Source: Candidatus Micrarchaeota archaeon (GTDB taxonomy: Archaea; Micrarchaeota; Micrarchaeia; Anstonellales; Bilamarchaeaceae). From it: DNA of 57,391 nt. Shown piece by piece: positions 1-57,391 of the stretch (the stretch's first letter is position 1; each line of letters begins with the position of its first letter). The notes below the pieces were generated by a model. That model searched no databases. It worked only from the letters and a program-made list of their open reading frames with translations, and had not been told where the DNA came from. The DNA is taken from contig JAZDDV010000021.1 of the NCBI GenBank assembly GCA_043809425.1, positions 1 to 57,391 on the forward strand, given 5' to 3'. The translations under genes and the position numbers were made by a program.

Positions 1-1
1 C

Positions 2-403
2 GTCGACGGTTCGCACATCCGCACGCTATTGCTTACGCTGTTCTACCGCTACTTTAAACCGCTTATAGAAAAGGGCCATCTTTACATTGCCCAGCCGCCG
101 CTGTACAAAATGAAAAAAGGCAAGACAATAAAGTATGTTTACAGCGATGAAGAATTGAGGCAGGCGCAAAAGGAAGGCATGGACAACGCAGAAATACAGC
201 GCTACAAAGGCCTTGGTGAAATGAATCCTGACCAGCTCTGGGAAACCACCATGGACCCGGAAAAGAGAACGCTGAAGAAAGTCAACATCAAGGACGTGAT
301 GCTGGCTGACGAGATATTCACAGTGCTGATGGGAGATGAAGTGGCACCGCGCCGCGAGTTCATTGAAAAGCATGCGGCAGAAGTCCGCAATCTTGACGTA
401 TAG
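2..403 (+). CDS. gyrB: DNA gyrase subunit B, C-terminal fragment (5' end outside window)
   Basis: The frame is open from the window edge. The translation [17 protein letters not shown]...[22 protein letters not shown]...REFIEKHA matches the conserved Toprim/C-terminal region of type IIA topoisomerase B subunits. gyrA follows 8 nt downstream. Confidence 0.9.
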
Positions 404-411
404 GTGAAAAC

Positions 412-2832
412 ATGGCAGAAATGATAATCCCCAGGACAATTGAAGACGACATGAGAGAGTCGTACGTGGATTATGCCATGAGCGTTATCATCGGCCGCGC
501 CATTCCAGACGTGCGTGACGGCCTGAAGCCAGTGCACCGCCGCATTCTCTACACAATGTATCAGCTCAGCAATACGCATGACAAGCCGCACAAGAAAAGC
601 GCAAGAGTTGTGGGAGATTGTTTAGGTAAGTTCCATCCGCACGGAGACATTGCGATTTACGATACATTGGTGCGCATGGGCCAGTATTTCAGTTTGCGCT
701 ACATGCTGGTAGACGGCCACGGCAACATGGGCAGCATAGACGGCGATTCGGCTGCTGCTATGCGATACACGGAAGTGCGCATGGGCAAGCTGGCAGAAGA
801 AATGCTTACGGACATTGAAAAAGAAACAGTGCGCATGACAGACAACTTCGACGGCACTTTGAAAGAACCAACTGTATTGCCATCCAAGATTCCGAACCTG
901 CTTATCAACGGCACATCAGGCATCGCAGTGGGCATGGCAACCAACATGCCGCCGCACAACCTTAATGAAATAATTGATGCCTGCATCGGCTACATTGAAG
1001 GCAAGAATGAAGATGAGCTAATCGCCATGGTTAAAGGGCCGGATTTTCCAACAGGCGGCATAATCGTAGGCAGAGGCGGTATTTACAGCGCATTCAAAAG
1101 CGGCCGTGGTTCGCTGAAGATAAGGGCAAAGGCAGAAGTCAACCCGCAGAAAAGAACCATTACCATTAGTGAAATTCCCTACCAGGTAACGAAGACTGCA
1201 CTCATTGAAAGTGTAGTCGAAGCAGCGAAAAACAAGAAGATAGAGGGCATTTCAGGCATTCACGACTACTCGGACAAGCAGGGCCTTGAAGTGGTTATAG
1301 AAACCAAGCGCGACGCCAACGTAGACGTAGTGCTTAACCAGCTTTACGCGCACACGCTGCTGCAAACAAGCATGGGCATAATCAATCTGGCCATCGTAGG
1401 CAACCAGCCGAAAGTACTTGGTTTATACTCACTTATAGGTGAATTCGTTGAGTTCAGAAAAGAAATAGTGCGCAAACGCAGCCAATTTGAGCTTAACGAG
1501 GCCGAGGCAAGGGCGCACATATTGGAAGGGTTGAAAATTGCCTTAGATAACATCGACGCGGTAGTTGCATTCCTGAAGAAAACAAAGGATATGCAGACTG
1601 CCAGGGAAGGCCTGATGAAGAATTACAAGCTTAGCGAAAAGCAGGCAAATGCCATCCTGGACATGAAGATTTCCAAGATAGTTTCGCTGGAGCATGAAAA
1701 GATTGAAAACGAATACAAAGAGCTGCAGCAGAAGATTGCCTGGCTGAAAGAAGTGCTGGCAGACATAAACAAGATACTTGACATCATCAAGAAAGAGCTG
1801 CTGGAAATAAAGCAGAAATACGGCGACGAAAGAAAAACGGAAATCATCGACGCAGAAGATGACGTGCTGACAGAATCGCTTATTCCGAATAAGGATGTGG
1901 TTGTCAGCATAACGAATAAGGGCTACATAAAGCGCGTTGACACCAGCGAGTATAGGGTGCAAAATCGCGGCGGAAAAGGCATGATAGCTGCGGAAACGCA
2001 CGAAGACGACTTTGTGCGGGACATCATAACTACAAAGAATCACAACTACCTGCTTGTATTCACTGACAAGGGCCGCATCCACTGGCTGAAGGCCTACCAG
2101 ATACCTGAAGCAGGCCGCTATGCAGTAGGCCGTTCCATCGTCAACCTGCTTGACCTTAAGGATGAGAAGGTCACTTCCTGGATAAGCGTTTCCGAATTCA
2201 CAGATAAGGAATTCCTGTTCATGGTTACCAGAAACGGCATAGTAAAACGGACTTCCTTAACTGACTTCAGCAACCCAAGAAAAGGCGGCATAATCGCGAT
2301 AACGCTTAAGGAAGGAGACGGCCTCATAGACGTAATCAAGACCAGCGGCTCGGACCAGATATTCATCGCAACGAAAAAAGGGCAGGCAATACGCTTTGAT
2401 GAAAATGATGCGCGCGAGATAGGCAGAACAGGCCAAGGTGTTATCGGCATCCGCATGGACAAGGATGACTTAGTTGTTGGCGCAACCATCTGCCGGAAGC
2501 CGGCTGTACTTACCATCTGCGAAAACGGCTTTGGCAAGCGCACGGCAGTAGACGAGTACCGGCTGCAGGGAAGAGGCGGCTCTGGCGTAATAAACATCAA
2601 GACTGAAGGCCGCAACGGTGCAGTCGTGGGCATAGCTGCAGTGGCAGACGGCGATGAAGTAATTGCCATCGGCTCGCGCGGCAAGTCCATACGCGTACCT
2701 GTTACTGATATGTCGGTTATTGGCAGAAATACGCAGGGCGTACGCATCATAAGGCTTGCTGAAGGAGAAAAAGTATCCAGCTTTGCAGTTATCTCTGCAG
2801 AAGTTAAAAAAGCTGAAGAAACGCAGGCTTAG
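412..2832 (+). CDS. gyrA: DNA gyrase subunit A
   Basis: 806 aa. It has the AAMRYTE active-site tyrosine motif, a C-terminal beta-pinwheel repeat region, and a GyrA-box-like QNRGGKG that favours gyrase over topo IV. It lies immediately after gyrB. Confidence 0.95.
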
Positions 2833-3185
2833 AAGCTGGTGACTGCCCAGGAATCCAGCATGTTGTTTTTATTTTTATTGCGGAAAACCACGACGACTTC
2901 ACGCAATTGAACAAATGGAATTCCAAGGGTCACGATCTTGCCGCACCATCTTACTTTTTCTTTTCCGTAGCCGGTGGTGTCGCCGTATCTTTGCGCGCAA
3001 ATGTTCTGGCACGTACTCTGCAGGCCAGAATGAAGCTGGTCAAAACGTGTTATGTATTTATTCATGATGGGCTCGGACATCCCAAGCTTTTGGGAAGGAA
3101 ATTCAGGCCTTTGGGTATAAGCCTTATTAACGCCTCTGGGTTCGCGGCGCGCAACAGGAGGAACGAAGTTTTCAATCCTTGTCAT
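2829..3185 (-). CDS. hypothetical protein (118 aa)
   Basis: The ORF starts at an ATG exactly 31 nt downstream of a TTTAAAAACACTT TATA box on the minus strand. This is the same box and geometry as at 7458 and 57242. I recognise no domain. Its stop overlaps the gyrA stop (convergent). Confidence 0.4.
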   Translation of the reverse strand: MTRIENFVPPVARREPRGVNKAYTQRPEFPSQKLGMSEPIMNKYITRFDQLHSGLQSTCQNICAQRYGDTTGYGKEKVRWCGKIVTLGIPFVQLREVVVVFRNKNKNNMLDSWAVTSF

Positions 3186-3203
3186 GTGATAATATGTGTA
3201 GCA

Positions 3204-3216
3204 AAGTGTTTTTAAA
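3204..3216 (-). promoter_or_regulatory. TATA box TTTAAAAACACTT (minus strand)
   Basis: The 13-nt core is identical to those at 7458-7470 and 57242-57254. It lies 31 nt upstream of the ATG at 3185. Confidence 0.5.
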
Positions 3217-3250
3217 GGTATTGTCTATGCAGGTAAATTGCAGAAGAGAT

Positions 3251-4123
3251 TTAGCAGCTCGGAAGCTTTCCTGCTGTTTTTTTCACGAATGCATTCTTAG
3301 GCGAAAGACCATGAGCCCGCAGGATTCTGCCCTCAGACTTCACCTTCATCACCTGCAGCAACTTGATGGTATGGTCTAATGCGTTATTGACAGTTCCAAC
3401 TGGCTCGAACCTGCGCCTTTTCTGAAGCGCCTGTTCCACCAGGTTAATGCCAATATGGGTGAGAGACCGATCATCTTTTTCCAGGTCTTCGGCTACCTCG
3501 CCAATAGCCAATGAGACTATTTCTCTGACGTCAAAACGAACATGGTTTATTACTGCTTCGATATTCTCCCAGGCGTTTTTGTGGAAATAGAATCTGGTTA
3601 TGGCTTCTGCGGCACTGCCTCGGATTACCGGCTCCTCATCGTCCAGCATCTTCAGCAGGCAGGGCTCAAATGATTTACGGATGCGGTCTTCACGCGAATA
3701 AATACGAAATGTGTCTGCTACTGCTTTTCGCACAACCACGTCCTTGTGGTTGGCAAGCTCTTCTGCTGAATTGCAATAATTGGTAACGATGTACTGTTCC
3801 GTCAAAGTTTTAGCCGCACTCTCCCTGACTTCTTCCCGCGCATTACCAAGAAGCAAAAACAATTCATTCTTGGCAGGAGAAATGTCAGTCGCAAAAACGC
3901 GGATTGCAACTCCCAGGGCGTCTGCCGAACCAGTCTTAATCACCCAATCTTTGGAGCTGAGGAACGTTTTTACCGGTTCCCAGTCATCGCAGCGGACGTA
4001 GTGAATAGTTAGAGCAGCGGCTGCATTTTTTCTGACGTTTGAATGCCCGTCTTCTAATGCCCTGTAGGCAGGTAACAATGCCCAGCTTATATCCTTTCCT
4101 GATTCAGCTTTCTTGCACAGCAC
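3251..4123 (-). CDS. HEAT-repeat (PBS-lyase-like) protein; true N-terminus probably upstream of 4123
   Basis: Repeated ...D..VR..AA.AL... HEAT-like units (NVRKNAAAALT, VRESAAKTL, VVRKAVADT, VIRGSAAEAI). The frame stays open to 4237 and still encodes HEAT-like sequence (EDPSIRSSAAEV) but has no canonical start there. Confidence 0.6.
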   Translation of the reverse strand: MLCKKAESGKDISWALLPAYRALEDGHSNVRKNAAAALTIHYVRCDDWEPVKTFLSSKDWVIKTGSADALGVAIRVFATDISPAKNELFLLLGNAREEVRESAAKTLTEQYIVTNYCNSAEELANHKDVVVRKAVADTFRIYSREDRIRKSFEPCLLKMLDDEEPVIRGSAAEAITRFYFHKNAWENIEAVINHVRFDVREIVSLAIGEVAEDLEKDDRSLTHIGINLVEQALQKRRRFEPVGTVNNALDHTIKLLQVMKVKSEGRILRAHGLSPKNAFVKKTAGKLPSC

Positions 4124-4275
4124 TTCTGCAGCAGAAGACCGTATGCTGGGATCTTCGGCCTTAAGATAGGTAAGCAGCTCTTCCCGGCCAGCGGTCCAAA
4201 TGGTATTTAGAATCTCTCGAGTAATATGATCACCATGTTATTCTTTATATAAAAAAGTGCTTTTAAATCTATCGC

Positions 4276-5073
4276 CTAAAAGAATTCTCCCAGGCCAATC
4301 TTAATCAGCTGCCCGTCTTTCGGCGCAATCGTTCGAATGCCTGTAGCATCCTGAATAAGCCTGGCCTGTGCCTCAGGCCCTGCCCGTATCATGCTAAGCC
4401 CCATGTGATTAAGCAGTGCGACTTTCGGCTTTGCAACCTTCAGCAATTCAATTGCCTGGGCCGTCTCCAAATGGTCTGGTATGCCGTCGTCTTTTGGCTT
4501 TAGAACGTTGATAAGCAGGTAGTCGCAACCGCTGAAAAGAGTTCCAAGTTCAGGGAAATAGCTGGTATCGCTGGTGCAGCCAATGGTCTTGCCCTCTGCC
4601 ATCAGCTTGAAGCCGAAGCTAGTGGGCTCATCATGCCTTACCTTGATGAATTCCATGTCAAAGCTGCCTTTTTTCGTCGTGAATGAATGCTTTTCCGTAT
4701 TTCCGTCTGCAAAAGCAGGATAAAAAATCTCATTGACATGCTCTTTGTGGTATGTTGTAATGGACCGTTCATCTGCATCCTCCAGCACGTTGCGGCTGCC
4801 GATGAAAATCCCTTTTTTCTTCAGCGCGTAGTTGCTCATCGCTTCTATCATCACGTTCGCATCGCTGCAATGGTCTATATGCGCATGCGTAACAATAAGC
4901 ACGTCTATCTTTTCCGGATTCTGCCTTATTTGCCAGGACCGTAATAGCGCGCCAGGCCCCGGATCCACATGGAAATTGCCAATGGCGGAATTGATTCTAA
5001 AGCCCCCGGTCCAGCGAAGTTGCCTGATTAGATTGATGCGGCCTCCGCCTGTGCCAAGGAACACGATTTCCAT
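4276..5073 (-). CDS. MBL-fold metallo-hydrolase
   Basis: 265 aa with the HxHxDH motif (THAHIDHCSD) and an N-terminal FLGTGGG beta-lactamase-fold start. Confidence 0.8.
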   Translation of the reverse strand: MEIVFLGTGGGRINLIRQLRWTGGFRINSAIGNFHVDPGPGALLRSWQIRQNPEKIDVLIVTHAHIDHCSDANVMIEAMSNYALKKKGIFIGSRNVLEDADERSITTYHKEHVNEIFYPAFADGNTEKHSFTTKKGSFDMEFIKVRHDEPTSFGFKLMAEGKTIGCTSDTSYFPELGTLFSGCDYLLINVLKPKDDGIPDHLETAQAIELLKVAKPKVALLNHMGLSMIRAGPEAQARLIQDATGIRTIAPKDGQLIKIGLGEFF

Positions 5074-5100
5074 GCGATGCTATGGCAAGGGCTGTTTAAA

Positions 5101-6264
5101 TTAGTTGGTTTCGCCAAGAGCATTGCCTATGCTACTGCCGATGGAAGAAGCATCCTGTAAATAAACCTGGTAGCTTTTCCATCTGCCATCCTTGAACTGG
5201 TAAAGGTCATCGTCAGTGATAACGAAACTGATGTATTGCGGCGCCCGGTCGCACCCCGGCTGCCCGTCTTTGCACACTGCCAGCTGCTTGCCGATTTCGC
5301 CCATATAAGCGCCGTTCTGCGGCTCAAACAAACCGGCACCATCTAGCTGCTGCAAATCCGTAATAGAGGAGATGTTGTTCTGCGCTAATGCCACGATGCA
5401 ATGGCCAGAGTTCTGGTCAACGGCAAAACAGACGATGTACGGGTTAAGATCGCCTAACCTACCTATGTTGGTCGCTTCGCCATTAACAAACCACTGAATA
5501 GTCTTGCTGCCGTTCTGTTCTTCGAAAATTATATATTGCCCGGCACCAGGCGTCCAGGCCTGTACCTGGGCAGTAGGCTGCAGTGTTTTCATGGTGTTAA
5601 GCACTGCTTTCAGGAAAAGCGAATAGTCTTCGCAGTCGCCCCCATGCCTTTTCAACATCTCATCAATGGAATAAAGCCTGTCCGGGTCTTCGTAGATATA
5701 GCCGTAATGCAGCTTATCCTGCATCAGGTAGTTTATGCAACCAAGCTTGATCGTGCCGTCAACAACGCAGTAGCTCTCTACGCGGTAGGTGAAAAAATCA
5801 ATTGACGAAGGCAGCAGCGAATTGCTTTTGAACCACTGAATTGACTCGTTGATGGAGCGTTCCATGGAAGAAAGCTCTGTCTTAAGCTCGTTGAACTGGA
5901 CCCGGGTCTGATTAAGCAGGTTTCCCGTAAGCTGCAGCAATCTGTTGCTTTCGTTTAACTGCTGGCTGCGTTCAAACAACTGCTGTTTTGTCGTGTTAAG
6001 TTCTCCGCTTGTGTTTGCCAGCTCATTCTGCGTCTGCTGCAACTGCGTGGTGGTTGAAACAAGCGAGCGATTAAGCGAATGTATATCGTCATTGGCAGTA
6101 GTCAGCATCCTTATGGTAGTATTCAATTGCTTGCCCTGCTCCAGCAGCGAAATCTTCAGGCCTTCATTCTCAAGATAAAGAAATAGCACGCCTGCTGCGG
6201 TGATTAGCCAGCTAAAGCCCAATACTAAAATCACGACGTACAGCAGCTTTTTATCCATCGGCAC
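5101..6264 (-). CDS. membrane-anchored coiled-coil protein with possible transglutaminase-like cysteine-protease-fold C-terminal domain
   Basis: N-terminal TM segment (LLYVVILVLGFSWLITAAGVLFLYL), then about 130 aa of heptad-like sequence with repeated LNxT/S sequons. The C-terminal domain has GGDCEDYSLFLKAVL (candidate Cys) and SGHCIVAL (candidate His). Confidence 0.5.
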   Translation of the reverse strand: MPMDKKLLYVVILVLGFSWLITAAGVLFLYLENEGLKISLLEQGKQLNTTIRMLTTANDDIHSLNRSLVSTTTQLQQTQNELANTSGELNTTKQQLFERSQQLNESNRLLQLTGNLLNQTRVQFNELKTELSSMERSINESIQWFKSNSLLPSSIDFFTYRVESYCVVDGTIKLGCINYLMQDKLHYGYIYEDPDRLYSIDEMLKRHGGDCEDYSLFLKAVLNTMKTLQPTAQVQAWTPGAGQYIIFEEQNGSKTIQWFVNGEATNIGRLGDLNPYIVCFAVDQNSGHCIVALAQNNISSITDLQQLDGAGLFEPQNGAYMGEIGKQLAVCKDGQPGCDRAPQYISFVITDDDLYQFKDGRWKSYQVYLQDASSIGSSIGNALGETN

Positions 6265-6268
6265 ACCG

Positions 6269-7321
6269 CTACGGCTCCAGCACTACTTTCATGGCCTTGC
6301 CGCTATCCAATGCCTCAAAACCCTTTTCTATCTCGCTTAGCTTGAATTTATGAGTAACTAGCTTGGATAGATCTATCTTTCCGCTTCGTAAAAATGCTGC
6401 TGCCTTGTACCAGGTATCATACATCTTTCTGTCATTTATGCCATGCACTCTGGCACCTTTGAATACGATTGCATTGGTGATATCGACTTCAACCGGCTTT
6501 GGGAATACGCCTAAAATGCTTGCTCTGCCCATTGGCCTTAACACTGCCAAACCGTCGTTAAGCGCCGGGCCGGCTCCTGACATCTCAAGAAAAACATCAA
6601 CGCCATGTCCATCTGTTGCTGCCAGCACTTCCTTGCGCACATTTGCATTCATCGCATTAAGCGTGATGTCTGCTCCAAATTTCTTTGCAAAATCAAGCCT
6701 GAAATCGTTTGTATCGGAAATAATAACTTTTTCAGCGCCTGCTGCCTTGCACAAGCCTGCTGCACAAACGCCGATCGGACCTGCGCCGGTGATGAATACG
6801 GTCTTGCCTGCAACTTCTCCGTCAAAAACAGTGTGAACCGCATTGCCCAATGGCTCCTGTGCAGTTGCAACCCAATGCGGCACGTTCTTAGGATTTTTCC
6901 ATGCGTTTTTCCATGGCAAAGCCAGGTATTCTGCAAATGTGCCATTAATATCAACGCCTAGAATTTTGACATTCTCGCAAACGTGTGCATTGCCGGTTTT
7001 GCATTGATAGCAATGGTCACAGGCAATATGCGTCTCTGCCGAGACATGGTCGCCTATGGCCAGGCCCTTGTTCTTTACTTCGCTGCCAAGCTCTACTATT
7101 TCGCCTGCAACCTCATGGCCGAAAATATATGGCAGGGTCTTGGCAACCCGTTCCTGCGCCCAGGGATCCCATTCGTAGATATGCCTGTCTGTGCCACAGA
7201 TTGATGTAGCTTTAACTTTGACAAGCACCTCGTCATGCTTTATCTTAGGAATGTCACTGTCCTTTATCTCCAGGCCTTTTCCAGGCTTGGTTTTCCAGAC
7301 TGATAGCATCTTGTCTCCCAT
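6269..7321 (-). CDS. tdh: L-threonine 3-dehydrogenase (Zn-dependent MDR family)
   Basis: SICGTDRHIYEWDPWAQ...GHEVAGEIVELG, a structural Zn Cys cluster (CDHCYQCKTGNAHVC) and a GAGPIG NAD fold. kbl lies nearby. The start could instead be the ATG at 7309 (MLSVWK). Confidence 0.85.
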   Translation of the reverse strand: MGDKMLSVWKTKPGKGLEIKDSDIPKIKHDEVLVKVKATSICGTDRHIYEWDPWAQERVAKTLPYIFGHEVAGEIVELGSEVKNKGLAIGDHVSAETHIACDHCYQCKTGNAHVCENVKILGVDINGTFAEYLALPWKNAWKNPKNVPHWVATAQEPLGNAVHTVFDGEVAGKTVFITGAGPIGVCAAGLCKAAGAEKVIISDTNDFRLDFAKKFGADITLNAMNANVRKEVLAATDGHGVDVFLEMSGAGPALNDGLAVLRPMGRASILGVFPKPVEVDITNAIVFKGARVHGINDRKMYDTWYKAAAFLRSGKIDLSKLVTHKFKLSEIEKGFEALDSGKAMKVVLEP

Positions 7322-7452
7322 GCGGACTACTCTGCATGATAATATATAAAAATAGCATGCGGTTGCCGCAGAATTTCGCTATTAGACGAACTATTGCCCA
7401 ATCCCCGTACTTGCGCCGACCTACCAACAAGCCAAGTTAAGGTTGCTTTCAG

Positions 7453-7482
7453 ATACATTTAAAAACACTTTTATACACTATA
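7453..7482 (+). promoter_or_regulatory. TATA box plus conserved downstream block (ATACATTTAAAAACACTT..ATACACTATA)
   Basis: 7453-7470 is identical to 57237-57254 (18 nt) and 7473-7482 is identical to 57257-57266 (10 nt). The TATA is 31 nt upstream of the GTG at 7489. Confidence 0.55.
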
Positions 7483-7488
7483 TTAATC

Positions 7489-8820
7489 GTGAAACAACTA
7501 GTCAGTTCCAACGGAAATGAAGCCAAGATGGCTGTCCGATCAGAGACGCCGAGTAAAGTAAAACGATTTATTAGGCGAGCGGCTGATTTAGTAGTCAAAA
7601 CGGGTAGATCCATAGTTGGTAAAAAAGTAGAAGCGCCGGTAAGACCCTCTTTGGAAATGCCACCTCAGATGGAGCCGCTAATTTCAGACCAAATAAATAA
7701 AGAAAGAAACGAAGAACTCAGAATTCAACTTTCCCGCTGGCATCCGGTAATGAAGAACCATGTGAAAAAGATAGTATACTTCGAGCAAGAGGATGCACGC
7801 GGCGTTACAGGCGCAGATGGGGAGGCAGCGGGTCTTCTTGATAGGTATGACACTATATGGTTGTCATTAAAAAATTCTTTTGAAAAAACGCTGCACCATG
7901 AAATGGGCCATCTTGTTTTTAATTATTTGAAGAATGATTCTACCTCAAAAAATAAAGAGCTTGTCCTAGAACTCTGTGAACATCTAATCAAAACAAAAAA
8001 CGTAACTTATGGTCGTATTCAAATATATTATAATTTTGCGCGAACATTTGAGCCTGTTTTTAATTTGGCTGAGATGCTAATTTTAGTTAATACTAAACAA
8101 AAAGAACAACTATACAATCTGTCAACGGTGTTCGGGTATGAAACTCCACTGCGCCACTTCCTCACAGATGCCCGATTAGACTTTGGCAGGATCAATGACG
8201 AGATGAAAGATAGGTATGCAAAATTGAGGCAAATAAGTTTTGAACTGTACGCCATTGGCAGTATAAATTGCTCTGAAAAAGATTGTTTGGATTATTCTGG
8301 TATAATCGAAAGGACAGTACCGCTTTTGAGGAAACGAGATGAAATATTAGAGGATATCACAAGAACAGCAATTATCTACTCGCAGCTATATGGTAAAACA
8401 ATCGAAGCCATTAAAGCGGATAGACGTTGGAGAGAAGATCCAACCATAAGTTTCAATTTTAATGTGCTAACAGAAGAGCTAGACAACCTGACCATTGATT
8501 TAGCAATAGTTTATAAGTCGGTAGACAACCTTAAAAAACTCTTAAGAACCGAAATGTTCGCAGCACTAATTAGTTCATTTATGACGGGATATCACGGAAA
8601 AGATGCTGAACAGGAACTAAATGTTGATGAATTGACATTGGGTTATCTAGAGCGGTTTGAAATAGACGGGCAAAAGATATTCGCAGAGAATGTAAGAAAC
8701 TACCGCGCAGGAACAAATCAACCGACAGTTATTCAATCAGATTGGGACATCTCTAATATTGAATGCTGCGAGCGCTTACCGGTCAATCCTGAATTCAAAA
8801 ATGAGCAACCAAACGAATAA
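7489..8820 (+). CDS. hypothetical protein with HEXXH zinc-metalloprotease-like motif
   Basis: 443 aa, with a GTG start 31 nt after the TTTAAAAACACTT box. It contains LHHEMGHLVF. The gene is visibly more AT-rich than the flanking tdh and kbl. Confidence 0.5.
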   Translation: MKQLVSSNGNEAKMAVRSETPSKVKRFIRRAADLVVKTGRSIVGKKVEAPVRPSLEMPPQMEPLISDQINKERNEELRIQLSRWHPVMKNHVKKIVYFEQEDARGVTGADGEAAGLLDRYDTIWLSLKNSFEKTLHHEMGHLVFNYLKNDSTSKNKELVLELCEHLIKTKNVTYGRIQIYYNFARTFEPVFNLAEMLILVNTKQKEQLYNLSTVFGYETPLRHFLTDARLDFGRINDEMKDRYAKLRQISFELYAIGSINCSEKDCLDYSGIIERTVPLLRKRDEILEDITRTAIIYSQLYGKTIEAIKADRRWREDPTISFNFNVLTEELDNLTIDLAIVYKSVDNLKKLLRTEMFAALISSFMTGYHGKDAEQELNVDELTLGYLERFEIDGQKIFAENVRNYRAGTNQPTVIQSDWDISNIECCERLPVNPEFKNEQPNE

Positions 8821-8909
8821 AAGACGCTGATGTGCAAATTCGTCAATAAATAGATGCAAATCCTAAATCTTTATTAAGGCTGATTGGATAGCTAGTGCGA
8901 GGTGTTTCT

Positions 8910-10097
8910 ATGAATGAGCAGCTTCAGAATGACTTAAAGGCAGAGTTAGAGCAGCTGGAAACGGCAAATCTGCTCTGGAATCCGAAGACCCTTGAAGGGC
9001 CATCAGGCGCAAAGGGACAGGTGGCTGGTAAGAATGTCGTAATCCTATGCTCAAACAACTATCTTGGTCTGGCTAATCACCGCTTGCTGAAGAAAGCTGC
9101 AATTGAGGCAGTAAGAAAATACGGCGCAGGCTCAGGCAGCGTAAGGCCCATCGCAGGCACCATGGATTTGCATCTTAAGTTGGAGGAAACTATTGCAAGA
9201 TTCAAGCACACTGAAGCCGCATTATACTATAATAGCGGATTCACAGCAAACAGCGGTGCAATCCCTGCATTGCTGCGCGAAGGAGACGTTGTCATCTCAG
9301 ATGAGCTTAATCACGGCTCAATCATTGACGGCGTAAGGCTGACAAAAGCAGAACGCATGATTTACAAGCACAAGGATATGGCAGAGCTGGAGCAACGGCT
9401 AAAGGATGCTTCTGCCAAGAACCCAAAACGGATTCTAATCATTACTGACGGCGTTTTCTCCATGGATGGGGATATTGCGCCATTAGATAAAATCGTGCAG
9501 TTGGCCCAGCAGTATAACGCCTGCACCTACGTTGATGATGCACACGGAGATGGCGTTCTAGGCGAAAACGGCAGAGGCATTGTCAACCATTTCAAGCTTG
9601 AAGGCAAGGTTGACATGGATATGGGAACGTTCTCAAAAGGCTTTGGCACCATGGGCGGCTACATCGCAGGCACCGCAACGTTAAAGAAATACTTACTGAA
9701 CAAGTCACGAACATGGCTGCTTACTGGTTCGCACGGCCCGGCAACTGTTGCTGCGTCTATTGCTTCTCTTGAACTGCTTGAGAAAAACGACAAACTTGTG
9801 AAGAAGCTGTGGAGAAATACAAAATACTATAAGAAAGCCCTGAAGAAGCTGGGCTTTGACACTGGCGTTAGTGAAACTCCGATTACGCCTGTCATGACTT
9901 ATGAAGAAGAAAAAGCAGCGAAGATGAGCGCAAGGCTATTCGAAGAAGGCGTTTATGCGCTGCCCATAGTCTATCCGATGGTGGCAAAAGGCAAGGCAAG
10001 GATCAGAACGATGATTACGGCAGAGCATAAAAAAGAAGAGCTTGACTTTGCCCTGGCCGCATTTGAAAAGATCGGCAAGGAGCTGGCAATCCTATAG
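8910..10097 (+). CDS. kbl: 2-amino-3-ketobutyrate CoA ligase (glycine C-acetyltransferase)
   Basis: PLP-dependent alpha-oxoamine synthase pattern: NNYLGL, DELNHGSIIDG, FSMDGDIAPL, DDAHG, and TFSKGFG with the PLP lysine. The ATG at 8910 is preceded by GAGGTG. The ORF track starts at the GTG at 8895. Confidence 0.85.
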   Translation: MNEQLQNDLKAELEQLETANLLWNPKTLEGPSGAKGQVAGKNVVILCSNNYLGLANHRLLKKAAIEAVRKYGAGSGSVRPIAGTMDLHLKLEETIARFKHTEAALYYNSGFTANSGAIPALLREGDVVISDELNHGSIIDGVRLTKAERMIYKHKDMAELEQRLKDASAKNPKRILIITDGVFSMDGDIAPLDKIVQLAQQYNACTYVDDAHGDGVLGENGRGIVNHFKLEGKVDMDMGTFSKGFGTMGGYIAGTATLKKYLLNKSRTWLLTGSHGPATVAASIASLELLEKNDKLVKKLWRNTKYYKKALKKLGFDTGVSETPITPVMTYEEEKAAKMSARLFEEGVYALPIVYPMVAKGKARIRTMITAEHKKEELDFALAAFEKIGKELAIL

Positions 10098-10157
10098 ACT
10101 GTGCCATAGTAATCCAGACTTAGAAACATTTTTATATTTGTCCAGAGATAATACTGT

Positions 10158-10901
10158 ATGGCAAACTGTTCCGATGTAAAGGCTAAGAGACGGACGAAAG
10201 ATGACAGGCCAATGCCAAAGGCAGACTGGCAGAGATACTGGCGCCAGGAGCACCGCTATCATAGCATAAGCGTTTTAGGAGCAGACGGCAGGGAGTACCG
10301 CGCTTCCGAGGCTGTGAAAGCAAAGAAGATAATACTAAACCTTAAAGTTGGCATAGACCCGAGCGTTGTTCCGGTTGTAATGTCCGGCATCAGGGAAATG
10401 ATAACTGATATTGGCGTTTTCGGTTTCACGATCGTTCCGTCAGTTGACCACGCATCGGTAAAACTTCTTGAGGCTGCCACGACGCCGGATGGCAGACTTG
10501 ACTGCTACAAACTCAGGGAACTAATCGTAAGCGAACATGTGAGAGAGCCGCAGCTGTTCGGACCGCATGCTGACGTGATAATAACCGACCAGCGATTCAT
10601 GCATGGGGAAACGGATAGAAGCGAGGATTGGGGTTTTGCTTCATTCCCCTACGGTCTCATGGTCATTACCATTAAGGACAGGAGAGACTTGGATGAAAGC
10701 GCGCTTGAGTTCTTCAAAAAGATGGCCAAGCACGAGACAGGCCATCTGCTTGGATTTGATGAGCATCACGACAGCACGAGCGCAGACGGCTATAGACTGA
10801 CGGAAAAGTGCGTCATGCTCTGGGAAGCGTCTACAAGAGTAGTGTGCGAAAAATGCCTTGACGGCATGAAGCAATTCTGGCGCGGATTCGAAAATTTCTA
10901 G
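10158..10901 (+). CDS. amzA: archaemetzincin-like zinc metalloprotease
   Basis: HETGHLLGFDEHHD...KCVMLWEASTRVVCEKC fits the archaemetzincin pattern HExxHxxG...CxM...CxxC. A TATA-like TTTTTATAT lies about 29 nt upstream. Confidence 0.55.
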   Translation: MANCSDVKAKRRTKDDRPMPKADWQRYWRQEHRYHSISVLGADGREYRASEAVKAKKIILNLKVGIDPSVVPVVMSGIREMITDIGVFGFTIVPSVDHASVKLLEAATTPDGRLDCYKLRELIVSEHVREPQLFGPHADVIITDQRFMHGETDRSEDWGFASFPYGLMVITIKDRRDLDESALEFFKKMAKHETGHLLGFDEHHDSTSADGYRLTEKCVMLWEASTRVVCEKCLDGMKQFWRGFENF

Positions 10902-11422
10902 AGCGAAGACTGGTTCTTGTCCGCAGTGCGGCTTCTTGCATCGTCGACAACCGCAAGCCAGGAGTCGCCTATCTTCATCATGTAATTGCCGTAGGTCTTA
11001 CTAAGCATTATCCGCATCGGCCGGTATTTCCTGCGGCTTTCCTGCGCAACGATTGTTTCCCTTTCTATCTTTATCATGCCAACACGCCTTAGCCGCGGCA
11101 ATACTCGGTTGTAGAACGTTGCCTTGGAGATTTCCTCTGCTGCTATGAATGCGGAGATGTCGCTGCCCTCAAGATTCGCCTTCTCAATAAGCAGCTTCAT
11201 GAATGCAACTGCCACTTCATGGTATTTCTCCTGGTACTGTTTTGGGAAAACGAAATTCAGCACTTCCTCCATGTTCCATAAATTGCGCGTGAGCTGCTCA
11301 TTGTCATCCTGGAACTTGCGCACATCGGAAAACGGAGGAAAGTAAAGCGCTTCTGCAGAGGGCACTCCGCGCGAGGCGATAGTCTTTTTCTCTTCTGATT
11401 TCTCTTCTTTCTGGTCTACCAT
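10898..11422 (-). CDS. hypothetical protein, possible winged-helix DNA-binding domain
   Basis: 174 aa. The segment EEISKATFYNRVLPRLRRVGMIKIERE resembles a wHTH recognition helix plus wing. It overlaps the convergent upstream gene by 4 nt. Confidence 0.4.
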   Translation of the reverse strand: MVDQKEEKSEEKKTIASRGVPSAEALYFPPFSDVRKFQDDNEQLTRNLWNMEEVLNFVFPKQYQEKYHEVAVAFMKLLIEKANLEGSDISAFIAAEEISKATFYNRVLPRLRRVGMIKIERETIVAQESRRKYRPMRIMLSKTYGNYMMKIGDSWLAVVDDARSRTADKNQSSL

Positions 11423-11458
11423 GTCAGTATAATGAAAACAAGAAATAAAATGCTTTGC

Positions 11459-11767
11459 CTAGCCGAACAACGAGCCCAGGCCGCTTTCCGCAGCTTCCTC
11501 TTCTGCCTTTATCTTGCCGACTATGCGTGCAGCCACATCGGCTTTTAGCACTGTTGCTACGTCCTTCAGCCGCTCGTCTGCCTTTTTTACGAATTCCTCG
11601 GATGAGGAAATGTAGATATACATCTTGGTCTTGTCCTCGCTTAGAGAGCCACCGTCCCTAATGCGGTAGCCCACGCGGGCAAAGCTGTCTGCCGCATACG
11701 GTTCTGCTTCAAGTATCTTGGTGACGTCCCCTTTCTTGTCAGTTGCGAATTCGTAGACGCGGTCCAT
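11459..11767 (-). CDS. small protein (102 aa) with ribosomal-stalk-like acidic/hydrophobic C-terminal tail
   Basis: I start it at the internal ATG (MDRVYEF), 4 nt after the stop of the upstream membrane gene. The longer 139-aa ORF would overlap that gene out of frame. The C-terminus is KAEEEAAESGLGSLFG. Confidence 0.55.
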   Translation of the reverse strand: MDRVYEFATDKKGDVTKILEAEPYAADSFARVGYRIRDGGSLSEDKTKMYIYISSSEEFVKKADERLKDVATVLKADVAARIVGKIKAEEEAAESGLGSLFG

Positions 11768-11771
11768 AAAA

Positions 11772-12497
11772 TCACTTTGTGTTGGCGACCATTTCGATGA
11801 GCGCCGCATAAACAATCGGATAGAGCACGAACAGCGAGATAAACTGCAGCAACGGCACGAAGTTAAGCACCCAGACAATCAGGTAAACGAAGTACACGCC
11901 GATGAAGTAAATGTGCTTGGTCTTGAACACCTGGAACGTGCGCTTGAATGCATCAAACGGCGGGTCGCCCAGGCCTGTTGCGATTATGCCAGGCTTGGCA
12001 AGCAGATGAAACAGTACGGCGATTGTAATTACGACTAAACAGAAAATTATATCCATATACTGGTAGTCCTGCAAGTAGAGCACATACACCGCAGCCAGCG
12101 GCGCAATAAGCAGCAGCATGAAGAAATCACGCAGCGCGCCAATTGAAAAGACCATGAGCGAGCGGGAAAGGCCGTAGTTGTAGAATTCAATCATGCTTGT
12201 CTTTCCGCCGGTAAGTGCGCTCTTGAACGTTTTTACTACAGCAGCGGAAACTCCGCCGCTGACAAACAGGTAGAACAACACTGCAATTAACGCAGGCAGC
12301 GCGTACAACGCAATGGCAATGGGTGAAGTGGTTGAGAATTCATAGCCCAGCACAAATGCGATTATCAAACCAATCAGCACCAGGCCAACTGCTGCGAAAA
12401 AGAATACCAGTGAAAAGAAAACATACAGGATAGCTGCCCACATGAACAGAAACGGCTTGTCTCCGTAGGCGGCAAATGCGGTTTTTATTTCGTTCAT
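11772..12497 (-). CDS. polytopic membrane protein (hypothetical)
   Basis: 241 aa with about 6 hydrophobic helices. It sits in an apparent three-gene operon with 12507-12926 and 11459-11767. Confidence 0.6.
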   Translation of the reverse strand: MNEIKTAFAAYGDKPFLFMWAAILYVFFSLVFFFAAVGLVLIGLIIAFVLGYEFSTTSPIAIALYALPALIAVLFYLFVSGGVSAAVVKTFKSALTGGKTSMIEFYNYGLSRSLMVFSIGALRDFFMLLLIAPLAAVYVLYLQDYQYMDIIFCLVVITIAVLFHLLAKPGIIATGLGDPPFDAFKRTFQVFKTKHIYFIGVYFVYLIVWVLNFVPLLQFISLFVLYPIVYAALIEMVANTK

Positions 12498-12506
12498 TTA
12501 GGCACC

Positions 12507-12926
12507 TTATTTCTGCTTTTTCTGCGGTGGCATTTTCTGCGGCGGAAGTATGGCTGGTGGAGAAATATGCGGTGGCAGGTTGAAAACGCGCAGTATGAAT
12601 AGTGCGTTAAGGCTTACGTAGGAATTGATGGTGTTCATTATTATGGTCGCCGGCTCCTCTTCAATCCTGTGCTTTTCCTTCCAGGATTTGACAAGCTTGT
12701 CAATGGCATCAGGCGCGTCGCTGACAAGCACTTCGCCGCCCAGCTGCACCAGTGCCGAATTCGGCGCGTAGATAATGCTGTAGATGAATTTGACGTCTGC
12801 TACGGCCGGATCTTCTGTTTTCGAAATCTTGTCCAGCTTCAGGTCAATGGTTATTTCCTTCGGTGGAGAGTCTTCCTTGATCTTTATTTCTCCCTCATTC
12901 AGCCTTATGCCTACAATGCCAATCAT
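12507..12926 (-). CDS. hypothetical protein with Pro/Gln/Lys-rich C-terminal tail
   Basis: 139 aa and first gene of the three-gene operon. A TATA-like CTTTTTAAA lies about 35 nt upstream on the minus strand. I make no confident domain call. Confidence 0.5.
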   Translation of the reverse strand: MIGIVGIRLNEGEIKIKEDSPPKEITIDLKLDKISKTEDPAVADVKFIYSIIYAPNSALVQLGGEVLVSDAPDAIDKLVKSWKEKHRIEEEPATIIMNTINSYVSLNALFILRVFNLPPHISPPAILPPQKMPPQKKQK

Positions 12927-12985
12927 AGTTGCACCCTAGCTTAGATAAGCATGCTCGGTTTAAAAAGTTTCCGTCGTGCACAGCC

Positions 12986-14194
12986 CTAGCGGCCGTTTTT
13001 GACAGACAGCCAGAACACTGCTGCACCTACTGCAGCTGCGGCCAGTGAAAAAAGAAATGCAACCGGACTGCCGAGCAGCGTTATGCCCCACAGCAAACCT
13101 GCAATGAGATTGGCCGGAAGAGCTGCCATGCCAACTACTGCCCGGTAGAAGCCGATTGAAGCCGCATAGCTTCCATCGCCGGTCTTTTTTGCCAGGAATG
13201 CCAGCGGAATAGTCTCTATTATAGCCATGTAGCAGCCTGCAAGAATGAACGCGATTAAGGCGGCTTCGGCAACTGGCACGAATGCCATAAGCGCCAGCGA
13301 GCACATGAACAGCACCATGCCGAGAAATATCGTTTTCTTTGCGCCTATCTGGTCCATGAGTGCACCTGCCGGAACTGCGAAGAACAGATAGGCTGCATTG
13401 TAGGCAAGATAGATCACTGGTATCATCACCAGCGGCACAAATTCGTTGGCGCGCAGCAGGTAAAACATCATACTGAAGTTTGCCAGCGCGAAAAGTCCCA
13501 TCAGCAGCGCAAAATGCACCGTCTCCTTGTCATCCACTATCTTTTTGATTGACACGGCTGGCATTTTTTTATGCGTCTGGCTGTCCCGCAAAAAGAACAG
13601 TACCAGCACTGACAGCAGCGAAGGCACCAGAGCCACCAGGAAAAGTAGCCGGTAGTTTTCCTCATTAGGCGAATTATTGAAGAAGAAAACAATGATAAAC
13701 GTGGCGATAAGCGGGCCCAGCACAGCACCGCCGTTATCCATTAACTTCCGAAAGCCGAATGCCTGGCCCAGGTGCTCTTTTTTCTCTGACAATGCCATGA
13801 GTGCATCGCGCGGCGGTTCCCTCACTCCCTTGCCTATGCGGTCGGAAATTTTGAAAAGTATTACCTGCGGCCAGCCGGCTGCCAGCACCAGCATGCCCTT
13901 AAAGAACGCAGATATGGAATAGCCGGTTATTATGATGCGCTTTCTCGCGCCTATGTTATCGGAATAAAGGCCGGAAATGAATGCGGAAATGGCCATGGCG
14001 AATTCTCCCAGGCTTTCCATCAATCCCACTGCCAGTACCGGTGCTCCAAGAATGTTGACCAGGAAAAACGGCAGCAGCGGAAAAATCATTTCACTGCTCG
14101 CATCGTTCAGGAAGCTGGCCAGGCCGGATATTTTTGTATTATTGCTTATTTTTTCCAATGCGCCTTTCCTGCGGCGCTTTCTCTCAGGGTGCAT
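12986..14194 (-). CDS. MFS-type transporter
   Basis: 402 aa with about 12 predicted TM helices and an MFS-like loop motif (SDRIGKGVREPPRDA) between TM2 and TM3. Confidence 0.75.
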   Translation of the reverse strand: MHPERKRRRKGALEKISNNTKISGLASFLNDASSEMIFPLLPFFLVNILGAPVLAVGLMESLGEFAMAISAFISGLYSDNIGARKRIIITGYSISAFFKGMLVLAAGWPQVILFKISDRIGKGVREPPRDALMALSEKKEHLGQAFGFRKLMDNGGAVLGPLIATFIIVFFFNNSPNEENYRLLFLVALVPSLLSVLVLFFLRDSQTHKKMPAVSIKKIVDDKETVHFALLMGLFALANFSMMFYLLRANEFVPLVMIPVIYLAYNAAYLFFAVPAGALMDQIGAKKTIFLGMVLFMCSLALMAFVPVAEAALIAFILAGCYMAIIETIPLAFLAKKTGDGSYAASIGFYRAVVGMAALPANLIAGLLWGITLLGSPVAFLFSLAAAAVGAAVFWLSVKNGR

Positions 14195-14234
14195 AACACA
14201 TTATTATGACGGCAATAAAATAAAAAGTAATCGG

Positions 14235-15023
14235 TTATAACGACTGCTTTTTGCCTGGCGTTTTGATGCGGGCTATTAATTCGCGAAATTTATGGATGAG
14301 AGTTCTGTCCGGCTTACACTGCACGCCGTCGCCCTGCAGCGGATTGCCCCGGCCAAGCTTCTGCGAATTTATCACGGCTTCGTCCCGAGCAGCAACCAGC
14401 GCTGCTTTTGTTCCGAATTGAAGCCGTGGTTGCCGGTCCACCACCTGGCCGACAAATGTTTTTTCGCCTTTCTGCACATGGCTGTCTATGGAATTAAGAA
14501 GCATGTTTTCCAGATTTTCCCTTGTTGCATTCTCCAGGTCCATCCGAGCAAGAAGCTCTTCCAGCGCAAAGCTCCTGTTGGTTCTTTCAAATGCCCTGCC
14601 AGCAGCCATGATTACCTTGTTGCTGACATGAGAAAGTGGTTTCAGCGCTGCAGAAACGCCATCAAGAAATGATTCGCTGCAACTGTCGATGGAACCGACC
14701 ATGTTTTGCTCCAGGAGCTTCTTTTCCCCATTTGATTGGAATTCCTTATGCGCCCTGGCCAATGCCCTGAAGCTCATCCCTTTGCGGCTAAGATAGGGCC
14801 TGATTTCTTCCAGCCTGCCTTCGTCCCTGCAGACATCAAATGCGATGAGCAGCCTATCCTCTATGGTCTTCTTGTCTTTTTCATTTGGGCAGGTTGTAAA
14901 TGCCACGGCAAGCGCCCCGAAATCCCCTCTGGCAGCTGCCTCGTTTATAAGTTGCAGAAACGTGTTGCTGGTTAATTTGTCTGTGCTTATGCCCACGTAA
15001 AGGCCATTGAATGAATCCGCCAT
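14235..15023 (-). CDS. hypothetical protein
   Basis: 262-aa soluble ORF with a TTTAAAAACAC box upstream on the minus strand (15053-15060). No recognisable domain. Confidence 0.5.
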   Translation of the reverse strand: MADSFNGLYVGISTDKLTSNTFLQLINEAAARGDFGALAVAFTTCPNEKDKKTIEDRLLIAFDVCRDEGRLEEIRPYLSRKGMSFRALARAHKEFQSNGEKKLLEQNMVGSIDSCSESFLDGVSAALKPLSHVSNKVIMAAGRAFERTNRSFALEELLARMDLENATRENLENMLLNSIDSHVQKGEKTFVGQVVDRQPRLQFGTKAALVAARDEAVINSQKLGRGNPLQGDGVQCKPDRTLIHKFRELIARIKTPGKKQSL

Positions 15024-15052
15024 CGTACCAGTAGGAATAATGTAAGAATGTG

Positions 15053-15060
15053 TTTTTAAA
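15053..15060 (-). promoter_or_regulatory. TATA box (GTGTTTAAAAACACATT on minus strand) for the gene at 14235-15023
   Basis: About 37 nt upstream of the ATG at 15023. It overlaps the 3' end of the upstream gene. Confidence 0.4.
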
Positions 15061-15610
15061 CACGCAGATGCGACCAGAACGGCACAGGCTCAGGATCAGC
15101 AGTTATGCGACCTGTTGCCACCAGCGAATTGACGAACTGGCGGCCGCTTTTAAAGAAGGCTTCTGCCCAGGCCATTGCTTCGATAACTTCCCGCGTCTCA
15201 GCACGATGTGCCTTCCACAGGTTTTTCCTTACGAAAAATAAAAGATCAGGAATGCACTTCTCAGCGAACTTTTGTGGCGTTAGCTCGGCAGTATTGTCCT
15301 TCGGATAGTGGAATTTTACGCCCTGGTGAAGCGCCTCACAGAAAATGCTGAATGCAGCTGCCTCTTCAATCGGGTCAGGCATCCTGATTCGCATGTGCTC
15401 GAACACACACTTGCATACAGCCACATCATTCTGCGCCTCAATTCGCTGGATCTTGTCTCGGTTGTCGACGTTCGCCGTGATGTTATCCATGCGCAGCTTG
15501 AGGGCGTAGAAATCAGAGCCGAGCTGGATCCTGGCCGCCTTGGCAGCGCTTATCAGCGCTCCCCGGTCTCTTGCACCCAGCCTTGGGAGCTTTTCCACCC
15601 TTAGAATCAT
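15056..15610 (-). CDS. hypothetical protein
   Basis: 184-aa ORF. A TATA-like ATTTTTATA lies about 27 nt upstream on the minus strand, within the divergent intergenic region 15611-15718. Confidence 0.5.
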   Translation of the reverse strand: MILRVEKLPRLGARDRGALISAAKAARIQLGSDFYALKLRMDNITANVDNRDKIQRIEAQNDVAVCKCVFEHMRIRMPDPIEEAAAFSIFCEALHQGVKFHYPKDNTAELTPQKFAEKCIPDLLFFVRKNLWKAHRAETREVIEAMAWAEAFFKSGRQFVNSLVATGRITADPEPVPFWSHLRV

Positions 15611-15718
15611 TAATATATTACGCAGCGAAGGTATAAAAATATTTGGTTGGAGATAGTGGAAATACGTTATTTAAAAAAGAGGCGGGTTTTTTATTTATTT
15701 CTGCTTAGATATAGTAGT

Positions 15719-16456
15719 ATGCAAACGAGAGTGCTTCTTCATCCGCGCTTCAAAAAGATAGCAGTGCCGCTTGAGCAACGCTTCTCGCCGTTTCTGGTGT
15801 ATGAACGGACTGGCAAGAATTGGAGCGAACAAAGCGTCAGCCTTAGCGAATACTGGAAACTGCTTAGTCCTAAACAAAAGGAAAGGGCAGTGCAAACTGT
15901 CAGGAAAAGAGCGTTGGTAACGAAGCTCTTGGCTGAGCCGCTTAATGAATGCGCTATAGCAGGGCAGCTCGAAATCAGCAGGGAACGCATACGGCAGTAT
16001 AAAAACGTGCTAACGCCGGAACGGCCGGCTTACGGGCCTGCTTCTGGCAAAGAACACGCCGAATTCCTGGTTTCTGCCGTCAGAGCAGACCCGACAATCA
16101 AAAATGAGGACTTGGCCATGGCAGCAGGCCTGAACAGAAAAACAGTAAGCAAGATACTGGTAAAGGCAGGAGTAAACAAGCGGCAGCTCATAGCAGAACG
16201 AATAGTGAAACTTGCGCTGGCGCATCCGGAGTGGACCAGGGCAAGAATAGGCCAGGAAGTCGGCTACGACTATAACGCAATCTCCCGGGCGCTGAAAAAA
16301 GCAGGTATTGATATGCGGCAGCTGTTGCATGCGAAAATAAACGAATTGATAAGTGTCCACCCGAAATGGACAAATGTTCTGGTGGCTCAGGTCGTAAGCG
16401 TGAGTGATGAGACTGTGAGACGGCACAGAAACAACAATGGCCAGGCAGTTACCTGA
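15719..16456 (+). CDS. DNA-binding protein with sigma-70-region-4-like HTH plus three tandem HTH repeats
   Basis: I chose the ATG at 15719 because a TTTTATTTAT box lies about 25 nt upstream. The ORF track begins at 15647. It contains ECAIAGQLEISRERIRQYKN, followed by three roughly 45-aa repeats (P..KNEDLAMAAGLNRKTVSKILVKAGV / HPEWTRARIGQEVGYDYNAISRALKKAGI / HPKWTNVLVAQVVSVSDETVRRH). Confidence 0.5.
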   Translation: MQTRVLLHPRFKKIAVPLEQRFSPFLVYERTGKNWSEQSVSLSEYWKLLSPKQKERAVQTVRKRALVTKLLAEPLNECAIAGQLEISRERIRQYKNVLTPERPAYGPASGKEHAEFLVSAVRADPTIKNEDLAMAAGLNRKTVSKILVKAGVNKRQLIAERIVKLALAHPEWTRARIGQEVGYDYNAISRALKKAGIDMRQLLHAKINELISVHPKWTNVLVAQVVSVSDETVRRHRNNNGQAVT

Positions 16457-16504
16457 GTGCTGCAAAATAAAAAGGGATTTAAAACGCAGCTGGAAAATAC
16501 TGTT

Positions 16505-17278
16505 ATGAATAGAGCCGGGCTATTTGCATTTTTGCTAGTGCTCAGCTTCATCGCCGGCTGCGTGATGCAGCAGATTCAAACCCCGGCCAACAGCAACGTA
16601 AGCAGCAGATGGATTCTAAATGCACCGGAAGTAAAAAACAGCGGAAAATGGATTGCCCAGGCGCCTCAAGCAAGAGACAATGTAACTGCGCTAGTGATTA
16701 CTGCGCCGAATTGCGAAAAATGCGTCGGAGCAGACCTGGTGCTGGCTAACTATGAGCAGGAAATCGCCGGCTCTGAAAAACTGGATAAACGTCGAATTGA
16801 TCCGGGCAGCGACCAGGGAAAAGAACTTATCCAACGCTACCGGATAGAAAAACTGCCGACCCTGTTGCTCATGAGAAACGACGCCTGGGACTACATAACG
16901 TTTAGCAACTGGTTGAACGGCAGCGGCACCATGGAAGCAGATAACACGCTGGTGCTGCGGAAAGTACAGCTGCCTTACTACGACGTAAAAACAGGACAGG
17001 TGCAGGGAATGGTGCATATCATGCTGCTGGTAAACGGCAGCAATTCAGCTGCATCGGCAACAGCAGATGCAATGGCTGCGAGCTACAATCTGGTTTATAC
17101 GAAATTAGAACTCAATGCGTCGAGCATAGAAGCGCAGCAGGCTATGACGACGTATAACATTGCAAAACTTCCTGCAATTCTTATTTCGCCTGAGGCAGCA
17201 GTCTACCCGGGCTTTACCCAGGCCTGGCTTGCCGCCAATAATACAATCGAAAAAGACGGAACCTTCGTGCTGAGGTGA
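16505..17278 (+). CDS. secreted or lipid-anchored thioredoxin-fold protein (CxxC)
   Basis: Signal peptide with a lipobox-like SFIAGC. It has a CEKC motif and two thioredoxin-like KLPTLLL / KLPAILI segments. The ORF track starts at 16457; the ATG at 16505 (MNRAGLF) gives a normal signal peptide. Confidence 0.5.
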   Translation: MNRAGLFAFLLVLSFIAGCVMQQIQTPANSNVSSRWILNAPEVKNSGKWIAQAPQARDNVTALVITAPNCEKCVGADLVLANYEQEIAGSEKLDKRRIDPGSDQGKELIQRYRIEKLPTLLLMRNDAWDYITFSNWLNGSGTMEADNTLVLRKVQLPYYDVKTGQVQGMVHIMLLVNGSNSAASATADAMAASYNLVYTKLELNASSIEAQQAMTTYNIAKLPAILISPEAAVYPGFTQAWLAANNTIEKDGTFVLR

Positions 17279-17286
17279 CTGGATGA

Positions 17287-17430
17287 AAAAAGCAGCTGAA
17301 AAAATCAAAATACGGCGGCAGAAAGATAGCTACGGAACTAGTTGCTGCTGACAGATTTTATCCAGCTGAAAAGTACCATCAGAAGTACAACCAGAAGCAC
17401 AAGCTTGGCATAGGGATCTGCGGTCTTTGA
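17287..17430 (+). pseudogene. msrA: remnant of methionine sulfoxide reductase A (C-terminal ~45 codons only)
   Basis: A start-less frame reads ...KIATELVAADRFYPAEKYHQKYNQKHKLGIGICGL*, which matches the conserved C-terminal FYPAEDYHQ.Y motif of MsrA. The frame is closed by a TGA at 17284-17286 and the catalytic N-terminal part is absent. Confidence 0.45.
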
Positions 17431-17481
17431 CTGAGTTATGCAGCCGTCAAATGTTATAAATTTTGCCATTAATATTATTAC

Positions 17482-20400
17482 ATGCAAAATGAAAGCTTTA
17501 TTTTGAAAGCTTCCACTACAAGGTTCTTCATCCTACTTCTTGTGTTGTTGTGCAGCGCTTCTTTGGCTTCTGCTGCGCAGAACATATCAGAATGCGCAAA
17601 TCTCACTTCAGCAAACACAGAATATGTACTTAACCAGTCTATTTCAGGAATCCAGGCAGGCAGGAGCATGTGCATTGACATCCAGAACACTAACATAACG
17701 CTGGACTGCGCAGGCTATTCGATAAACGGCGCAAACGTTACAAGTACTTCGGCAGTCTACTCAAATGCAACAAAGACTACGGTGCGCAACTGCCAGATAG
17801 CTGATTACTACACTGGGGTGTGGTTTGCAGGCAGCAACAGCAATGCATTTGACAATAATATAACTTCATTAATGAAAGGAGGGCAGGGAATATTCATTGG
17901 GAATCCTTTTGTCAGTACGCCAACATCTGGCCGTGCTGCTTTCTGGAGCTTTGACAGTAACGTTTCTACTAATGCAACCGGGGCTGTGCCTGATGATTCT
18001 GGAAACAATAACAACGGCACGCTTGGCGGAGGGAACTCAAGCAGGATGCCTATATGGGGAATCGGAATAGTCAACGGCGCCTACACTTTTGACGGCATAA
18101 ACGATTACATAGACTTTGGAAACAGCAGCAGCCTTAATCAGCCGAGCATTACCATATCCATGTGGATATACCCTAATGTTGACTCTGACTGCGACGCGCA
18201 GAACAACTGGCGCTCCATACTGCGGACCGGCACGGCGACTTGGGGCACCCCGAACGGCTATGACATCATCCTTGAGGAAGACCGCTCCATAACCTGGGAT
18301 GTGGGAACAAACTCGCCCAGCAGGCTCTTCTCCTGGGGGAAAAGCATCCAGGTAAAAACCTGGACGCATCTCGCCTTCACTTATAACGCTGCCACCGGCG
18401 CCCAGAAGACATATCAAAACGGCATGCTTATCGCAAGCAAATTCTCCTCAGGTCCGGCACTGCCGGGTGACGCCACCTTCGTGCTCTCAAAGGGCCTCAA
18501 CGCAGTTGCCTGCCCAGTAGGCGACGGTTTCCTAAACGGTTCACTGGACCAGGTGTACGTATATAACTACGCATTCTCCGAATCGCAGATAGGCGCGCTC
18601 TACTCAAATTCTATCTCCTCCTTCAACATCACCCGCAACAACGTGAGCGCAGATTCCTACGGGGTAAGGCTCCTCTCCTCCAAAAACTCCTACATCACCA
18701 ACAACAGTTTCCGCTCCGCAAACACTTCCAACATCTCCCTGGTATACATGGATTCATCCTCCAGCCCGAATGTTTTCCTGCTGAACAATCTCACTGCTAA
18801 CTACTGGATGAACAATCTTGGCTCTGCCAACACGTTCAACGATTCCACAATGGGCAATATCTATTATTTCTCCAATGAAAGCGGCGCATGGACTGTTTAC
18901 AACATCACAGACTCAAACGCCAATAACTGGGCTGATGGCGGACGCTCCAGGCCCTTCAGCGCCACCACGCTCGGCAGCAGGTGGGCTGGCTCCGGCTCGG
19001 ACTGGCACCCCTACACGCTTGTTCCTGGCCCGCCGTTCGGCATAGATGAGTTCTATCTCCTTCCGGAGAACACCGTGAGAAAGAACGAGGTGTTAAACTG
19101 CACGCTACGCGTTTCAAATGACGGGAACAACTCAGATGTCCTGTTCGAATGGTACAAGAACGGCGTCAATCAGAGCCCGCTGGCTGGCACCTATGCGAAC
19201 CTGCGCCCGGACGTTCTCACCTCCATCACATCAGTCACATCCGCTTATCTTTCAGCAGGCGATGTCTGGTACTGCAAAATCCTGGCGCAGTTCACGCCAA
19301 CAAACTCATCCGGCTGGATGGCCTCCAACAACGTCACCGTTACGGCCTGCATGGCCTTCACCACGCCCAACACCGAATATGACATGACCTCGGATGTCTA
19401 TGTCAACGGCTCCAGCTGCATGGACATTCTGGCATCTGACGTCACCCTGGATTGTGCCGGCCACAAGATAATAGGCAACGGCACGGCAGGCACCTCAGGC
19501 GTCTATGCCAACAAGTCCGGCACCATCATCAGGAACTGCGTGGTGGAGGGATTTGACAAGGCCATATATCTGGACCAGGGTTCCACTAATGCGCAGCTGA
19601 GGAATAATAGCCTGCACACCAACACTTCGCTTGGCTACGGGGTTTATTCCGGGGGCAGCCATGGCATAAGCATAATCAACAATACCATCCTCTCAGACAA
19701 CGGCATTTCCCTTTTGCTGCTGGAAGGCTTCTCGAACAGTGTGGAGCACAACCTGATAAACTCCTCCAACTATTCCGCAATATACGTGGCCGGCTTCATG
19801 CAGGACTTCGACCTTTCCTACAATATCATAGGAGGGAACCGGAGCCTGGGTCTTGACGTCATAGACCTACAGACGGGCATCGCCAGGAACGCCTCCGTGC
19901 TAGGCAACATAGTGTATGGCGGGATGATACCCTGCGGCAACAACTATCTAATAAGGGACAACTATTTCATCGCACGCGACAGGGTGCTGGAGACCTGGTG
20001 CGGCTCCAGGAACCACGTCTATATCAATAACACTGTGATAGCAACAGCAGGCATGGCCTACTGGTGGGGCGACGTTGCAGGAGGCAGCACTACAACCGCG
20101 CCCAACATAACCTACATAAACAACACGTTCAACGCAACAGGAATAGCATTCTACTCACCCTACCCTAACTCCGGGGGAATAAATCTCACTGGCAACAGGT
20201 TCATCAGCTCAACCTCATACGGGCTTTATCTTGTTGGCTTTGGAATCCCAGCCTCAGGCAATTCATTCTATTCAGGCACGTCCAGCCCGCTATACATGGT
20301 AGGCGCAAGGAACAACACATTCGTGAATAACACCTTCTCTTCAAATTCTGCTCTTCCGCTGGTTGACATCACTGCAACATCCTACAACAACCTGTTTTAC

Positions 20401-21798
20401 TGGAACAACTTTACAAATGCAACCGGCTTCTACGCGCGGGACCTGAACGGGAACAATTATTACAATAATACTAATCCGTTAGCTTTCACAAACCTGGCAA
20501 ACATAAGCATAAGGGAGGGCGCACCGCTGTCCTACGTGATTAATGCAACGCCGACAAGGTCAGAGGGAAATCTCTGGTATAATGTGCTTAACGGCAACGT
20601 GCAGATAAATGGATCGGCAGTCTCTCTTTACAGCCCTGCATTTTACATCGGCTCAGCAGGTTCAGGCTATCCTTACAACACCGCAAATTCAGCAGGCAAG
20701 CTTTCCGGAACTATTGCTGACTACGCGCCCCTCACTCCTTTCTATACCAATGCAACAACGCCAGCTGCAATCAGCTGCTTCACTGTGAACGATTCTAATT
20801 TCAGCATCAGCTGCTCAGGCAATCTTACGAATGCTACGAAGCTGAGGCCAGGCACCTATTCGCTTAATATAACTGTTAATGATACGCTTGGCCAGATAAA
20901 GTCAGGGATAATCGTCGTGAGGGTGTTCACTCCGTCAAGCGGAGGATCGAATCAAAGACCGTTGAGGGCTTCCTACCAGACAAGATGCCCTGATAACAAA
21001 CTCGTTGTCACAGTCACTACGGCAGAGAGTACTGTACCTGGTGCTGCTGTTAAGCTGTTCAAAAGCGGTCTGCCGCTTCAGCTGATCGCTGAACAGGAAA
21101 CTGATGACAACGGAAACGCTTACTTCACGCTGGATAATGCAGGAGATTATGAGATAGACGTCAGTAGTCTTGGTTATGAGCCGGTAGACACGATTTATTT
21201 TTCCTACGCTTTGTGCGAGGCAAAGCCTGAGTGTAATTCAGATGCTGCATGTGCTGCAGACCAGTACTGCAGCAATGGAAACTGCACGATCGTACTTGGC
21301 AGCTGCGGTTATGCTGATGCGCACAAATGGGTAAGCTACGAATGCTGCGCTGACAGCGACTGCGCAGGCTACTGCCAGGAGCATAAATGCCTGCAGGCGC
21401 AGCAAAATCAGACGCCTCCAGCTCCACCTCAGCAGAACACAACAAACCAGGATGCTGGAAATTCGTTAAGCGCAGCACAGGATGCGATCGCAGCTGCAAA
21501 GGCAGCTGGCAAGGACACATCTGCTGCAGAAGCTGATTTTGCAGAAGCGCAGGCAGCCTATGAGGCAGGAAACTATGAACTTGCGAAGCAGCTTGCAGAG
21601 CAAGCAAAAATCCTGGCATTAAATTCAAAGGCGGCTGCAAATGCAACCCAGCCTGTAACCCCATCTGCAGGACAGCAAAAAGGGCCTGACCTGGGGCTTC
21701 TTCTGCTTTTGCTTGCAATAGCCGGATCAATTGTCATAGGCGGCATAATTCTTTTTTTCATTTTCTGGAGAAGGCGCAGCCGCGGGCTTAAAGATTAA
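17482..21798 (+). CDS. giant surface protein: signal peptide, right-handed beta-helix (PbH1-like) repeats, LamG/concanavalin-like domain, Ig-like and CarboxypepD_reg-like domains, C-terminal TM anchor
   Basis: 1438 aa. The LamG_3-like region spans about aa 152-375 (GNNGTL...YTFDG.NDYIDFG...FSESQIGALY). There are many NN/IxxN beta-helix rungs and dozens of N-x-S/T sequons. The C-terminus is a TM helix plus RRRSR (LLLLLLAIAGSIVIGGIILFFIFWRRRSRGLKD). Confidence 0.85.
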   Translation: MQNESFILKASTTRFFILLLVLLCSASLASAAQNISECANLTSANTEYVLNQSISGIQAGRSMCIDIQNTNITLDCAGYSINGANVTSTSAVYSNATKTTVRNCQIADYYTGVWFAGSNSNAFDNNITSLMKGGQGIFIGNPFVSTPTSGRAAFWSFDSNVSTNATGAVPDDSGNNNNGTLGGGNSSRMPIWGIGIVNGAYTFDGINDYIDFGNSSSLNQPSITISMWIYPNVDSDCDAQNNWRSILRTGTATWGTPNGYDIILEEDRSITWDVGTNSPSRLFSWGKSIQVKTWTHLAFTYNAATGAQKTYQNGMLIASKFSSGPALPGDATFVLSKGLNAVACPVGDGFLNGSLDQVYVYNYAFSESQIGALYSNSISSFNITRNNVSADSYGVRLLSSKNSYITNNSFRSANTSNISLVYMDSSSSPNVFLLNNLTANYWMNNLGSANTFNDSTMGNIYYFSNESGAWTVYNITDSNANNWADGGRSRPFSATTLGSRWAGSGSDWHPYTLVPGPPFGIDEFYLLPENTVRKNEVLNCTLRVSNDGNNSDVLFEWYKNGVNQSPLAGTYANLRPDVLTSITSVTSAYLSAGDVWYCKILAQFTPTNSSGWMASNNVTVTACMAFTTPNTEYDMTSDVYVNGSSCMDILASDVTLDCAGHKIIGNGTAGTSGVYANKSGTIIRNCVVEGFDKAIYLDQGSTNAQLRNNSLHTNTSLGYGVYSGGSHGISIINNTILSDNGISLLLLEGFSNSVEHNLINSSNYSAIYVAGFMQDFDLSYNIIGGNRSLGLDVIDLQTGIARNASVLGNIVYGGMIPCGNNYLIRDNYFIARDRVLETWCGSRNHVYINNTVIATAGMAYWWGDVAGGSTTTAPNITYINNTFNATGIAFYSPYPNSGGINLTGNRFISSTSYGLYLVGFGIPASGNSFYSGTSSPLYMVGARNNTFVNNTFSSNSALPLVDITATSYNNLFYWNNFTNATGFYARDLNGNNYYNNTNPLAFTNLANISIREGAPLSYVINATPTRSEGNLWYNVLNGNVQINGSAVSLYSPAFYIGSAGSGYPYNTANSAGKLSGTIADYAPLTPFYTNATTPAAISCFTVNDSNFSISCSGNLTNATKLRPGTYSLNITVNDTLGQIKSGIIVVRVFTPSSGGSNQRPLRASYQTRCPDNKLVVTVTTAESTVPGAAVKLFKSGLPLQLIAEQETDDNGNAYFTLDNAGDYEIDVSSLGYEPVDTIYFSYALCEAKPECNSDAACAADQYCSNGNCTIVLGSCGYADAHKWVSYECCADSDCAGYCQEHKCLQAQQNQTPPAPPQQNTTNQDAGNSLSAAQDAIAAAKAAGKDTSAAEADFAEAQAAYEAGNYELAKQLAEQAKILALNSKAAANATQPVTPSAGQQKGPDLGLLLLLLAIAGSIVIGGIILFFIFWRRRSRGLKD

Positions 21799-21887
21799 GA
21801 GAGTTGATGAATTTCTGGCGCGAAGCAGAAGAGTACCATCAAAAATATTTGGAGAAAATGAAAGAGAAAAAATTCTGCGGAATTTGA

Positions 21888-22283
21888 TTATTTTTTCTTC
21901 TGGTTTTTGAAATCCAATGCAAGCGAATTAATGCAGTAGCGCAGGCCGGTTGGTTTAGGCCCGTCTGGAAAAATGTGACCCAGGTGGCTGCCGCAACGGG
22001 CACAAGTCACTTCAATGCGCTTCATGCCAAAGGTGATATCCTCATGCTGCACTACATTAGCAGACTTAAGCGGAGCATAGAAACTTGGCCAGCCGCAGGA
22101 CGAATCGAATTTCGTGTCAGAAGTAAATAGCTCTAAACCGCAGGCTGCGCAGGCGTACATTCCCTTTTCCTTATTCAAAAGCAGGCGGCCGCTAAACGGC
22201 AATTCAGTACCTTTTTTTCTCAGGACGAAAAACTGCTCAGGGGAAAGCTGCTTTTTCCATTCTTCCTCTGATTTTTTTATCAT
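21888..22283 (-). CDS. msrB: peptide-methionine (R)-S-oxide reductase
   Basis: 131 aa with two CxxC pairs (CAACG, CARCG), GWPSF, and RYCINS containing the catalytic Cys. Confidence 0.9.
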   Translation of the reverse strand: MIKKSEEEWKKQLSPEQFFVLRKKGTELPFSGRLLLNKEKGMYACAACGLELFTSDTKFDSSCGWPSFYAPLKSANVVQHEDITFGMKRIEVTCARCGSHLGHIFPDGPKPTGLRYCINSLALDFKNQKKK

Positions 22284-22513
22284 GGGCCATCCCTTAGGGA
22301 GACTACTTTTCCTGCTTTATATTCCTTAATCGCCTTCTTGAGGTCTTTGATGTCCTCGTTTGTCATTTTGTCATCCTCCCGGTCAAGATGGTGGTGCTTG
22401 TAATCCAATACGGTGATGCGGATTGCCTCTGTTTTGTTGGCAGCATAGCCTTTTCTAATCATCTCATTGATTACGTGCTCGGCGAAGCCGGAAAGCTTTA
22501 GATTTATGTTCAT
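22280..22513 (-). CDS. small ribbon-helix-helix/antitoxin-like protein
   Basis: 77 aa. The N-terminus (LKLSGFAEHVINEMIRKGYAANKTEAIRITVL) resembles RHH. It overlaps the msrB start by 4 nt. Confidence 0.4.
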   Translation of the reverse strand: MNINLKLSGFAEHVINEMIRKGYAANKTEAIRITVLDYKHHHLDREDDKMTNEDIKDLKKAIKEYKAGKVVSLRDGP

Positions 22514-22620
22514 ACAATCACTGTAGATTATATGTACAGATAATGCATATAAAGCTTGTGTTGGCTACTAATTTTCGCACCCGCTGCGCTGGCAAATGGA
22601 ATGGAGTTGGGTGCACAGAA

Positions 22621-22645
22621 AGAAAATAAAAAGAAAAAAAAGAAA
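22621..22645 (-). terminator. oligo-T tract (minus strand) after ftsZ
   Basis: The plus strand reads GAAAATAAAAAGAAAAAAAAGAAAT, which is T-rich on the minus strand immediately after the ftsZ stop. Confidence 0.35.
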
Positions 22646-23737
22646 TCAGCCGAGGACTTCCAAGTCGTCGCTGTAGGTTGGGATGCTGTGGGATTCGTCC
22701 TCAGTGGAGAACTGGTTCCCTGCTACGGATGCACCCTTCACGCCGGTTACGATGGCAACGATTTCGAGCTTGCCCTCGTAGTTCTGCATGATTCTTGCGC
22801 CCCATTTAACGTTGGCCTCTGCGTCCATCTTCTCGGTAATCATTTCGCCTGCCTTAATGGCATCGCCGAGTGTCAAGTCGCTGCCGCCGCTAATGTGGAT
22901 AAGTGCGCCCTTTGCCCCTTCGAAGTCAACATCGAGCAGCCTGTTCTTTATCACGCCTTCGGATGCTGCGCGGACTTTGTCGTTGCCCTTGCCTTCGCCG
23001 ACTGCGATGAAGCCTACGCCGCCGCCTTCCATGATTGCGCGCACGTCTGCAAAGTCGATGTTAATCAACGATGGCTGGGTAATTGTCCACACCAGGCCTG
23101 AAATGGCTCTGGAGAGAATTTCGTCTGCCACAGAGAATGCCTCTGTCATCGGCAGGTTTGGAACCAACTGAACCAACCTGTTGTTATCTAATATAATAAC
23201 CGAGTCGCAGCTCTTTTTCAGGAGCTTAATGCCCTCGTCTGCCTTTTTCTTTCTCGCCCTTTCCAGAGCGAACGGGTAGGTTACCATGGCCACAACGATT
23301 GCGCCCTGCTCCTTTGCAATCTGTGCAACGATTGGTGCTGCGCCGCCGCCTGTACCACCGCCCATACCACCGCATATGAAAACAAGGTGTGCGTTCTCGA
23401 GCTCCTTTTCAATCAATGGCCTGTCAACTTCCGCTGACTTGGCACCGATTTCCGGGTAGCCGCCTGCGCCGAGACCCTTGGTAACGCTCTTACCAATCAG
23501 AATCTTCTTTGCGCGTTCATGAACGATGCCCAAGTGCTGTTTATCAGTGTTTATAGCCACAAGTTCAGTGCCCTTGACACCAGACTTAATCAGCCTGTTG
23601 ATAGTGTTGTTACCAGCACCACCCACACCGATAGTGACGATCTTAATCGTCTCAGAGCTTAAGCTCTCATTCTCTTCCTTAGCCGGGGAGGAGGATTCTC
23701 CCATTACTGATTTTACCAAATCTTCCATATTTTTCAC
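22646..23737 (-). CDS. ftsZ: cell division GTPase FtsZ
   Basis: GVGGAGNN and the tubulin signature GGMGGGTGGGAAPIVA, plus an NDKVRAA-type T7 region and an acidic C-terminal tail. Confidence 0.95.
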   Translation of the reverse strand: MKNMEDLVKSVMGESSSPAKEENESLSSETIKIVTIGVGGAGNNTINRLIKSGVKGTELVAINTDKQHLGIVHERAKKILIGKSVTKGLGAGGYPEIGAKSAEVDRPLIEKELENAHLVFICGGMGGGTGGGAAPIVAQIAKEQGAIVVAMVTYPFALERARKKKADEGIKLLKKSCDSVIILDNNRLVQLVPNLPMTEAFSVADEILSRAISGLVWTITQPSLINIDFADVRAIMEGGGVGFIAVGEGKGNDKVRAASEGVIKNRLLDVDFEGAKGALIHISGGSDLTLGDAIKAGEMITEKMDAEANVKWGARIMQNYEGKLEIVAIVTGVKGASVAGNQFSTEDESHSIPTYSDDLEVLG

Positions 23738-23918
23738 CTGGTCGCATTACCTCCGTCGGGCATTTACCCAAAGGGGTAATATAGACGGGCGTTCGGCCAT
23801 TTAAAAAGGTTTTCTTTTACCTCGAAGAGTGTTATACGCTGTAGAGAAGTTTCTACCACTAAAAATTAGGACGCCTCGATAAATTTAAATACATTGACTA
23901 AATACATTTATTGATCCC

Positions 23919-24125
23919 ATGGTAAAAGTCATCACGATAATGGATGACGTATATTCGGAGTTGTACAAACTCAAGAAGGCCAAAGGCCTGAGCTTCACCG
24001 GCGCCATACGTCATTTGTTGAACGAGCGTACGACAAATGAACAGTCCATAATCTCCTTTGCAGGCAGCATATCAGAAGAGGATATAGACCGGCGTTCTGT
24101 TGCCAAGATAAGGCGGGTGCTGTAA
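23919..24125 (+). CDS. VapB-like antitoxin
   Basis: 68 aa, immediately upstream of a PIN gene with a TAATG stop/start overlap. An AAATTTAAATAC box lies about 30 nt upstream. Confidence 0.5.
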   Translation: MVKVITIMDDVYSELYKLKKAKGLSFTGAIRHLLNERTTNEQSIISFAGSISEEDIDRRSVAKIRRVL

Positions 24126-24496
24126 TGGAAAAAATATTCCTTGACTATCAGACTGCATTGGATTTTCTCCGGGGCGACCCGCAGATAGTGGAAAAACTCA
24201 ATTACTATGCTAATGTCGAGGAGATTTGCATCTCTTCGCTGACGCTTATGCATCTGCTTTTCACCATCAAAAAAAGCGAGGCCATACTTTCATTTGCAAA
24301 CAACGTTACTGTGCTGCCTATTGACAAAAAAGTGGGCATCATCGCATCGAAGATAAAACGGGAGCTAGATGAAAAGATGCTTGAGCTGCCGCAGGAAACG
24401 ATGATAACTGCCGCAGTATGCATGTCCAATGATGCATTTCTCTTCACTCGCAAACCAAGCGACTTCGAAGGAATAAAAGGGCTGAAAAGAGTTTAG
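24125..24496 (+). CDS. PIN-domain toxin (VapC-like)
   Basis: 123 aa with an N-terminal IFLDYQ acidic residue and a C-terminal FLFTRKPSDFEGI pattern, as in PIN nucleases. It is paired with the upstream antitoxin. Confidence 0.55.
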   Translation: MEKIFLDYQTALDFLRGDPQIVEKLNYYANVEEICISSLTLMHLLFTIKKSEAILSFANNVTVLPIDKKVGIIASKIKRELDEKMLELPQETMITAAVCMSNDAFLFTRKPSDFEGIKGLKRV

Positions 24497-24550
24497 CTCT
24501 TTGCCTGCCGTTTCAGAAAGGAATAAAAATCTCAAGCGAGCAGCAGCTTC

Positions 24551-25039
24551 ATGAAAAATACGTTTGTAATTTTCAGTTTCGTAGTTATCGCAGCACTGCT
24601 TATTTCCGGCTGCATCCTTCCGCCGCCCATGAGCGATGCTGTGCCCAAGGACCTGGAGATTACCTACAGCTATGGCGCCTGCCACGCAGAATGGGGCCGG
24701 ACTAACATTCGCATAGACGCAACCGGCAATGGGATTTATGAAAGCGGACGCGGTATGCTACTGCCGAACAACCGAATGGCAGAAGAAAAATTCTACAAGA
24801 CATTCAGGATGAATGAGACAGAACTGCTGAGCCTGCTTAACACCATAGAAAAAAGCGGATTCTATTCGCTGCAGGACAGCTATAGCGATACGCTTATCAT
24901 GGATGGCAGCTGCGAATACATTTCTGTAACGAAGAACAATGTCACGAAAAGCGTTTCAGTTTCCAACACGCAACCGCCTGATGCCTATGCGACCGCGGCA
25001 GATGCAATAAACGCAGTTGCCGAGGCAAAGACAAAATAG
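24551..25039 (+). CDS. secreted/lipoprotein-like hypothetical protein
   Basis: 162 aa with a signal peptide and a lipobox-like LISGC. Confidence 0.5.
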   Translation: MKNTFVIFSFVVIAALLISGCILPPPMSDAVPKDLEITYSYGACHAEWGRTNIRIDATGNGIYESGRGMLLPNNRMAEEKFYKTFRMNETELLSLLNTIEKSGFYSLQDSYSDTLIMDGSCEYISVTKNNVTKSVSVSNTQPPDAYATAADAINAVAEAKTK

Positions 25040-26242
25040 CTAACCCATTACTTTCTTGAATTCGTCTTTTCCATAGCCGTCTATGAACGCATCCAGGCAT
25101 TCATTGGGAAGATGACCATTATGGATTTCCTGCATGATTCGCATCATGCCGAGCTTTCTTTCACTGTGGGGAATCGGATCCAGCGTGGGCTGCAGCCACA
25201 GGTCTTCATAGTCAATGAGCCTGAGTTCCGGATACTGGTTGCCAAGGATTTTCACCACCACATTCCGCGGCGCTGGGTCATCATGGCCGACTCCTCTCCA
25301 ATGCATGATGTAGATTAGCTTTCCATATTGCTGGTACAATGGAAGAATAGCTGGCTTATCAGCATTATCCCGCGTAACCGAAAAGAGATCCTTGCCCTCA
25401 TCAGTCATCACTAGGAAATCAATGGAATCTATGGTAAGCACGGCAATTGGCTTGGCAACTGGCACCCGACGCAGATTTGCATAGTAAAGCTTCTCGATGA
25501 AGTTGGAATCCCATGGAAAGAGACGACTGATTACCACTGCCAGCGTCTCCGCATATTTCTTTATGGTGGTCTTCCCCACGTATCTTGGCTCAAGCACCGG
25601 AACTCCGGTTATATGGGACTGGAACCTGAATGCGCTGTGCGTCTTCAATTCAGAAAGATACCTTCTTATGAGCATCCGCGGGCCTGAGAAATCAAAGTCC
25701 CGGTAGATCGGAAACGCAAGCTGCTCAGCTGTTTCGCTATCATGCGGAACCGAATTCAGGAATTGCTTGAAACTGCTGATATGCTCGCGGGCAACATCAG
25801 GTCTTTCAAGGAAATTCAAGGTGCAGACCGGATCAACGCAACCGCGCCTTGTGAGGTTGCCGCCCCTTCCTATGTAATTTTTCATGACATCGTGCGGCTC
25901 GCCCATCCGCCAGAAAAAGCAAAGGTCATCGGCCCAGAGCCTGTTGAGTAAAACATTCCAAACAGGCAGCGGCACCATCGTCTTCGTATTACGCTCGTCA
26001 AAGGTTTCAATCTCAACAGAAGCAGTGCTGCGGAATATATTATGAGCCACTGCACCGAGCTTAACCAGCGAACCTTCTGTTGGAGGGAAGCGCACTTCTG
26101 CCTTGCCCACGGTGTCAACATAAAATCTTTCAAAGAATACGTTGTTCATTCTGCCTGGGATTTGAAGCACAGAACGCCGCTCGGACAAAGGCGGCCTGGG
26201 AGGCAGATGCCCTTTTATGAAACGCTGTGCTAGCGTATTCAT
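25040..26242 (-). CDS. atypical protein-kinase-like fold protein (paralog of 50521-51750)
   Basis: The C-terminal region HWRGVGHDDPAPRNVVV...LRLIDYEDL...LDAFIDGYGK resembles a kinase catalytic loop (HxD....N) plus a DFG-like DYE. It shares DPAPRNV, D[YF]E and DAF.xGY motifs with the ORF at 50521-51750. Confidence 0.5.
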   Translation of the reverse strand: MNTLAQRFIKGHLPPRPPLSERRSVLQIPGRMNNVFFERFYVDTVGKAEVRFPPTEGSLVKLGAVAHNIFRSTASVEIETFDERNTKTMVPLPVWNVLLNRLWADDLCFFWRMGEPHDVMKNYIGRGGNLTRRGCVDPVCTLNFLERPDVAREHISSFKQFLNSVPHDSETAEQLAFPIYRDFDFSGPRMLIRRYLSELKTHSAFRFQSHITGVPVLEPRYVGKTTIKKYAETLAVVISRLFPWDSNFIEKLYYANLRRVPVAKPIAVLTIDSIDFLVMTDEGKDLFSVTRDNADKPAILPLYQQYGKLIYIMHWRGVGHDDPAPRNVVVKILGNQYPELRLIDYEDLWLQPTLDPIPHSERKLGMMRIMQEIHNGHLPNECLDAFIDGYGKDEFKKVMG

Positions 26243-26283
26243 AGCAAACAGCCTGCCTGTTTAGATTTTTTCATGCCATCAGC

Positions 26284-27195
26284 TCAATGTTTGATTAGGA
26301 ACTCGTAAAGGTCCTGATTGAATCGTTTTGGTTGCTCTATCTGCGGATAGTGGGAAAGCCCTTCGTAGATATTTATCATTGCGCTGGGAACCCGTTCTCT
26401 TATCAGCTCAACTGATTTTTCATTTACCAGCGAATCGCTGCCGCCGCGGACAACAAACACAGGCACCTTCACCTCACTCAGCAATGCTCCGATGTCATTG
26501 CCTGTCTCGAACATCGCGCGCAGAGAAAGAAGCGACGCCTGTGCGTTAAGGTCAAGCGACTCGTTGAGATACTTGGCGAATTCCGCGAATTTCATGTCCT
26601 TGCGAAGATGCTTCAGGTAAAGATAAAGTGGCGCGACTGCCGGGTCAGTTTTTGCAAGCTTGGCAATTATGCGCAGACCGCCAAAAAGACTGGTGACACC
26701 CTGTGTTCTCTCAAGAACAATCATCAACGGCTGCACAAGATGTGCAAAGCGGAATGTTTCCAGCGGGCTGGAAACTGCCGGGCTTACAAATGACATGGAA
26801 CGTACGGCTGCTTGCATCTCATGATGAAACGCCGTTGCTATCAGACCGCCCATGCTGAATGCAACGGTATCTGGGTTTGTTATGCGAAGATGCGCCAGCA
26901 ATTCCGCGTTATCCCTGGCACAGCTGTAAAGATAGGTGGAAGGCTTGTCACCGTCCAGAGTTGACTGGCCATAGCCGCGGTTATTGGTGAAAAGCAAGTT
27001 GAAATCCCAGAGGCTTTTCTCCTGCAATTTCCAGATGCCGTTTTTGGTCATCCAGCCATTGAAGAAAACAATTGTCCTGGGCTTCCCTCTGTCCAGATGA
27101 ATATATTCAAGAAGAGTTCCGGAGGACGTAGAAAACTTTTTCTGAGGGGCTGCTGCTGCCTCTGCCAGTTTCGCATTTTTGGGTGCAAACCGCAT
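26284..27195 (-). CDS. alpha/beta-fold hydrolase
   Basis: 303 aa with the nucleophile elbow AFSMGG, a late GGSD acid region and GLSHYP histidine. It has its own TTTTATATATTT box about 25 nt upstream. Confidence 0.75.
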   Translation of the reverse strand: MRFAPKNAKLAEAAAAPQKKFSTSSGTLLEYIHLDRGKPRTIVFFNGWMTKNGIWKLQEKSLWDFNLLFTNNRGYGQSTLDGDKPSTYLYSCARDNAELLAHLRITNPDTVAFSMGGLIATAFHHEMQAAVRSMSFVSPAVSSPLETFRFAHLVQPLMIVLERTQGVTSLFGGLRIIAKLAKTDPAVAPLYLYLKHLRKDMKFAEFAKYLNESLDLNAQASLLSLRAMFETGNDIGALLSEVKVPVFVVRGGSDSLVNEKSVELIRERVPSAMINIYEGLSHYPQIEQPKRFNQDLYEFLIKH

Positions 27196-27499
27196 AATAT
27201 ACTAGGAATAGTTAAATATATAAAACTAACGAAAATACATCTTTGAACACCGTATTATACCCATCTAAGGATTTAGATGCAAAATTACCATGGTGATGGG
27301 ATGGCCGGACTATCGTTGAAAGCAGTTAAGGAGGATGAATTGGCGTTGCTGAAAAAGTTTACTGTACAGCTTGGCAAGGTCAATGGTGAACTGGAGCAGG
27401 TCTTGGCTAACCTGAAACACCCTGAGGAACTGAAGGATAAAAAGGGGCTCACTCCAGCTGAAAATGTCACGCTGATCGTGGAAATAAAAAAGAAAAAAA

Positions 27500-30400
27500 T
27501 TATCTTTTCGTTACGCAACGATCCCTGGTGTCATGTATGTCACACACCAGGCCGTACTGTCTGCAGTCTATTTCTTCATACTTCACAGTGCCGTCTGGGC
27601 TGCTGCAGGTTGCCTCAATCAGGATGTTTTCATCCTTGCATTTGTCATAATATTTGACCTGATGCCCTGCTGGCCCGACAATGACTGGCTGCCTGCTGTA
27701 GAGCCAGCTGCCCCCCTGCAGGTTGGCATCTGTATCTGTGCAGTTGCCTGAAGGAATGTTGTCGCATTTTCCATCAAGACAGCCGCATGGCTCGTAATCA
27801 GCAGTAACTGGGTTCACGCACTCATAGGTGCTGCAGTCAACGATCTCATGGCCATAGGCCTGGCCGTTGAGTATGCAGGTCATCTCATCCAGCTTAACAA
27901 TATCCAGGCACTGGTCGCTTCTGGTCACCTTGTTGCCATTCTCGTCATCAAAGGTTATGGAGCCCTTTACGAACACCCCGTTATTTGGTTGGCCGTAATC
28001 GCTCTCAACGCAATTGAAGTTCTTATAGGCGCAGGCACCTCCGGTACCACCTCCGGAAAAACAGACGCACGGCCCTGTTGAGCCAGTGGTCGCGTCCGTG
28101 CAGGACTGGGCACCGCAGTCGACCTTTAGCTTCTCAATCTCGAAATTATCCTTGCAGGCAGCTTCTGAAAGCTCCGTGACACTATCGCAAGAATCATATT
28201 CCATGTAGCTTGGGAAACCTGCAAAGGTCGAATTGAAAATCCCTCTGGAAGGCTGGGTCACATCTGCATCAAAACAATAGGCATAGGCAGCGCTTTCATT
28301 GCAGGCGCTGTTGTTGCAATCGCAGGGAACGTAGACTGGCTTGGGTTGGCCGTTTTCGTCGCATCTCCATTCCTTCAGCATCTTACTCTTTTCCTGCTCG
28401 GTTCCGCCTGCCCCGTCCACGCAGAAGTCTTTGTAGACAGTTATGCTACTGCTTATTTGGTCCTTCATCAGCACAGTCGACGCCATAAAGATATCCTTGC
28501 CGCTTTTCATGAGCTCAGCATCGCGGTCATTGCAGCCAATGGCAACAGGCTTCAAATCACAGGAGCCGTTGGCACAAACGCAGGATTCATAGGCATCTGT
28601 GGGGCCCACACGGCAAGTGGACTTGGTGCAATCATAGGGCCTGATGAAAGGCTGGGAGCCAAATGGCGGAACATCGCGGCAAGCATACTCCTTAAGCATC
28701 GTAGAAGAGGAGCAGTTATCCGTATAGACTTTTTGAAGAAGAATCTGCAATGGGTCTGCCCCATAGACATTATAGACAACATAGGATTGGTAGAACATGT
28801 AATCCGGGCCAGGGTCATAGTCATTGCACTTTTCAGTCACCGCTGTAAAATCATAATCAAGTTCTGCCTTTTCAACAAGGTCCTTGGCAATCACAATCCC
28901 GCAGAATGGCGCGCCGGTTGCAATAAACGGATTAAGGATTCCGCAGTCCTGCTGCGGGTTCATGGTTGACGAGAAGATGACGGGAAGATTATTTGAAAGC
29001 TGGATCTGCTTGGCACTATAGGTATACCTGTTTCCGCTGCTCTCATTAAGGCAGCATTTTACAGGCAACGCTGCGATTATATCTGCATCAGCATCGCTAA
29101 GATTTGCAGTTGGATACAGTCTTTCATAGGTTTCTCCTGAACTGGCATTCCTGTAGGTGGCATTTGTCATGCCACTAAGCTGGGAACAAAGATAGCAGGC
29201 AGAAGATATCACATCCTTCGGGCATTGCTGGCCAGTTGTTCCTGCAATACAGATGGAACCATCATCGCAAATCATGTCCTGGGCAACACAGCCAAGTTCT
29301 TTCTGGCACTGGACACAGCGAATCTTGCCAGTTGCCTGGTCAATGGCAGGATTTGTCTCATTAACCGCGGCTACCCTTATTGTCATTTTTATCGGCTCGC
29401 CCTGGACAGCTGTACGGCTGCCAAGCTCAAATGCACAGAATTTGGGCCCAAAGGAAAACTGATTTTGCATCAAATTACTACCAACCGTACTACCTGTGCC
29501 CTCTACGCCGACATACTGAATGCCCATCACGCCAGCCTGCCTGAGAGCATCCTTGTTCTTGTAGAATTCAGTGAAAAAGTCCTGATAAAATGCTCTATCG
29601 TTTTCTGGGTCTGGCCAATTGCCGCCCTGTCTGACGTTCAGGAGCACAAGCACTGGCAGGGTGCCGGCGCCCTGAACTTTCTGTATTTCCAGTATTGCCT
29701 TTTTGGATTCGTTTGCAATATCGCTGGCAATGGTTGCTGCACGCTCGATGCTTGTCATTCTGGCCCATTGAAGACTTGCAACATTAGGGCCGACTACGCT
29801 GTTATTGCCCAAATCATAGCGAAGAACTAGAACTTTAGCGTTGTAAGCGAGCATCGGCTCATTCCAGCCTGTTGAGCCTATGGTCACTGCGGGAAGACAC
29901 TTGTCGCATTCAACCCGTACATCACCTAGCTTGTCAGCAGGGACGATTGTTATCACCGGACCAAGGTTATTTGGAAAGCCGCGGCTGTTGGTCGCATAGC
30001 CAGGTCCATATTCATTCTCCTGGTAATTAAGCATGTCCATCCGGTTTTCATAGTCAACTACTGGGATTACACCATTCTCAAGATAATTTATCATGCTTAC
30101 ATCCAAGGTTATTCTTGACTGGGAAGGCATATATTCCTCCTTACAGTAACTACCATAAACACCCATGCCAGGATTTTCTTCGCAATATTTCTTCTGGTCT
30201 TCTATGTTCTTGTCAAATGTCGAGCCGTTTTCATAGGCAAGCGTCTGGTAGGTGCAGGGCTCACACCAGCCGTATTCTTTTATCTCAGGAAGTTTGCCTT
30301 CATTGTCAAGCTTGCAGTCCCCGACGCTGTAAATTTCATAGAAATAGCGGGTGCGCAGTGCGTAAACAGTATTATACGCATTGTCGCCTGCAGAAGAGAT

Positions 30401-32524
30401 TTTATACCAGTCCTCGGGCTGCACTATTTTAATGTCTTCTGTGTCCTGCTGGCCATAGACATTCCGATTTTCAAGAAGGCGATAGGGCGCGCCAAGCACA
30501 AGGGGTATGTTTCCATAGGTGGAACGTTCATCTTCGATATTGATGTCCTCCTTGTTTTTGATGTAGGCCAGAACCCAGGGGCTTCCTGCCATTATTATGT
30601 CAAGATCGCCAACCTCCCGCTCGTCGCCGTCTGAATCTGTTTGAATATGCGTAAGCGCTTCCTTTGCTGCATCAAGGACAAAGAAGTCAAATACGCGCAG
30701 CGCAAAGCCATCATTGTAGTTTCTGACGTCGCGCTTTACATAGTCAACATCTTCCTGCATGTTGCAGTTTTTCACAAACTCCCAATCGCTTATGCTCTTA
30801 TCTGCAACAGCATAGCCGATTACACGCCTGCTGCCATCAGAAACGTCACGGCCAAAGAAATACATGTAGGCTGCAGGAGGATAGGGATTCTGGTCGCCTC
30901 CGCCGGCGAGATTTGTAGCATAACACATGCCACCGCCACCTTGGGTAAATCCTCCGGGGCATTTGCCATCATTTGATGCTACCCTGTTGGCATCAAAGCT
31001 TGTTGGAATCATCTCTATGGGATACCATGAGTCGCTGGGTATGAGGTAATCCTTTATGTTGTCTTCAGGGTACGCTCTTTCATCCGGAGTCCAATCAGTT
31101 GGGCCAAGCATCACCGAGCTTTCCTCTTTACTGCACCAGCCAGTTGGTTCACAACCAGAAGCCAGTGTTTCGGGTTGTGTTGCCTGATGCGCTGGGTTAT
31201 CGTTACAGAATAAACCTCTTCTGAATTGCCAGGCCTCAATCGCCAGTACGCCCAAATTATCTTCGCCTGAGCCCTCGCCGCAATCTCGAGACAATTCTTC
31301 CGTATCATAGGCATCTGAGTCAAGAACGTAGCGTGTTGGGTAGACATCCACAGAATCATAGGTGAGCTTAAGGCTATCACCGTCATGCGATACTTTTGTA
31401 ACCGGCAGACAGATCACGACCTTGTGTCCCTGCTGGAACTCAACATAGCAGTAGGAAGGCACCTCTGCATTGCTATCGTTTTTGATTGCAAAGCCGCGTT
31501 TGTAGGAATCCCGGCTGCAATAGGCCGAGAGGCATTCCGCGCCTCCGCATTCAAATGGCGCTGCCTTGTCTTCCTTGAACATGGTATCAAAATAGGAAGC
31601 TGAGAGTGCATTGGCATAATAGCCGGTGGAAGCGCCACCCCAGGGAAACAGCCTATAGCTTGTGAATTCTTCGTGCCAGTCATCATCAAGACCATAGAGG
31701 AAAGGATAAGTATTGCGGTCGACGGTGCCGGCCGTGGCATTGTCCAGGCAATCGCTTGGAGGAATAACATCCAGAGGTTTGTAATTCACATCATTATATA
31801 GCATGTCAGCATTGCAGTGCTCGGAATTGGCAGCGCAGGGCAGATAATAATTCATATACCTGTCAATGGAACCGCCACTGTTCAGACCGCAGAACTTGTC
31901 GCTGATGGGGAAATAATACTCGTAGGTGTTATACTCGTTAAAAGATGAGCCTGCACCGAAGCGAATGTTGTTTATGGCAACGCCAGAGCGTTTCATGATT
32001 TTCTTCAGCTCCTCATCCATCGCACGCATCCGACAATCAGCATGGTAGAGGTTTATGCTGATTTCCTGCGTCTGTATTGTTGGTCCGCCACCAGAACCCT
32101 CTTCCAGCTCTTCCTTTGTAGGCATTGGCGGAGGGAACCTTGGCCGGTAGAGGAAATCTCCGCAGACCATGGCAACGCAGTCAGGACGCACGCACTCCAG
32201 GTCTTTTTTCTCACCGCAGACAGGAACGACCATGTACTCTGTTACCGGTACGTCGAAGGTCTTTACTGTTCCGTCAGGCAGAACACGCGGTACTTTCATT
32301 GTTCCTTTATCAATGGCAATGGTGCATGTCCAGTTTGTCTTGTCACAGGATTCGGTGGTGTAGGAGTAAGTGGGGCTTTTGCTCAGAACGCATTTTCCTG
32401 TTCCGCTTGCCGGAAACGCCGCATCGCGCTCGCAGCAGGTTGTTTTCTCCGCCTCATTCAGACAGCCTGCCAGAAGCAGCAGGGAAATGAAGGCAGCTAG
32501 GAAAATAATCGTTGTTTTTTTCAT
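27500..32524 (-). CDS. giant secreted cysteine-rich protein (1674 aa), last gene of the membrane-paralog operon
   Basis: The signal peptide ends at a lipobox-like LLLAGC. Cysteine content is very high throughout. The C-terminal 443 aa consist of five tandem Cys modules. Its ATG overlaps the stop of the upstream gene (TAATG). Confidence 0.85.
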   Translation of the reverse strand: MKKTTIIFLAAFISLLLLAGCLNEAEKTTCCERDAAFPASGTGKCVLSKSPTYSYTTESCDKTNWTCTIAIDKGTMKVPRVLPDGTVKTFDVPVTEYMVVPVCGEKKDLECVRPDCVAMVCGDFLYRPRFPPPMPTKEELEEGSGGGPTIQTQEISINLYHADCRMRAMDEELKKIMKRSGVAINNIRFGAGSSFNEYNTYEYYFPISDKFCGLNSGGSIDRYMNYYLPCAANSEHCNADMLYNDVNYKPLDVIPPSDCLDNATAGTVDRNTYPFLYGLDDDWHEEFTSYRLFPWGGASTGYYANALSASYFDTMFKEDKAAPFECGGAECLSAYCSRDSYKRGFAIKNDSNAEVPSYCYVEFQQGHKVVICLPVTKVSHDGDSLKLTYDSVDVYPTRYVLDSDAYDTEELSRDCGEGSGEDNLGVLAIEAWQFRRGLFCNDNPAHQATQPETLASGCEPTGWCSKEESSVMLGPTDWTPDERAYPEDNIKDYLIPSDSWYPIEMIPTSFDANRVASNDGKCPGGFTQGGGGMCYATNLAGGGDQNPYPPAAYMYFFGRDVSDGSRRVIGYAVADKSISDWEFVKNCNMQEDVDYVKRDVRNYNDGFALRVFDFFVLDAAKEALTHIQTDSDGDEREVGDLDIIMAGSPWVLAYIKNKEDINIEDERSTYGNIPLVLGAPYRLLENRNVYGQQDTEDIKIVQPEDWYKISSAGDNAYNTVYALRTRYFYEIYSVGDCKLDNEGKLPEIKEYGWCEPCTYQTLAYENGSTFDKNIEDQKKYCEENPGMGVYGSYCKEEYMPSQSRITLDVSMINYLENGVIPVVDYENRMDMLNYQENEYGPGYATNSRGFPNNLGPVITIVPADKLGDVRVECDKCLPAVTIGSTGWNEPMLAYNAKVLVLRYDLGNNSVVGPNVASLQWARMTSIERAATIASDIANESKKAILEIQKVQGAGTLPVLVLLNVRQGGNWPDPENDRAFYQDFFTEFYKNKDALRQAGVMGIQYVGVEGTGSTVGSNLMQNQFSFGPKFCAFELGSRTAVQGEPIKMTIRVAAVNETNPAIDQATGKIRCVQCQKELGCVAQDMICDDGSICIAGTTGQQCPKDVISSACYLCSQLSGMTNATYRNASSGETYERLYPTANLSDADADIIAALPVKCCLNESSGNRYTYSAKQIQLSNNLPVIFSSTMNPQQDCGILNPFIATGAPFCGIVIAKDLVEKAELDYDFTAVTEKCNDYDPGPDYMFYQSYVVYNVYGADPLQILLQKVYTDNCSSSTMLKEYACRDVPPFGSQPFIRPYDCTKSTCRVGPTDAYESCVCANGSCDLKPVAIGCNDRDAELMKSGKDIFMASTVLMKDQISSSITVYKDFCVDGAGGTEQEKSKMLKEWRCDENGQPKPVYVPCDCNNSACNESAAYAYCFDADVTQPSRGIFNSTFAGFPSYMEYDSCDSVTELSEAACKDNFEIEKLKVDCGAQSCTDATTGSTGPCVCFSGGGTGGACAYKNFNCVESDYGQPNNGVFVKGSITFDDENGNKVTRSDQCLDIVKLDEMTCILNGQAYGHEIVDCSTYECVNPVTADYEPCGCLDGKCDNIPSGNCTDTDANLQGGSWLYSRQPVIVGPAGHQVKYYDKCKDENILIEATCSSPDGTVKYEEIDCRQYGLVCDIHDTRDRCVTKR
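27503..28831 (-). repeat. five tandem ~80-99-aa cysteine-module repeats within the giant protein
   Basis: Each unit begins C-x-[DE]-x-D (CNDYD, CNDRD, CFDAD, CVESD, CTDTD), followed by D-x-C, C, and [VIYP]-[DP]-C. Units 4 and 5 have identical Cys spacing (positions 1, 35, 46, 60). I count about 36 Cys in 443 aa. Confidence 0.7.
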
Positions 32525-33600
32525 TAGACCACCTTGGAAACCATGCGCAGTATGTCATAGGCCTCTTCGCCGAAAAGATACATGAAATATCTTATGGAGA
32601 CAATGGTAACAAAAAGCGCGACCAGCGGATGGATGAGCAGGGAGGTATAGGTTCTGCCAAGCTGCTGCCCGAGTCCTCCGCTTGAAGTCGAACCGGGGGC
32701 GCCGCCCTCCTCTTCGACAACATAGTTGACATAGGCAACTGCAGATGAATAGGTCGGGTAGCAGAAGTTTCCTCCTGTAATCGCAGGCCTGGGCTGCGCT
32801 GGCGGAAGCTTCACAAAACCCGGGTCGGTTACAATAAACACATAGGGAAACACAAGGTAAAAGCCAATTGCAATGGAGATGAAAAGCGAACCTATGGCGC
32901 GCGTTGGCTGGATGGCACGCAGCACAATGCCAACGGGAAGGAAAAGCGAAAGCATGTTTGCATCAATGTAGGAGAGGAAGAATATCTGGGCATTGAGAGC
33001 AATCAGTGCGTTTGTGGCAAAGGTGTTTATGAACCTGGCTGATTCCATGGCCTTGTAAAGATCGCTGACATAGGAACCGGAGAATACCGGGAAACCAAGA
33101 AGGTTGAAGTTGAGGTTCAGCAGATTGAAGTACCAGTTGGCATTGTTAACCATGTCAGCCTGAAGCTCCGCGATGCTGTTTGCCTTGTCCATGAGCTTGC
33201 ATTTTGCAACTGAAATGGCAGAATGGAAATCAGATGTGGGTATCACAATCTTGCCGCAGGAAACCGTACCGCTGATCATTTGATTCATCATTACTGTGGC
33301 GCCGCCGACTATGATAACGAAAAACACTATGAACACGACTGTTGCCATGGACTGGTACATCTCGGTTTTTGCAGAAGTCTCAAGCTCCCTGAGATTGAAT
33401 GCCTTCCCGATGCTATAGAGCGTGCCGTTGAATATCAATGCCACGAAAAGCGCAAGGGCAACAAACGGAAGCCAGGTCATCACACCAAAGACGTCCGCAA
33501 CAAACGTGCTGATCTGCTGCTGGGTGCTTTCCTCTGCCTGCGCTGCCGGCAGGAACAGTGCCAGAAGCAACAGCACCAGTACCAAACGTCTTGTATTCAT
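32524..33600 (-). CDS. polytopic membrane protein, paralog family member 6 (358 aa)
   Basis: Signal peptide, and the shared motifs NLRELETSAKTEMYQ, PVGIVLRAIQPTRAIGSLFISIAIGFYLVFP and a C-terminal FGEEAYDILRMVSKVV. Confidence 0.8.
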   Translation of the reverse strand: MNTRRLVLVLLLLALFLPAAQAEESTQQQISTFVADVFGVMTWLPFVALALFVALIFNGTLYSIGKAFNLRELETSAKTEMYQSMATVVFIVFFVIIVGGATVMMNQMISGTVSCGKIVIPTSDFHSAISVAKCKLMDKANSIAELQADMVNNANWYFNLLNLNFNLLGFPVFSGSYVSDLYKAMESARFINTFATNALIALNAQIFFLSYIDANMLSLFLPVGIVLRAIQPTRAIGSLFISIAIGFYLVFPYVFIVTDPGFVKLPPAQPRPAITGGNFCYPTYSSAVAYVNYVVEEEGGAPGSTSSGGLGQQLGRTYTSLLIHPLVALFVTIVSIRYFMYLFGEEAYDILRMVSKVV

Positions 33601-33602
33601 AG

Positions 33603-34688
33603 TTACACCATTTGCGATAGTTTGCTTAAATCTATCTCCTCACCATACATCCTTGCAAAGAATCTCACCGAAGCAATGGCCCCTGCCAGGGCCAGGCTCG
33701 GAAGCAGGAATGCCCCTACAAAGCTGCGGGCAGTAAGCTCAAGAACATCGAAAAAATCCCTTGGCTCATTATCAAAGAAATCATTCACGAGCCGAGTATC
33801 ATCTGTGTAGACAGAAGTGCCAAGCGCTCCGAAAACAGAGCCATAGCCAAACTCGCTCATGCCTGAAACTTCCTGGAATTTGTCCTTTTCCTTTGCGGCA
33901 TACTCCACGAAAAGCCCGGCATCCCCGGGCTTGTGGATACCCGGGTCATGGAAAATGTCTGCACCGCTGGAAACTATGGAAAACATGGAAAGCAGCAGCG
34001 GATAGACGATGAAGAAAGAAAGGCAGACGGCAATGAGCAGCGAGCCAAGCGGCCTCAGGTAGGGAAGCGAACGAACGATGATTGCGGCAGGAAGGAAGAA
34101 AATTATAAAACCGCGTACTGCAAAAAGGAAAATGAAAAGCGAGTTAAGCGCAGACATGAGATAGAATATGGTTGTGCCGAAAAGCATGTTCATCGTTCCC
34201 ATGCGACCGCCATAGTTTGCAAGCGAGGAGGAAATGGTCCCGCTGAAACCGAATACGCACCAGAGGTCGCAGTGAAATTGGTTTCTGTGCGACAGTATCG
34301 TATAGGCAGAGGCAAAATAGCGCACCACCCTTACCGTATTATGCGAATAGGAAACCGCATTTATAAGATAGTTATGGCCTTCCTCGAAAATGTTTGCCGC
34401 CCCGGTAGGCGGCTGGTCAACCAGCTCGCGCACGCTGTCCACATTAATACCGCAGAAGAAATTAATGCAGGTAAAGAGAAGCGCGATGGACATTATGGAG
34501 ATGACGACCTGAACAACTTCTGTCTTCACCCAGGCAAGCATTTTTGGGTTGTTGGTCACGGTTGCAAAGTAATATACCAGCACAAAAACTATGACTGCAA
34601 AAAATGTCGCGGTACCGGTGATCTGGAGAACCGGACCGTAGAGAAAGCCGTTCAGGAAGCTGGCCTGGCAGACGTCCACGATCATCAC
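33603..34688 (-). CDS. polytopic membrane protein, paralog family member 5 (361 aa)
   Basis: Shared motifs MLAWVKTEVVQ, PAAIIVRSLPYLRPLGSLLIAVCLSFFIVYP and a C-terminal YGEEIDLSKLSQMV. It has a 4-nt overlap with the upstream gene. Confidence 0.8.
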   Translation of the reverse strand: MMIVDVCQASFLNGFLYGPVLQITGTATFFAVIVFVLVYYFATVTNNPKMLAWVKTEVVQVVISIMSIALLFTCINFFCGINVDSVRELVDQPPTGAANIFEEGHNYLINAVSYSHNTVRVVRYFASAYTILSHRNQFHCDLWCVFGFSGTISSSLANYGGRMGTMNMLFGTTIFYLMSALNSLFIFLFAVRGFIIFFLPAAIIVRSLPYLRPLGSLLIAVCLSFFIVYPLLLSMFSIVSSGADIFHDPGIHKPGDAGLFVEYAAKEKDKFQEVSGMSEFGYGSVFGALGTSVYTDDTRLVNDFFDNEPRDFFDVLELTARSFVGAFLLPSLALAGAIASVRFFARMYGEEIDLSKLSQMV

Positions 34689-35698
34689 ATCAGCCTCCCC
34701 AGTGCACTGGCATCGATTTCAGCACCTGCTGCCATTGACAGGTACTTTATGCTTGTAGAAAATATGAACAGGTAGATGATGCTGAAAAGCGTGCCTTTCA
34801 CAAGAACAAGGAATAGTGGTTTTTTGATATGGGCAGCCATATCATTCAGAAGACCAAGCGCGGCATCATCATTGCTGCTAAGCCCGGTCATGCTGCCAAG
34901 GGAATTCGGAGTGTCACCTGGGCTGCATCCGGCGAATTTAGATTGGGGTTCTCCGATACTAAATGAGGGTGAGAGGAAACCAGTTTTAGAATTGAACTCG
35001 TCTAGGTAATTGTAGTCGCTATTCTTTTCCGCAAACGCGTCTGCCGTGGGGTCTATGAAAACAATTGACAGGGGCAGGATAAGGTAAAGCGCTGCACCGA
35101 TGGCAAGCAAAAGGCCGCCTGCTGCCCGGGTGATCTTGAATGTCCTGAGAATTATGCCTATGGGCATTATTATCGTAAGCGCAACATCCGAGATGCTAAG
35201 CAGGGTTTTGAGCGTGTTTAATTCCACGATGCCGATGCTGACCACTGTCTCGGTCGTCGTCACGGCAGGCGAAAGCGCTGAATAGCCGCCGCAGCCAGAC
35301 ATTGTAACCGTGATCATCATTATGTTGCAGGAAAGGGTTTTGGAACCTTCAATCGATACCTTCTCAAGTTCGGTAAGTTTGGTAAAGTATGCCTGCAGCA
35401 TCGTAATGTCTGTGCTTATCTTGGCCTTGGCATCGCTTTGCAAAGTATCTCCAACCGTAACTGTCAGGCCTGCGAATACGCTCAGCATCACTATGAGAAA
35501 CGCAATCTGGTAGACCTCGTCTTTTGCAGTTATCTGAAGCTCCTGGATACCGAAACCCATGCCCACTGCATAGAGAATGGCAATGAATACAACTGCTGCA
35601 ACTATGGCTATGGCGGCAGTGGTCATCCAGCTGCCTGCCGCAAATGATAGCGAGGAAAGCAAAATCACTGCCAGCAGGATTATTTGGATTCTCATCAT
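34685..35698 (-). CDS. polytopic membrane protein, paralog family member 4 (337 aa)
   Basis: Signal peptide, with motifs IQELQITAKDEVYQ, PIGIILRTFKITRAAGGLLLAIGAALYLILP and a C-terminal AGAEIDASALGRLM. It has 4-nt overlaps on both sides. Confidence 0.8.
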   Translation of the reverse strand: MMRIQIILLAVILLSSLSFAAGSWMTTAAIAIVAAVVFIAILYAVGMGFGIQELQITAKDEVYQIAFLIVMLSVFAGLTVTVGDTLQSDAKAKISTDITMLQAYFTKLTELEKVSIEGSKTLSCNIMMITVTMSGCGGYSALSPAVTTTETVVSIGIVELNTLKTLLSISDVALTIIMPIGIILRTFKITRAAGGLLLAIGAALYLILPLSIVFIDPTADAFAEKNSDYNYLDEFNSKTGFLSPSFSIGEPQSKFAGCSPGDTPNSLGSMTGLSSNDDAALGLLNDMAAHIKKPLFLVLVKGTLFSIIYLFIFSTSIKYLSMAAGAEIDASALGRLM

Positions 35699-37821
35699 AA
35701 CACCTTTGCCAGGCCAGGTATCTCTATATCGCCGCCGAGCATCTTTGAGAAAGATCTGATGAACATCACCACCACAAGTGTGTTGAAGATTGGGAGAAGG
35801 TAGGCAGGAACCATGAGTTTCGCAACGTTTATCACCTCTGGTTTTCCAACATTTCCTTCAATTATTGTTGAGAAACCAGCCTCACCCCCCTTCGGCTGAG
35901 GCGACTTGGAACAAACCGTTGGGCAATCAACCCTTAGGGGCGGGTCGTAAAGGTAGGCCTCTTCAGCCACCGCGCACCTAACACAACCCTCGGGGTCACT
36001 CGGGTAGTAATAGACGCAAGACTCAAGGGGATCGGCTATGTTAACCGGACAGGAATAGGCATTGTCGCATTTTTCATGGGCAAGGTCTGATGCCGCCTCA
36101 ACGATGTCTACCTTTTCCAAGCCGCGCAGGCCTGGCAACACAACTCTGCAATCAAAACGGGAATAAAGGCAATTATAGCCAGTGACCGCTTCCCTATACT
36201 GGTGACTCAGGAACTCGGAATAGGAATCAGGATCAGTTGCCTCCAGATCACTACTGCATACGCCGAGGAAATTGGCATCGCCCTTGCAGGATGTGTAATG
36301 ACCTGGTGCCTGGGAAGTGACCTCGTCGCTTACCCAATAACCCGCCAGAGGATGATAGAAATTCCATGAACCGATATAATCGCAATTGCTCTTAAGCGCT
36401 GGTTTTATCTTGCATGCTGTCGGGCAGTTTGCCATTTCGGTAGTTTTTATCTGGTATTCGGCGGGTTTGGACGAATCTATGGGAACAAACCTGTAAAGTT
36501 TGCAATCCTGGCGAAGCCAGCTGCACGCCCTTTGCACATCCTTGCTTCCGCAAAGAGGCGAACCATAGGGGTAGGGAAGTTCGCGGCATTCTGCCGGACA
36601 GACAACTGGCTTTGTAAAATCGATTTTGAGATTGCCGTCCTTATCATAGCTGTAAGGGCTTGCATCTCCCCCTGTGAGCGAAGGAGTCATGGCAAGCCAT
36701 TGACAGGACTGGAAAACGTCTCCGTTCGGAGCTGTAACTTCAGGAACCCGGCCGCTTGCAAGGTCGTCGGCCCACCCTGTTGCATACTGGCTGCAGCCTG
36801 AAGCCGAAAGGGCGTTAACAAGGTCGTTTTGCAAAAAGTACTGCTCACCGGAAGACGGGTCTATGAACCCCCTGTTGCCGGCTCCGGCGACAGGTTCAAT
36901 CTTTGGGACGATTGTGCCCTTATAGGCATAGGGCGCTTTAAGCGCGCATTCTTCAGGGCAGTCCGCACCACCGGCGGCGAAAAGCTTATCGCCATAGAGC
37001 GTAAGCTTCAGCGAAGCCATGTCAAACACGTACATCATTGGCATGGCAAACATTATGCCAAAGGCAATGGCAATCAGCAGGCCGCCAAGCTTGCGCGAAA
37101 AGAAAAATGAGCGCAGGAATATTCCGAAAACGAGAATGAGCGGACCGACGTTGAAGGCGAATTTTTCCATGAAAAATTTCTGCGCGTTCATGGATGCGAG
37201 AAGGTTCTGGTACTGCTCAAACACAACACCGTGGCGCTCTGCATCCAGAAGAGACTCGGCACCGGTTGTGAATGAAAGCGATGCCTGGAGACAGGGCCAT
37301 GGCAGGATCATCGCGGAGCAGGAGGTTGTGAAACGCCGGCTGGCGTCCTCCAGGCTGTCAACCATTGTGTTAAGCGACTCCTTGGCACCTTGTTTGGAAA
37401 CGTCAATCATGTTCTGCAGGTAAACAGTCGTAACAGTCTGCATGCAGTCATCGCCGCAGTTTGCGAGCGCATCTATGCGGCTGCTCTTTGCTATTTCCAC
37501 AAGGGCGACATTTGTTGCGGTTAGGACGCTAACGGCAACAACAACGATTATGGCTGTTGCGATGACCTGCGAGAGCTCTGTTGTTGCCCAGCTCTTCAAG
37601 TCAGGCATGTCAAAGCCGATGGAAAGGGCATAGACAAGGGCGATTAAAACAATGGAGAAACCAATGACGAGCAGGATGGCTGACTGCCAGTTGCCTATCA
37701 AACGTTTTGATTCCTGGATGAATTTTGGTTCTGACGAATCTCCCGGGTTCGTGGTGCAGCTCACCGCGTAGACCGAGGAAACGAAGAAAATGAGCAGCAG
37801 CAGTAATGCAAGTTTTCTCAT
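35695..37821 (-). CDS. polytopic membrane protein, paralog family member 3 (708 aa) with ~390-aa Cys-rich ectodomain insertion
   Basis: Signal peptide, with motifs MPDLKSWATTELSQ, FGIFLRSFFFSRKLGGLLIAIAFGIMFAMP and a C-terminal LGGDIEIPGLAKVL. The insertion at about aa 271-660 has four CPxxC motifs (CPEEC, CPAEC, CPTAC, CPTVC). Confidence 0.8.
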   Translation of the reverse strand: MRKLALLLLLIFFVSSVYAVSCTTNPGDSSEPKFIQESKRLIGNWQSAILLVIGFSIVLIALVYALSIGFDMPDLKSWATTELSQVIATAIIVVVAVSVLTATNVALVEIAKSSRIDALANCGDDCMQTVTTVYLQNMIDVSKQGAKESLNTMVDSLEDASRRFTTSCSAMILPWPCLQASLSFTTGAESLLDAERHGVVFEQYQNLLASMNAQKFFMEKFAFNVGPLILVFGIFLRSFFFSRKLGGLLIAIAFGIMFAMPMMYVFDMASLKLTLYGDKLFAAGGADCPEECALKAPYAYKGTIVPKIEPVAGAGNRGFIDPSSGEQYFLQNDLVNALSASGCSQYATGWADDLASGRVPEVTAPNGDVFQSCQWLAMTPSLTGGDASPYSYDKDGNLKIDFTKPVVCPAECRELPYPYGSPLCGSKDVQRACSWLRQDCKLYRFVPIDSSKPAEYQIKTTEMANCPTACKIKPALKSNCDYIGSWNFYHPLAGYWVSDEVTSQAPGHYTSCKGDANFLGVCSSDLEATDPDSYSEFLSHQYREAVTGYNCLYSRFDCRVVLPGLRGLEKVDIVEAASDLAHEKCDNAYSCPVNIADPLESCVYYYPSDPEGCVRCAVAEEAYLYDPPLRVDCPTVCSKSPQPKGGEAGFSTIIEGNVGKPEVINVAKLMVPAYLLPIFNTLVVVMFIRSFSKMLGGDIEIPGLAKVL

Positions 37822-38804
37822 GCGAACGCCCTCAGAGCCTTGTTAATGGCAGACATGAATGTCACTATCAGCGCTATGGAAAGATTGGGCAGGAAAAACG
37901 CCATGGGCAGGATTTTTCCGACATCCCAGAGCGAAACCCCAAAACCCGTTGAATCGCAAACAGGAGCGCCAAGTTCTGTGTTGATTGGCTTATCCTCAAG
38001 AATGCCCTGGTAGGAGGTGCAGTCTGCCAGCGAGATTGAATCATACATCAAAAAGCTGAAGTTTACGAAGAACGGCAGCAGAGCATAGAAAGCAATGCAG
38101 AGCGCAATCAGCAGGTTGCCGCTGTTTCTTGTGGGCGGAAAAAAACGGAGCAGGAACGCAGCAGGAAGGATAAATTTTATTACGAATTCCTTTGTAAACT
38201 GGAGCATCAGGCTTTGGATTGAAATGCTCACCAGCGCGGGGATGGCATAGGTATTGGAAAGGGTCTCGAGCTGCATTGCATAGACCTTTTTGTAGGCCTC
38301 CATCATTGTCGTGAAGGTGCCTTCAAGTATCGCTCCGGCGGTGTAGGCCCAGCCAGAATCCATTGTCATTTTTATCTGGCCATCGACATAGAAGGAAATC
38401 ATGGAGGCTGTTTTTGCCTGAAGCGTTTTTGTGCAGGAGATCGCGTTGTCGACTGGGCCAAAGGCTGAAGAATAACACGTGCCGGTGACAGGGAAATTGC
38501 TGCGGGAAAGATCTATCAGTTCGGTGGAAAGCAGACAGGAAAAACCGACAAGGCTTGCAAAAGTCACCAGCAGCGCAATTGAAATCGCAAGATGATAGGC
38601 CTCGTCTTTTGCAAGCATGCTGAGCTGTGCATTGTGAAAACCGGTTCCAAAAACATAGGCAATGGTGATTCCAAGAACCGAGATCGCTATGAGAACATAG
38701 AGAAGGGTGGCCTGGTCTCCAAGAATGTCTGCAGTGGTGACCAGGCAGGACTGGGCAAAGGCAATGAATGAAAACAGTAAAAGTGCCAATAGTATTTTTC
38801 TCAT
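37818..38804 (-). CDS. polytopic membrane protein, paralog family member 2 (328 aa)
   Basis: Signal peptide, with motifs NAQLSMLAKDEAYH and PAAFLLRFFPPTRNSGNLLIALCIAFYALLP. Its C-terminus diverges (no GGE motif). Confidence 0.8.
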   Translation of the reverse strand: MRKILLALLLFSFIAFAQSCLVTTADILGDQATLLYVLIAISVLGITIAYVFGTGFHNAQLSMLAKDEAYHLAISIALLVTFASLVGFSCLLSTELIDLSRSNFPVTGTCYSSAFGPVDNAISCTKTLQAKTASMISFYVDGQIKMTMDSGWAYTAGAILEGTFTTMMEAYKKVYAMQLETLSNTYAIPALVSISIQSLMLQFTKEFVIKFILPAAFLLRFFPPTRNSGNLLIALCIAFYALLPFFVNFSFLMYDSISLADCTSYQGILEDKPINTELGAPVCDSTGFGVSLWDVGKILPMAFFLPNLSIALIVTFMSAINKALRAFA

Positions 38805-40021
38805 ATCAACCTCTCCATTCCTGAGATATAGGCTTCGCCGCCAAGTGCAACGGCCACAGACCTGGTTGCTGTCACAGTCATCAGCCCTATGAGCAAGACG
38901 TCAATGTAGGATATGACCACAAGCGAATTGACCTGGTAGAGGAAATCAAACACTGCCTCATAGGCGGCATCAACACTAAAGCCTGCACCGGCAGAGGCAA
39001 GAATTTGGTCAAGGGCAAGAAGCCCGATGCTTGTTACGGTGCCAAAGAAGGCGACCATAAGCTGGTAAATCCAAATGCTGAGGAAGAAACAAACTTCGAA
39101 AAACGGGCCGCAGGGGATTGACTGGATGGTGGCATAGATGATTTCGCCCATGGAAAGCAGGACGCGGATTACAGGATATTCGCAGATGGACTCTATTATT
39201 GTATTGGCATTGTACTTTGGCGGAGAAACCGCGTCAAGGTCCAGGGTTGGAACCTCGATGCCTCCCATCTGGCCGTGGAATATGCTTATGATGATAATCG
39301 AAAGGGGAAAGAACAGGTAGACGCCAAGGGAAATGGCGATGAGCGTGGTGCCGACCTGCCTTGAAAATGGAATGACCCTTAGTATGAAACCCAGGGGCAA
39401 CAGCACCGAAAGCCCATAGGCCTTGAAAAAGGCAAGCAGCACGCCTATTGATTCATAGATAAGAATCACGTTTATCAGGCCGCTGGCGCCTGCCTGAAGC
39501 GCCGAGCTAAGCGGGTAGAGGCCGCCATAGCGCGTAAAGCCATAGCCGAACATAAGTAGGAAACCAAATGAGTAGGAAACGCCATAGGTTGATACCGCAC
39601 GAAGACGGCTCATCCCCTTGATGACGTATTCGTAGGCAGTCACCGCGGCTGCCTGCTGCTCTGCGACGGTTGAAGCAGCATAGTCAAAATAATCAGCGCT
39701 CTGCGAAACGACCTGTTTCTCTGCAAGCGCAGACGTTATGATTTCCACAATATAACCCGATGCCCCTACCACCGAGATTACGATTGCCAGCAGCAGTATG
39801 GCTGCTATGAGCTCGCGCGTCTCAATCTTTACCCAGGCATCAAGCTGGGGCATGGAAAAGGAAACCGCCGCCATCTTTGTAGCCGCAAGCATTATTACAA
39901 CAAGCATAACGACAACGGGGAATGCCTTGAAATAATCAGACTGCAGAAAATCATCAGCAGATATTGAAAAAACTAAAGGCGCAAGTAGCAGCAAGAACAG
40001 TGGGATAAGCGACAGGCGCAT
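38801..40021 (-). CDS. polytopic membrane protein, paralog family member 1 (406 aa from ATG 40021), first gene of operon
   Basis: I chose the ATG at 40021 (MRLSLIPLFLLLLAPLVFS signal peptide) because an ATTATATAC TATA box lies 30 nt upstream. The 467-aa ORF-track version would run through the promoter and into the divergent gene. Motifs: MPQLDAWVKIETRE, PLGFILRVIPFSRQVGTTLIAISLGVYLFFP and a C-terminal LGGEAYISGMERLI. Confidence 0.75.
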   Translation of the reverse strand: MRLSLIPLFLLLLAPLVFSISADDFLQSDYFKAFPVVVMLVVIMLAATKMAAVSFSMPQLDAWVKIETRELIAAILLLAIVISVVGASGYIVEIITSALAEKQVVSQSADYFDYAASTVAEQQAAAVTAYEYVIKGMSRLRAVSTYGVSYSFGFLLMFGYGFTRYGGLYPLSSALQAGASGLINVILIYESIGVLLAFFKAYGLSVLLPLGFILRVIPFSRQVGTTLIAISLGVYLFFPLSIIIISIFHGQMGGIEVPTLDLDAVSPPKYNANTIIESICEYPVIRVLLSMGEIIYATIQSIPCGPFFEVCFFLSIWIYQLMVAFFGTVTSIGLLALDQILASAGAGFSVDAAYEAVFDFLYQVNSLVVISYIDVLLIGLMTVTATRSVAVALGGEAYISGMERLI

Positions 40022-40116
40022 AGCAAAAGATACGGCCAGAATGTATATAATCTTTCTGTTGATCTGAAGCGGCGGCAGGCATAATGATTTAAATTTGAAG
40101 CAGTCCAAATTCATAC
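40022..40116. promoter_or_regulatory. 95-bp bidirectional promoter region between the membrane-paralog operon and the 1127-aa gene
   Basis: The minus-strand TATA ATTATATAC (40043-40051) is 30 nt from the ATG at 40021. The plus-strand TATA TTTAAATT (40088-40095) is 29 nt from the ATG at 40117. Both transcripts would be leaderless. Confidence 0.55.
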
Positions 40117-43100
40117 ATGAAAAGGCTATTGTTCGCATTGCTTCTAATTGGTGTGTTGCTTGCACAGGAATGCCCTGAATGCAAGCAGGTTGCCACATTC
40201 CCAAAATCCAAGCTTGTCAGCGTGATGGATGAGCAACAACATCTGATAAGGGTATTTCTGATTAATGATACTATAAATAGGGAAAGGCTGGCAAATGCAA
40301 CCCTGATAGTATATATCTATAATGAAAGCTTTGGCGATTTTGAAAAAATCTACAGTGATAACAATGGAACTGCCTTTTATGATTTTTCAGACCATATGAA
40401 AGACTGCAGGCAGTACAAGTTTATCTATTGCTACTGCCCGACAGGAACAGGATGCCTGCTGAGCCACTGCCTAAACGCAACAGGAGTAACTGTTGGAACT
40501 TTGCCTACAGACATAAACAGCATAAAAGAGGGCAAATCTCCTGTGCCAGCACCTGCAGCGATAGCGCACCCGGCAAACCTGCCGTCTTTTGACATCCAGG
40601 CCTACTGTCCGCCGCCCGAAACAGGGTTGGGGGTTCCGACTTTCTGCATCCCTCTTGCAATACTCTTTGCAATGCTAAGCGGGGCAATGTATGCAAGCGG
40701 AAGAAACCCGTTTCAGGGATTTGACATGTCTGGCCTGCGCAGCGGCAGACACATAAAATACGAGGCCCGCGGAAGAGGCGCCGGCTTTGATTTTTCACAG
40801 CACCTTATGGCTGCAGGAATGCAGGTCGGGATGTATGCTGCGGCAACTGCAGTGGCAGGCGTAGCTGCGGCTGGAGGAAAGGCTGAGTTTGCTAAAGACG
40901 TTAGGGACTACAGGGGTGGTGCAGCAGACATGGGAAAAAGGGCAGGTCTTGCTGTTCTTGGCCCTGGAATTTCAAGGCTCGTTATGGATTATGGCAGGGT
41001 AAAAGGAAAGCAGGCACAGATGCAAGCAGAGGCAAACAAGGCACCAAAGCATGGATTATGGAGTAAACAAGCTGAAAAGATAGGCTTCTGGGGTGCACGC
41101 GGGGCAGCAGAAAGCGACTATTGGAAAGGCATCAGCATCTCTGATAAAAGAAAGGAGCTTGCGGAGAAGCAGGAGATGGGCCGAACAGGATCTGAAGCAG
41201 GCGTAAAAACCGGATTCTGGTCTCCTGCAGGAGTTGTCCTGGCAGGAATTTTCGAATCAAGCATTTTCGGAAGGGCTTACATGAGCGTTCCGACAATGGA
41301 TGTTGCAGGCGCAAAGCAGATTGCACGCGATAGCAAGGAAGTTGAAAAACAAAAAGGAGAAGGGCAGCAACAGGAACAGATGGGACAACGCCTGGGTTAT
41401 GATCTTTTTAGTATCTTCGGAGTAAAAAGAAGCGATTTTGAAAACAAGGGCAACATGAATCGTGCGCAGGCGGCTTACCAGAATCAAAAATTACAGGAGC
41501 TGGCAACCAAAACCGGAGCAACTATTGTTACTTTCAAACAACCTGGCCAGCCAGATGGTATAGCACTCCAATACGTGGTCAAAGGTGCAGACGGAAAAAA
41601 CGTAAATATTTACTGTGAATTCAGGCAAACAGAAAGAGGCATGGAACCAAGATTCATGCTGGTAGACTCACAGGGCAAAATAAGTAACATTGAAACAGTA
41701 TATGAAAGGGGTAAAGGAACCATAGACGGTCATGGTGTAGAAATAGCTCGTGCTAAAGTCGGAGAGTATGATGCAATTATAGGAGGAAAAATCATAAAAC
41801 AAGCGATGATGGACGACATTGTAAAGGTCGATGGAAAACTCATTTATGACCCAATGCAAAAACAGGAAATAATCCAGAAGGCAAAAATCACTGAGGGAGA
41901 TATCGTAGGCCTAACGTTAACTGGCACTACTCTGCAGATTGGAAAACCAGGAGAGGTAGGCACCAAGGGAGATGTGCTTGGTCTTTTTAAGGGGGGAGAA
42001 GCAGCCCTAAATGATGCGCTTAAGAATGGCAGCGATATGGGAGCTGCAAAACTACAATACAACGAAGCAATATATTTAGTTAAACAGGCTCTTGAGACAC
42101 AAGCAGTGGAAGAGAGAAAGGATGAAATTGGAAAACAGAAGCAACAGCTGGAAAAGGATTTGCTTCAGAATACCCCAGAACAAAAACTCTGGGTCAGTTT
42201 AAAAGAAGAAGGAGAAGCGCAGGAGCACATAAAGGAAGCGAATAAGGCTAAGGCAGCTGCAGACCAGGCAAGGGCAGCGGGCGATGCCGATACGGCTGCT
42301 GCATACATAAAGGTTTACAAGGAAAACATTGCTGAAGCACAGAAACACTTGGATGAGTCTGCCAAGCACATGCAGATGTATGGTGACCGAGTACTTCAGA
42401 CACATGGCGATTCGATAACTTTACAGACAATAGATGCTGTGGCAGTTAGAACACAGCAGCAGATGGGCCAGCTTGACCTACAACTGGCTGCTGGAGCTAT
42501 AAGTAAAATGACCCATGAGGATGAGATGGCTAACCTGGAGAATCGCATGGAAAAACTGAGACAATCACAGGAAGCAGTACAAGCTAATCTAGAGAATACG
42601 GGCACCATAGTTGCAATCTATAGAAATGTTGAGGGGATTGCTAAGGAAGCTGGAGTAGACACTAGTGCAGCTGCACGCACTGGTATTGTTTCCACCGCAG
42701 TCCATGAAAAAGCTTACGAGCAAACGACAGGATTTTTAGAAGAAGCCCAGCAGAGAGTCCAGGCAGCCAGGGAAGACCTTGATAAAAGATTCAAAGAAGG
42801 AAAATTAGATCTGGATGGTTACAGGCACGAGACAGAGAGAATGAATAAAACTGAAGATGATCTGACTAGGATGCAAAGGGACACGAAAAGGATCGAAGAA
42901 AATGCAAGCAGGGTGCCGCCGCACGTGCAACAAGAATACCTGGCGCAGATGCATGAGCATTTTGTGAAGACCAATGCTCCTACAGTGGTGGCAGTTTCAG
43001 AGGCCTACCAAACCACAACAACGGCAAAGGAACTTTATGGCAATGCCAGTAGAATTGATAACGCGGTAATACTTGCCAAGGAAGACTCAGTTGGCCAAGG

Positions 43101-43500
43101 AATGGCAATTCTGAATCATGCAAATCGCGACGGAGCAGATTTCGCTGCACCAAAAACAGGAGGACCGAGTTATTTTGCCGCAATGATTTACGAACGTGAG
43201 CTGCAGAGAATGAACGAAACAGGAGACCCTGCGGAGTATCAGAAGATCCACTCAAACCTCATGCAAACAAGCCTTTTGGCGCAATATGCTGCTGAAGGCG
43301 GGAAACAGGCAAAGATGGTAGATGAAGCCCTAAAAGATTCCTACAGAATGCTGAATGAAAGGGAACAAGTCAAAGGAGAAAGGGAAGCTGCCAAGGAGCA
43401 GGATGAGGAAATCAAGAGGACGCATGCAGAAGAAAGGGCAAGGAAACAAGCGGCGATGAACGAGGCTGCAAGAAAGATGAGGCACGGGCCAAAAGACTGA
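40117..43500 (+). CDS. membrane-anchored giant coiled-coil protein (1127 aa)
   Basis: The signal peptide is followed by CPEC, a CarboxypepD_reg-like beta domain with Cys cluster (about 150 aa in total) and a TM helix at about aa 172-194 (VPTFCIPLAILFAMLSGAMYASG). About 930 residues then follow, including a Gly/Ala-rich hydrophobic patch, a beta-rich domain and a long Glu/Lys/Ala/Gln coiled coil from about aa 640. Confidence 0.8.
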   Translation: MKRLLFALLLIGVLLAQECPECKQVATFPKSKLVSVMDEQQHLIRVFLINDTINRERLANATLIVYIYNESFGDFEKIYSDNNGTAFYDFSDHMKDCRQYKFIYCYCPTGTGCLLSHCLNATGVTVGTLPTDINSIKEGKSPVPAPAAIAHPANLPSFDIQAYCPPPETGLGVPTFCIPLAILFAMLSGAMYASGRNPFQGFDMSGLRSGRHIKYEARGRGAGFDFSQHLMAAGMQVGMYAAATAVAGVAAAGGKAEFAKDVRDYRGGAADMGKRAGLAVLGPGISRLVMDYGRVKGKQAQMQAEANKAPKHGLWSKQAEKIGFWGARGAAESDYWKGISISDKRKELAEKQEMGRTGSEAGVKTGFWSPAGVVLAGIFESSIFGRAYMSVPTMDVAGAKQIARDSKEVEKQKGEGQQQEQMGQRLGYDLFSIFGVKRSDFENKGNMNRAQAAYQNQKLQELATKTGATIVTFKQPGQPDGIALQYVVKGADGKNVNIYCEFRQTERGMEPRFMLVDSQGKISNIETVYERGKGTIDGHGVEIARAKVGEYDAIIGGKIIKQAMMDDIVKVDGKLIYDPMQKQEIIQKAKITEGDIVGLTLTGTTLQIGKPGEVGTKGDVLGLFKGGEAALNDALKNGSDMGAAKLQYNEAIYLVKQALETQAVEERKDEIGKQKQQLEKDLLQNTPEQKLWVSLKEEGEAQEHIKEANKAKAAADQARAAGDADTAAAYIKVYKENIAEAQKHLDESAKHMQMYGDRVLQTHGDSITLQTIDAVAVRTQQQMGQLDLQLAAGAISKMTHEDEMANLENRMEKLRQSQEAVQANLENTGTIVAIYRNVEGIAKEAGVDTSAAARTGIVSTAVHEKAYEQTTGFLEEAQQRVQAAREDLDKRFKEGKLDLDGYRHETERMNKTEDDLTRMQRDTKRIEENASRVPPHVQQEYLAQMHEHFVKTNAPTVVAVSEAYQTTTTAKELYGNASRIDNAVILAKEDSVGQGMAILNHANRDGADFAAPKTGGPSYFAAMIYERELQRMNETGDPAEYQKIHSNLMQTSLLAQYAAEGGKQAKMVDEALKDSYRMLNEREQVKGEREAAKEQDEEIKRTHAEERARKQAAMNEAARKMRHGPKD

Positions 43501-43571
43501 ACTTAAACAGGCTGCATCCTAGGACTATTTTGAACCAGTTGAACCAAAAGCCATGCTGCAAAAACCGAAAA

Positions 43572-43621
43572 CTATTTATAGTGGGAAACGCCTCAGTAGA
43601 AAGCTTTAAATAGTGGGAAAC
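43572..43621 (+). promoter_or_regulatory. tandem TATA-plus-ATAGTGGGAAAC repeats upstream of the AbrB-family gene (candidate promoter/operator)
   Basis: CTATTTATAGTGGGAAAC (43572-43589) and CTTTAAATAGTGGGAAAC (43604-43621) share the 12-nt core ATAGTGGGAAAC, repeated exactly 32 nt apart. The second copy ends 10 nt before the ATG at 43631. Confidence 0.45.
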
Positions 43622-43630
43622 TTCCAATAG

Positions 43631-43915
43631 ATGTGTAATAAAGGTGTTAATGATGGTGAAAACGGAAAGGGGTTTCCTTCACAGGAAGGGATTTACTTCA
43701 TTTGCCTTGATTCCAAGGCGCGGTTAGTTCTACCATTAGAAATACGCGACGCACTCGACATCAAAACAAATGGAAAAATCCTCATTAGCGTAAGCGTTGC
43801 GAAAGACGGAGAGGTTATTCTACGGCTAGCGAAAGCTCCGGCTGAAATCAAATCACGCGCATGCTCGCGAAATGCGGGCTATGTAGAAAAAAAACGAGGT
43901 GGAAAAAATGAATAA
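43631..43915 (+). CDS. AbrB/MazE/SpoVT-family DNA-binding protein
   Basis: 94 aa. LDSKARLVLPLEIRDALDIKTNGKILISV...GEVILR matches the swapped-hairpin SpoVT-AbrB pattern. Confidence 0.65.
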   Translation: MCNKGVNDGENGKGFPSQEGIYFICLDSKARLVLPLEIRDALDIKTNGKILISVSVAKDGEVILRLAKAPAEIKSRACSRNAGYVEKKRGGKNE

Positions 43916-43923
43916 AATGAAAA
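43891..43923 (+). repeat. direct repeat copy A: AAAACGAGGTGGAAAAAATGAATAAAATGAAA (SD + ATG cassette)
   Basis: 32 of 33 nt are identical to copy B at 44744-44775. It contains the Shine-Dalgarno-like GAGGTGG followed 5 nt later by ATGAATAA(A/G)ATGAAA. Confidence 0.7.
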
Positions 43924-43956
43924 TAGAAGGAAAGGGGGTTGTAGGCGAAAGCCGAG

Positions 43957-44703
43957 GTGTTAGAGGCACGGAGGGACCGGAAAGGGGTTTACTTCACTGC
44001 CGAAGGCAGCAGTAGAAGGCAGCTTAGCTTTGCCAAGTATAAAGAGATAAAAGGTACAATAAAAAAGCTCGAAGGCATCGTGAAAGAGTACTCGATGGAG
44101 TATTCTGAATCCTTGTCTAGAGCACAAGGCGGAGCTAGAAGAAAAATCTACGAAGAAACGAAGAAGCTCTATGTAGAGGAATGCGAAGCTAAGATCGAAC
44201 CAGTTAAGGATAGTGCAAGCAAACTTAGCGTAGCTCTGATGTGTGCCAACCAAGATCCCGGCAATAGGCCATTTGACTATGCCTTTGGCGAAGCGATGGC
44301 TCTTGCAGAAAAAGGAGACTTTCTTAGTGCCGGGGCACTTCTCAGGGATGTTGGCAGTTTTAAGCCTGCCAACGCGGGGGGGACAGAAAGGTGCGAGAAG
44401 CTTGCTGACCGTTCTATGGGCGAGTTAGTTCAACGTGTGTTTGAGGCGCAGGGCGCAAATGCTGCTGAAGAACTGATTCGTCTGCTGACTTGGAACGGTA
44501 CAGGAATAGAACTCAATCGTTTGCCAGGCGCAGACCGTATCATAAATACGGCCATCGATAGTCTTGAACAAGCGGGTGATCTCCGAAGAGCATTCGAAAT
44601 AGGCGCCTACTGGCAAAGGGACTATCTATTCTACATAGGTTACAGATCTCCTGTAGAGACTGATAGGACCGAATGCTTGTTCGCAGCCTGGAGGGGGCTA
44701 TAA
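43957..44703 (+). CDS. hypothetical protein (248 aa) flanked by the SD/ATG direct repeats
   Basis: The long ORF has only a GTG start, located inside a GAGGTG. The SD-preceded ATG at 43908 is in the +1-shifted frame. No recognisable domain. Confidence 0.45.
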   Translation: MLEARRDRKGVYFTAEGSSRRQLSFAKYKEIKGTIKKLEGIVKEYSMEYSESLSRAQGGARRKIYEETKKLYVEECEAKIEPVKDSASKLSVALMCANQDPGNRPFDYAFGEAMALAEKGDFLSAGALLRDVGSFKPANAGGTERCEKLADRSMGELVQRVFEAQGANAAEELIRLLTWNGTGIELNRLPGADRIINTAIDSLEQAGDLRRAFEIGAYWQRDYLFYIGYRSPVETDRTECLFAAWRGL

Positions 44704-44705
44704 CT

Positions 44706-44724
44706 CTTCTTTTTTCTTTTTTAT
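44706..44724 (+). terminator. oligo-T tract after the 248-aa gene
   Basis: CTTCTTTTTTCTTTTTTAT lies directly after the stop at 44703. Confidence 0.3.
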
Positions 44725-44743
44725 GAGATTGCAATGAAAAACA

Positions 44744-44775
44744 AAAACGAGGTGGAAAAAATGAATAAGATGAAA
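44744..44775 (+). repeat. direct repeat copy B: AAAACGAGGTGGAAAAAATGAATAAGATGAAA
   Basis: See copy A. It lies 853 nt downstream of copy A and immediately upstream of the hisG reading frame. Confidence 0.7.
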
Positions 44776-44878
44776 GGAAGGGGTTTACTTCACCGGCAAA
44801 AAAAGGCCGGATGAAGAGGACAGGAAACAATTCAGGAAATGGTTTGAAAAGTTCGGACCTGCGGTCAAAAAACTTGCA

Positions 44879-45517
44879 GTGCCGAATAAAGGTGAGCTGT
44901 TCGAACCAACCGCAGAACTGTTCCTTGATTTAGGAGTTGATTTGCGAGACTTAAAGGCATCGCGAAAGCTTCGGACAACGGTCAGAAACGTCGATGTATT
45001 TCTCATGAACGTCTTTGACATTCCCATGGCCGTGGCAGACCGCTATGTAGGCGCAGGATTAACCGGCGGAGACGTATTTGCTGAGGAATTGGCAAAACGG
45101 CCCACATTCCCCGCTAGAGATATAATCACACAGAAATACAATTTTGGTGAATGCCGCCTTGTTCTTGCAGCATCTCCTGAAACTGTACCCAGGATAACGC
45201 GGGTTATAGCTCCGAATGGGCGGGCCGAGTGGCGAGCGGATAATCCGCTGCGAATAGCAACGAGGTACCCGAAACTTGCCGAGCTCTACATGAATGCATT
45301 TGATCCAAGTTTTGGCTGGGGAGGAGAAATGCCGCCACTCAGGATCAGTTCACTTAACGGCGCAATTGAAACTGCCGTTGCAATGGGTATGGCAGATGCG
45401 ATAATAGATCTTGTGGCGAGCGGCGAAACTCTGAGGGCAAATGGGCTTGTGGAGGTCTATTCATTCAGCAAATATTCTGCAATGATGCTATGGAAGGGCG
45501 AGTTTCAGGCCAGGTGA
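44879..45517 (+). CDS. hisG: ATP phosphoribosyltransferase, short form (N-terminus unresolved)
   Basis: PNKGELFEPTAELFLDLGVDL... and the overall ~210-aa architecture match short-form HisG. The frame is open upstream to 44774 and already encodes the conserved first strand KKLAVPNKG, but it has no in-frame ATG/GTG/TTG before 44879. Confidence 0.7.
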   Translation: MPNKGELFEPTAELFLDLGVDLRDLKASRKLRTTVRNVDVFLMNVFDIPMAVADRYVGAGLTGGDVFAEELAKRPTFPARDIITQKYNFGECRLVLAASPETVPRITRVIAPNGRAEWRADNPLRIATRYPKLAELYMNAFDPSFGWGGEMPPLRISSLNGAIETAVAMGMADAIIDLVASGETLRANGLVEVYSFSKYSAMMLWKGEFQAR

Positions 45518-45607
45518 ATGCGACTAGCGGGCAGAATGGCCGGGCAGGCTGCGTTGCCTGCGGGTGATGCCCTTTTTATTTTTTCTTTTTCATAAGAAAC
45601 TAGCGAG

Positions 45608-46846
45608 ATGATACTTATGAAGCTTACACCAAAAGGAATGCGGGATTTTCTTCCGGAAGAGGCTGCGGTACGTGAGGAAGTGCGGGATCGCCTGGCAACA
45701 GTTTACAAACGCTACGGATTCCTGCCGATGGAAACGCCTGCGCTGGAATATCTTGAAACTCTGCAGGCAAAAGCAGGCGACGAAATTGACAAGCAGATTT
45801 TCGTGCTTAACGACGAGCGATTAGCGTTGCGCTTTGACATGACTGTGCCTTTGGCGCGCATAGCAGCGTCGTTGGAAGCCCCGCGGCCTTTCAAGCGCTA
45901 TGTAATCGGACCTGTGTGGCGAAAAGAAGAGCCGCAAAAAGGCCGCTTCAGAGAATTCTGGCAGGCTGATGCAGATATCATCGGCTGCCCGGGAATGCGC
46001 GCTGAAGCAGAATTGCTAACTATGGCAAAGGAAATTTGCAGCGATTTCGGATTCAAGAAGCCGAAGATGCTGATTAACAACAGGAAAATACTTGACGGCA
46101 TGGCAAAGCGTATCGGATTCGAAGATAAGAAAAACGAAACTCTGCGGTTGCTGGATAAGATAGACCGGGTGGGCCGCAAGCCAGTGGAAGAGGAACTGAT
46201 CAAGCTTCTTGGCCAGAGAGGCGAGGAACTGCTGGCTATTATTGCAGCTGGAAAAACAAATGATGACAAGCTGGAAGCAATAGAAAAAATATCACCAGAA
46301 GGCGCAACAGAACTACGCGAGCTGCTTGCGCTCTGCGACTTTGAACTACAGATTGACCTTACCATGGTCCGCGGCCTTGGCTACTACACCGGCCCGGTTT
46401 ACGAGGTAAAATTAAGCGATGATATGGGCACCATAATGGCAGGCGGCAGATATGACAACCTGCTTTCAACCTATGGCAGAAGCGATTTCGCAACAGGCAT
46501 TTCAATAGGCATAGAACGGCTTATTACGCTGGCGGCGGAAAAGAAAAAAGAAAAGCCAACAGCCACAACAGACGTATTCATTGCGAATGTAAAAGATGAA
46601 TTCTACGAAGCTGCAACACGGCTTGCCAGTAGTTTAAGAGCTGCGAAAATCCGCTGCGAAACAGACCTGAATAAACGTAATTTACGCAAGCAGCTGGATT
46701 ATGCATCCGTAAGGAAAATCCCATTCGTAATAGTAATCGGCCAGCGGGAAGTGGAAACAGGCCTGTACAAAATAAAGAATATGGAAACAGGCGAGGAAAG
46801 CGAAATGGGCGAAGAGCAGCTGATTGCAGATTTGGGGGAGAAATAA
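45608..46846 (+). CDS. hisS: histidine--tRNA ligase
   Basis: Class II motifs are present: PKGMRDFLP, WRKEEPQKGRFREFWQADADIIG, GGRYDNLL and GISIGIERL. A C-terminal anticodon-binding domain is also present (FVIVIGQREVETG). Confidence 0.9.
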   Translation: MILMKLTPKGMRDFLPEEAAVREEVRDRLATVYKRYGFLPMETPALEYLETLQAKAGDEIDKQIFVLNDERLALRFDMTVPLARIAASLEAPRPFKRYVIGPVWRKEEPQKGRFREFWQADADIIGCPGMRAEAELLTMAKEICSDFGFKKPKMLINNRKILDGMAKRIGFEDKKNETLRLLDKIDRVGRKPVEEELIKLLGQRGEELLAIIAAGKTNDDKLEAIEKISPEGATELRELLALCDFELQIDLTMVRGLGYYTGPVYEVKLSDDMGTIMAGGRYDNLLSTYGRSDFATGISIGIERLITLAAEKKKEKPTATTDVFIANVKDEFYEAATRLASSLRAAKIRCETDLNKRNLRKQLDYASVRKIPFVIVIGQREVETGLYKIKNMETGEESEMGEEQLIADLGEK

Positions 46847-47331
46847 TGCTTAAGGTGCCTGTTGTTTATCTGAAAGACAAGCAGGCGTTTGAGAAGCGGA
46901 CAGGTGCGATGCGGCTATTGGGCAGCGCAGTGGAAGTGGTGAAAAAGCTTGGCAAAAAGCATGAGCTGGTGCACCTGATAGACCTGGAACTGCAAAAAGG
47001 CAGCATGGCGAATTTTGATACTTACGATAAGCTTACTTACTTCACCCACATCCAGGTGGAATGCGAAGATCGGATAGCAGTAGAACGGTTGCTTGCGCTG
47101 AAAGCGCGCGTAGTGGTGCAGCTGCCAAGCAAGCTGCCGCTGGAAAAATACAATAAAAAGCTGCTGGTTGGCATTGCCTCAGGCACCGAAGACGCGTCTG
47201 CAGTTGGCGATGTGCTGCTGGAAAATCCGTCTATTGCAAAAATCGCATTATATGAAAAACAGGGAAAGAGAATAATGCTGCACGAAAAAGAGTGGGATAA
47301 AAAAACAAAAGTATGGGCGCTTATTTTGTGA
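46846..47331 (+). CDS. truncated, degenerate HisA/HisF-like (beta/alpha)-barrel fragment protein (161 aa)
   Basis: MLKVPVVYLKDKQAFEKRTG...AVEVVKKLGKKHELVHLIDLE...HIQVECEDRIAVERLLALKARVVV parallels HisA's MxxPAIDLxxGKxVRLxxG...LHxVDLDGA...xQxGGGIR. The catalytic Asp is replaced (PVVYL) and the GGG phosphate loop is lost (ECEDR). The ATG overlaps the hisS stop. Confidence 0.5.
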   Translation: MLKVPVVYLKDKQAFEKRTGAMRLLGSAVEVVKKLGKKHELVHLIDLELQKGSMANFDTYDKLTYFTHIQVECEDRIAVERLLALKARVVVQLPSKLPLEKYNKKLLVGIASGTEDASAVGDVLLENPSIAKIALYEKQGKRIMLHEKEWDKKTKVWALIL

Positions 47332-48031
47332 GGATAGTGAACCCGCTCTCGTCCATCTTGACCGGATAGGTCCGCATGGAATGATGGACTCCCTTCATCT
47401 TAAGCACTTCCAGCACGCGGACACGCTCGCTTTTCTTGCTGTTGTACTTGAAGCCGATGTTTATCCAGCCGTCTGTGAAGCTTTCGATGCCTGATGCTGT
47501 TGAAGGCAGCGCATCTGCCGTTGAAACTGAAGTGTCTTCGGAGATGATCATCGTTGTCGCGCCCCAGCTGCGCACGTTGTCTATGAATTTCATGAAACCC
47601 TTCTTGCGTTCCTCGTCGTTCTTGAAAAACAAGGCAATAGGCATGATGGAGTCTATTACAACGCGCTTGACATTGAACGTATTGATTATTTCCTTTACCG
47701 CGCCGGACTGCTGCAGGAACTGGTCCACTTCGTAGACTGGATAATCCAGGAACACCAGCTTCTGTTTTTTCTCGATGTCCTCCAGCTGCCAGTTGTAGCC
47801 GCTCATGTTGAACAGCATGGAATCCTTGCTTTCTTCGATGGCAACGTACATGCCTGCTTCGCCGTACTGCTTGGCGCCTTCGTACAGGAACTGCATGCCA
47901 AACGTGCTCTTGCCTGCGCCCGTGGGCCCGCCGATGGTGACCACGCTGCCTTCAAGCAAACCGCCGCCGCTGACTTTGTCCAGGCCTGCTATGCCGCTTT
48001 TGACAAATTTCCTTTCTCGCATAAAAATCAC
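47321..48031 (-). CDS. KaiC/RadA-like RecA-superfamily ATPase
   Basis: 236 aa with Walker A GGPTGAGKST and Walker B VVIDSI. This is the typical single-domain archaeal KaiC-like layout. Confidence 0.8.
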   Translation of the reverse strand: MIFMRERKFVKSGIAGLDKVSGGGLLEGSVVTIGGPTGAGKSTFGMQFLYEGAKQYGEAGMYVAIEESKDSMLFNMSGYNWQLEDIEKKQKLVFLDYPVYEVDQFLQQSGAVKEIINTFNVKRVVIDSIMPIALFFKNDEERKKGFMKFIDNVRSWGATTMIISEDTSVSTADALPSTASGIESFTDGWINIGFKYNSKKSERVRVLEVLKMKGVHHSMRTYPVKMDESGFTILTK

Positions 48032-48534
48032 TCCTTTTTGTCCTTGCGCTCCAGCACCCGCTTACCCAATTCAGCTCTCGCGGAAAGCTGCCTATGGAAA
48101 TTGGCAAGCTCTTCCGGTGTCGCAAGTTTTGTGAGCACCGTTTTCTTGTATTCCGAAGTCGTTGCAGCCAGCTGCCCGAGCAGCTCGTGCGCCGCATGCA
48201 GCGAAAGCTTAATTTCGTCGGGCCGCAGTATCTCTGCGGTAAATGGCGAGTTCGCCAGGCTGATGTTTGCCAGCACCAGGAAATTGCGCGTGAGAATCTT
48301 AACCACGATGGACGAGGAAAAGTTCTTGCCATCTTCTCCGCCAATAGGCTCTTCTATCTCTCCCAGCGCATAGACTACGCCGGGCATTTTGATCAGATGG
48401 CCTATGAAACCAGCGCCCAGATTCTGCACGTCCTCTTTAGTAGCCGCATGAATGTCGAAATAAAGCAGCGCTAACACTCCGCCTTCTTTCACTACCTTGT
48501 CTGTAATCTTTCTTATATCCGGTTTTTGTTCCAT
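48028..48534 (-). CDS. hypothetical protein co-transcribed with KaiC-like ATPase
   Basis: 168-aa ORF with a 4-nt overlap onto the downstream ATPase gene. Confidence 0.5.
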   Translation of the reverse strand: MEQKPDIRKITDKVVKEGGVLALLYFDIHAATKEDVQNLGAGFIGHLIKMPGVVYALGEIEEPIGGEDGKNFSSSIVVKILTRNFLVLANISLANSPFTAEILRPDEIKLSLHAAHELLGQLAATTSEYKKTVLTKLATPEELANFHRQLSARAELGKRVLERKDKKE

Positions 48535-48572
48535 GTTTCTGGTTAGGAAAGGATTGATTTTAAATCCCTTTT

Positions 48573-48971
48573 ATGCAAACGGGCATCATGAACCTTGTTT
48601 TCAATGAAGATTCTCTCAACTGGCTAAGGCAAAAGGGTTTCAGCGACAGCGATATCGAAGACTCGCAGCGCTGCATTTCCATAGCTGCGAAGAGCGCAAA
48701 AAACGGCGAACTGACCTTCCGGCTTCCGGTTGACACCACGCTGAAGGTGGCCGCACTTGCCTACGCAGTGGTTCTGACCATGGATGAGGAAACGATTACC
48801 GGCACTCTGGTCTCCATGTCCGAAGAGGCGCGGGATGCGTTCAACGAGGAAATGGAAATCGGTGAACTGGAGCAGGTTACTGCAAAAATAGGCAAGATAA
48901 AGCTTGGCCGACGGTATTCTGACGCAAGAACGAAAACAAGCATCAAGAAAGACCGGACCAGCTTCGAGTAG
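48573..48971 (+). CDS. hypothetical protein
   Basis: 132-aa ORF with no recognisable domain. Confidence 0.4.
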   Translation: MQTGIMNLVFNEDSLNWLRQKGFSDSDIEDSQRCISIAAKSAKNGELTFRLPVDTTLKVAALAYAVVLTMDEETITGTLVSMSEEARDAFNEEMEIGELEQVTAKIGKIKLGRRYSDARTKTSIKKDRTSFE

Positions 48972-49475
48972 CTACAGCTTAATTTCTAAAAAACTGCCGT
49001 AGTCCAGCAGCACTTTCTTATGGCCAAGCATTTGGCTGAGCAATTTTATCTGCGGCGCATGCGTTACCACGATAATGACTTCTTCTTTTGAGCGTTTTAT
49101 GCTGGCGAGCAGTTTCTTTAACTCGGGCAGCTCGGTGGTTTCAAGCAGCTGCTTCCGCTCGTTTATTTTTGCCAGTCCTAGAGATACGGCGATTATGGCT
49201 GCAGTCTGCTTGGTTCTTGGCACAGGCGAAGTGATGAGCGCAACACGCTTGCCGCGTATCCCTTTTGCTATCTGCCTTGCGGCAGCAATAACCGGTACGT
49301 TTGATTCTGGCAACAGCCTGCCGTTGCTACGATCGTAAGCGCCATGCCTGAAGATAAATAGTTTTTTCTGGATTTTTTTCTGCAGGCCTTCAATTTTGCC
49401 TGCGCGAATGCAGGCTTTTCTTACCATATCTCTGGCTTTAACTCCCGAATTGATTATGTGCGTGCCTGGCATCAT
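48972..49475 (-). CDS. histidine-phosphatase-superfamily protein (SixA-like)
   Basis: LFIFRHGAYD (RHG motif) and VVTHAPQI (second His). Its small size is typical of SixA-type phosphohistidine phosphatases. The start may be the internal ATG at 49427. Confidence 0.55.
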   Translation of the reverse strand: MMPGTHIINSGVKARDMVRKACIRAGKIEGLQKKIQKKLFIFRHGAYDRSNGRLLPESNVPVIAAARQIAKGIRGKRVALITSPVPRTKQTAAIIAVSLGLAKINERKQLLETTELPELKKLLASIKRSKEEVIIVVTHAPQIKLLSQMLGHKKVLLDYGSFLEIKL

Positions 49476-49483
49476 GCAAAAAC

Positions 49484-50026
49484 CTACAGCAGCTCTCCTC
49501 TTGCCTGCTCAATCTGCATTCTTGCCACGTCCTGCTTCCTGCGGAAGTCAGGCAGTACTGAATTGGAAAATCGAATTGGTAACAATGAATCGTAAACCTC
49601 TTCCATGAGAGCAAAATATTTTTCCGCATCTTTCTTTTTGCCTTGCCGCAGACACTCGTACATTTCTCTCTTTAACTCGCCTGTGGCGTCTAGCAAGCCA
49701 TTGAGATAGGAGACTTCACCTACTGGCAATTCGCTATAGCCCAGTATGCGCTTCTTCTCCACTGCCTCCAGCACTATTCTTGCTTCGGCGTATTCCTGCA
49801 GTATGTGATTTATCTGGTTTGGAAATTCAGTGCGGTATTTCTCAAACTTCTTTAGGCCGTCTTCTGCTTCCTGCAGGCTCTTGGCAGCTGCCTTCATGTC
49901 TTTTGCATGAATCGCCTTTATGGCGTTGGAGCAGGCGCGGACAATGGTGCGGTTCTCTGCAGTTATCTTATCCGTAGCCTCTTCTTTCTTCATGAACTTT
50001 TTTTCGATATCAGAAATGTCGATCAT
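49484..50026 (-). CDS. translin-family protein
   Basis: 180 aa and all-helical. YLNGLLDATGELKRE matches the translin signature YL.G..D..GEL.R. An AACATTTAAAAATG box lies 29 nt upstream. Confidence 0.65.
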   Translation of the reverse strand: MIDISDIEKKFMKKEEATDKITAENRTIVRACSNAIKAIHAKDMKAAAKSLQEAEDGLKKFEKYRTEFPNQINHILQEYAEARIVLEAVEKKRILGYSELPVGEVSYLNGLLDATGELKREMYECLRQGKKKDAEKYFALMEEVYDSLLPIRFSNSVLPDFRRKQDVARMQIEQARGELL

Positions 50027-50047
50027 AAGCTGTTTTCCGTTTCCGCA

Positions 50048-50055
50048 TTTTTAAA
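50048..50055 (-). promoter_or_regulatory. TATA box (AACATTTAAAAATG on minus strand) for the translin-like gene
   Basis: It lies 29 nt upstream of the ATG at 50026. Confidence 0.45.
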
Positions 50056-50236
50056 TGTTTCGTTATGTGGTAGAAGGCATATTTTGTGGATATTACACAT
50101 TAAACCGGCTTTTCTGCCAACTTTTTTGTTATTTTAACCCTATAAACTACATTAAAATGTATATTTAATACAGATTTCAACCAATCTTAAAGTAATAAAC
50201 ACAAGATATTTAAATAAGTATGTGTCAATACTAATC

Positions 50237-50524
50237 ATGAAAACCAGCATAGATGCAAGAAAATACAGGTTCATGCTTACCATAGCAAGGCGCGATGGCA
50301 TAGAGGATATCCGCGTTAGAGCTTTAGTCAACAGCGGCAAGCTCATAGAAGTGCGGCTGCCGCCTGGTATAGACGGCTGTGACATGGAGCAGCATATCAA
50401 GAAGGAGCTGCAAAAATCAGGCCTTGCCAAGCCGGCACTACGCTATCTGGGCAGCAAGCTGAAGCAGAATGGCAATGACCTAGTACGCTTCTTTGATTTT
50501 GAATGCAGCTGTAAGGCAAGCTAA
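50237..50524 (+). CDS. hypothetical small protein
   Basis: The ATG at 50237 is about 28 nt downstream of ATATTTAAATAAG. 95 aa, with no domain call. Confidence 0.4.
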   Translation: MKTSIDARKYRFMLTIARRDGIEDIRVRALVNSGKLIEVRLPPGIDGCDMEQHIKKELQKSGLAKPALRYLGSKLKQNGNDLVRFFDFECSCKAS

Positions 50525-51750
50525 TTCTTTCCTGAGCCGGACTTGTAGCCGCGAAGAAATGCATCGTGAAGTCCGTCCGTAAGCTCCCATTCCATGCTTT
50601 CCAGTGATTTTTCCCGCTGCTCTTTTGTAAGCGGCCTTGCCTGTTCTGTGAAAAACACATGCTCAAAGTCAAACAGCACCAGCCGCCTTCCGGTCCAGTT
50701 TACATTCCGCGGTGCCGGATCCATAAGCATTATTCCCTTATCATGGCATTCCCTAACAAGTGCGCCATAGCGCTCGTAAAGTCCCCGGTCAAGCAGATGC
50801 ATAAGCGATTTACCTTCCACCCACTTGAACAGTGCGATCTCAAAATCATCTACGAACATCCGACCAACTGGCTTGGCAACAGGAATGCCGCGGGCAGCCA
50901 TCTCCTTTGCCTTTTCCAGATGGTCTGCCTCCCAGGGAAACATGGCAATCAGGGCCATGCTGCCTTCTCGGATTGTCAATGAACTTTCACGGTACTTCCG
51001 GTCATCATCAAAATCTTTGCCGCTGACAAAGCTGTTCTCAGTCATGGCAGCAATCAACCGCAGCCTGAAATAGGGATACATTATCGGAGATTCAAATGAA
51101 AACATTTCACGCACGTGCTGCTGCAGGTGCAGAACTGCTGCCTCGGAGAAGCCCACATCTGATTGGAAATCAAAGCGCTGGGAAACTTCGCAATATCTAT
51201 TGTACAACTTGGCAAAAAGTTCTCTTGGATTTGAATGGCCAGACAACGCTTCGTGGCAATCTTTTGAGTTATACAGCGCGTTCAGCCAATTGCCACTGGT
51301 AAATGTTCTCTTGCCACGTACCCTTTGAAAAGGAAGGTCGTCGTCTTTTATGAGGCTGCTTACGGTTTCAACTGCCGCATCCAGAACCTTGTTTTCATCA
51401 AGACCACAGTGGCTGAAAACATCGTAGGCGATGAGAAGACTAGCGACAAGAACATTGGCATATGCAGACCTGGCCATAAACTGATGCCTTGAAGCTATGC
51501 TAACCTCTAGAAAAGAATCGTTAATAGAACAGCTTTCAAATGATTTGGCAATGCAGCGGTTGATCTCTGGGATATCAAGTGGATCTCTTGGTTTTGCGGT
51601 TTCCAAGAGCTTTGCAGCGAACTGCCTTAATCTGGCCTTGTCGAACTGGTGCTTATTATCCAGATAGCTGCGTATAAGCGGTTTTTTCTCAGGAACGAAG
51701 ATGCTCGGCCTTTCGGCTCGTGCTTTGTCCCAATAGCGCAATCTCTGCAT
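50521..51750 (-). CDS. atypical protein-kinase-like fold protein (paralog of 25040-26242)
   Basis: CHDKGIMLMDPAPRNVNWTGRRLVLFDFEHVF...LHDAFLRGYKSG shares DPAPRNV, the D[FY]E motif and the C-terminal DAF.xGY with the 400-aa ORF at 25040-26242. Confidence 0.5.
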   Translation of the reverse strand: MQRLRYWDKARAERPSIFVPEKKPLIRSYLDNKHQFDKARLRQFAAKLLETAKPRDPLDIPEINRCIAKSFESCSINDSFLEVSIASRHQFMARSAYANVLVASLLIAYDVFSHCGLDENKVLDAAVETVSSLIKDDDLPFQRVRGKRTFTSGNWLNALYNSKDCHEALSGHSNPRELFAKLYNRYCEVSQRFDFQSDVGFSEAAVLHLQQHVREMFSFESPIMYPYFRLRLIAAMTENSFVSGKDFDDDRKYRESSLTIREGSMALIAMFPWEADHLEKAKEMAARGIPVAKPVGRMFVDDFEIALFKWVEGKSLMHLLDRGLYERYGALVRECHDKGIMLMDPAPRNVNWTGRRLVLFDFEHVFFTEQARPLTKEQREKSLESMEWELTDGLHDAFLRGYKSGSGKN

Positions 51751-51873
51751 GGTTATTTATGTGTAGAGAAAAGTATAAAAATGGATTCGTTGGAACTGCG
51801 GCTTGTGACAGTGTGTGCAACGGCAAAAAGCGTTAAGGAATGTTTTTAAACTATTACCACCTAAAGAGATAAT

Positions 51874-52491
51874 ATGAAACAACTACATTCAACACAGCAC
51901 AAGGAATCGATGAGAATAAGCGTAATGCCAACTGGTTTTAGGAACATGCCTTTTGCCACGCCTAAACCGCTTGGTGAATTGCCGTACTCGGAAGTGAAAA
52001 AGCTGCTTGCTTTTGAAAGCATTGAAGGCGGCGATGCGAAAGAGCGCATAAAGGCGCTTAGATACCTGACGAGGTTCCCTGAACTTCCGGCAGTACGATG
52101 GAATGTCGTCAACTGCATGATGGACTATAAGCCGGAAGTGCGAAATGCAGCAGTGAAAGTCGCAACGGAGATAAAGCTCAACGAAAGCGACATATGCAGA
52201 ATCGAGGCAGTCCTACTCGGCAGAGACACGGCAAAGCAAATTCGGCTTATTGAATGCATGGAGCAGCTGGGAGAACAAAGAGTTGCAGAAGCTCTCGTAG
52301 AACTTACCCGTAACGCAGTGAAGAACAACTACGAACTATTCTACGGACCGCTGGGAAAAGCATTTGAGAAAATAAGGCTCATCCTGGTGAAACCTGAAAC
52401 CATGAGACAGCTCATAGACGCCCATCTGAATGACGACAGGCTGCAGACAGTGGACGGCAAAGCCGCACGAATCATTTTCGGCAGCCATTAA
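51874..52491 (+). CDS. hypothetical protein, possible HEAT-like repeats
   Basis: 205 aa with KPEVRNAAVKVATEI and RVAEALVELT helical-repeat-like segments. A GTTTTTAAACTA box lies about 28 nt upstream. Confidence 0.4.
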   Translation: MKQLHSTQHKESMRISVMPTGFRNMPFATPKPLGELPYSEVKKLLAFESIEGGDAKERIKALRYLTRFPELPAVRWNVVNCMMDYKPEVRNAAVKVATEIKLNESDICRIEAVLLGRDTAKQIRLIECMEQLGEQRVAEALVELTRNAVKNNYELFYGPLGKAFEKIRLILVKPETMRQLIDAHLNDDRLQTVDGKAARIIFGSH

Positions 52492-52547
52492 AACACATAT
52501 TTCCACTAAAAAGCACTATTTAAAAACCCTTTGATGCATATATATTA

Positions 52548-53003
52548 TTGGTGATATTGATGAGAAAGCAGTATGGAAAAATATTCGCAGGTGCTGGTCA
52601 GGGTGAAAAGGTTGCTAGATATACTAGATGGAAAGACCATTTTGGTACCACTATTTCAGAACATCTTGCACCTGCGCTTGATTCCAAGGCCGGAAAAAAG
52701 CTAGTTCTTGAAGCTAAAGATGCGGGCGGAAACGTTGTTGCAACAAAGGTTATAGAAGAGAGAAAAGAGAATAAGAAATTTTGGATTGCAACAGCCACGG
52801 CGCTAATTGGCGCAACTGTAGTGGCTTCTGCTGAACGCATTATTCAAGCTACTGGCAGTTTCACGTTTGGAATGGTCGTCGCAGCTGTAGGCACAACAAT
52901 AGTCGTAGGTGGCTTTATCATGTCAATAGTAACTGGCCACAGACTGAGTAGAATCGAAGAGGCAGAAAAAAGATTGAGAGATTCGGAAACTAAAGAACAG
53001 TAA
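52548..53003 (+). CDS. small membrane protein (2 TM)
   Basis: 151 aa with two hydrophobic helices (FWIATATALIGATVVA, FGMVVAAVGTTIVVGGFIMSIV). The start is ambiguous (TTG 52548, GTG 52551 or ATG 52560). A CTATTTAAAAACC box lies about 30 nt upstream of 52548. Confidence 0.45.
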   Translation: MVILMRKQYGKIFAGAGQGEKVARYTRWKDHFGTTISEHLAPALDSKAGKKLVLEAKDAGGNVVATKVIEERKENKKFWIATATALIGATVVASAERIIQATGSFTFGMVVAAVGTTIVVGGFIMSIVTGHRLSRIEEAEKRLRDSETKEQ

Positions 53004-53091
53004 TTCTTTTCTGATTTTTATATTTTTAATTTCAAGTGAGCGTCAGCATTATAAAACTTTTTGACAGATAGACTACAAGAGGTTGGGTTAG

Positions 53092-54015
53092 ATGGCACTA
53101 AACTTAAAAGGAAAACATTTGCTGACGGATTTTGATTTTACGAAAGAGCAGTATGAAGAGCTGCTGCAGCTGGCATTGAAGATGAAAAAAGGCGAAGTGA
53201 AAAAACAGCTGCCAGGCAAGTCATTGATAATGATGTTCCAGAAGCCGTCCACGCGCACGCGACTTTCTTTTGAAATAGGAATGACGCGGCTTGGCGGCCA
53301 TGCAGTATTCCTTGATTTGGGCACAACGCAGCTTGGACGCGGCGAAACGATTGCTGATACGGCCCGCGTCATGGCAAGGTATGCTGATATAGTAATGGCA
53401 AGGCTGAACTCCCAAAAAGACCTGGAAGAAATAGCGAAATATTCGAAAGTGCCTGTAATTAACGCGCTGACAGACATGTACCATCCGTGCCAGATAATGG
53501 CTGATTTGCTGACTGTACTTGAGCACAAGGGCAAGATTGCAGGCTTGAAAGTAGTATTCCTTGGCGACTGCGGCTTCAATATGTTTAATTCAACGGCAAT
53601 CGGCTTCAGCAAGCTTGGCGCAGACGTCTATGGCGGCTGCCCAGACAAGCCGGAATACAGGATGAAACCGGAACTGCTGGAAAAAGCAAGAAAGCAAGGC
53701 AGTGGAAAAATAGTACTCACAGCAGATGCAATTGAAGCGATAAAGGATGCAGATGTCGTAATGACTGATACCTGGGTTTCCATGGGCCAGAAAGACGAGG
53801 ATAAGCGAATCAAAGAGCTTATGCCTTACCAGGTTAATCCTGAGCTTATGAAGCATGCGAAGCCTGATGCGGTATTCATGCACTGCCTGCCTGCACACCG
53901 CGGCCAGGAAGTGCTTGACGCAGTAGCCGATTCTAAACAATCAGTAATCTTCGACCAGGCTGAGAACAGGCTTCATGCGCAGAATGCCATAATGGTTGCT
54001 TTGCTTGGTGTATAA
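53092..54015 (+). CDS. argF: ornithine carbamoyltransferase
   Basis: STRTRLSFE, HPCQ, TDTWVSMG and FMHCLPA motifs. 307 aa. Confidence 0.9.
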   Translation: MALNLKGKHLLTDFDFTKEQYEELLQLALKMKKGEVKKQLPGKSLIMMFQKPSTRTRLSFEIGMTRLGGHAVFLDLGTTQLGRGETIADTARVMARYADIVMARLNSQKDLEEIAKYSKVPVINALTDMYHPCQIMADLLTVLEHKGKIAGLKVVFLGDCGFNMFNSTAIGFSKLGADVYGGCPDKPEYRMKPELLEKARKQGSGKIVLTADAIEAIKDADVVMTDTWVSMGQKDEDKRIKELMPYQVNPELMKHAKPDAVFMHCLPAHRGQEVLDAVADSKQSVIFDQAENRLHAQNAIMVALLGV

Positions 54016-54112
54016 AAAGAACTCTACGATCGGGGTAGCAACAGACGGCATCAGAATATTTAAATAACATGTGTTATTTTAAAATAACAAATCTAAACAA
54101 AAAGATTTATAA

Positions 54113-54694
54113 ATGACATATGTTATATATAAAAATATGATTGAAAAATACGCCCTTCTTCTGGCAATGAGAGAGGTGTTGCAAAATCCGCAAAAGGATT
54201 ATTCGGTGCGTGAGCTTGCCAGAGCAACCGGCCTTAGCGTTTTTGCCAGCAAGCAAACATTGGATTATCTTCTGCAGAAAAAGATGATAACACTTAAAAA
54301 AATAGGGAAAACCTACCAATATAGAGCTGTCCTTGAAAATTTCTTGACAAGGCAATGGAAGGTCATATTCTCCTTAGAAGAGTTGGACAAATCAATGATA
54401 GTAGAGAGAATTCTGAAAACAAACAAAGGCATATTGAGCATAGTGCTCTATGGAAGCGCTGCCATAGGAAGGGATGACGGGGACAGTGATATTGACATGC
54501 TTGTGATAGCTGATACTACGGCAGAAGGGAAAAAGGCAATAGCTTCCCAGGCGAGGGGAACCGTGAAGGAAGTAAACATCTCTGTTTACACCCCTGAGGA
54601 ATGGAGAAAAAAAGCAGCCATTGATAAAATTTTCTATGAAAATGTAATAATAAATTCCATACCGCTTTATGGTGAAAAGCCGGTGGCGCTATGA
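54113..54694 (+). CDS. nucleotidyltransferase (MNT-like) with N-terminal wHTH
   Basis: LYGSAAIGRDDGDSDIDMLVI matches the GSx(n)DxD minimal nucleotidyltransferase motif. It is paired with the downstream HEPN gene by a 4-nt overlap. Confidence 0.7.
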   Translation: MTYVIYKNMIEKYALLLAMREVLQNPQKDYSVRELARATGLSVFASKQTLDYLLQKKMITLKKIGKTYQYRAVLENFLTRQWKVIFSLEELDKSMIVERILKTNKGILSIVLYGSAAIGRDDGDSDIDMLVIADTTAEGKKAIASQARGTVKEVNISVYTPEEWRKKAAIDKIFYENVIINSIPLYGEKPVAL

Positions 54695-55137
54695 CAGACC
54701 TGAATGAAAATGTCAGAAAAATACCTTCGGACAGGAAAAGGGCCCTTAACTCACTTAAAATGGCAGAGCACAAGCTTGAGAGGGCAAAAGCAGACTTGGG
54801 CAATAACTGCTATGAAGACTCGCTGATCAACGCCTACACTTCCATGTTTCATTCGGCTAGGGCTCTGCTCTTCAGGGACGGCTACAAGGAAAAAAATCAT
54901 TATGGCCTTTGCATGTACATACGGGAAAAATACCATGGCCTGCTTGAAATGAGATACATAAACGAATTGAATACTCTCAGAACAATACGGCATAAAATAA
55001 TATACGGCGATGAAGACGTTAACATCAGGGAAGTTCAGGAAGCTGAAACCAAAAGTGCCATAGAACTTGCAGCTGGTTTCCTGAATGCTGTCAAAAAACT
55101 GATAGAAGGAAATCCCCAGAAGAATGAGCAGGAATAG
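54691..55137 (+). CDS. HEPN-domain protein
   Basis: 148 aa and all-helical. It has a YYEDS-like N-terminal HEPN helix (CYEDSLINAYTSMFHSARALL) and an R-x-x-x-H-type motif (LRTIRHKIIYGD). It is adjacent to the MNT gene. Confidence 0.65.
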   Translation: MTDLNENVRKIPSDRKRALNSLKMAEHKLERAKADLGNNCYEDSLINAYTSMFHSARALLFRDGYKEKNHYGLCMYIREKYHGLLEMRYINELNTLRTIRHKIIYGDEDVNIREVQEAETKSAIELAAGFLNAVKKLIEGNPQKNEQE

Positions 55138-55195
55138 GGCAGAACGAAACCTATTTATTCTTATTTATGGTTATAGAGATGAAGAGGGTGGTAAT

Positions 55196-56560
55196 TTGAG
55201 TTCTATAGACGATGTTTTGAAGTATATAGCCACAAACGAAATCAGATGGATTGACTTCCAGTTCCTTGGCATGGACGGCGCGCTGCACAGGACTACTGTT
55301 TCCAACAGGAAGCTTGATGAAAGCAGCTTTGGCAAGGGCATTCGGACAGCTGACCTGCGCGAAGTATTCGGTGAAACGGCACAAGGCGAGCTAGTACTGC
55401 TGCCGGATCCGGATACGCTGGCAAGGCTGCCGTGGGAGCCGTCTACCGTAAGACTGCTCTGCGACGTAATAGCAATGCCGAGCGCAGAAAAATACGCAAA
55501 GGATTCAAGGACTATTTCAGACCGCATTGAAACAAACCTGCAGGCTGCAGGCATCAATGAAGCGAAAATCGGCGTTGATGCAGACTGCTACGTTTTCGAT
55601 ACAGTCACCATGGAAAAGATAAGCATCGGAAGAGGCGCCGGCGCTTTGCTCGATTCAAGGGAAGCCAAGTGGGGCCCATCTCCATTGACATTCGACAATG
55701 GCGCTTACGTAAGCCAGCCCTATGATTCGCTTTATGCGGCACGCGGCCAGATTGCAGAAACGCTGGAAGACAACTTCGGCGTAATGGTTGACGGCCACTG
55801 GCACGGCACTGGCTCTACTGGGCAACAGACATTCCAGCTGGGCGAACGCGGTGTGAAGTCGGCAGCAGATGCCTTCAACACATTGAAATTCGTAGTAAGG
55901 AACCTGGCCAGCGCAGTCAACGTATCAGCCACGTTCATGCCCTACCCGGTGGAAGGCGAAAAAGGCAATGACCTGGAGATGTCGCTCAGCCTTTGGAAAA
56001 CTTCTGAAAACAATTTGTTCTACGATGCAGAAGACAAGTACGCGCAAATAAGCCAGAACGGCAGGTACTTCATCGGCGGATTGCTGGAGCATGCAAGATC
56101 TCTTGCCCTATTCACTTCGCCATTGCCGAATTCCTACAGAAGGCTTGCAGCTGCAAACTTTACTGTCGGCTGGAGCGCAACCAAAAGCAACGCACTCGTA
56201 TTCGTTCCGTTCTCGAGGAAGAATGCCAAGGAGCTTAAGCGCGTGGTTTACCGCGGCTCAGACTCATCTGTCAACGCGCATCTTGCCTATGCGGCAGTGC
56301 TCGCAGCAGGCCTTGACGGCATAAAAAGCAAGATAGACCCGGGCGACCCGAGCGAGGAAGAAGGCAAGAAGAAAAAGGAAATCGCACTGCCTGAGAACCT
56401 CTACGAAGCAATAGAATCGCTGGAAAGCGACATAAAATTCATCAAGGGCATTGCGCCTCCTGAATATCTGGAGAGCTACCTGGAGATGAAGCTCAGGCAG
56501 CACAAGGAAGACAAAACTGCGGTCAGCATGGACGACCACAGGCGGTATTACAACATCTAG
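55196..56560 (+). CDS. glutamine synthetase-like protein with substituted catalytic motifs
   Basis: GS fold landmarks are present: IRWIDFQF, NSYRRL, and AHLAYAAVLAAGLDG (NPYLA...AGLDG-like). I chose the TTG at 55196 because GAGGGTGG lies 5 nt upstream. The ORF track begins at 55124, overlapping the HEPN gene. Confidence 0.7.
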   Translation: MSSIDDVLKYIATNEIRWIDFQFLGMDGALHRTTVSNRKLDESSFGKGIRTADLREVFGETAQGELVLLPDPDTLARLPWEPSTVRLLCDVIAMPSAEKYAKDSRTISDRIETNLQAAGINEAKIGVDADCYVFDTVTMEKISIGRGAGALLDSREAKWGPSPLTFDNGAYVSQPYDSLYAARGQIAETLEDNFGVMVDGHWHGTGSTGQQTFQLGERGVKSAADAFNTLKFVVRNLASAVNVSATFMPYPVEGEKGNDLEMSLSLWKTSENNLFYDAEDKYAQISQNGRYFIGGLLEHARSLALFTSPLPNSYRRLAAANFTVGWSATKSNALVFVPFSRKNAKELKRVVYRGSDSSVNAHLAYAAVLAAGLDGIKSKIDPGDPSEEEGKKKKEIALPENLYEAIESLESDIKFIKGIAPPEYLESYLEMKLRQHKEDKTAVSMDDHRRYYNI

Positions 56561-56589
56561 TTTTTTCTTTTTCTTATTTTTTCTTATTT
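56561..56589 (+). terminator. oligo-T tract after the GS-like gene
   Basis: TTTTTTCTTTTTCTTATTTTTTCTTATTT lies directly after the stop codon. Archaeal terminators are typically oligo-T runs. Confidence 0.4.
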
Positions 56590-56629
56590 CAACACATTTA
56601 AAAACTCATTTTACCATAGTATAAATCAG

Positions 56630-57220
56630 GTGGTTAGGATGAAGGCAATAAATTATCATGACCTAAGGACTGAAAATAGGATTCAACTTGGCGTCCATAA
56701 AGGACTATTATTCGGGAAAAAACTCAAGGCCAGCACAGAGATTGGCGGAGTAGCCTTGAATGTTTATGCATCAGGAAAATTTTTCACCACGTATACGGTG
56801 ATGGTAGATTCAAGAGGACTTTGCGGCAAACTTAACAACATAGCTAAGGGTAAAAAAGAGTGGGCGGAAGAAAAGACCGATCCGGGCAGCATACCATCTC
56901 CGTTTCCGTATACCACGGCCCCGACTAAAGTGGATATGTCATTCGAGACCGCTTACATCAGAGGCCTAGCATTCAGAACAAATGGCAAAATGGATGCCGT
57001 ACTTCTTGAAACCAGGGAAAAAGCAGAGAAAATCGTTAAGGAACTAAAAGAAAACGGCGAAATAACAGATGCCGTGACGGAAAGCATAACCAGGGCGAAT
57101 CTGAATAACGCACTTTTCAAGCTTATTGATGCGCTTCAAATGATTTCATTGGGATACGGGCGGGATGTAAGCAAGGATAAACTGATTGCAGCTGCAGGCC
57201 TGGACAAGCAACTAATATGA
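56630..57220 (+). CDS. hypothetical protein
   Basis: 196-aa ORF. An ACATTTAAAAACTC box is at 56594-56607. The likely start is the ATG at 56639, preceded by AGGTGG. Confidence 0.45.
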   Translation: MVRMKAINYHDLRTENRIQLGVHKGLLFGKKLKASTEIGGVALNVYASGKFFTTYTVMVDSRGLCGKLNNIAKGKKEWAEEKTDPGSIPSPFPYTTAPTKVDMSFETAYIRGLAFRTNGKMDAVLLETREKAEKIVKELKENGEITDAVTESITRANLNNALFKLIDALQMISLGYGRDVSKDKLIAAAGLDKQLI

Positions 57221-57236
57221 CGGCAAGTCCATAAAC

Positions 57237-57266
57237 ATACATTTAAAAACACTTACATACACTATA
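57237..57266 (+). promoter_or_regulatory. TATA box plus conserved downstream block, second copy
   Basis: See 7453-7482. The TATA is 30 nt upstream of the ATG at 57272. Confidence 0.55.
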
Positions 57267-57271
57267 ATAGT

Positions 57272-57391
57272 ATGGCTGCCGTAAATGTTTTATCGGGAAG
57301 CGACCAAGTTCGTAACCGGCTGATTGAGCAGAGAAACGTGCAGCCACAAAAACCTTCTCTTGGAAAACACAAAACGGTTACAGATGCAAGA
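57272..57391 (+). CDS. hypothetical protein, 5' fragment (continues beyond window)
   Basis: The ATG is 30 nt downstream of a TTTAAAAACACTT box and the frame is open to the window end. Confidence 0.3.
   Translation, partial: MAAVNVLSGSDQVRNRLIEQRNVQPQKPSLGKHKTVTDAR

Follow-up and report, generated by a model that had tools for sequence, protein, structure and literature searches.

The 18-nt motif GGAARGGGTTTACTTCAC, located at 43980-43997 and 44776-44793 in a scan of the window (the whole stretch of 57,391 nucleotides of Micrarchaeota DNA that was analysed), is very probably a programmed +1 ribosomal frameshift site, as judged from sequence comparison. The comparison with related genomes showed a predicted +1 change of frame at the two codons NUU-CAY together with a conserved site anatomy, and in addition we infer a slip mechanism, a stimulation by a box resembling a Shine-Dalgarno (SD) sequence and histidine sensing. 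As a whole, the likely best explanation is a +1 shift similar to that of prfB with a His codon at the slip and a histidine-sensing role; for the tuning of the frameshift by the supply of His-tRNA, taken separately, we lean towards a positive answer.

Motif, cassette and genes in the window

The window contains four copies of the motif versus 0.06 expected. Two of them belong to the gene of an AbrB-like regulator, where half-copies had been noted in the preliminary description; these are really two full copies with two mismatches each, at 43665-43682 and 43684-43701. The AbrB-like gene comprises the following features.

43572-43621, + strand: promoter region of the AbrB-like gene with two TATA-like boxes and ATAGTGGGAAAC after each, as read from the sequence
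43640-43658, + strand: start of the AbrB leader frame (f0) with SD AAAGGTG, ATG 43650, ATG 43653 and GTG 43656
43665-43682, + strand: candidate AbrB-like frameshift site 1, GAAAGGGGTTTC CTT (43677-79) CAC (43680-82); the unshifted f0 frame stops at 43725-27
43684-43701, + strand: candidate AbrB-like frameshift site 2, GGAAGGGATTTA CTT (43696-98) CAT (43699-701), 19 nt past site 1; without the second shift TGA at 43708-10
43700-43915, + strand: AbrB/SpoVT-type protein body, ICLDSKARLVLPLEIRDAL...KKRGGKNE-stop

The predicted AbrB-like product of 87 aa (MMVKTERGFL/TGRDLL/ICLDS...) matches Pfam MazE_antitoxin PF04014 with an E value of 0.0045 and 17.3 bits (curated threshold 24.7) and NCBIfam AbrB TIGR01439 with an E value of 2e-5 and 24 bits, just below the cut-off of 28.3; its LDSKARLVLPLEIRDALGI motif fits the AbrB/MazE/SpoVT swapped-hairpin family. 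Homologues were found in 39 of 99 family genomes. The box TTAAATAGTGGGAAA upstream of the gene is conserved across the family, its TATA-linked form being confined to the AbrB-like promoter in this genome, and the promoter box ATAGTGGGAAA is conserved. A single -1 shift, considered for this gene, was rejected, as there is no slippery heptamer, motif 2 is non-conservative in the leader frame (F/C/S, T/P/A/S), and both the repeat of the motif and the single +1 of hisG would be left unexplained.

The remaining two copies of the motif belong to a 248-aa gene and to hisG, as outlined below.

43891-43922, + strand: cassette copy 1 with the final AbrB codons, SD GAGGTGG (43896-902) and leader ATG 43908
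43941-43957, + strand: small hairpin GUAGGCGAAAGCCGAGG with a GNRA loop, in the long leader preceding the 248-aa ORF
43980-43997, + strand: candidate frameshift site of the 248-aa gene, GAAAGGGGTTTA CTT (43992-94) CAC (43995-97), with 29 leader codons up to CTT; f0 stop TAG 44013-15
43996-44703, + strand: +1 ORF encoding the 248-aa family protein, with 235 codons past the putative shift
44744-44775, + strand: cassette copy 2 with a fossil AbrB 3' end, SD GAGGTGG (44749-55) and hisG leader ATG 44761; another in-frame ATG at 44734
44776-44793, + strand: candidate hisG frameshift site, GGAAGGGGTTTA CTT (44788-90) CAC (44791-93); the leader reads MNKMKGRGLL and then His; f0 stop TGA 44812-14
44788-44816, + strand: hairpin CUUCACCGGC-A7G-GCCGGAUGAAG, pairing the shift site with the leader stop codon (-18 kcal/mol, z -5.2)
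44792-45517, + strand: hisG, short form, +1 after the putative shift, TGKKRPDEEDRKQFRKWFEKFGPAVKKLAVPNKGEL...; predicted product 251 aa with leader

The 32-nt cassette AAAACGAGGTGGAAAAAATGAATAARATGAAA at 43891-43922 and 44744-44775 is a true duplication with one mismatch (31 of 32 bases identical, chance expectation 0), as had been described. Copy 1 is not an intergenic element: it consists of the terminal AbrB-like codons (..KKRGGKNE-stop), and these overlap with the SD and ATG of the leader that follows. The cassette as such combines the AbrB-like 3' end with a strong SD and with the ATG that opens a short leader ORF. The claims on the reading frames also held. The cassette ATGs open only short ORFs (35 codons from 43908 and 17 codons from 44761), and the +1 frame relative to them holds the 248-aa ORF and hisG. 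Likewise, hisG has no in-frame start for its conserved first strand: the frame is open from 44774 and runs through 35 codons devoid of ATG, GTG and TTG until GTG 44879, the first candidate, and a start there would remove strand 1 of HisG (KKLAVPNKG). The search of the whole 1.18-Mb, 76-contig genome, which the preliminary description had suggested, gave no further copies beyond the two cassettes and four motifs. A genome-wide recoding signal was rejected since this genome (G000) carries the motif at this locus only.

Reading frames at the related sites

The comparison set comprised about 100 related sites, of which 92 were distinct, 40 AbrB loci and 32 long downstream ORFs. In many genomes of this Micrarchaeota family the motif is conserved as a nucleotide sequence, with the consensus GGAAGGG-RU-NUN-CUU-CAY, and it is placed twice at the beginning of the AbrB-like gene and once in the short SD-led leaders of hisG, hisD, hisI and a few other genes. 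It was found in 13 of 50 family genomes, in 1 of 11 sister-family genomes and in none of about 240 others; a reversed control pattern gave no hit.

At the related loci the long ORF is always +1 relative to the leader. Examination of orthologous loci, which had been proposed earlier, thus unveiled the same +1 arrangement recurring in related genomes, and a conserved +1 recoding signal, one of the three explanations offered at the outset, is strongly supported by the comparison with the about 100 related sites. No ATG, GTG or TTG is present in the AbrB frame before strand 1 in 24 of 40 AbrB loci, and 19 of the 32 downstream long ORFs have no start codon at or before the site. Nearly all 40 related AbrB loci share the SD-ATGGTGAA layout. 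When the frame is moved by +1 behind the codon preceding CAY, 38 of 40 AbrB loci can be read without interruption from the SD-ATG into the AbrB domain, 24 of these needing two shifts, and the remaining two loci likewise gave an unbroken path in a separate path analysis. The distance between the P codons of the tandem AbrB sites is 19, 22, 25, 28 or 88 nt and in every case 1 mod 3, and at the AbrB locus of G076 one base is lost and one shift suffices. A few leader-controlled genes have candidates for a start of their own, for example an ATG inside GAT GTA (L014), an ATG in the hisD of G010 and a GTG 4 codons past the site in the long-form hisG of L027, L031 and L048; because of these possible own starts frameshifting is not strictly required for such genes.

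In the +1 frame the nearest stop is a TAG whose G is also base 1 of the P codon (4 of 92 sites), and the nearest stop in the leader frame is the codon immediately past CAY (3 of 92 sites). Consequently, in-frame stops on both sides leave only the two codons NUU-CAY for the change of frame. The leader frame itself stops 2-30 codons past the P codon at the 92 distinct sites. Within the motif the spacer NUN reads TTA, TTG, CTG, CTC, GTC, GTA or TTT in the leader frame, encoding Leu, Val or Phe, and the same bases give Y, S, C, F, W or a stop in the +1 frame; as far as these codons tell, variation of the motif is conservative in the leader frame only.

A 1-nt assembly error in the A/G runs, which had been considered as well, is refuted by the same layout in dozens of independently assembled genomes. 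Furthermore, a +1-frame TAG lies between the G-run and TTC in several genomes, where removing a G opens nothing. Transcriptional slippage in the G/A runs is ruled out by this TAG 3' of the G-run and by the concordance of many assemblies, and an alternative code or stop reassignment is unneeded, the shifted paths being free of stops under table 11.

The motif could also be read as a translation start module with GGAAGGG as ribosome-binding site and the next triplet (ATG, GTG, ATT, GTT, GTC, ATA) as start codon of proteins beginning with M-Y-F-T. The closest hisG relative has ATG as its triplet, where gene callers begin both AbrB and HisG, and ATT and GTG are frequent triplets among the compared sites. 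However, TAG stands right behind the triplet in four AbrB loci (three genera) and in one downstream gene, all of them otherwise intact, the spacing between the supposed ribosome-binding site and the start would be zero, and GTT and GTC are not known as starts. The variety of triplets corresponds exactly to the out-of-frame reading of GAT/GGT plus NUN, its variation is conservative in the leader frame and not in the triplet frame, and a start module gives no reason for the 1 mod 3 phase of the tandem motifs, which altogether makes it highly improbable.

Selection at the nucleotide level is indicated by the invariant third positions of GGA, AGG and GAT/GGT; local hairpins and inverted repeats are present, and the motif lies just downstream of a conserved promoter. 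These observations would suit a motif that serves chiefly for binding on DNA or RNA, e.g. as an operator of the AbrB-like protein (GAAGG-N5-CCTTC inverted repeat), with the frame problem arising from decayed or mis-assembled genes. Yet the genes are full-length and conserved in dozens of genomes, the offset is invariably +1 with indels preserving the phase, and the independent assemblies concur, the TAG between G-run and TTC excluding a homopolymer error. Binding could coexist with recoding but not replace it, and as the main role of the motif we consider it to have very little probability.

A possible histidine-responsive slip

For programmed +1 frameshifting at the motif, a strong SD and an ATG would launch the short leader ORF, and the ribosome would reach the site 10-30 codons on. 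There CUU would occupy the P site and the His codon CAY the A site, and the peptidyl-tRNA-Leu would move one base on to pair with UUC instead of CUU, whereupon decoding would resume at AYN in the +1 frame, the frame of the real protein. If His-tRNA decoded CAY first, the frame would be kept and termination would occur 1-29 codons later. Within the window, hisG and the 248-aa gene would each need one shift and the AbrB-like regulator two.

The P codon of the 92 distinct sites is CTT in 86 and GTT in 6 cases, and the A codon is His every time (55 CAT, 37 CAC). Variant sites have the P codons CTC, GGC and GCC, which end with a pyrimidine and are followed by C. A tRNA-Leu(GAG) is present in this genome; neither ARAGORN nor the Rfam tRNA model recovered a tRNA-His from the assembly, in which no more than 23-26 tRNAs are detectable. 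In ordinary genes the CTT-CAY dicodon occurs with an observed/expected ratio of 0.54, a value equally low for many codon pairs and hence no special avoidance, and TnpB genes contain the same nucleotides in frame (RRDFLHK), where they are evidently tolerated.

The purine-rich box, which has complementarity to the 16S rRNA 3' end and ends 2-5 nt ahead of the P codon, may push the ribosome forward like the internal SD of prfB. The 16S rRNA of this organism ends with ..GAUCACCUCCA, to which GGAAGGGAUU pairs at 8 of 10 positions by sequence complementarity, ending 2 nt before CUU. Variant sites carry true SD cores in the box position at the same distance (GGTGGA-CGT-CTT-CAC, GGTGA-ATTA-CTT-CAT and GGGTGG-TTA-GGC-CAC), GGTGGA or GGGTGG lying 3 nt before the P codon. 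To our knowledge, stimulation of elongating ribosomes by SD-anti-SD pairing is established for bacteria and not for archaea.

The slow step would be the arrival of His-tRNA, and scarce charged tRNA-His would lead to more frameshifting and turn histidine synthesis on. Such a rise under tRNA-His scarcity is suggested by the slowness assumed for this step together with the controlled genes of the relatives, hisG, hisD and hisI. A regulator with two sites would respond approximately to the square of the histidine signal. We are evenly divided on the more specific proposal that in this Micrarchaeota family a single "hungry" His codon serves as a direct sensor of charged tRNA-His via +1 frameshifting, with one site each for hisG, hisD, hisI and some other genes and a tandem pair, giving a steeper response, for the AbrB-type regulator.

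The stop-codon bounds permit a shift at NUU or at CAY, and at three sites a stop directly after CAY (CTT CAT TGA) provides a potential slow A-site codon as in prfB. The +1 change might therefore be constitutive and proceed without histidine sensing, either by four-base CAYN reading by tRNA-His or by a shift with CAY in the P site, resulting in a fixed low yield, a set-point and not a switch. We regard this as unlikely, since the codon past CAY varies (R, P, G, L, K, C, W and others), leaving no common slow codon, the re-pairing from CAY to AYN is poor, and neither the preference for CUU as P codon (cf. prfB, Ty1) nor the association with his genes would be explained.

A slip on CUU in front of a slow His codon, the reading preferred here, resembles several known systems. 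The autoregulatory +1 site of E. coli prfB (release factor 2) is AGGGGG-UAU-CUU-UGA-C. In both cases the main ORF is +1 to a short upstream ORF, the P-site CUU slips (here presumably) to UUN, a purine box similar to an SD and complementary to the 16S 3' end (here by predicted pairing) lies a few bases upstream, and the decoding rate of a slow A-site codon reports the supply of a factor, as is proposed here. The A site, however, holds a sense His codon CAY at 92 of 92 sites in place of the UGA stop of a prfB-type site, the proposed signal is an aminoacyl-tRNA and not a release factor, the host is an archaeon, the site occurs in several unrelated genes and as a tandem pair in one of them, and the spacer measures 4-5 nt in the common type of site but 3-4 nt in the variants.

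In analogy to yeast Ty1 and ABP140 (CUU-AGG-C) and to hungry-codon shifting, P-site tRNA-Leu on CUU would slip by +1 while a slow sense codon occupies the A site, with an efficiency set by the supply of the A-site aminoacyl-tRNA; in Ty1, unlike here, a permanently rare tRNA-Arg causes the slowness and hence a fixed ratio. Hungry-codon frameshifting (Gallant and Lindsley) is reportedly a laboratory phenomenon so far. A 2016 review (PMC5009743) states that there is no known natural example of hungry-codon shifting yielding starvation-specific trans-frame proteins, and the present sites, if the proposal is true, would be its first natural use. The +1 frameshift of antizyme, a polyamine sensor, shares the use of frameshift efficiency as the sensor of a metabolic feedback in which the +1 product acts on the pathway, but it is eukaryotic, responds to polyamines and employs a stop codon and a 3' pseudoknot.

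The logic is also that of hisL attenuation and of T-boxes, and as in hisL a short leader ORF before his genes would read charged tRNA-His via His codons. In contrast, hisL uses seven consecutive His codons, alternative transcript hairpins and transcription termination, and T-boxes bind uncharged tRNA directly, whereas here one His codon is present and the reading frame itself would be the output. The leaders before his genes are short, predicted to be translated and contain a His codon. Runs of His codons are absent from the leaders compared, with one conserved His codon per site; at the sites one small hairpin but no terminator/antiterminator pair was seen, and no Rfam leader or other known RNA family matched there. 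If true, the system would be an archaeal counterpart of attenuation/T-box control operating purely through the choice of reading frame.

Saccharolobus solfataricus fucA1 is a cellular archaeal gene in two frames which is read by recoding, as proposed here, but by a -1 shift on the heptamer A-AAA-AAT, in one gene only and with no known regulatory role. According to a 2021 review (PMC8211752), this -1 shift is the sole archaeal cellular case demonstrated so far, leaving no demonstrated case of programmed +1 frameshifting in cellular archaeal genes. No comparable system was found in the literature searched. The candidate is conserved, multi-gene and lineage-wide and has a simple testable anatomy of SD-like box, CUU and one His codon. 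It suggests a route by which amino-acid supply may be coupled to expression in organisms without known attenuators or T-boxes, and it would offer a compact amino-acid-responsive switch together with a natural two-step version.

Genes behind the leaders and history of the locus

At least 10 genomes have HisG behind such a leader, at least 6 have HisD and 1 has HisI, and two genomes (G010 and G009) possess complete his operons headed by AbrB and leader-hisD. Other genes behind them encode radical SAM/SPASM proteins, an M15 peptidase, the 248-aa family and a 354-aa family, the latter with no sequence match in Pfam or PDB. Frameshifting at the motif would account for mis-called, truncated or missed hisG, hisD and AbrB-like genes in these genomes. 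The preliminary description had not mentioned that the His codon is invariant, that the motif is linked to his genes or that the AbrB-like gene would need two shifts.

The HisG of the window matches PF01634 (E 3e-26) and TIGR00070 (119 bits versus a cut-off of 75.8) and is of the short form, comprising the catalytic domains and no PF08029 C-terminal regulatory domain. Its N-terminal linker past the site is conserved at the protein level in P0003 (45% identical) and in G088. A contig search gave no further hisG relatives, and a metagenome scan returned a single Rifle lineage, which had already been found. Only hisG, hisS and a HisA-like remnant represent the his genes in this genome, so that histidine synthesis is not an obvious output here.

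The 248-aa protein has no match in Pfam and NCBIfam. Its homologues in G079 and G101 are located behind the same type of leader, after AbrB, and the hairpin GUAGGCGAAAGCCGAGG is conserved at the nucleotide level in their leaders (L055 and L041, respectively). The third explanation considered earlier, a duplication-mediated insertion of the 248-aa gene, holds in part. Cassette copy 2 keeps a fossil AbrB 3' end (codons similar to ..RGGKNE-stop) with no AbrB gene before it, and the AbrB-hisG leader junction was duplicated, because AbrB directly precedes the hisG leader in L014 and G088. The 248-aa gene, on the other hand, is not foreign cargo but an old member of the set with its own long leader, as its presence after AbrB in G079 and G101 indicates. 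Pairings related to the hairpin at the hisG site were observed in L014, L128, L027 and L031.

Arrangement in the window

The preliminary description had reported a duplicated cassette, two long ORFs lying +1 to its ATGs and a hisG gene without an in-frame start for its first strand, and all of this was confirmed. The relevant features are as follows:

43700..43915 (+): AbrB-like gene, body of the protein
43891-43922: cassette copy 1, ATG at 43908 opening an ORF of 35 codons
43996..44703 (+): 248-aa gene, +1 ORF
44744-44775: cassette copy 2, ATG at 44761 opening an ORF of 17 codons
44792..45517 (+): hisG, +1 ORF
43665, 43684, 43980 and 44776: four copies of the 18-nt motif (chance expectation 0.06)

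The two copies of the 32-nt cassette differ by one mismatch, and a search of the whole 1.18-Mb, 76-contig genome found neither cassette nor motif elsewhere. The 248-aa ORF and hisG share the +1 frame relative to the cassette ATGs; the first start codon in the hisG frame is GTG 44879, whose use would remove the first strand. Copy 1 comprises the 3' end of the AbrB-like gene (..KKRGGKNE*), overlapping the strong SD GAGGTGG and the ATG of the short leader ORF, while copy 2 retains the last AbrB codons and the stop without an AbrB gene in front. The initially proposed duplication, inserting the 248-aa gene together with a copy of the hisG 5' region, stands in part: because of this AbrB remnant, and because the window's hisG leader (MNKMK-GRGLL) resembles its 248-aa leader more than orthologous hisG leaders (MKKLEKGRGLL), the junction appears to have been duplicated or converted in this genome. 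The 248-aa gene itself is an old member of the set, since with a long leader it also follows AbrB in two relatives (genomes G079 and G101). Directly 3' of its stop a T-rich run (CTCTTCTTTTTTCTTTTTT, 44705-44723) is a candidate archaeal terminator, which may put the hisG leader on its own transcript.

Frame change across the family

In the nearest hisG relative, protein P0003 from Rifle groundwater metagenomes (45% identical, loci L013-L022), this cassette and motif come directly after the AbrB-like gene and lead into hisG. The N-terminus of P0003, MYFTGSKGPSERDRQRFRK, matches VYFTGKKRPDEEDRKQFRK of the window HisG, and the stretch 3' of the motif is therefore coding. As this +1 arrangement recurs across the family in independent assemblies, and a TAG lies 3' of the G-run, the homopolymer assembly error considered at first is refuted.

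Among 99 genomes from the family of the window's genome, 39 encode homologues of the AbrB-like protein, and the 5' regions are nucleotide-conserved despite proteins only 50-75% identical. They consist of the promoter box TTAAATAGTGGGAAA, the SD AAAGGTG, ATGGTGAA.., motif 1, one base, motif 2 and strand 1 of the AbrB domain (..IRLDxKxRLVLP). Relative to the SD-ATG frame, the domain invariably lies two frames ahead, and no ATG, GTG or TTG precedes strand 1 in the AbrB frame at 24 of the 40 loci. Since motif 2 follows motif 1 at 19 nt (18+1), a ribosome that has moved +1 once reads it in the phase of motif 1. Despite indels, the spacing between both sites stays 1 mod 3 throughout (19, 22, 25, 28 or 88 nt), and in G076, where one base was lost upstream, only the second shift is needed. 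Moving +1 after the codon preceding an in-frame CAY yields an unbroken path from an SD-proximal start into the AbrB domain at 38 of 40 loci (two shifts in 24, one in 14); the remaining two pass as well, under a looser start criterion. For the AbrB gene, one -1 shift instead was rejected: no slippery site is present, and it would account neither for the repeated motif nor for hisG needing one +1 shift.

At the 92 distinct sites the nearest upstream +1-frame stop is a TAG that overlaps the P codon by its final base, and in the leader frame the nearest downstream stop immediately follows CAY. These stops limit the frame change to NUU-CAY, and the comparison thus shows that translation must leave the leader frame there and go on in the +1 frame. 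The variable NUN codon before CUU (TTA 39, TTG 10, GTC 9, GTA 7, CTG 5, CTC 5, TTT 4, others) encodes Leu, Val or Phe in the leader frame; read in the +1 frame, the same bases would encode Y, S, C, F, W or a stop. The variation of the motif thus shows which frame is read.

Near-cognate initiation at the motif triplet, which is ATG in the hisG relative vs GTT or ATT in the window, was weighed as well. At four AbrB loci from three genera (G043, G048, G097, G085) TAG directly follows the start-like triplet (GGG ATT TAG TTC ATC) in otherwise intact genes; these loci, the frame of conservative variation and the phase rule contradict such initiation. A start codon at or before the site is absent in 19 of 32 long downstream ORFs, and some controlled genes have a possible start of their own. 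Of the explanations offered initially, +1 recoding is supported by the family-wide comparison (40 AbrB loci, 92 distinct sites). The predicted products in the window are an AbrB-like protein of 87 aa (MMVKTERGFL/TGRDLL/ICLDS.., two shifts), a 248-aa family protein of 264 aa (..PERGLL/TAEGSS..) and a HisG of 251 aa (MNKMKGRGLL/TGKKRPDEED..).

The promoter box TTAAATAGTGGGAAA (window 43572-43621) is conserved upstream of the AbrB-like gene at all AbrB loci, is doubled in several genomes and may serve the AbrB-like protein as an operator; its TATA-linked form occurs in the window's genome only at 43572-43621. Just upstream of the AbrB promoter, two relatives (L014 5505-5630, L048 1-45) carry a tRNA-like 3' half (..GGTTCGAATCC..CGGGGCTA), which may belong to an intron-containing or split tRNA gene; a complete tRNA was not called there by ARAGORN or Rfam.

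Anatomy of the site and proposed mechanism

The consensus GGAAGGG-(G/A)U-NUN-CUU-CA(C/U) contains CTT (86) or GTT (6) as P codon, His as A codon in 92 of 92 sites and no variation at the third positions of GGA, AGG and GAU/GGU, so that selection acts on the purine box as RNA and not as peptide. Some positions were preset in the pattern used to find the sites, which makes their invariance partly circular; the information lies in the free positions (-3, -1, +5). A DNA- or RNA-binding role of the motif may coexist with recoding. The 16S rRNA of the window's genome ends in ..GCGGAUAGAUCACCUCCA, with which GGAAGGGAUU can pair at 8 of 10 positions in a duplex that would end 2 nt before CUU. An SD-like element precedes ~35% of long ORFs vs 9% background, and the organism therefore uses SD pairing. 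In divergent members true SD cores replace the purine box at the same place:

Variant sites of divergent members
GGTGGA-CGT-CTT-CAC
GGTGA-ATTA-CTT-CAT, before a hisD
GGGTGG-TTA-GGC-CAC and GGGGTGG-TCA-GCC-CAC, AbrB genes of G098, G111, G112, G011 and G101

The sequence architecture matches that of the prfB frameshift site in E. coli (AGGGGG-UAU-CUU-UGA), with a sense codon here, in place of UGA, at the position of the slow codon. While CAY waits undecoded in the A site, the peptidyl-tRNA-Leu on CUU in the P site would slip to UUC, putatively aided by base pairing between the purine box and the 16S tail, and the next codon read would be AYN. The genome encodes a tRNA-Leu(GAG) that could re-pair from CUU to UUC with a G-U pair; a tRNA-His was not detected in its incomplete assembly. 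If His-tRNA were plentiful, CAY would be decoded and the leader peptide would end; if scarce, the slip would win and HisG, HisD or HisI would be made. The AbrB-like protein, requiring two successive slips, would appear only under stronger shortage. For the sensing part the main rival is a constitutive shift, in which CAYN would be read as a quadruplet or His-tRNA would already occupy the P site when the slip occurs.

Only one archaeal cellular frameshift had been demonstrated by 2021, the -1 event of fucA1, and +1 events had been suggested for a virus and Mg-chelatase (PMC8211752). No natural example of hungry-codon frameshifting giving starvation-specific trans-frame proteins was known in 2016 (PMC5009743), and the literature searched on Micrarchaeota frameshifting, on histidine starvation with frameshifting and on hungry codons since 2017 revealed no similar system.

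Furthermore, CUUCA of the shift site pairs with a UGAAG containing the leader stop codon (window 44788-44816, z -5.2 in the hisG leader; L014 ~6005-6035; L027, L031, L048). The inner stem varies compensatorily between genomes (CCGGC/GCCGG, UGGUUC/GGGCCG, UGGCC/GGCC), and a short form reads CUUCA-CGRA-UGAAG. TnpB-like transposon genes (L094, L095, L101, L104, L112, L118, L124) carry AGGGATTTCCTTCAC in frame (RRDFLHK), the same nucleotides naturally inside long ORFs, which raises the question whether their expression likewise responds to histidine supply.

Genes behind the leader and distribution

The strict motif was found in 13 of 50 sampled genomes of the family, in one genome of a sister family and in none of ~240 genomes from other families of the class; a reversed control pattern gave none. 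Across the 99 genomes of the family, a looser pattern gave ~140 matches and the control ~20. In many genomes a third site lies in a short leader directly after the AbrB-like gene, consisting of GAGGTG, ATG and 6-29 codons ending in G-R-G/D-L-L, followed by His and, 1-29 codons past it (2-30 after the P codon), the leader stop. The +1 frame after this site is a long ORF, and several of the controlled genes are not his genes:

Long ORFs behind the leader (first five by Pfam)
HisG, long or short form: at least 10 genomes
Histidinol dehydrogenase HisD: at least 6 genomes, E down to 1e-141
HisI (PRA-CH)
Radical SAM/SPASM protein: G001, same genus as the window
M15 peptidase
248-aa family
Unannotated 354-373-aa family: at least 9 genomes (G047, G050, G051, G069, G070, G077, G078, G043, G059)

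In G010 and G009 the element heads a whole his operon (AbrB - leader/hisD - hisC - hisB - hisG - hisH - hisA - ..), and G088 has AbrB - leader/hisG(short) - leader/hisI - hisS - hisA-like. The window shows the G088 layout plus the 248-aa gene with its own leader between AbrB and hisG. Short-form HisG normally requires HisZ; window 44792-46846 holds, in a layout identical to G088, a short-form HisG and then a complete HisRS with anticodon-binding domain and no HisZ. Besides these two no his genes were seen in the window, and in its genome as a whole the his set is limited to hisG, hisS and a HisA-like remnant. A nucleotide-conserved GNRA hairpin, GUAGGCGAAAGCCGAGG (GGC-GAAA-GCC; window 43941-43957, L055, L041), is common to the long leaders of the 248-aa family in three genomes of different genera.

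The 354-373-aa family (L070, L073, L074, L090, L093, L099, L100, L030 and L052, in the genome order of the table) has the motifs YYGIS(A/T)SR..EP(L/I)DQ(F/L)DV and FVAGR(Y/F)AQLNGR, no Pfam match and no PDB sequence match, and may represent a histidine-related enzyme or scavenging function. In several genomes of genus g19 (L070, L093, L100 site at 250; L073, L074, L090, L099) the AbrB-like gene has shrunk to a 9-54-codon remnant, but its leader and frameshift motif(s) persist in front of the 354-aa gene's leader.
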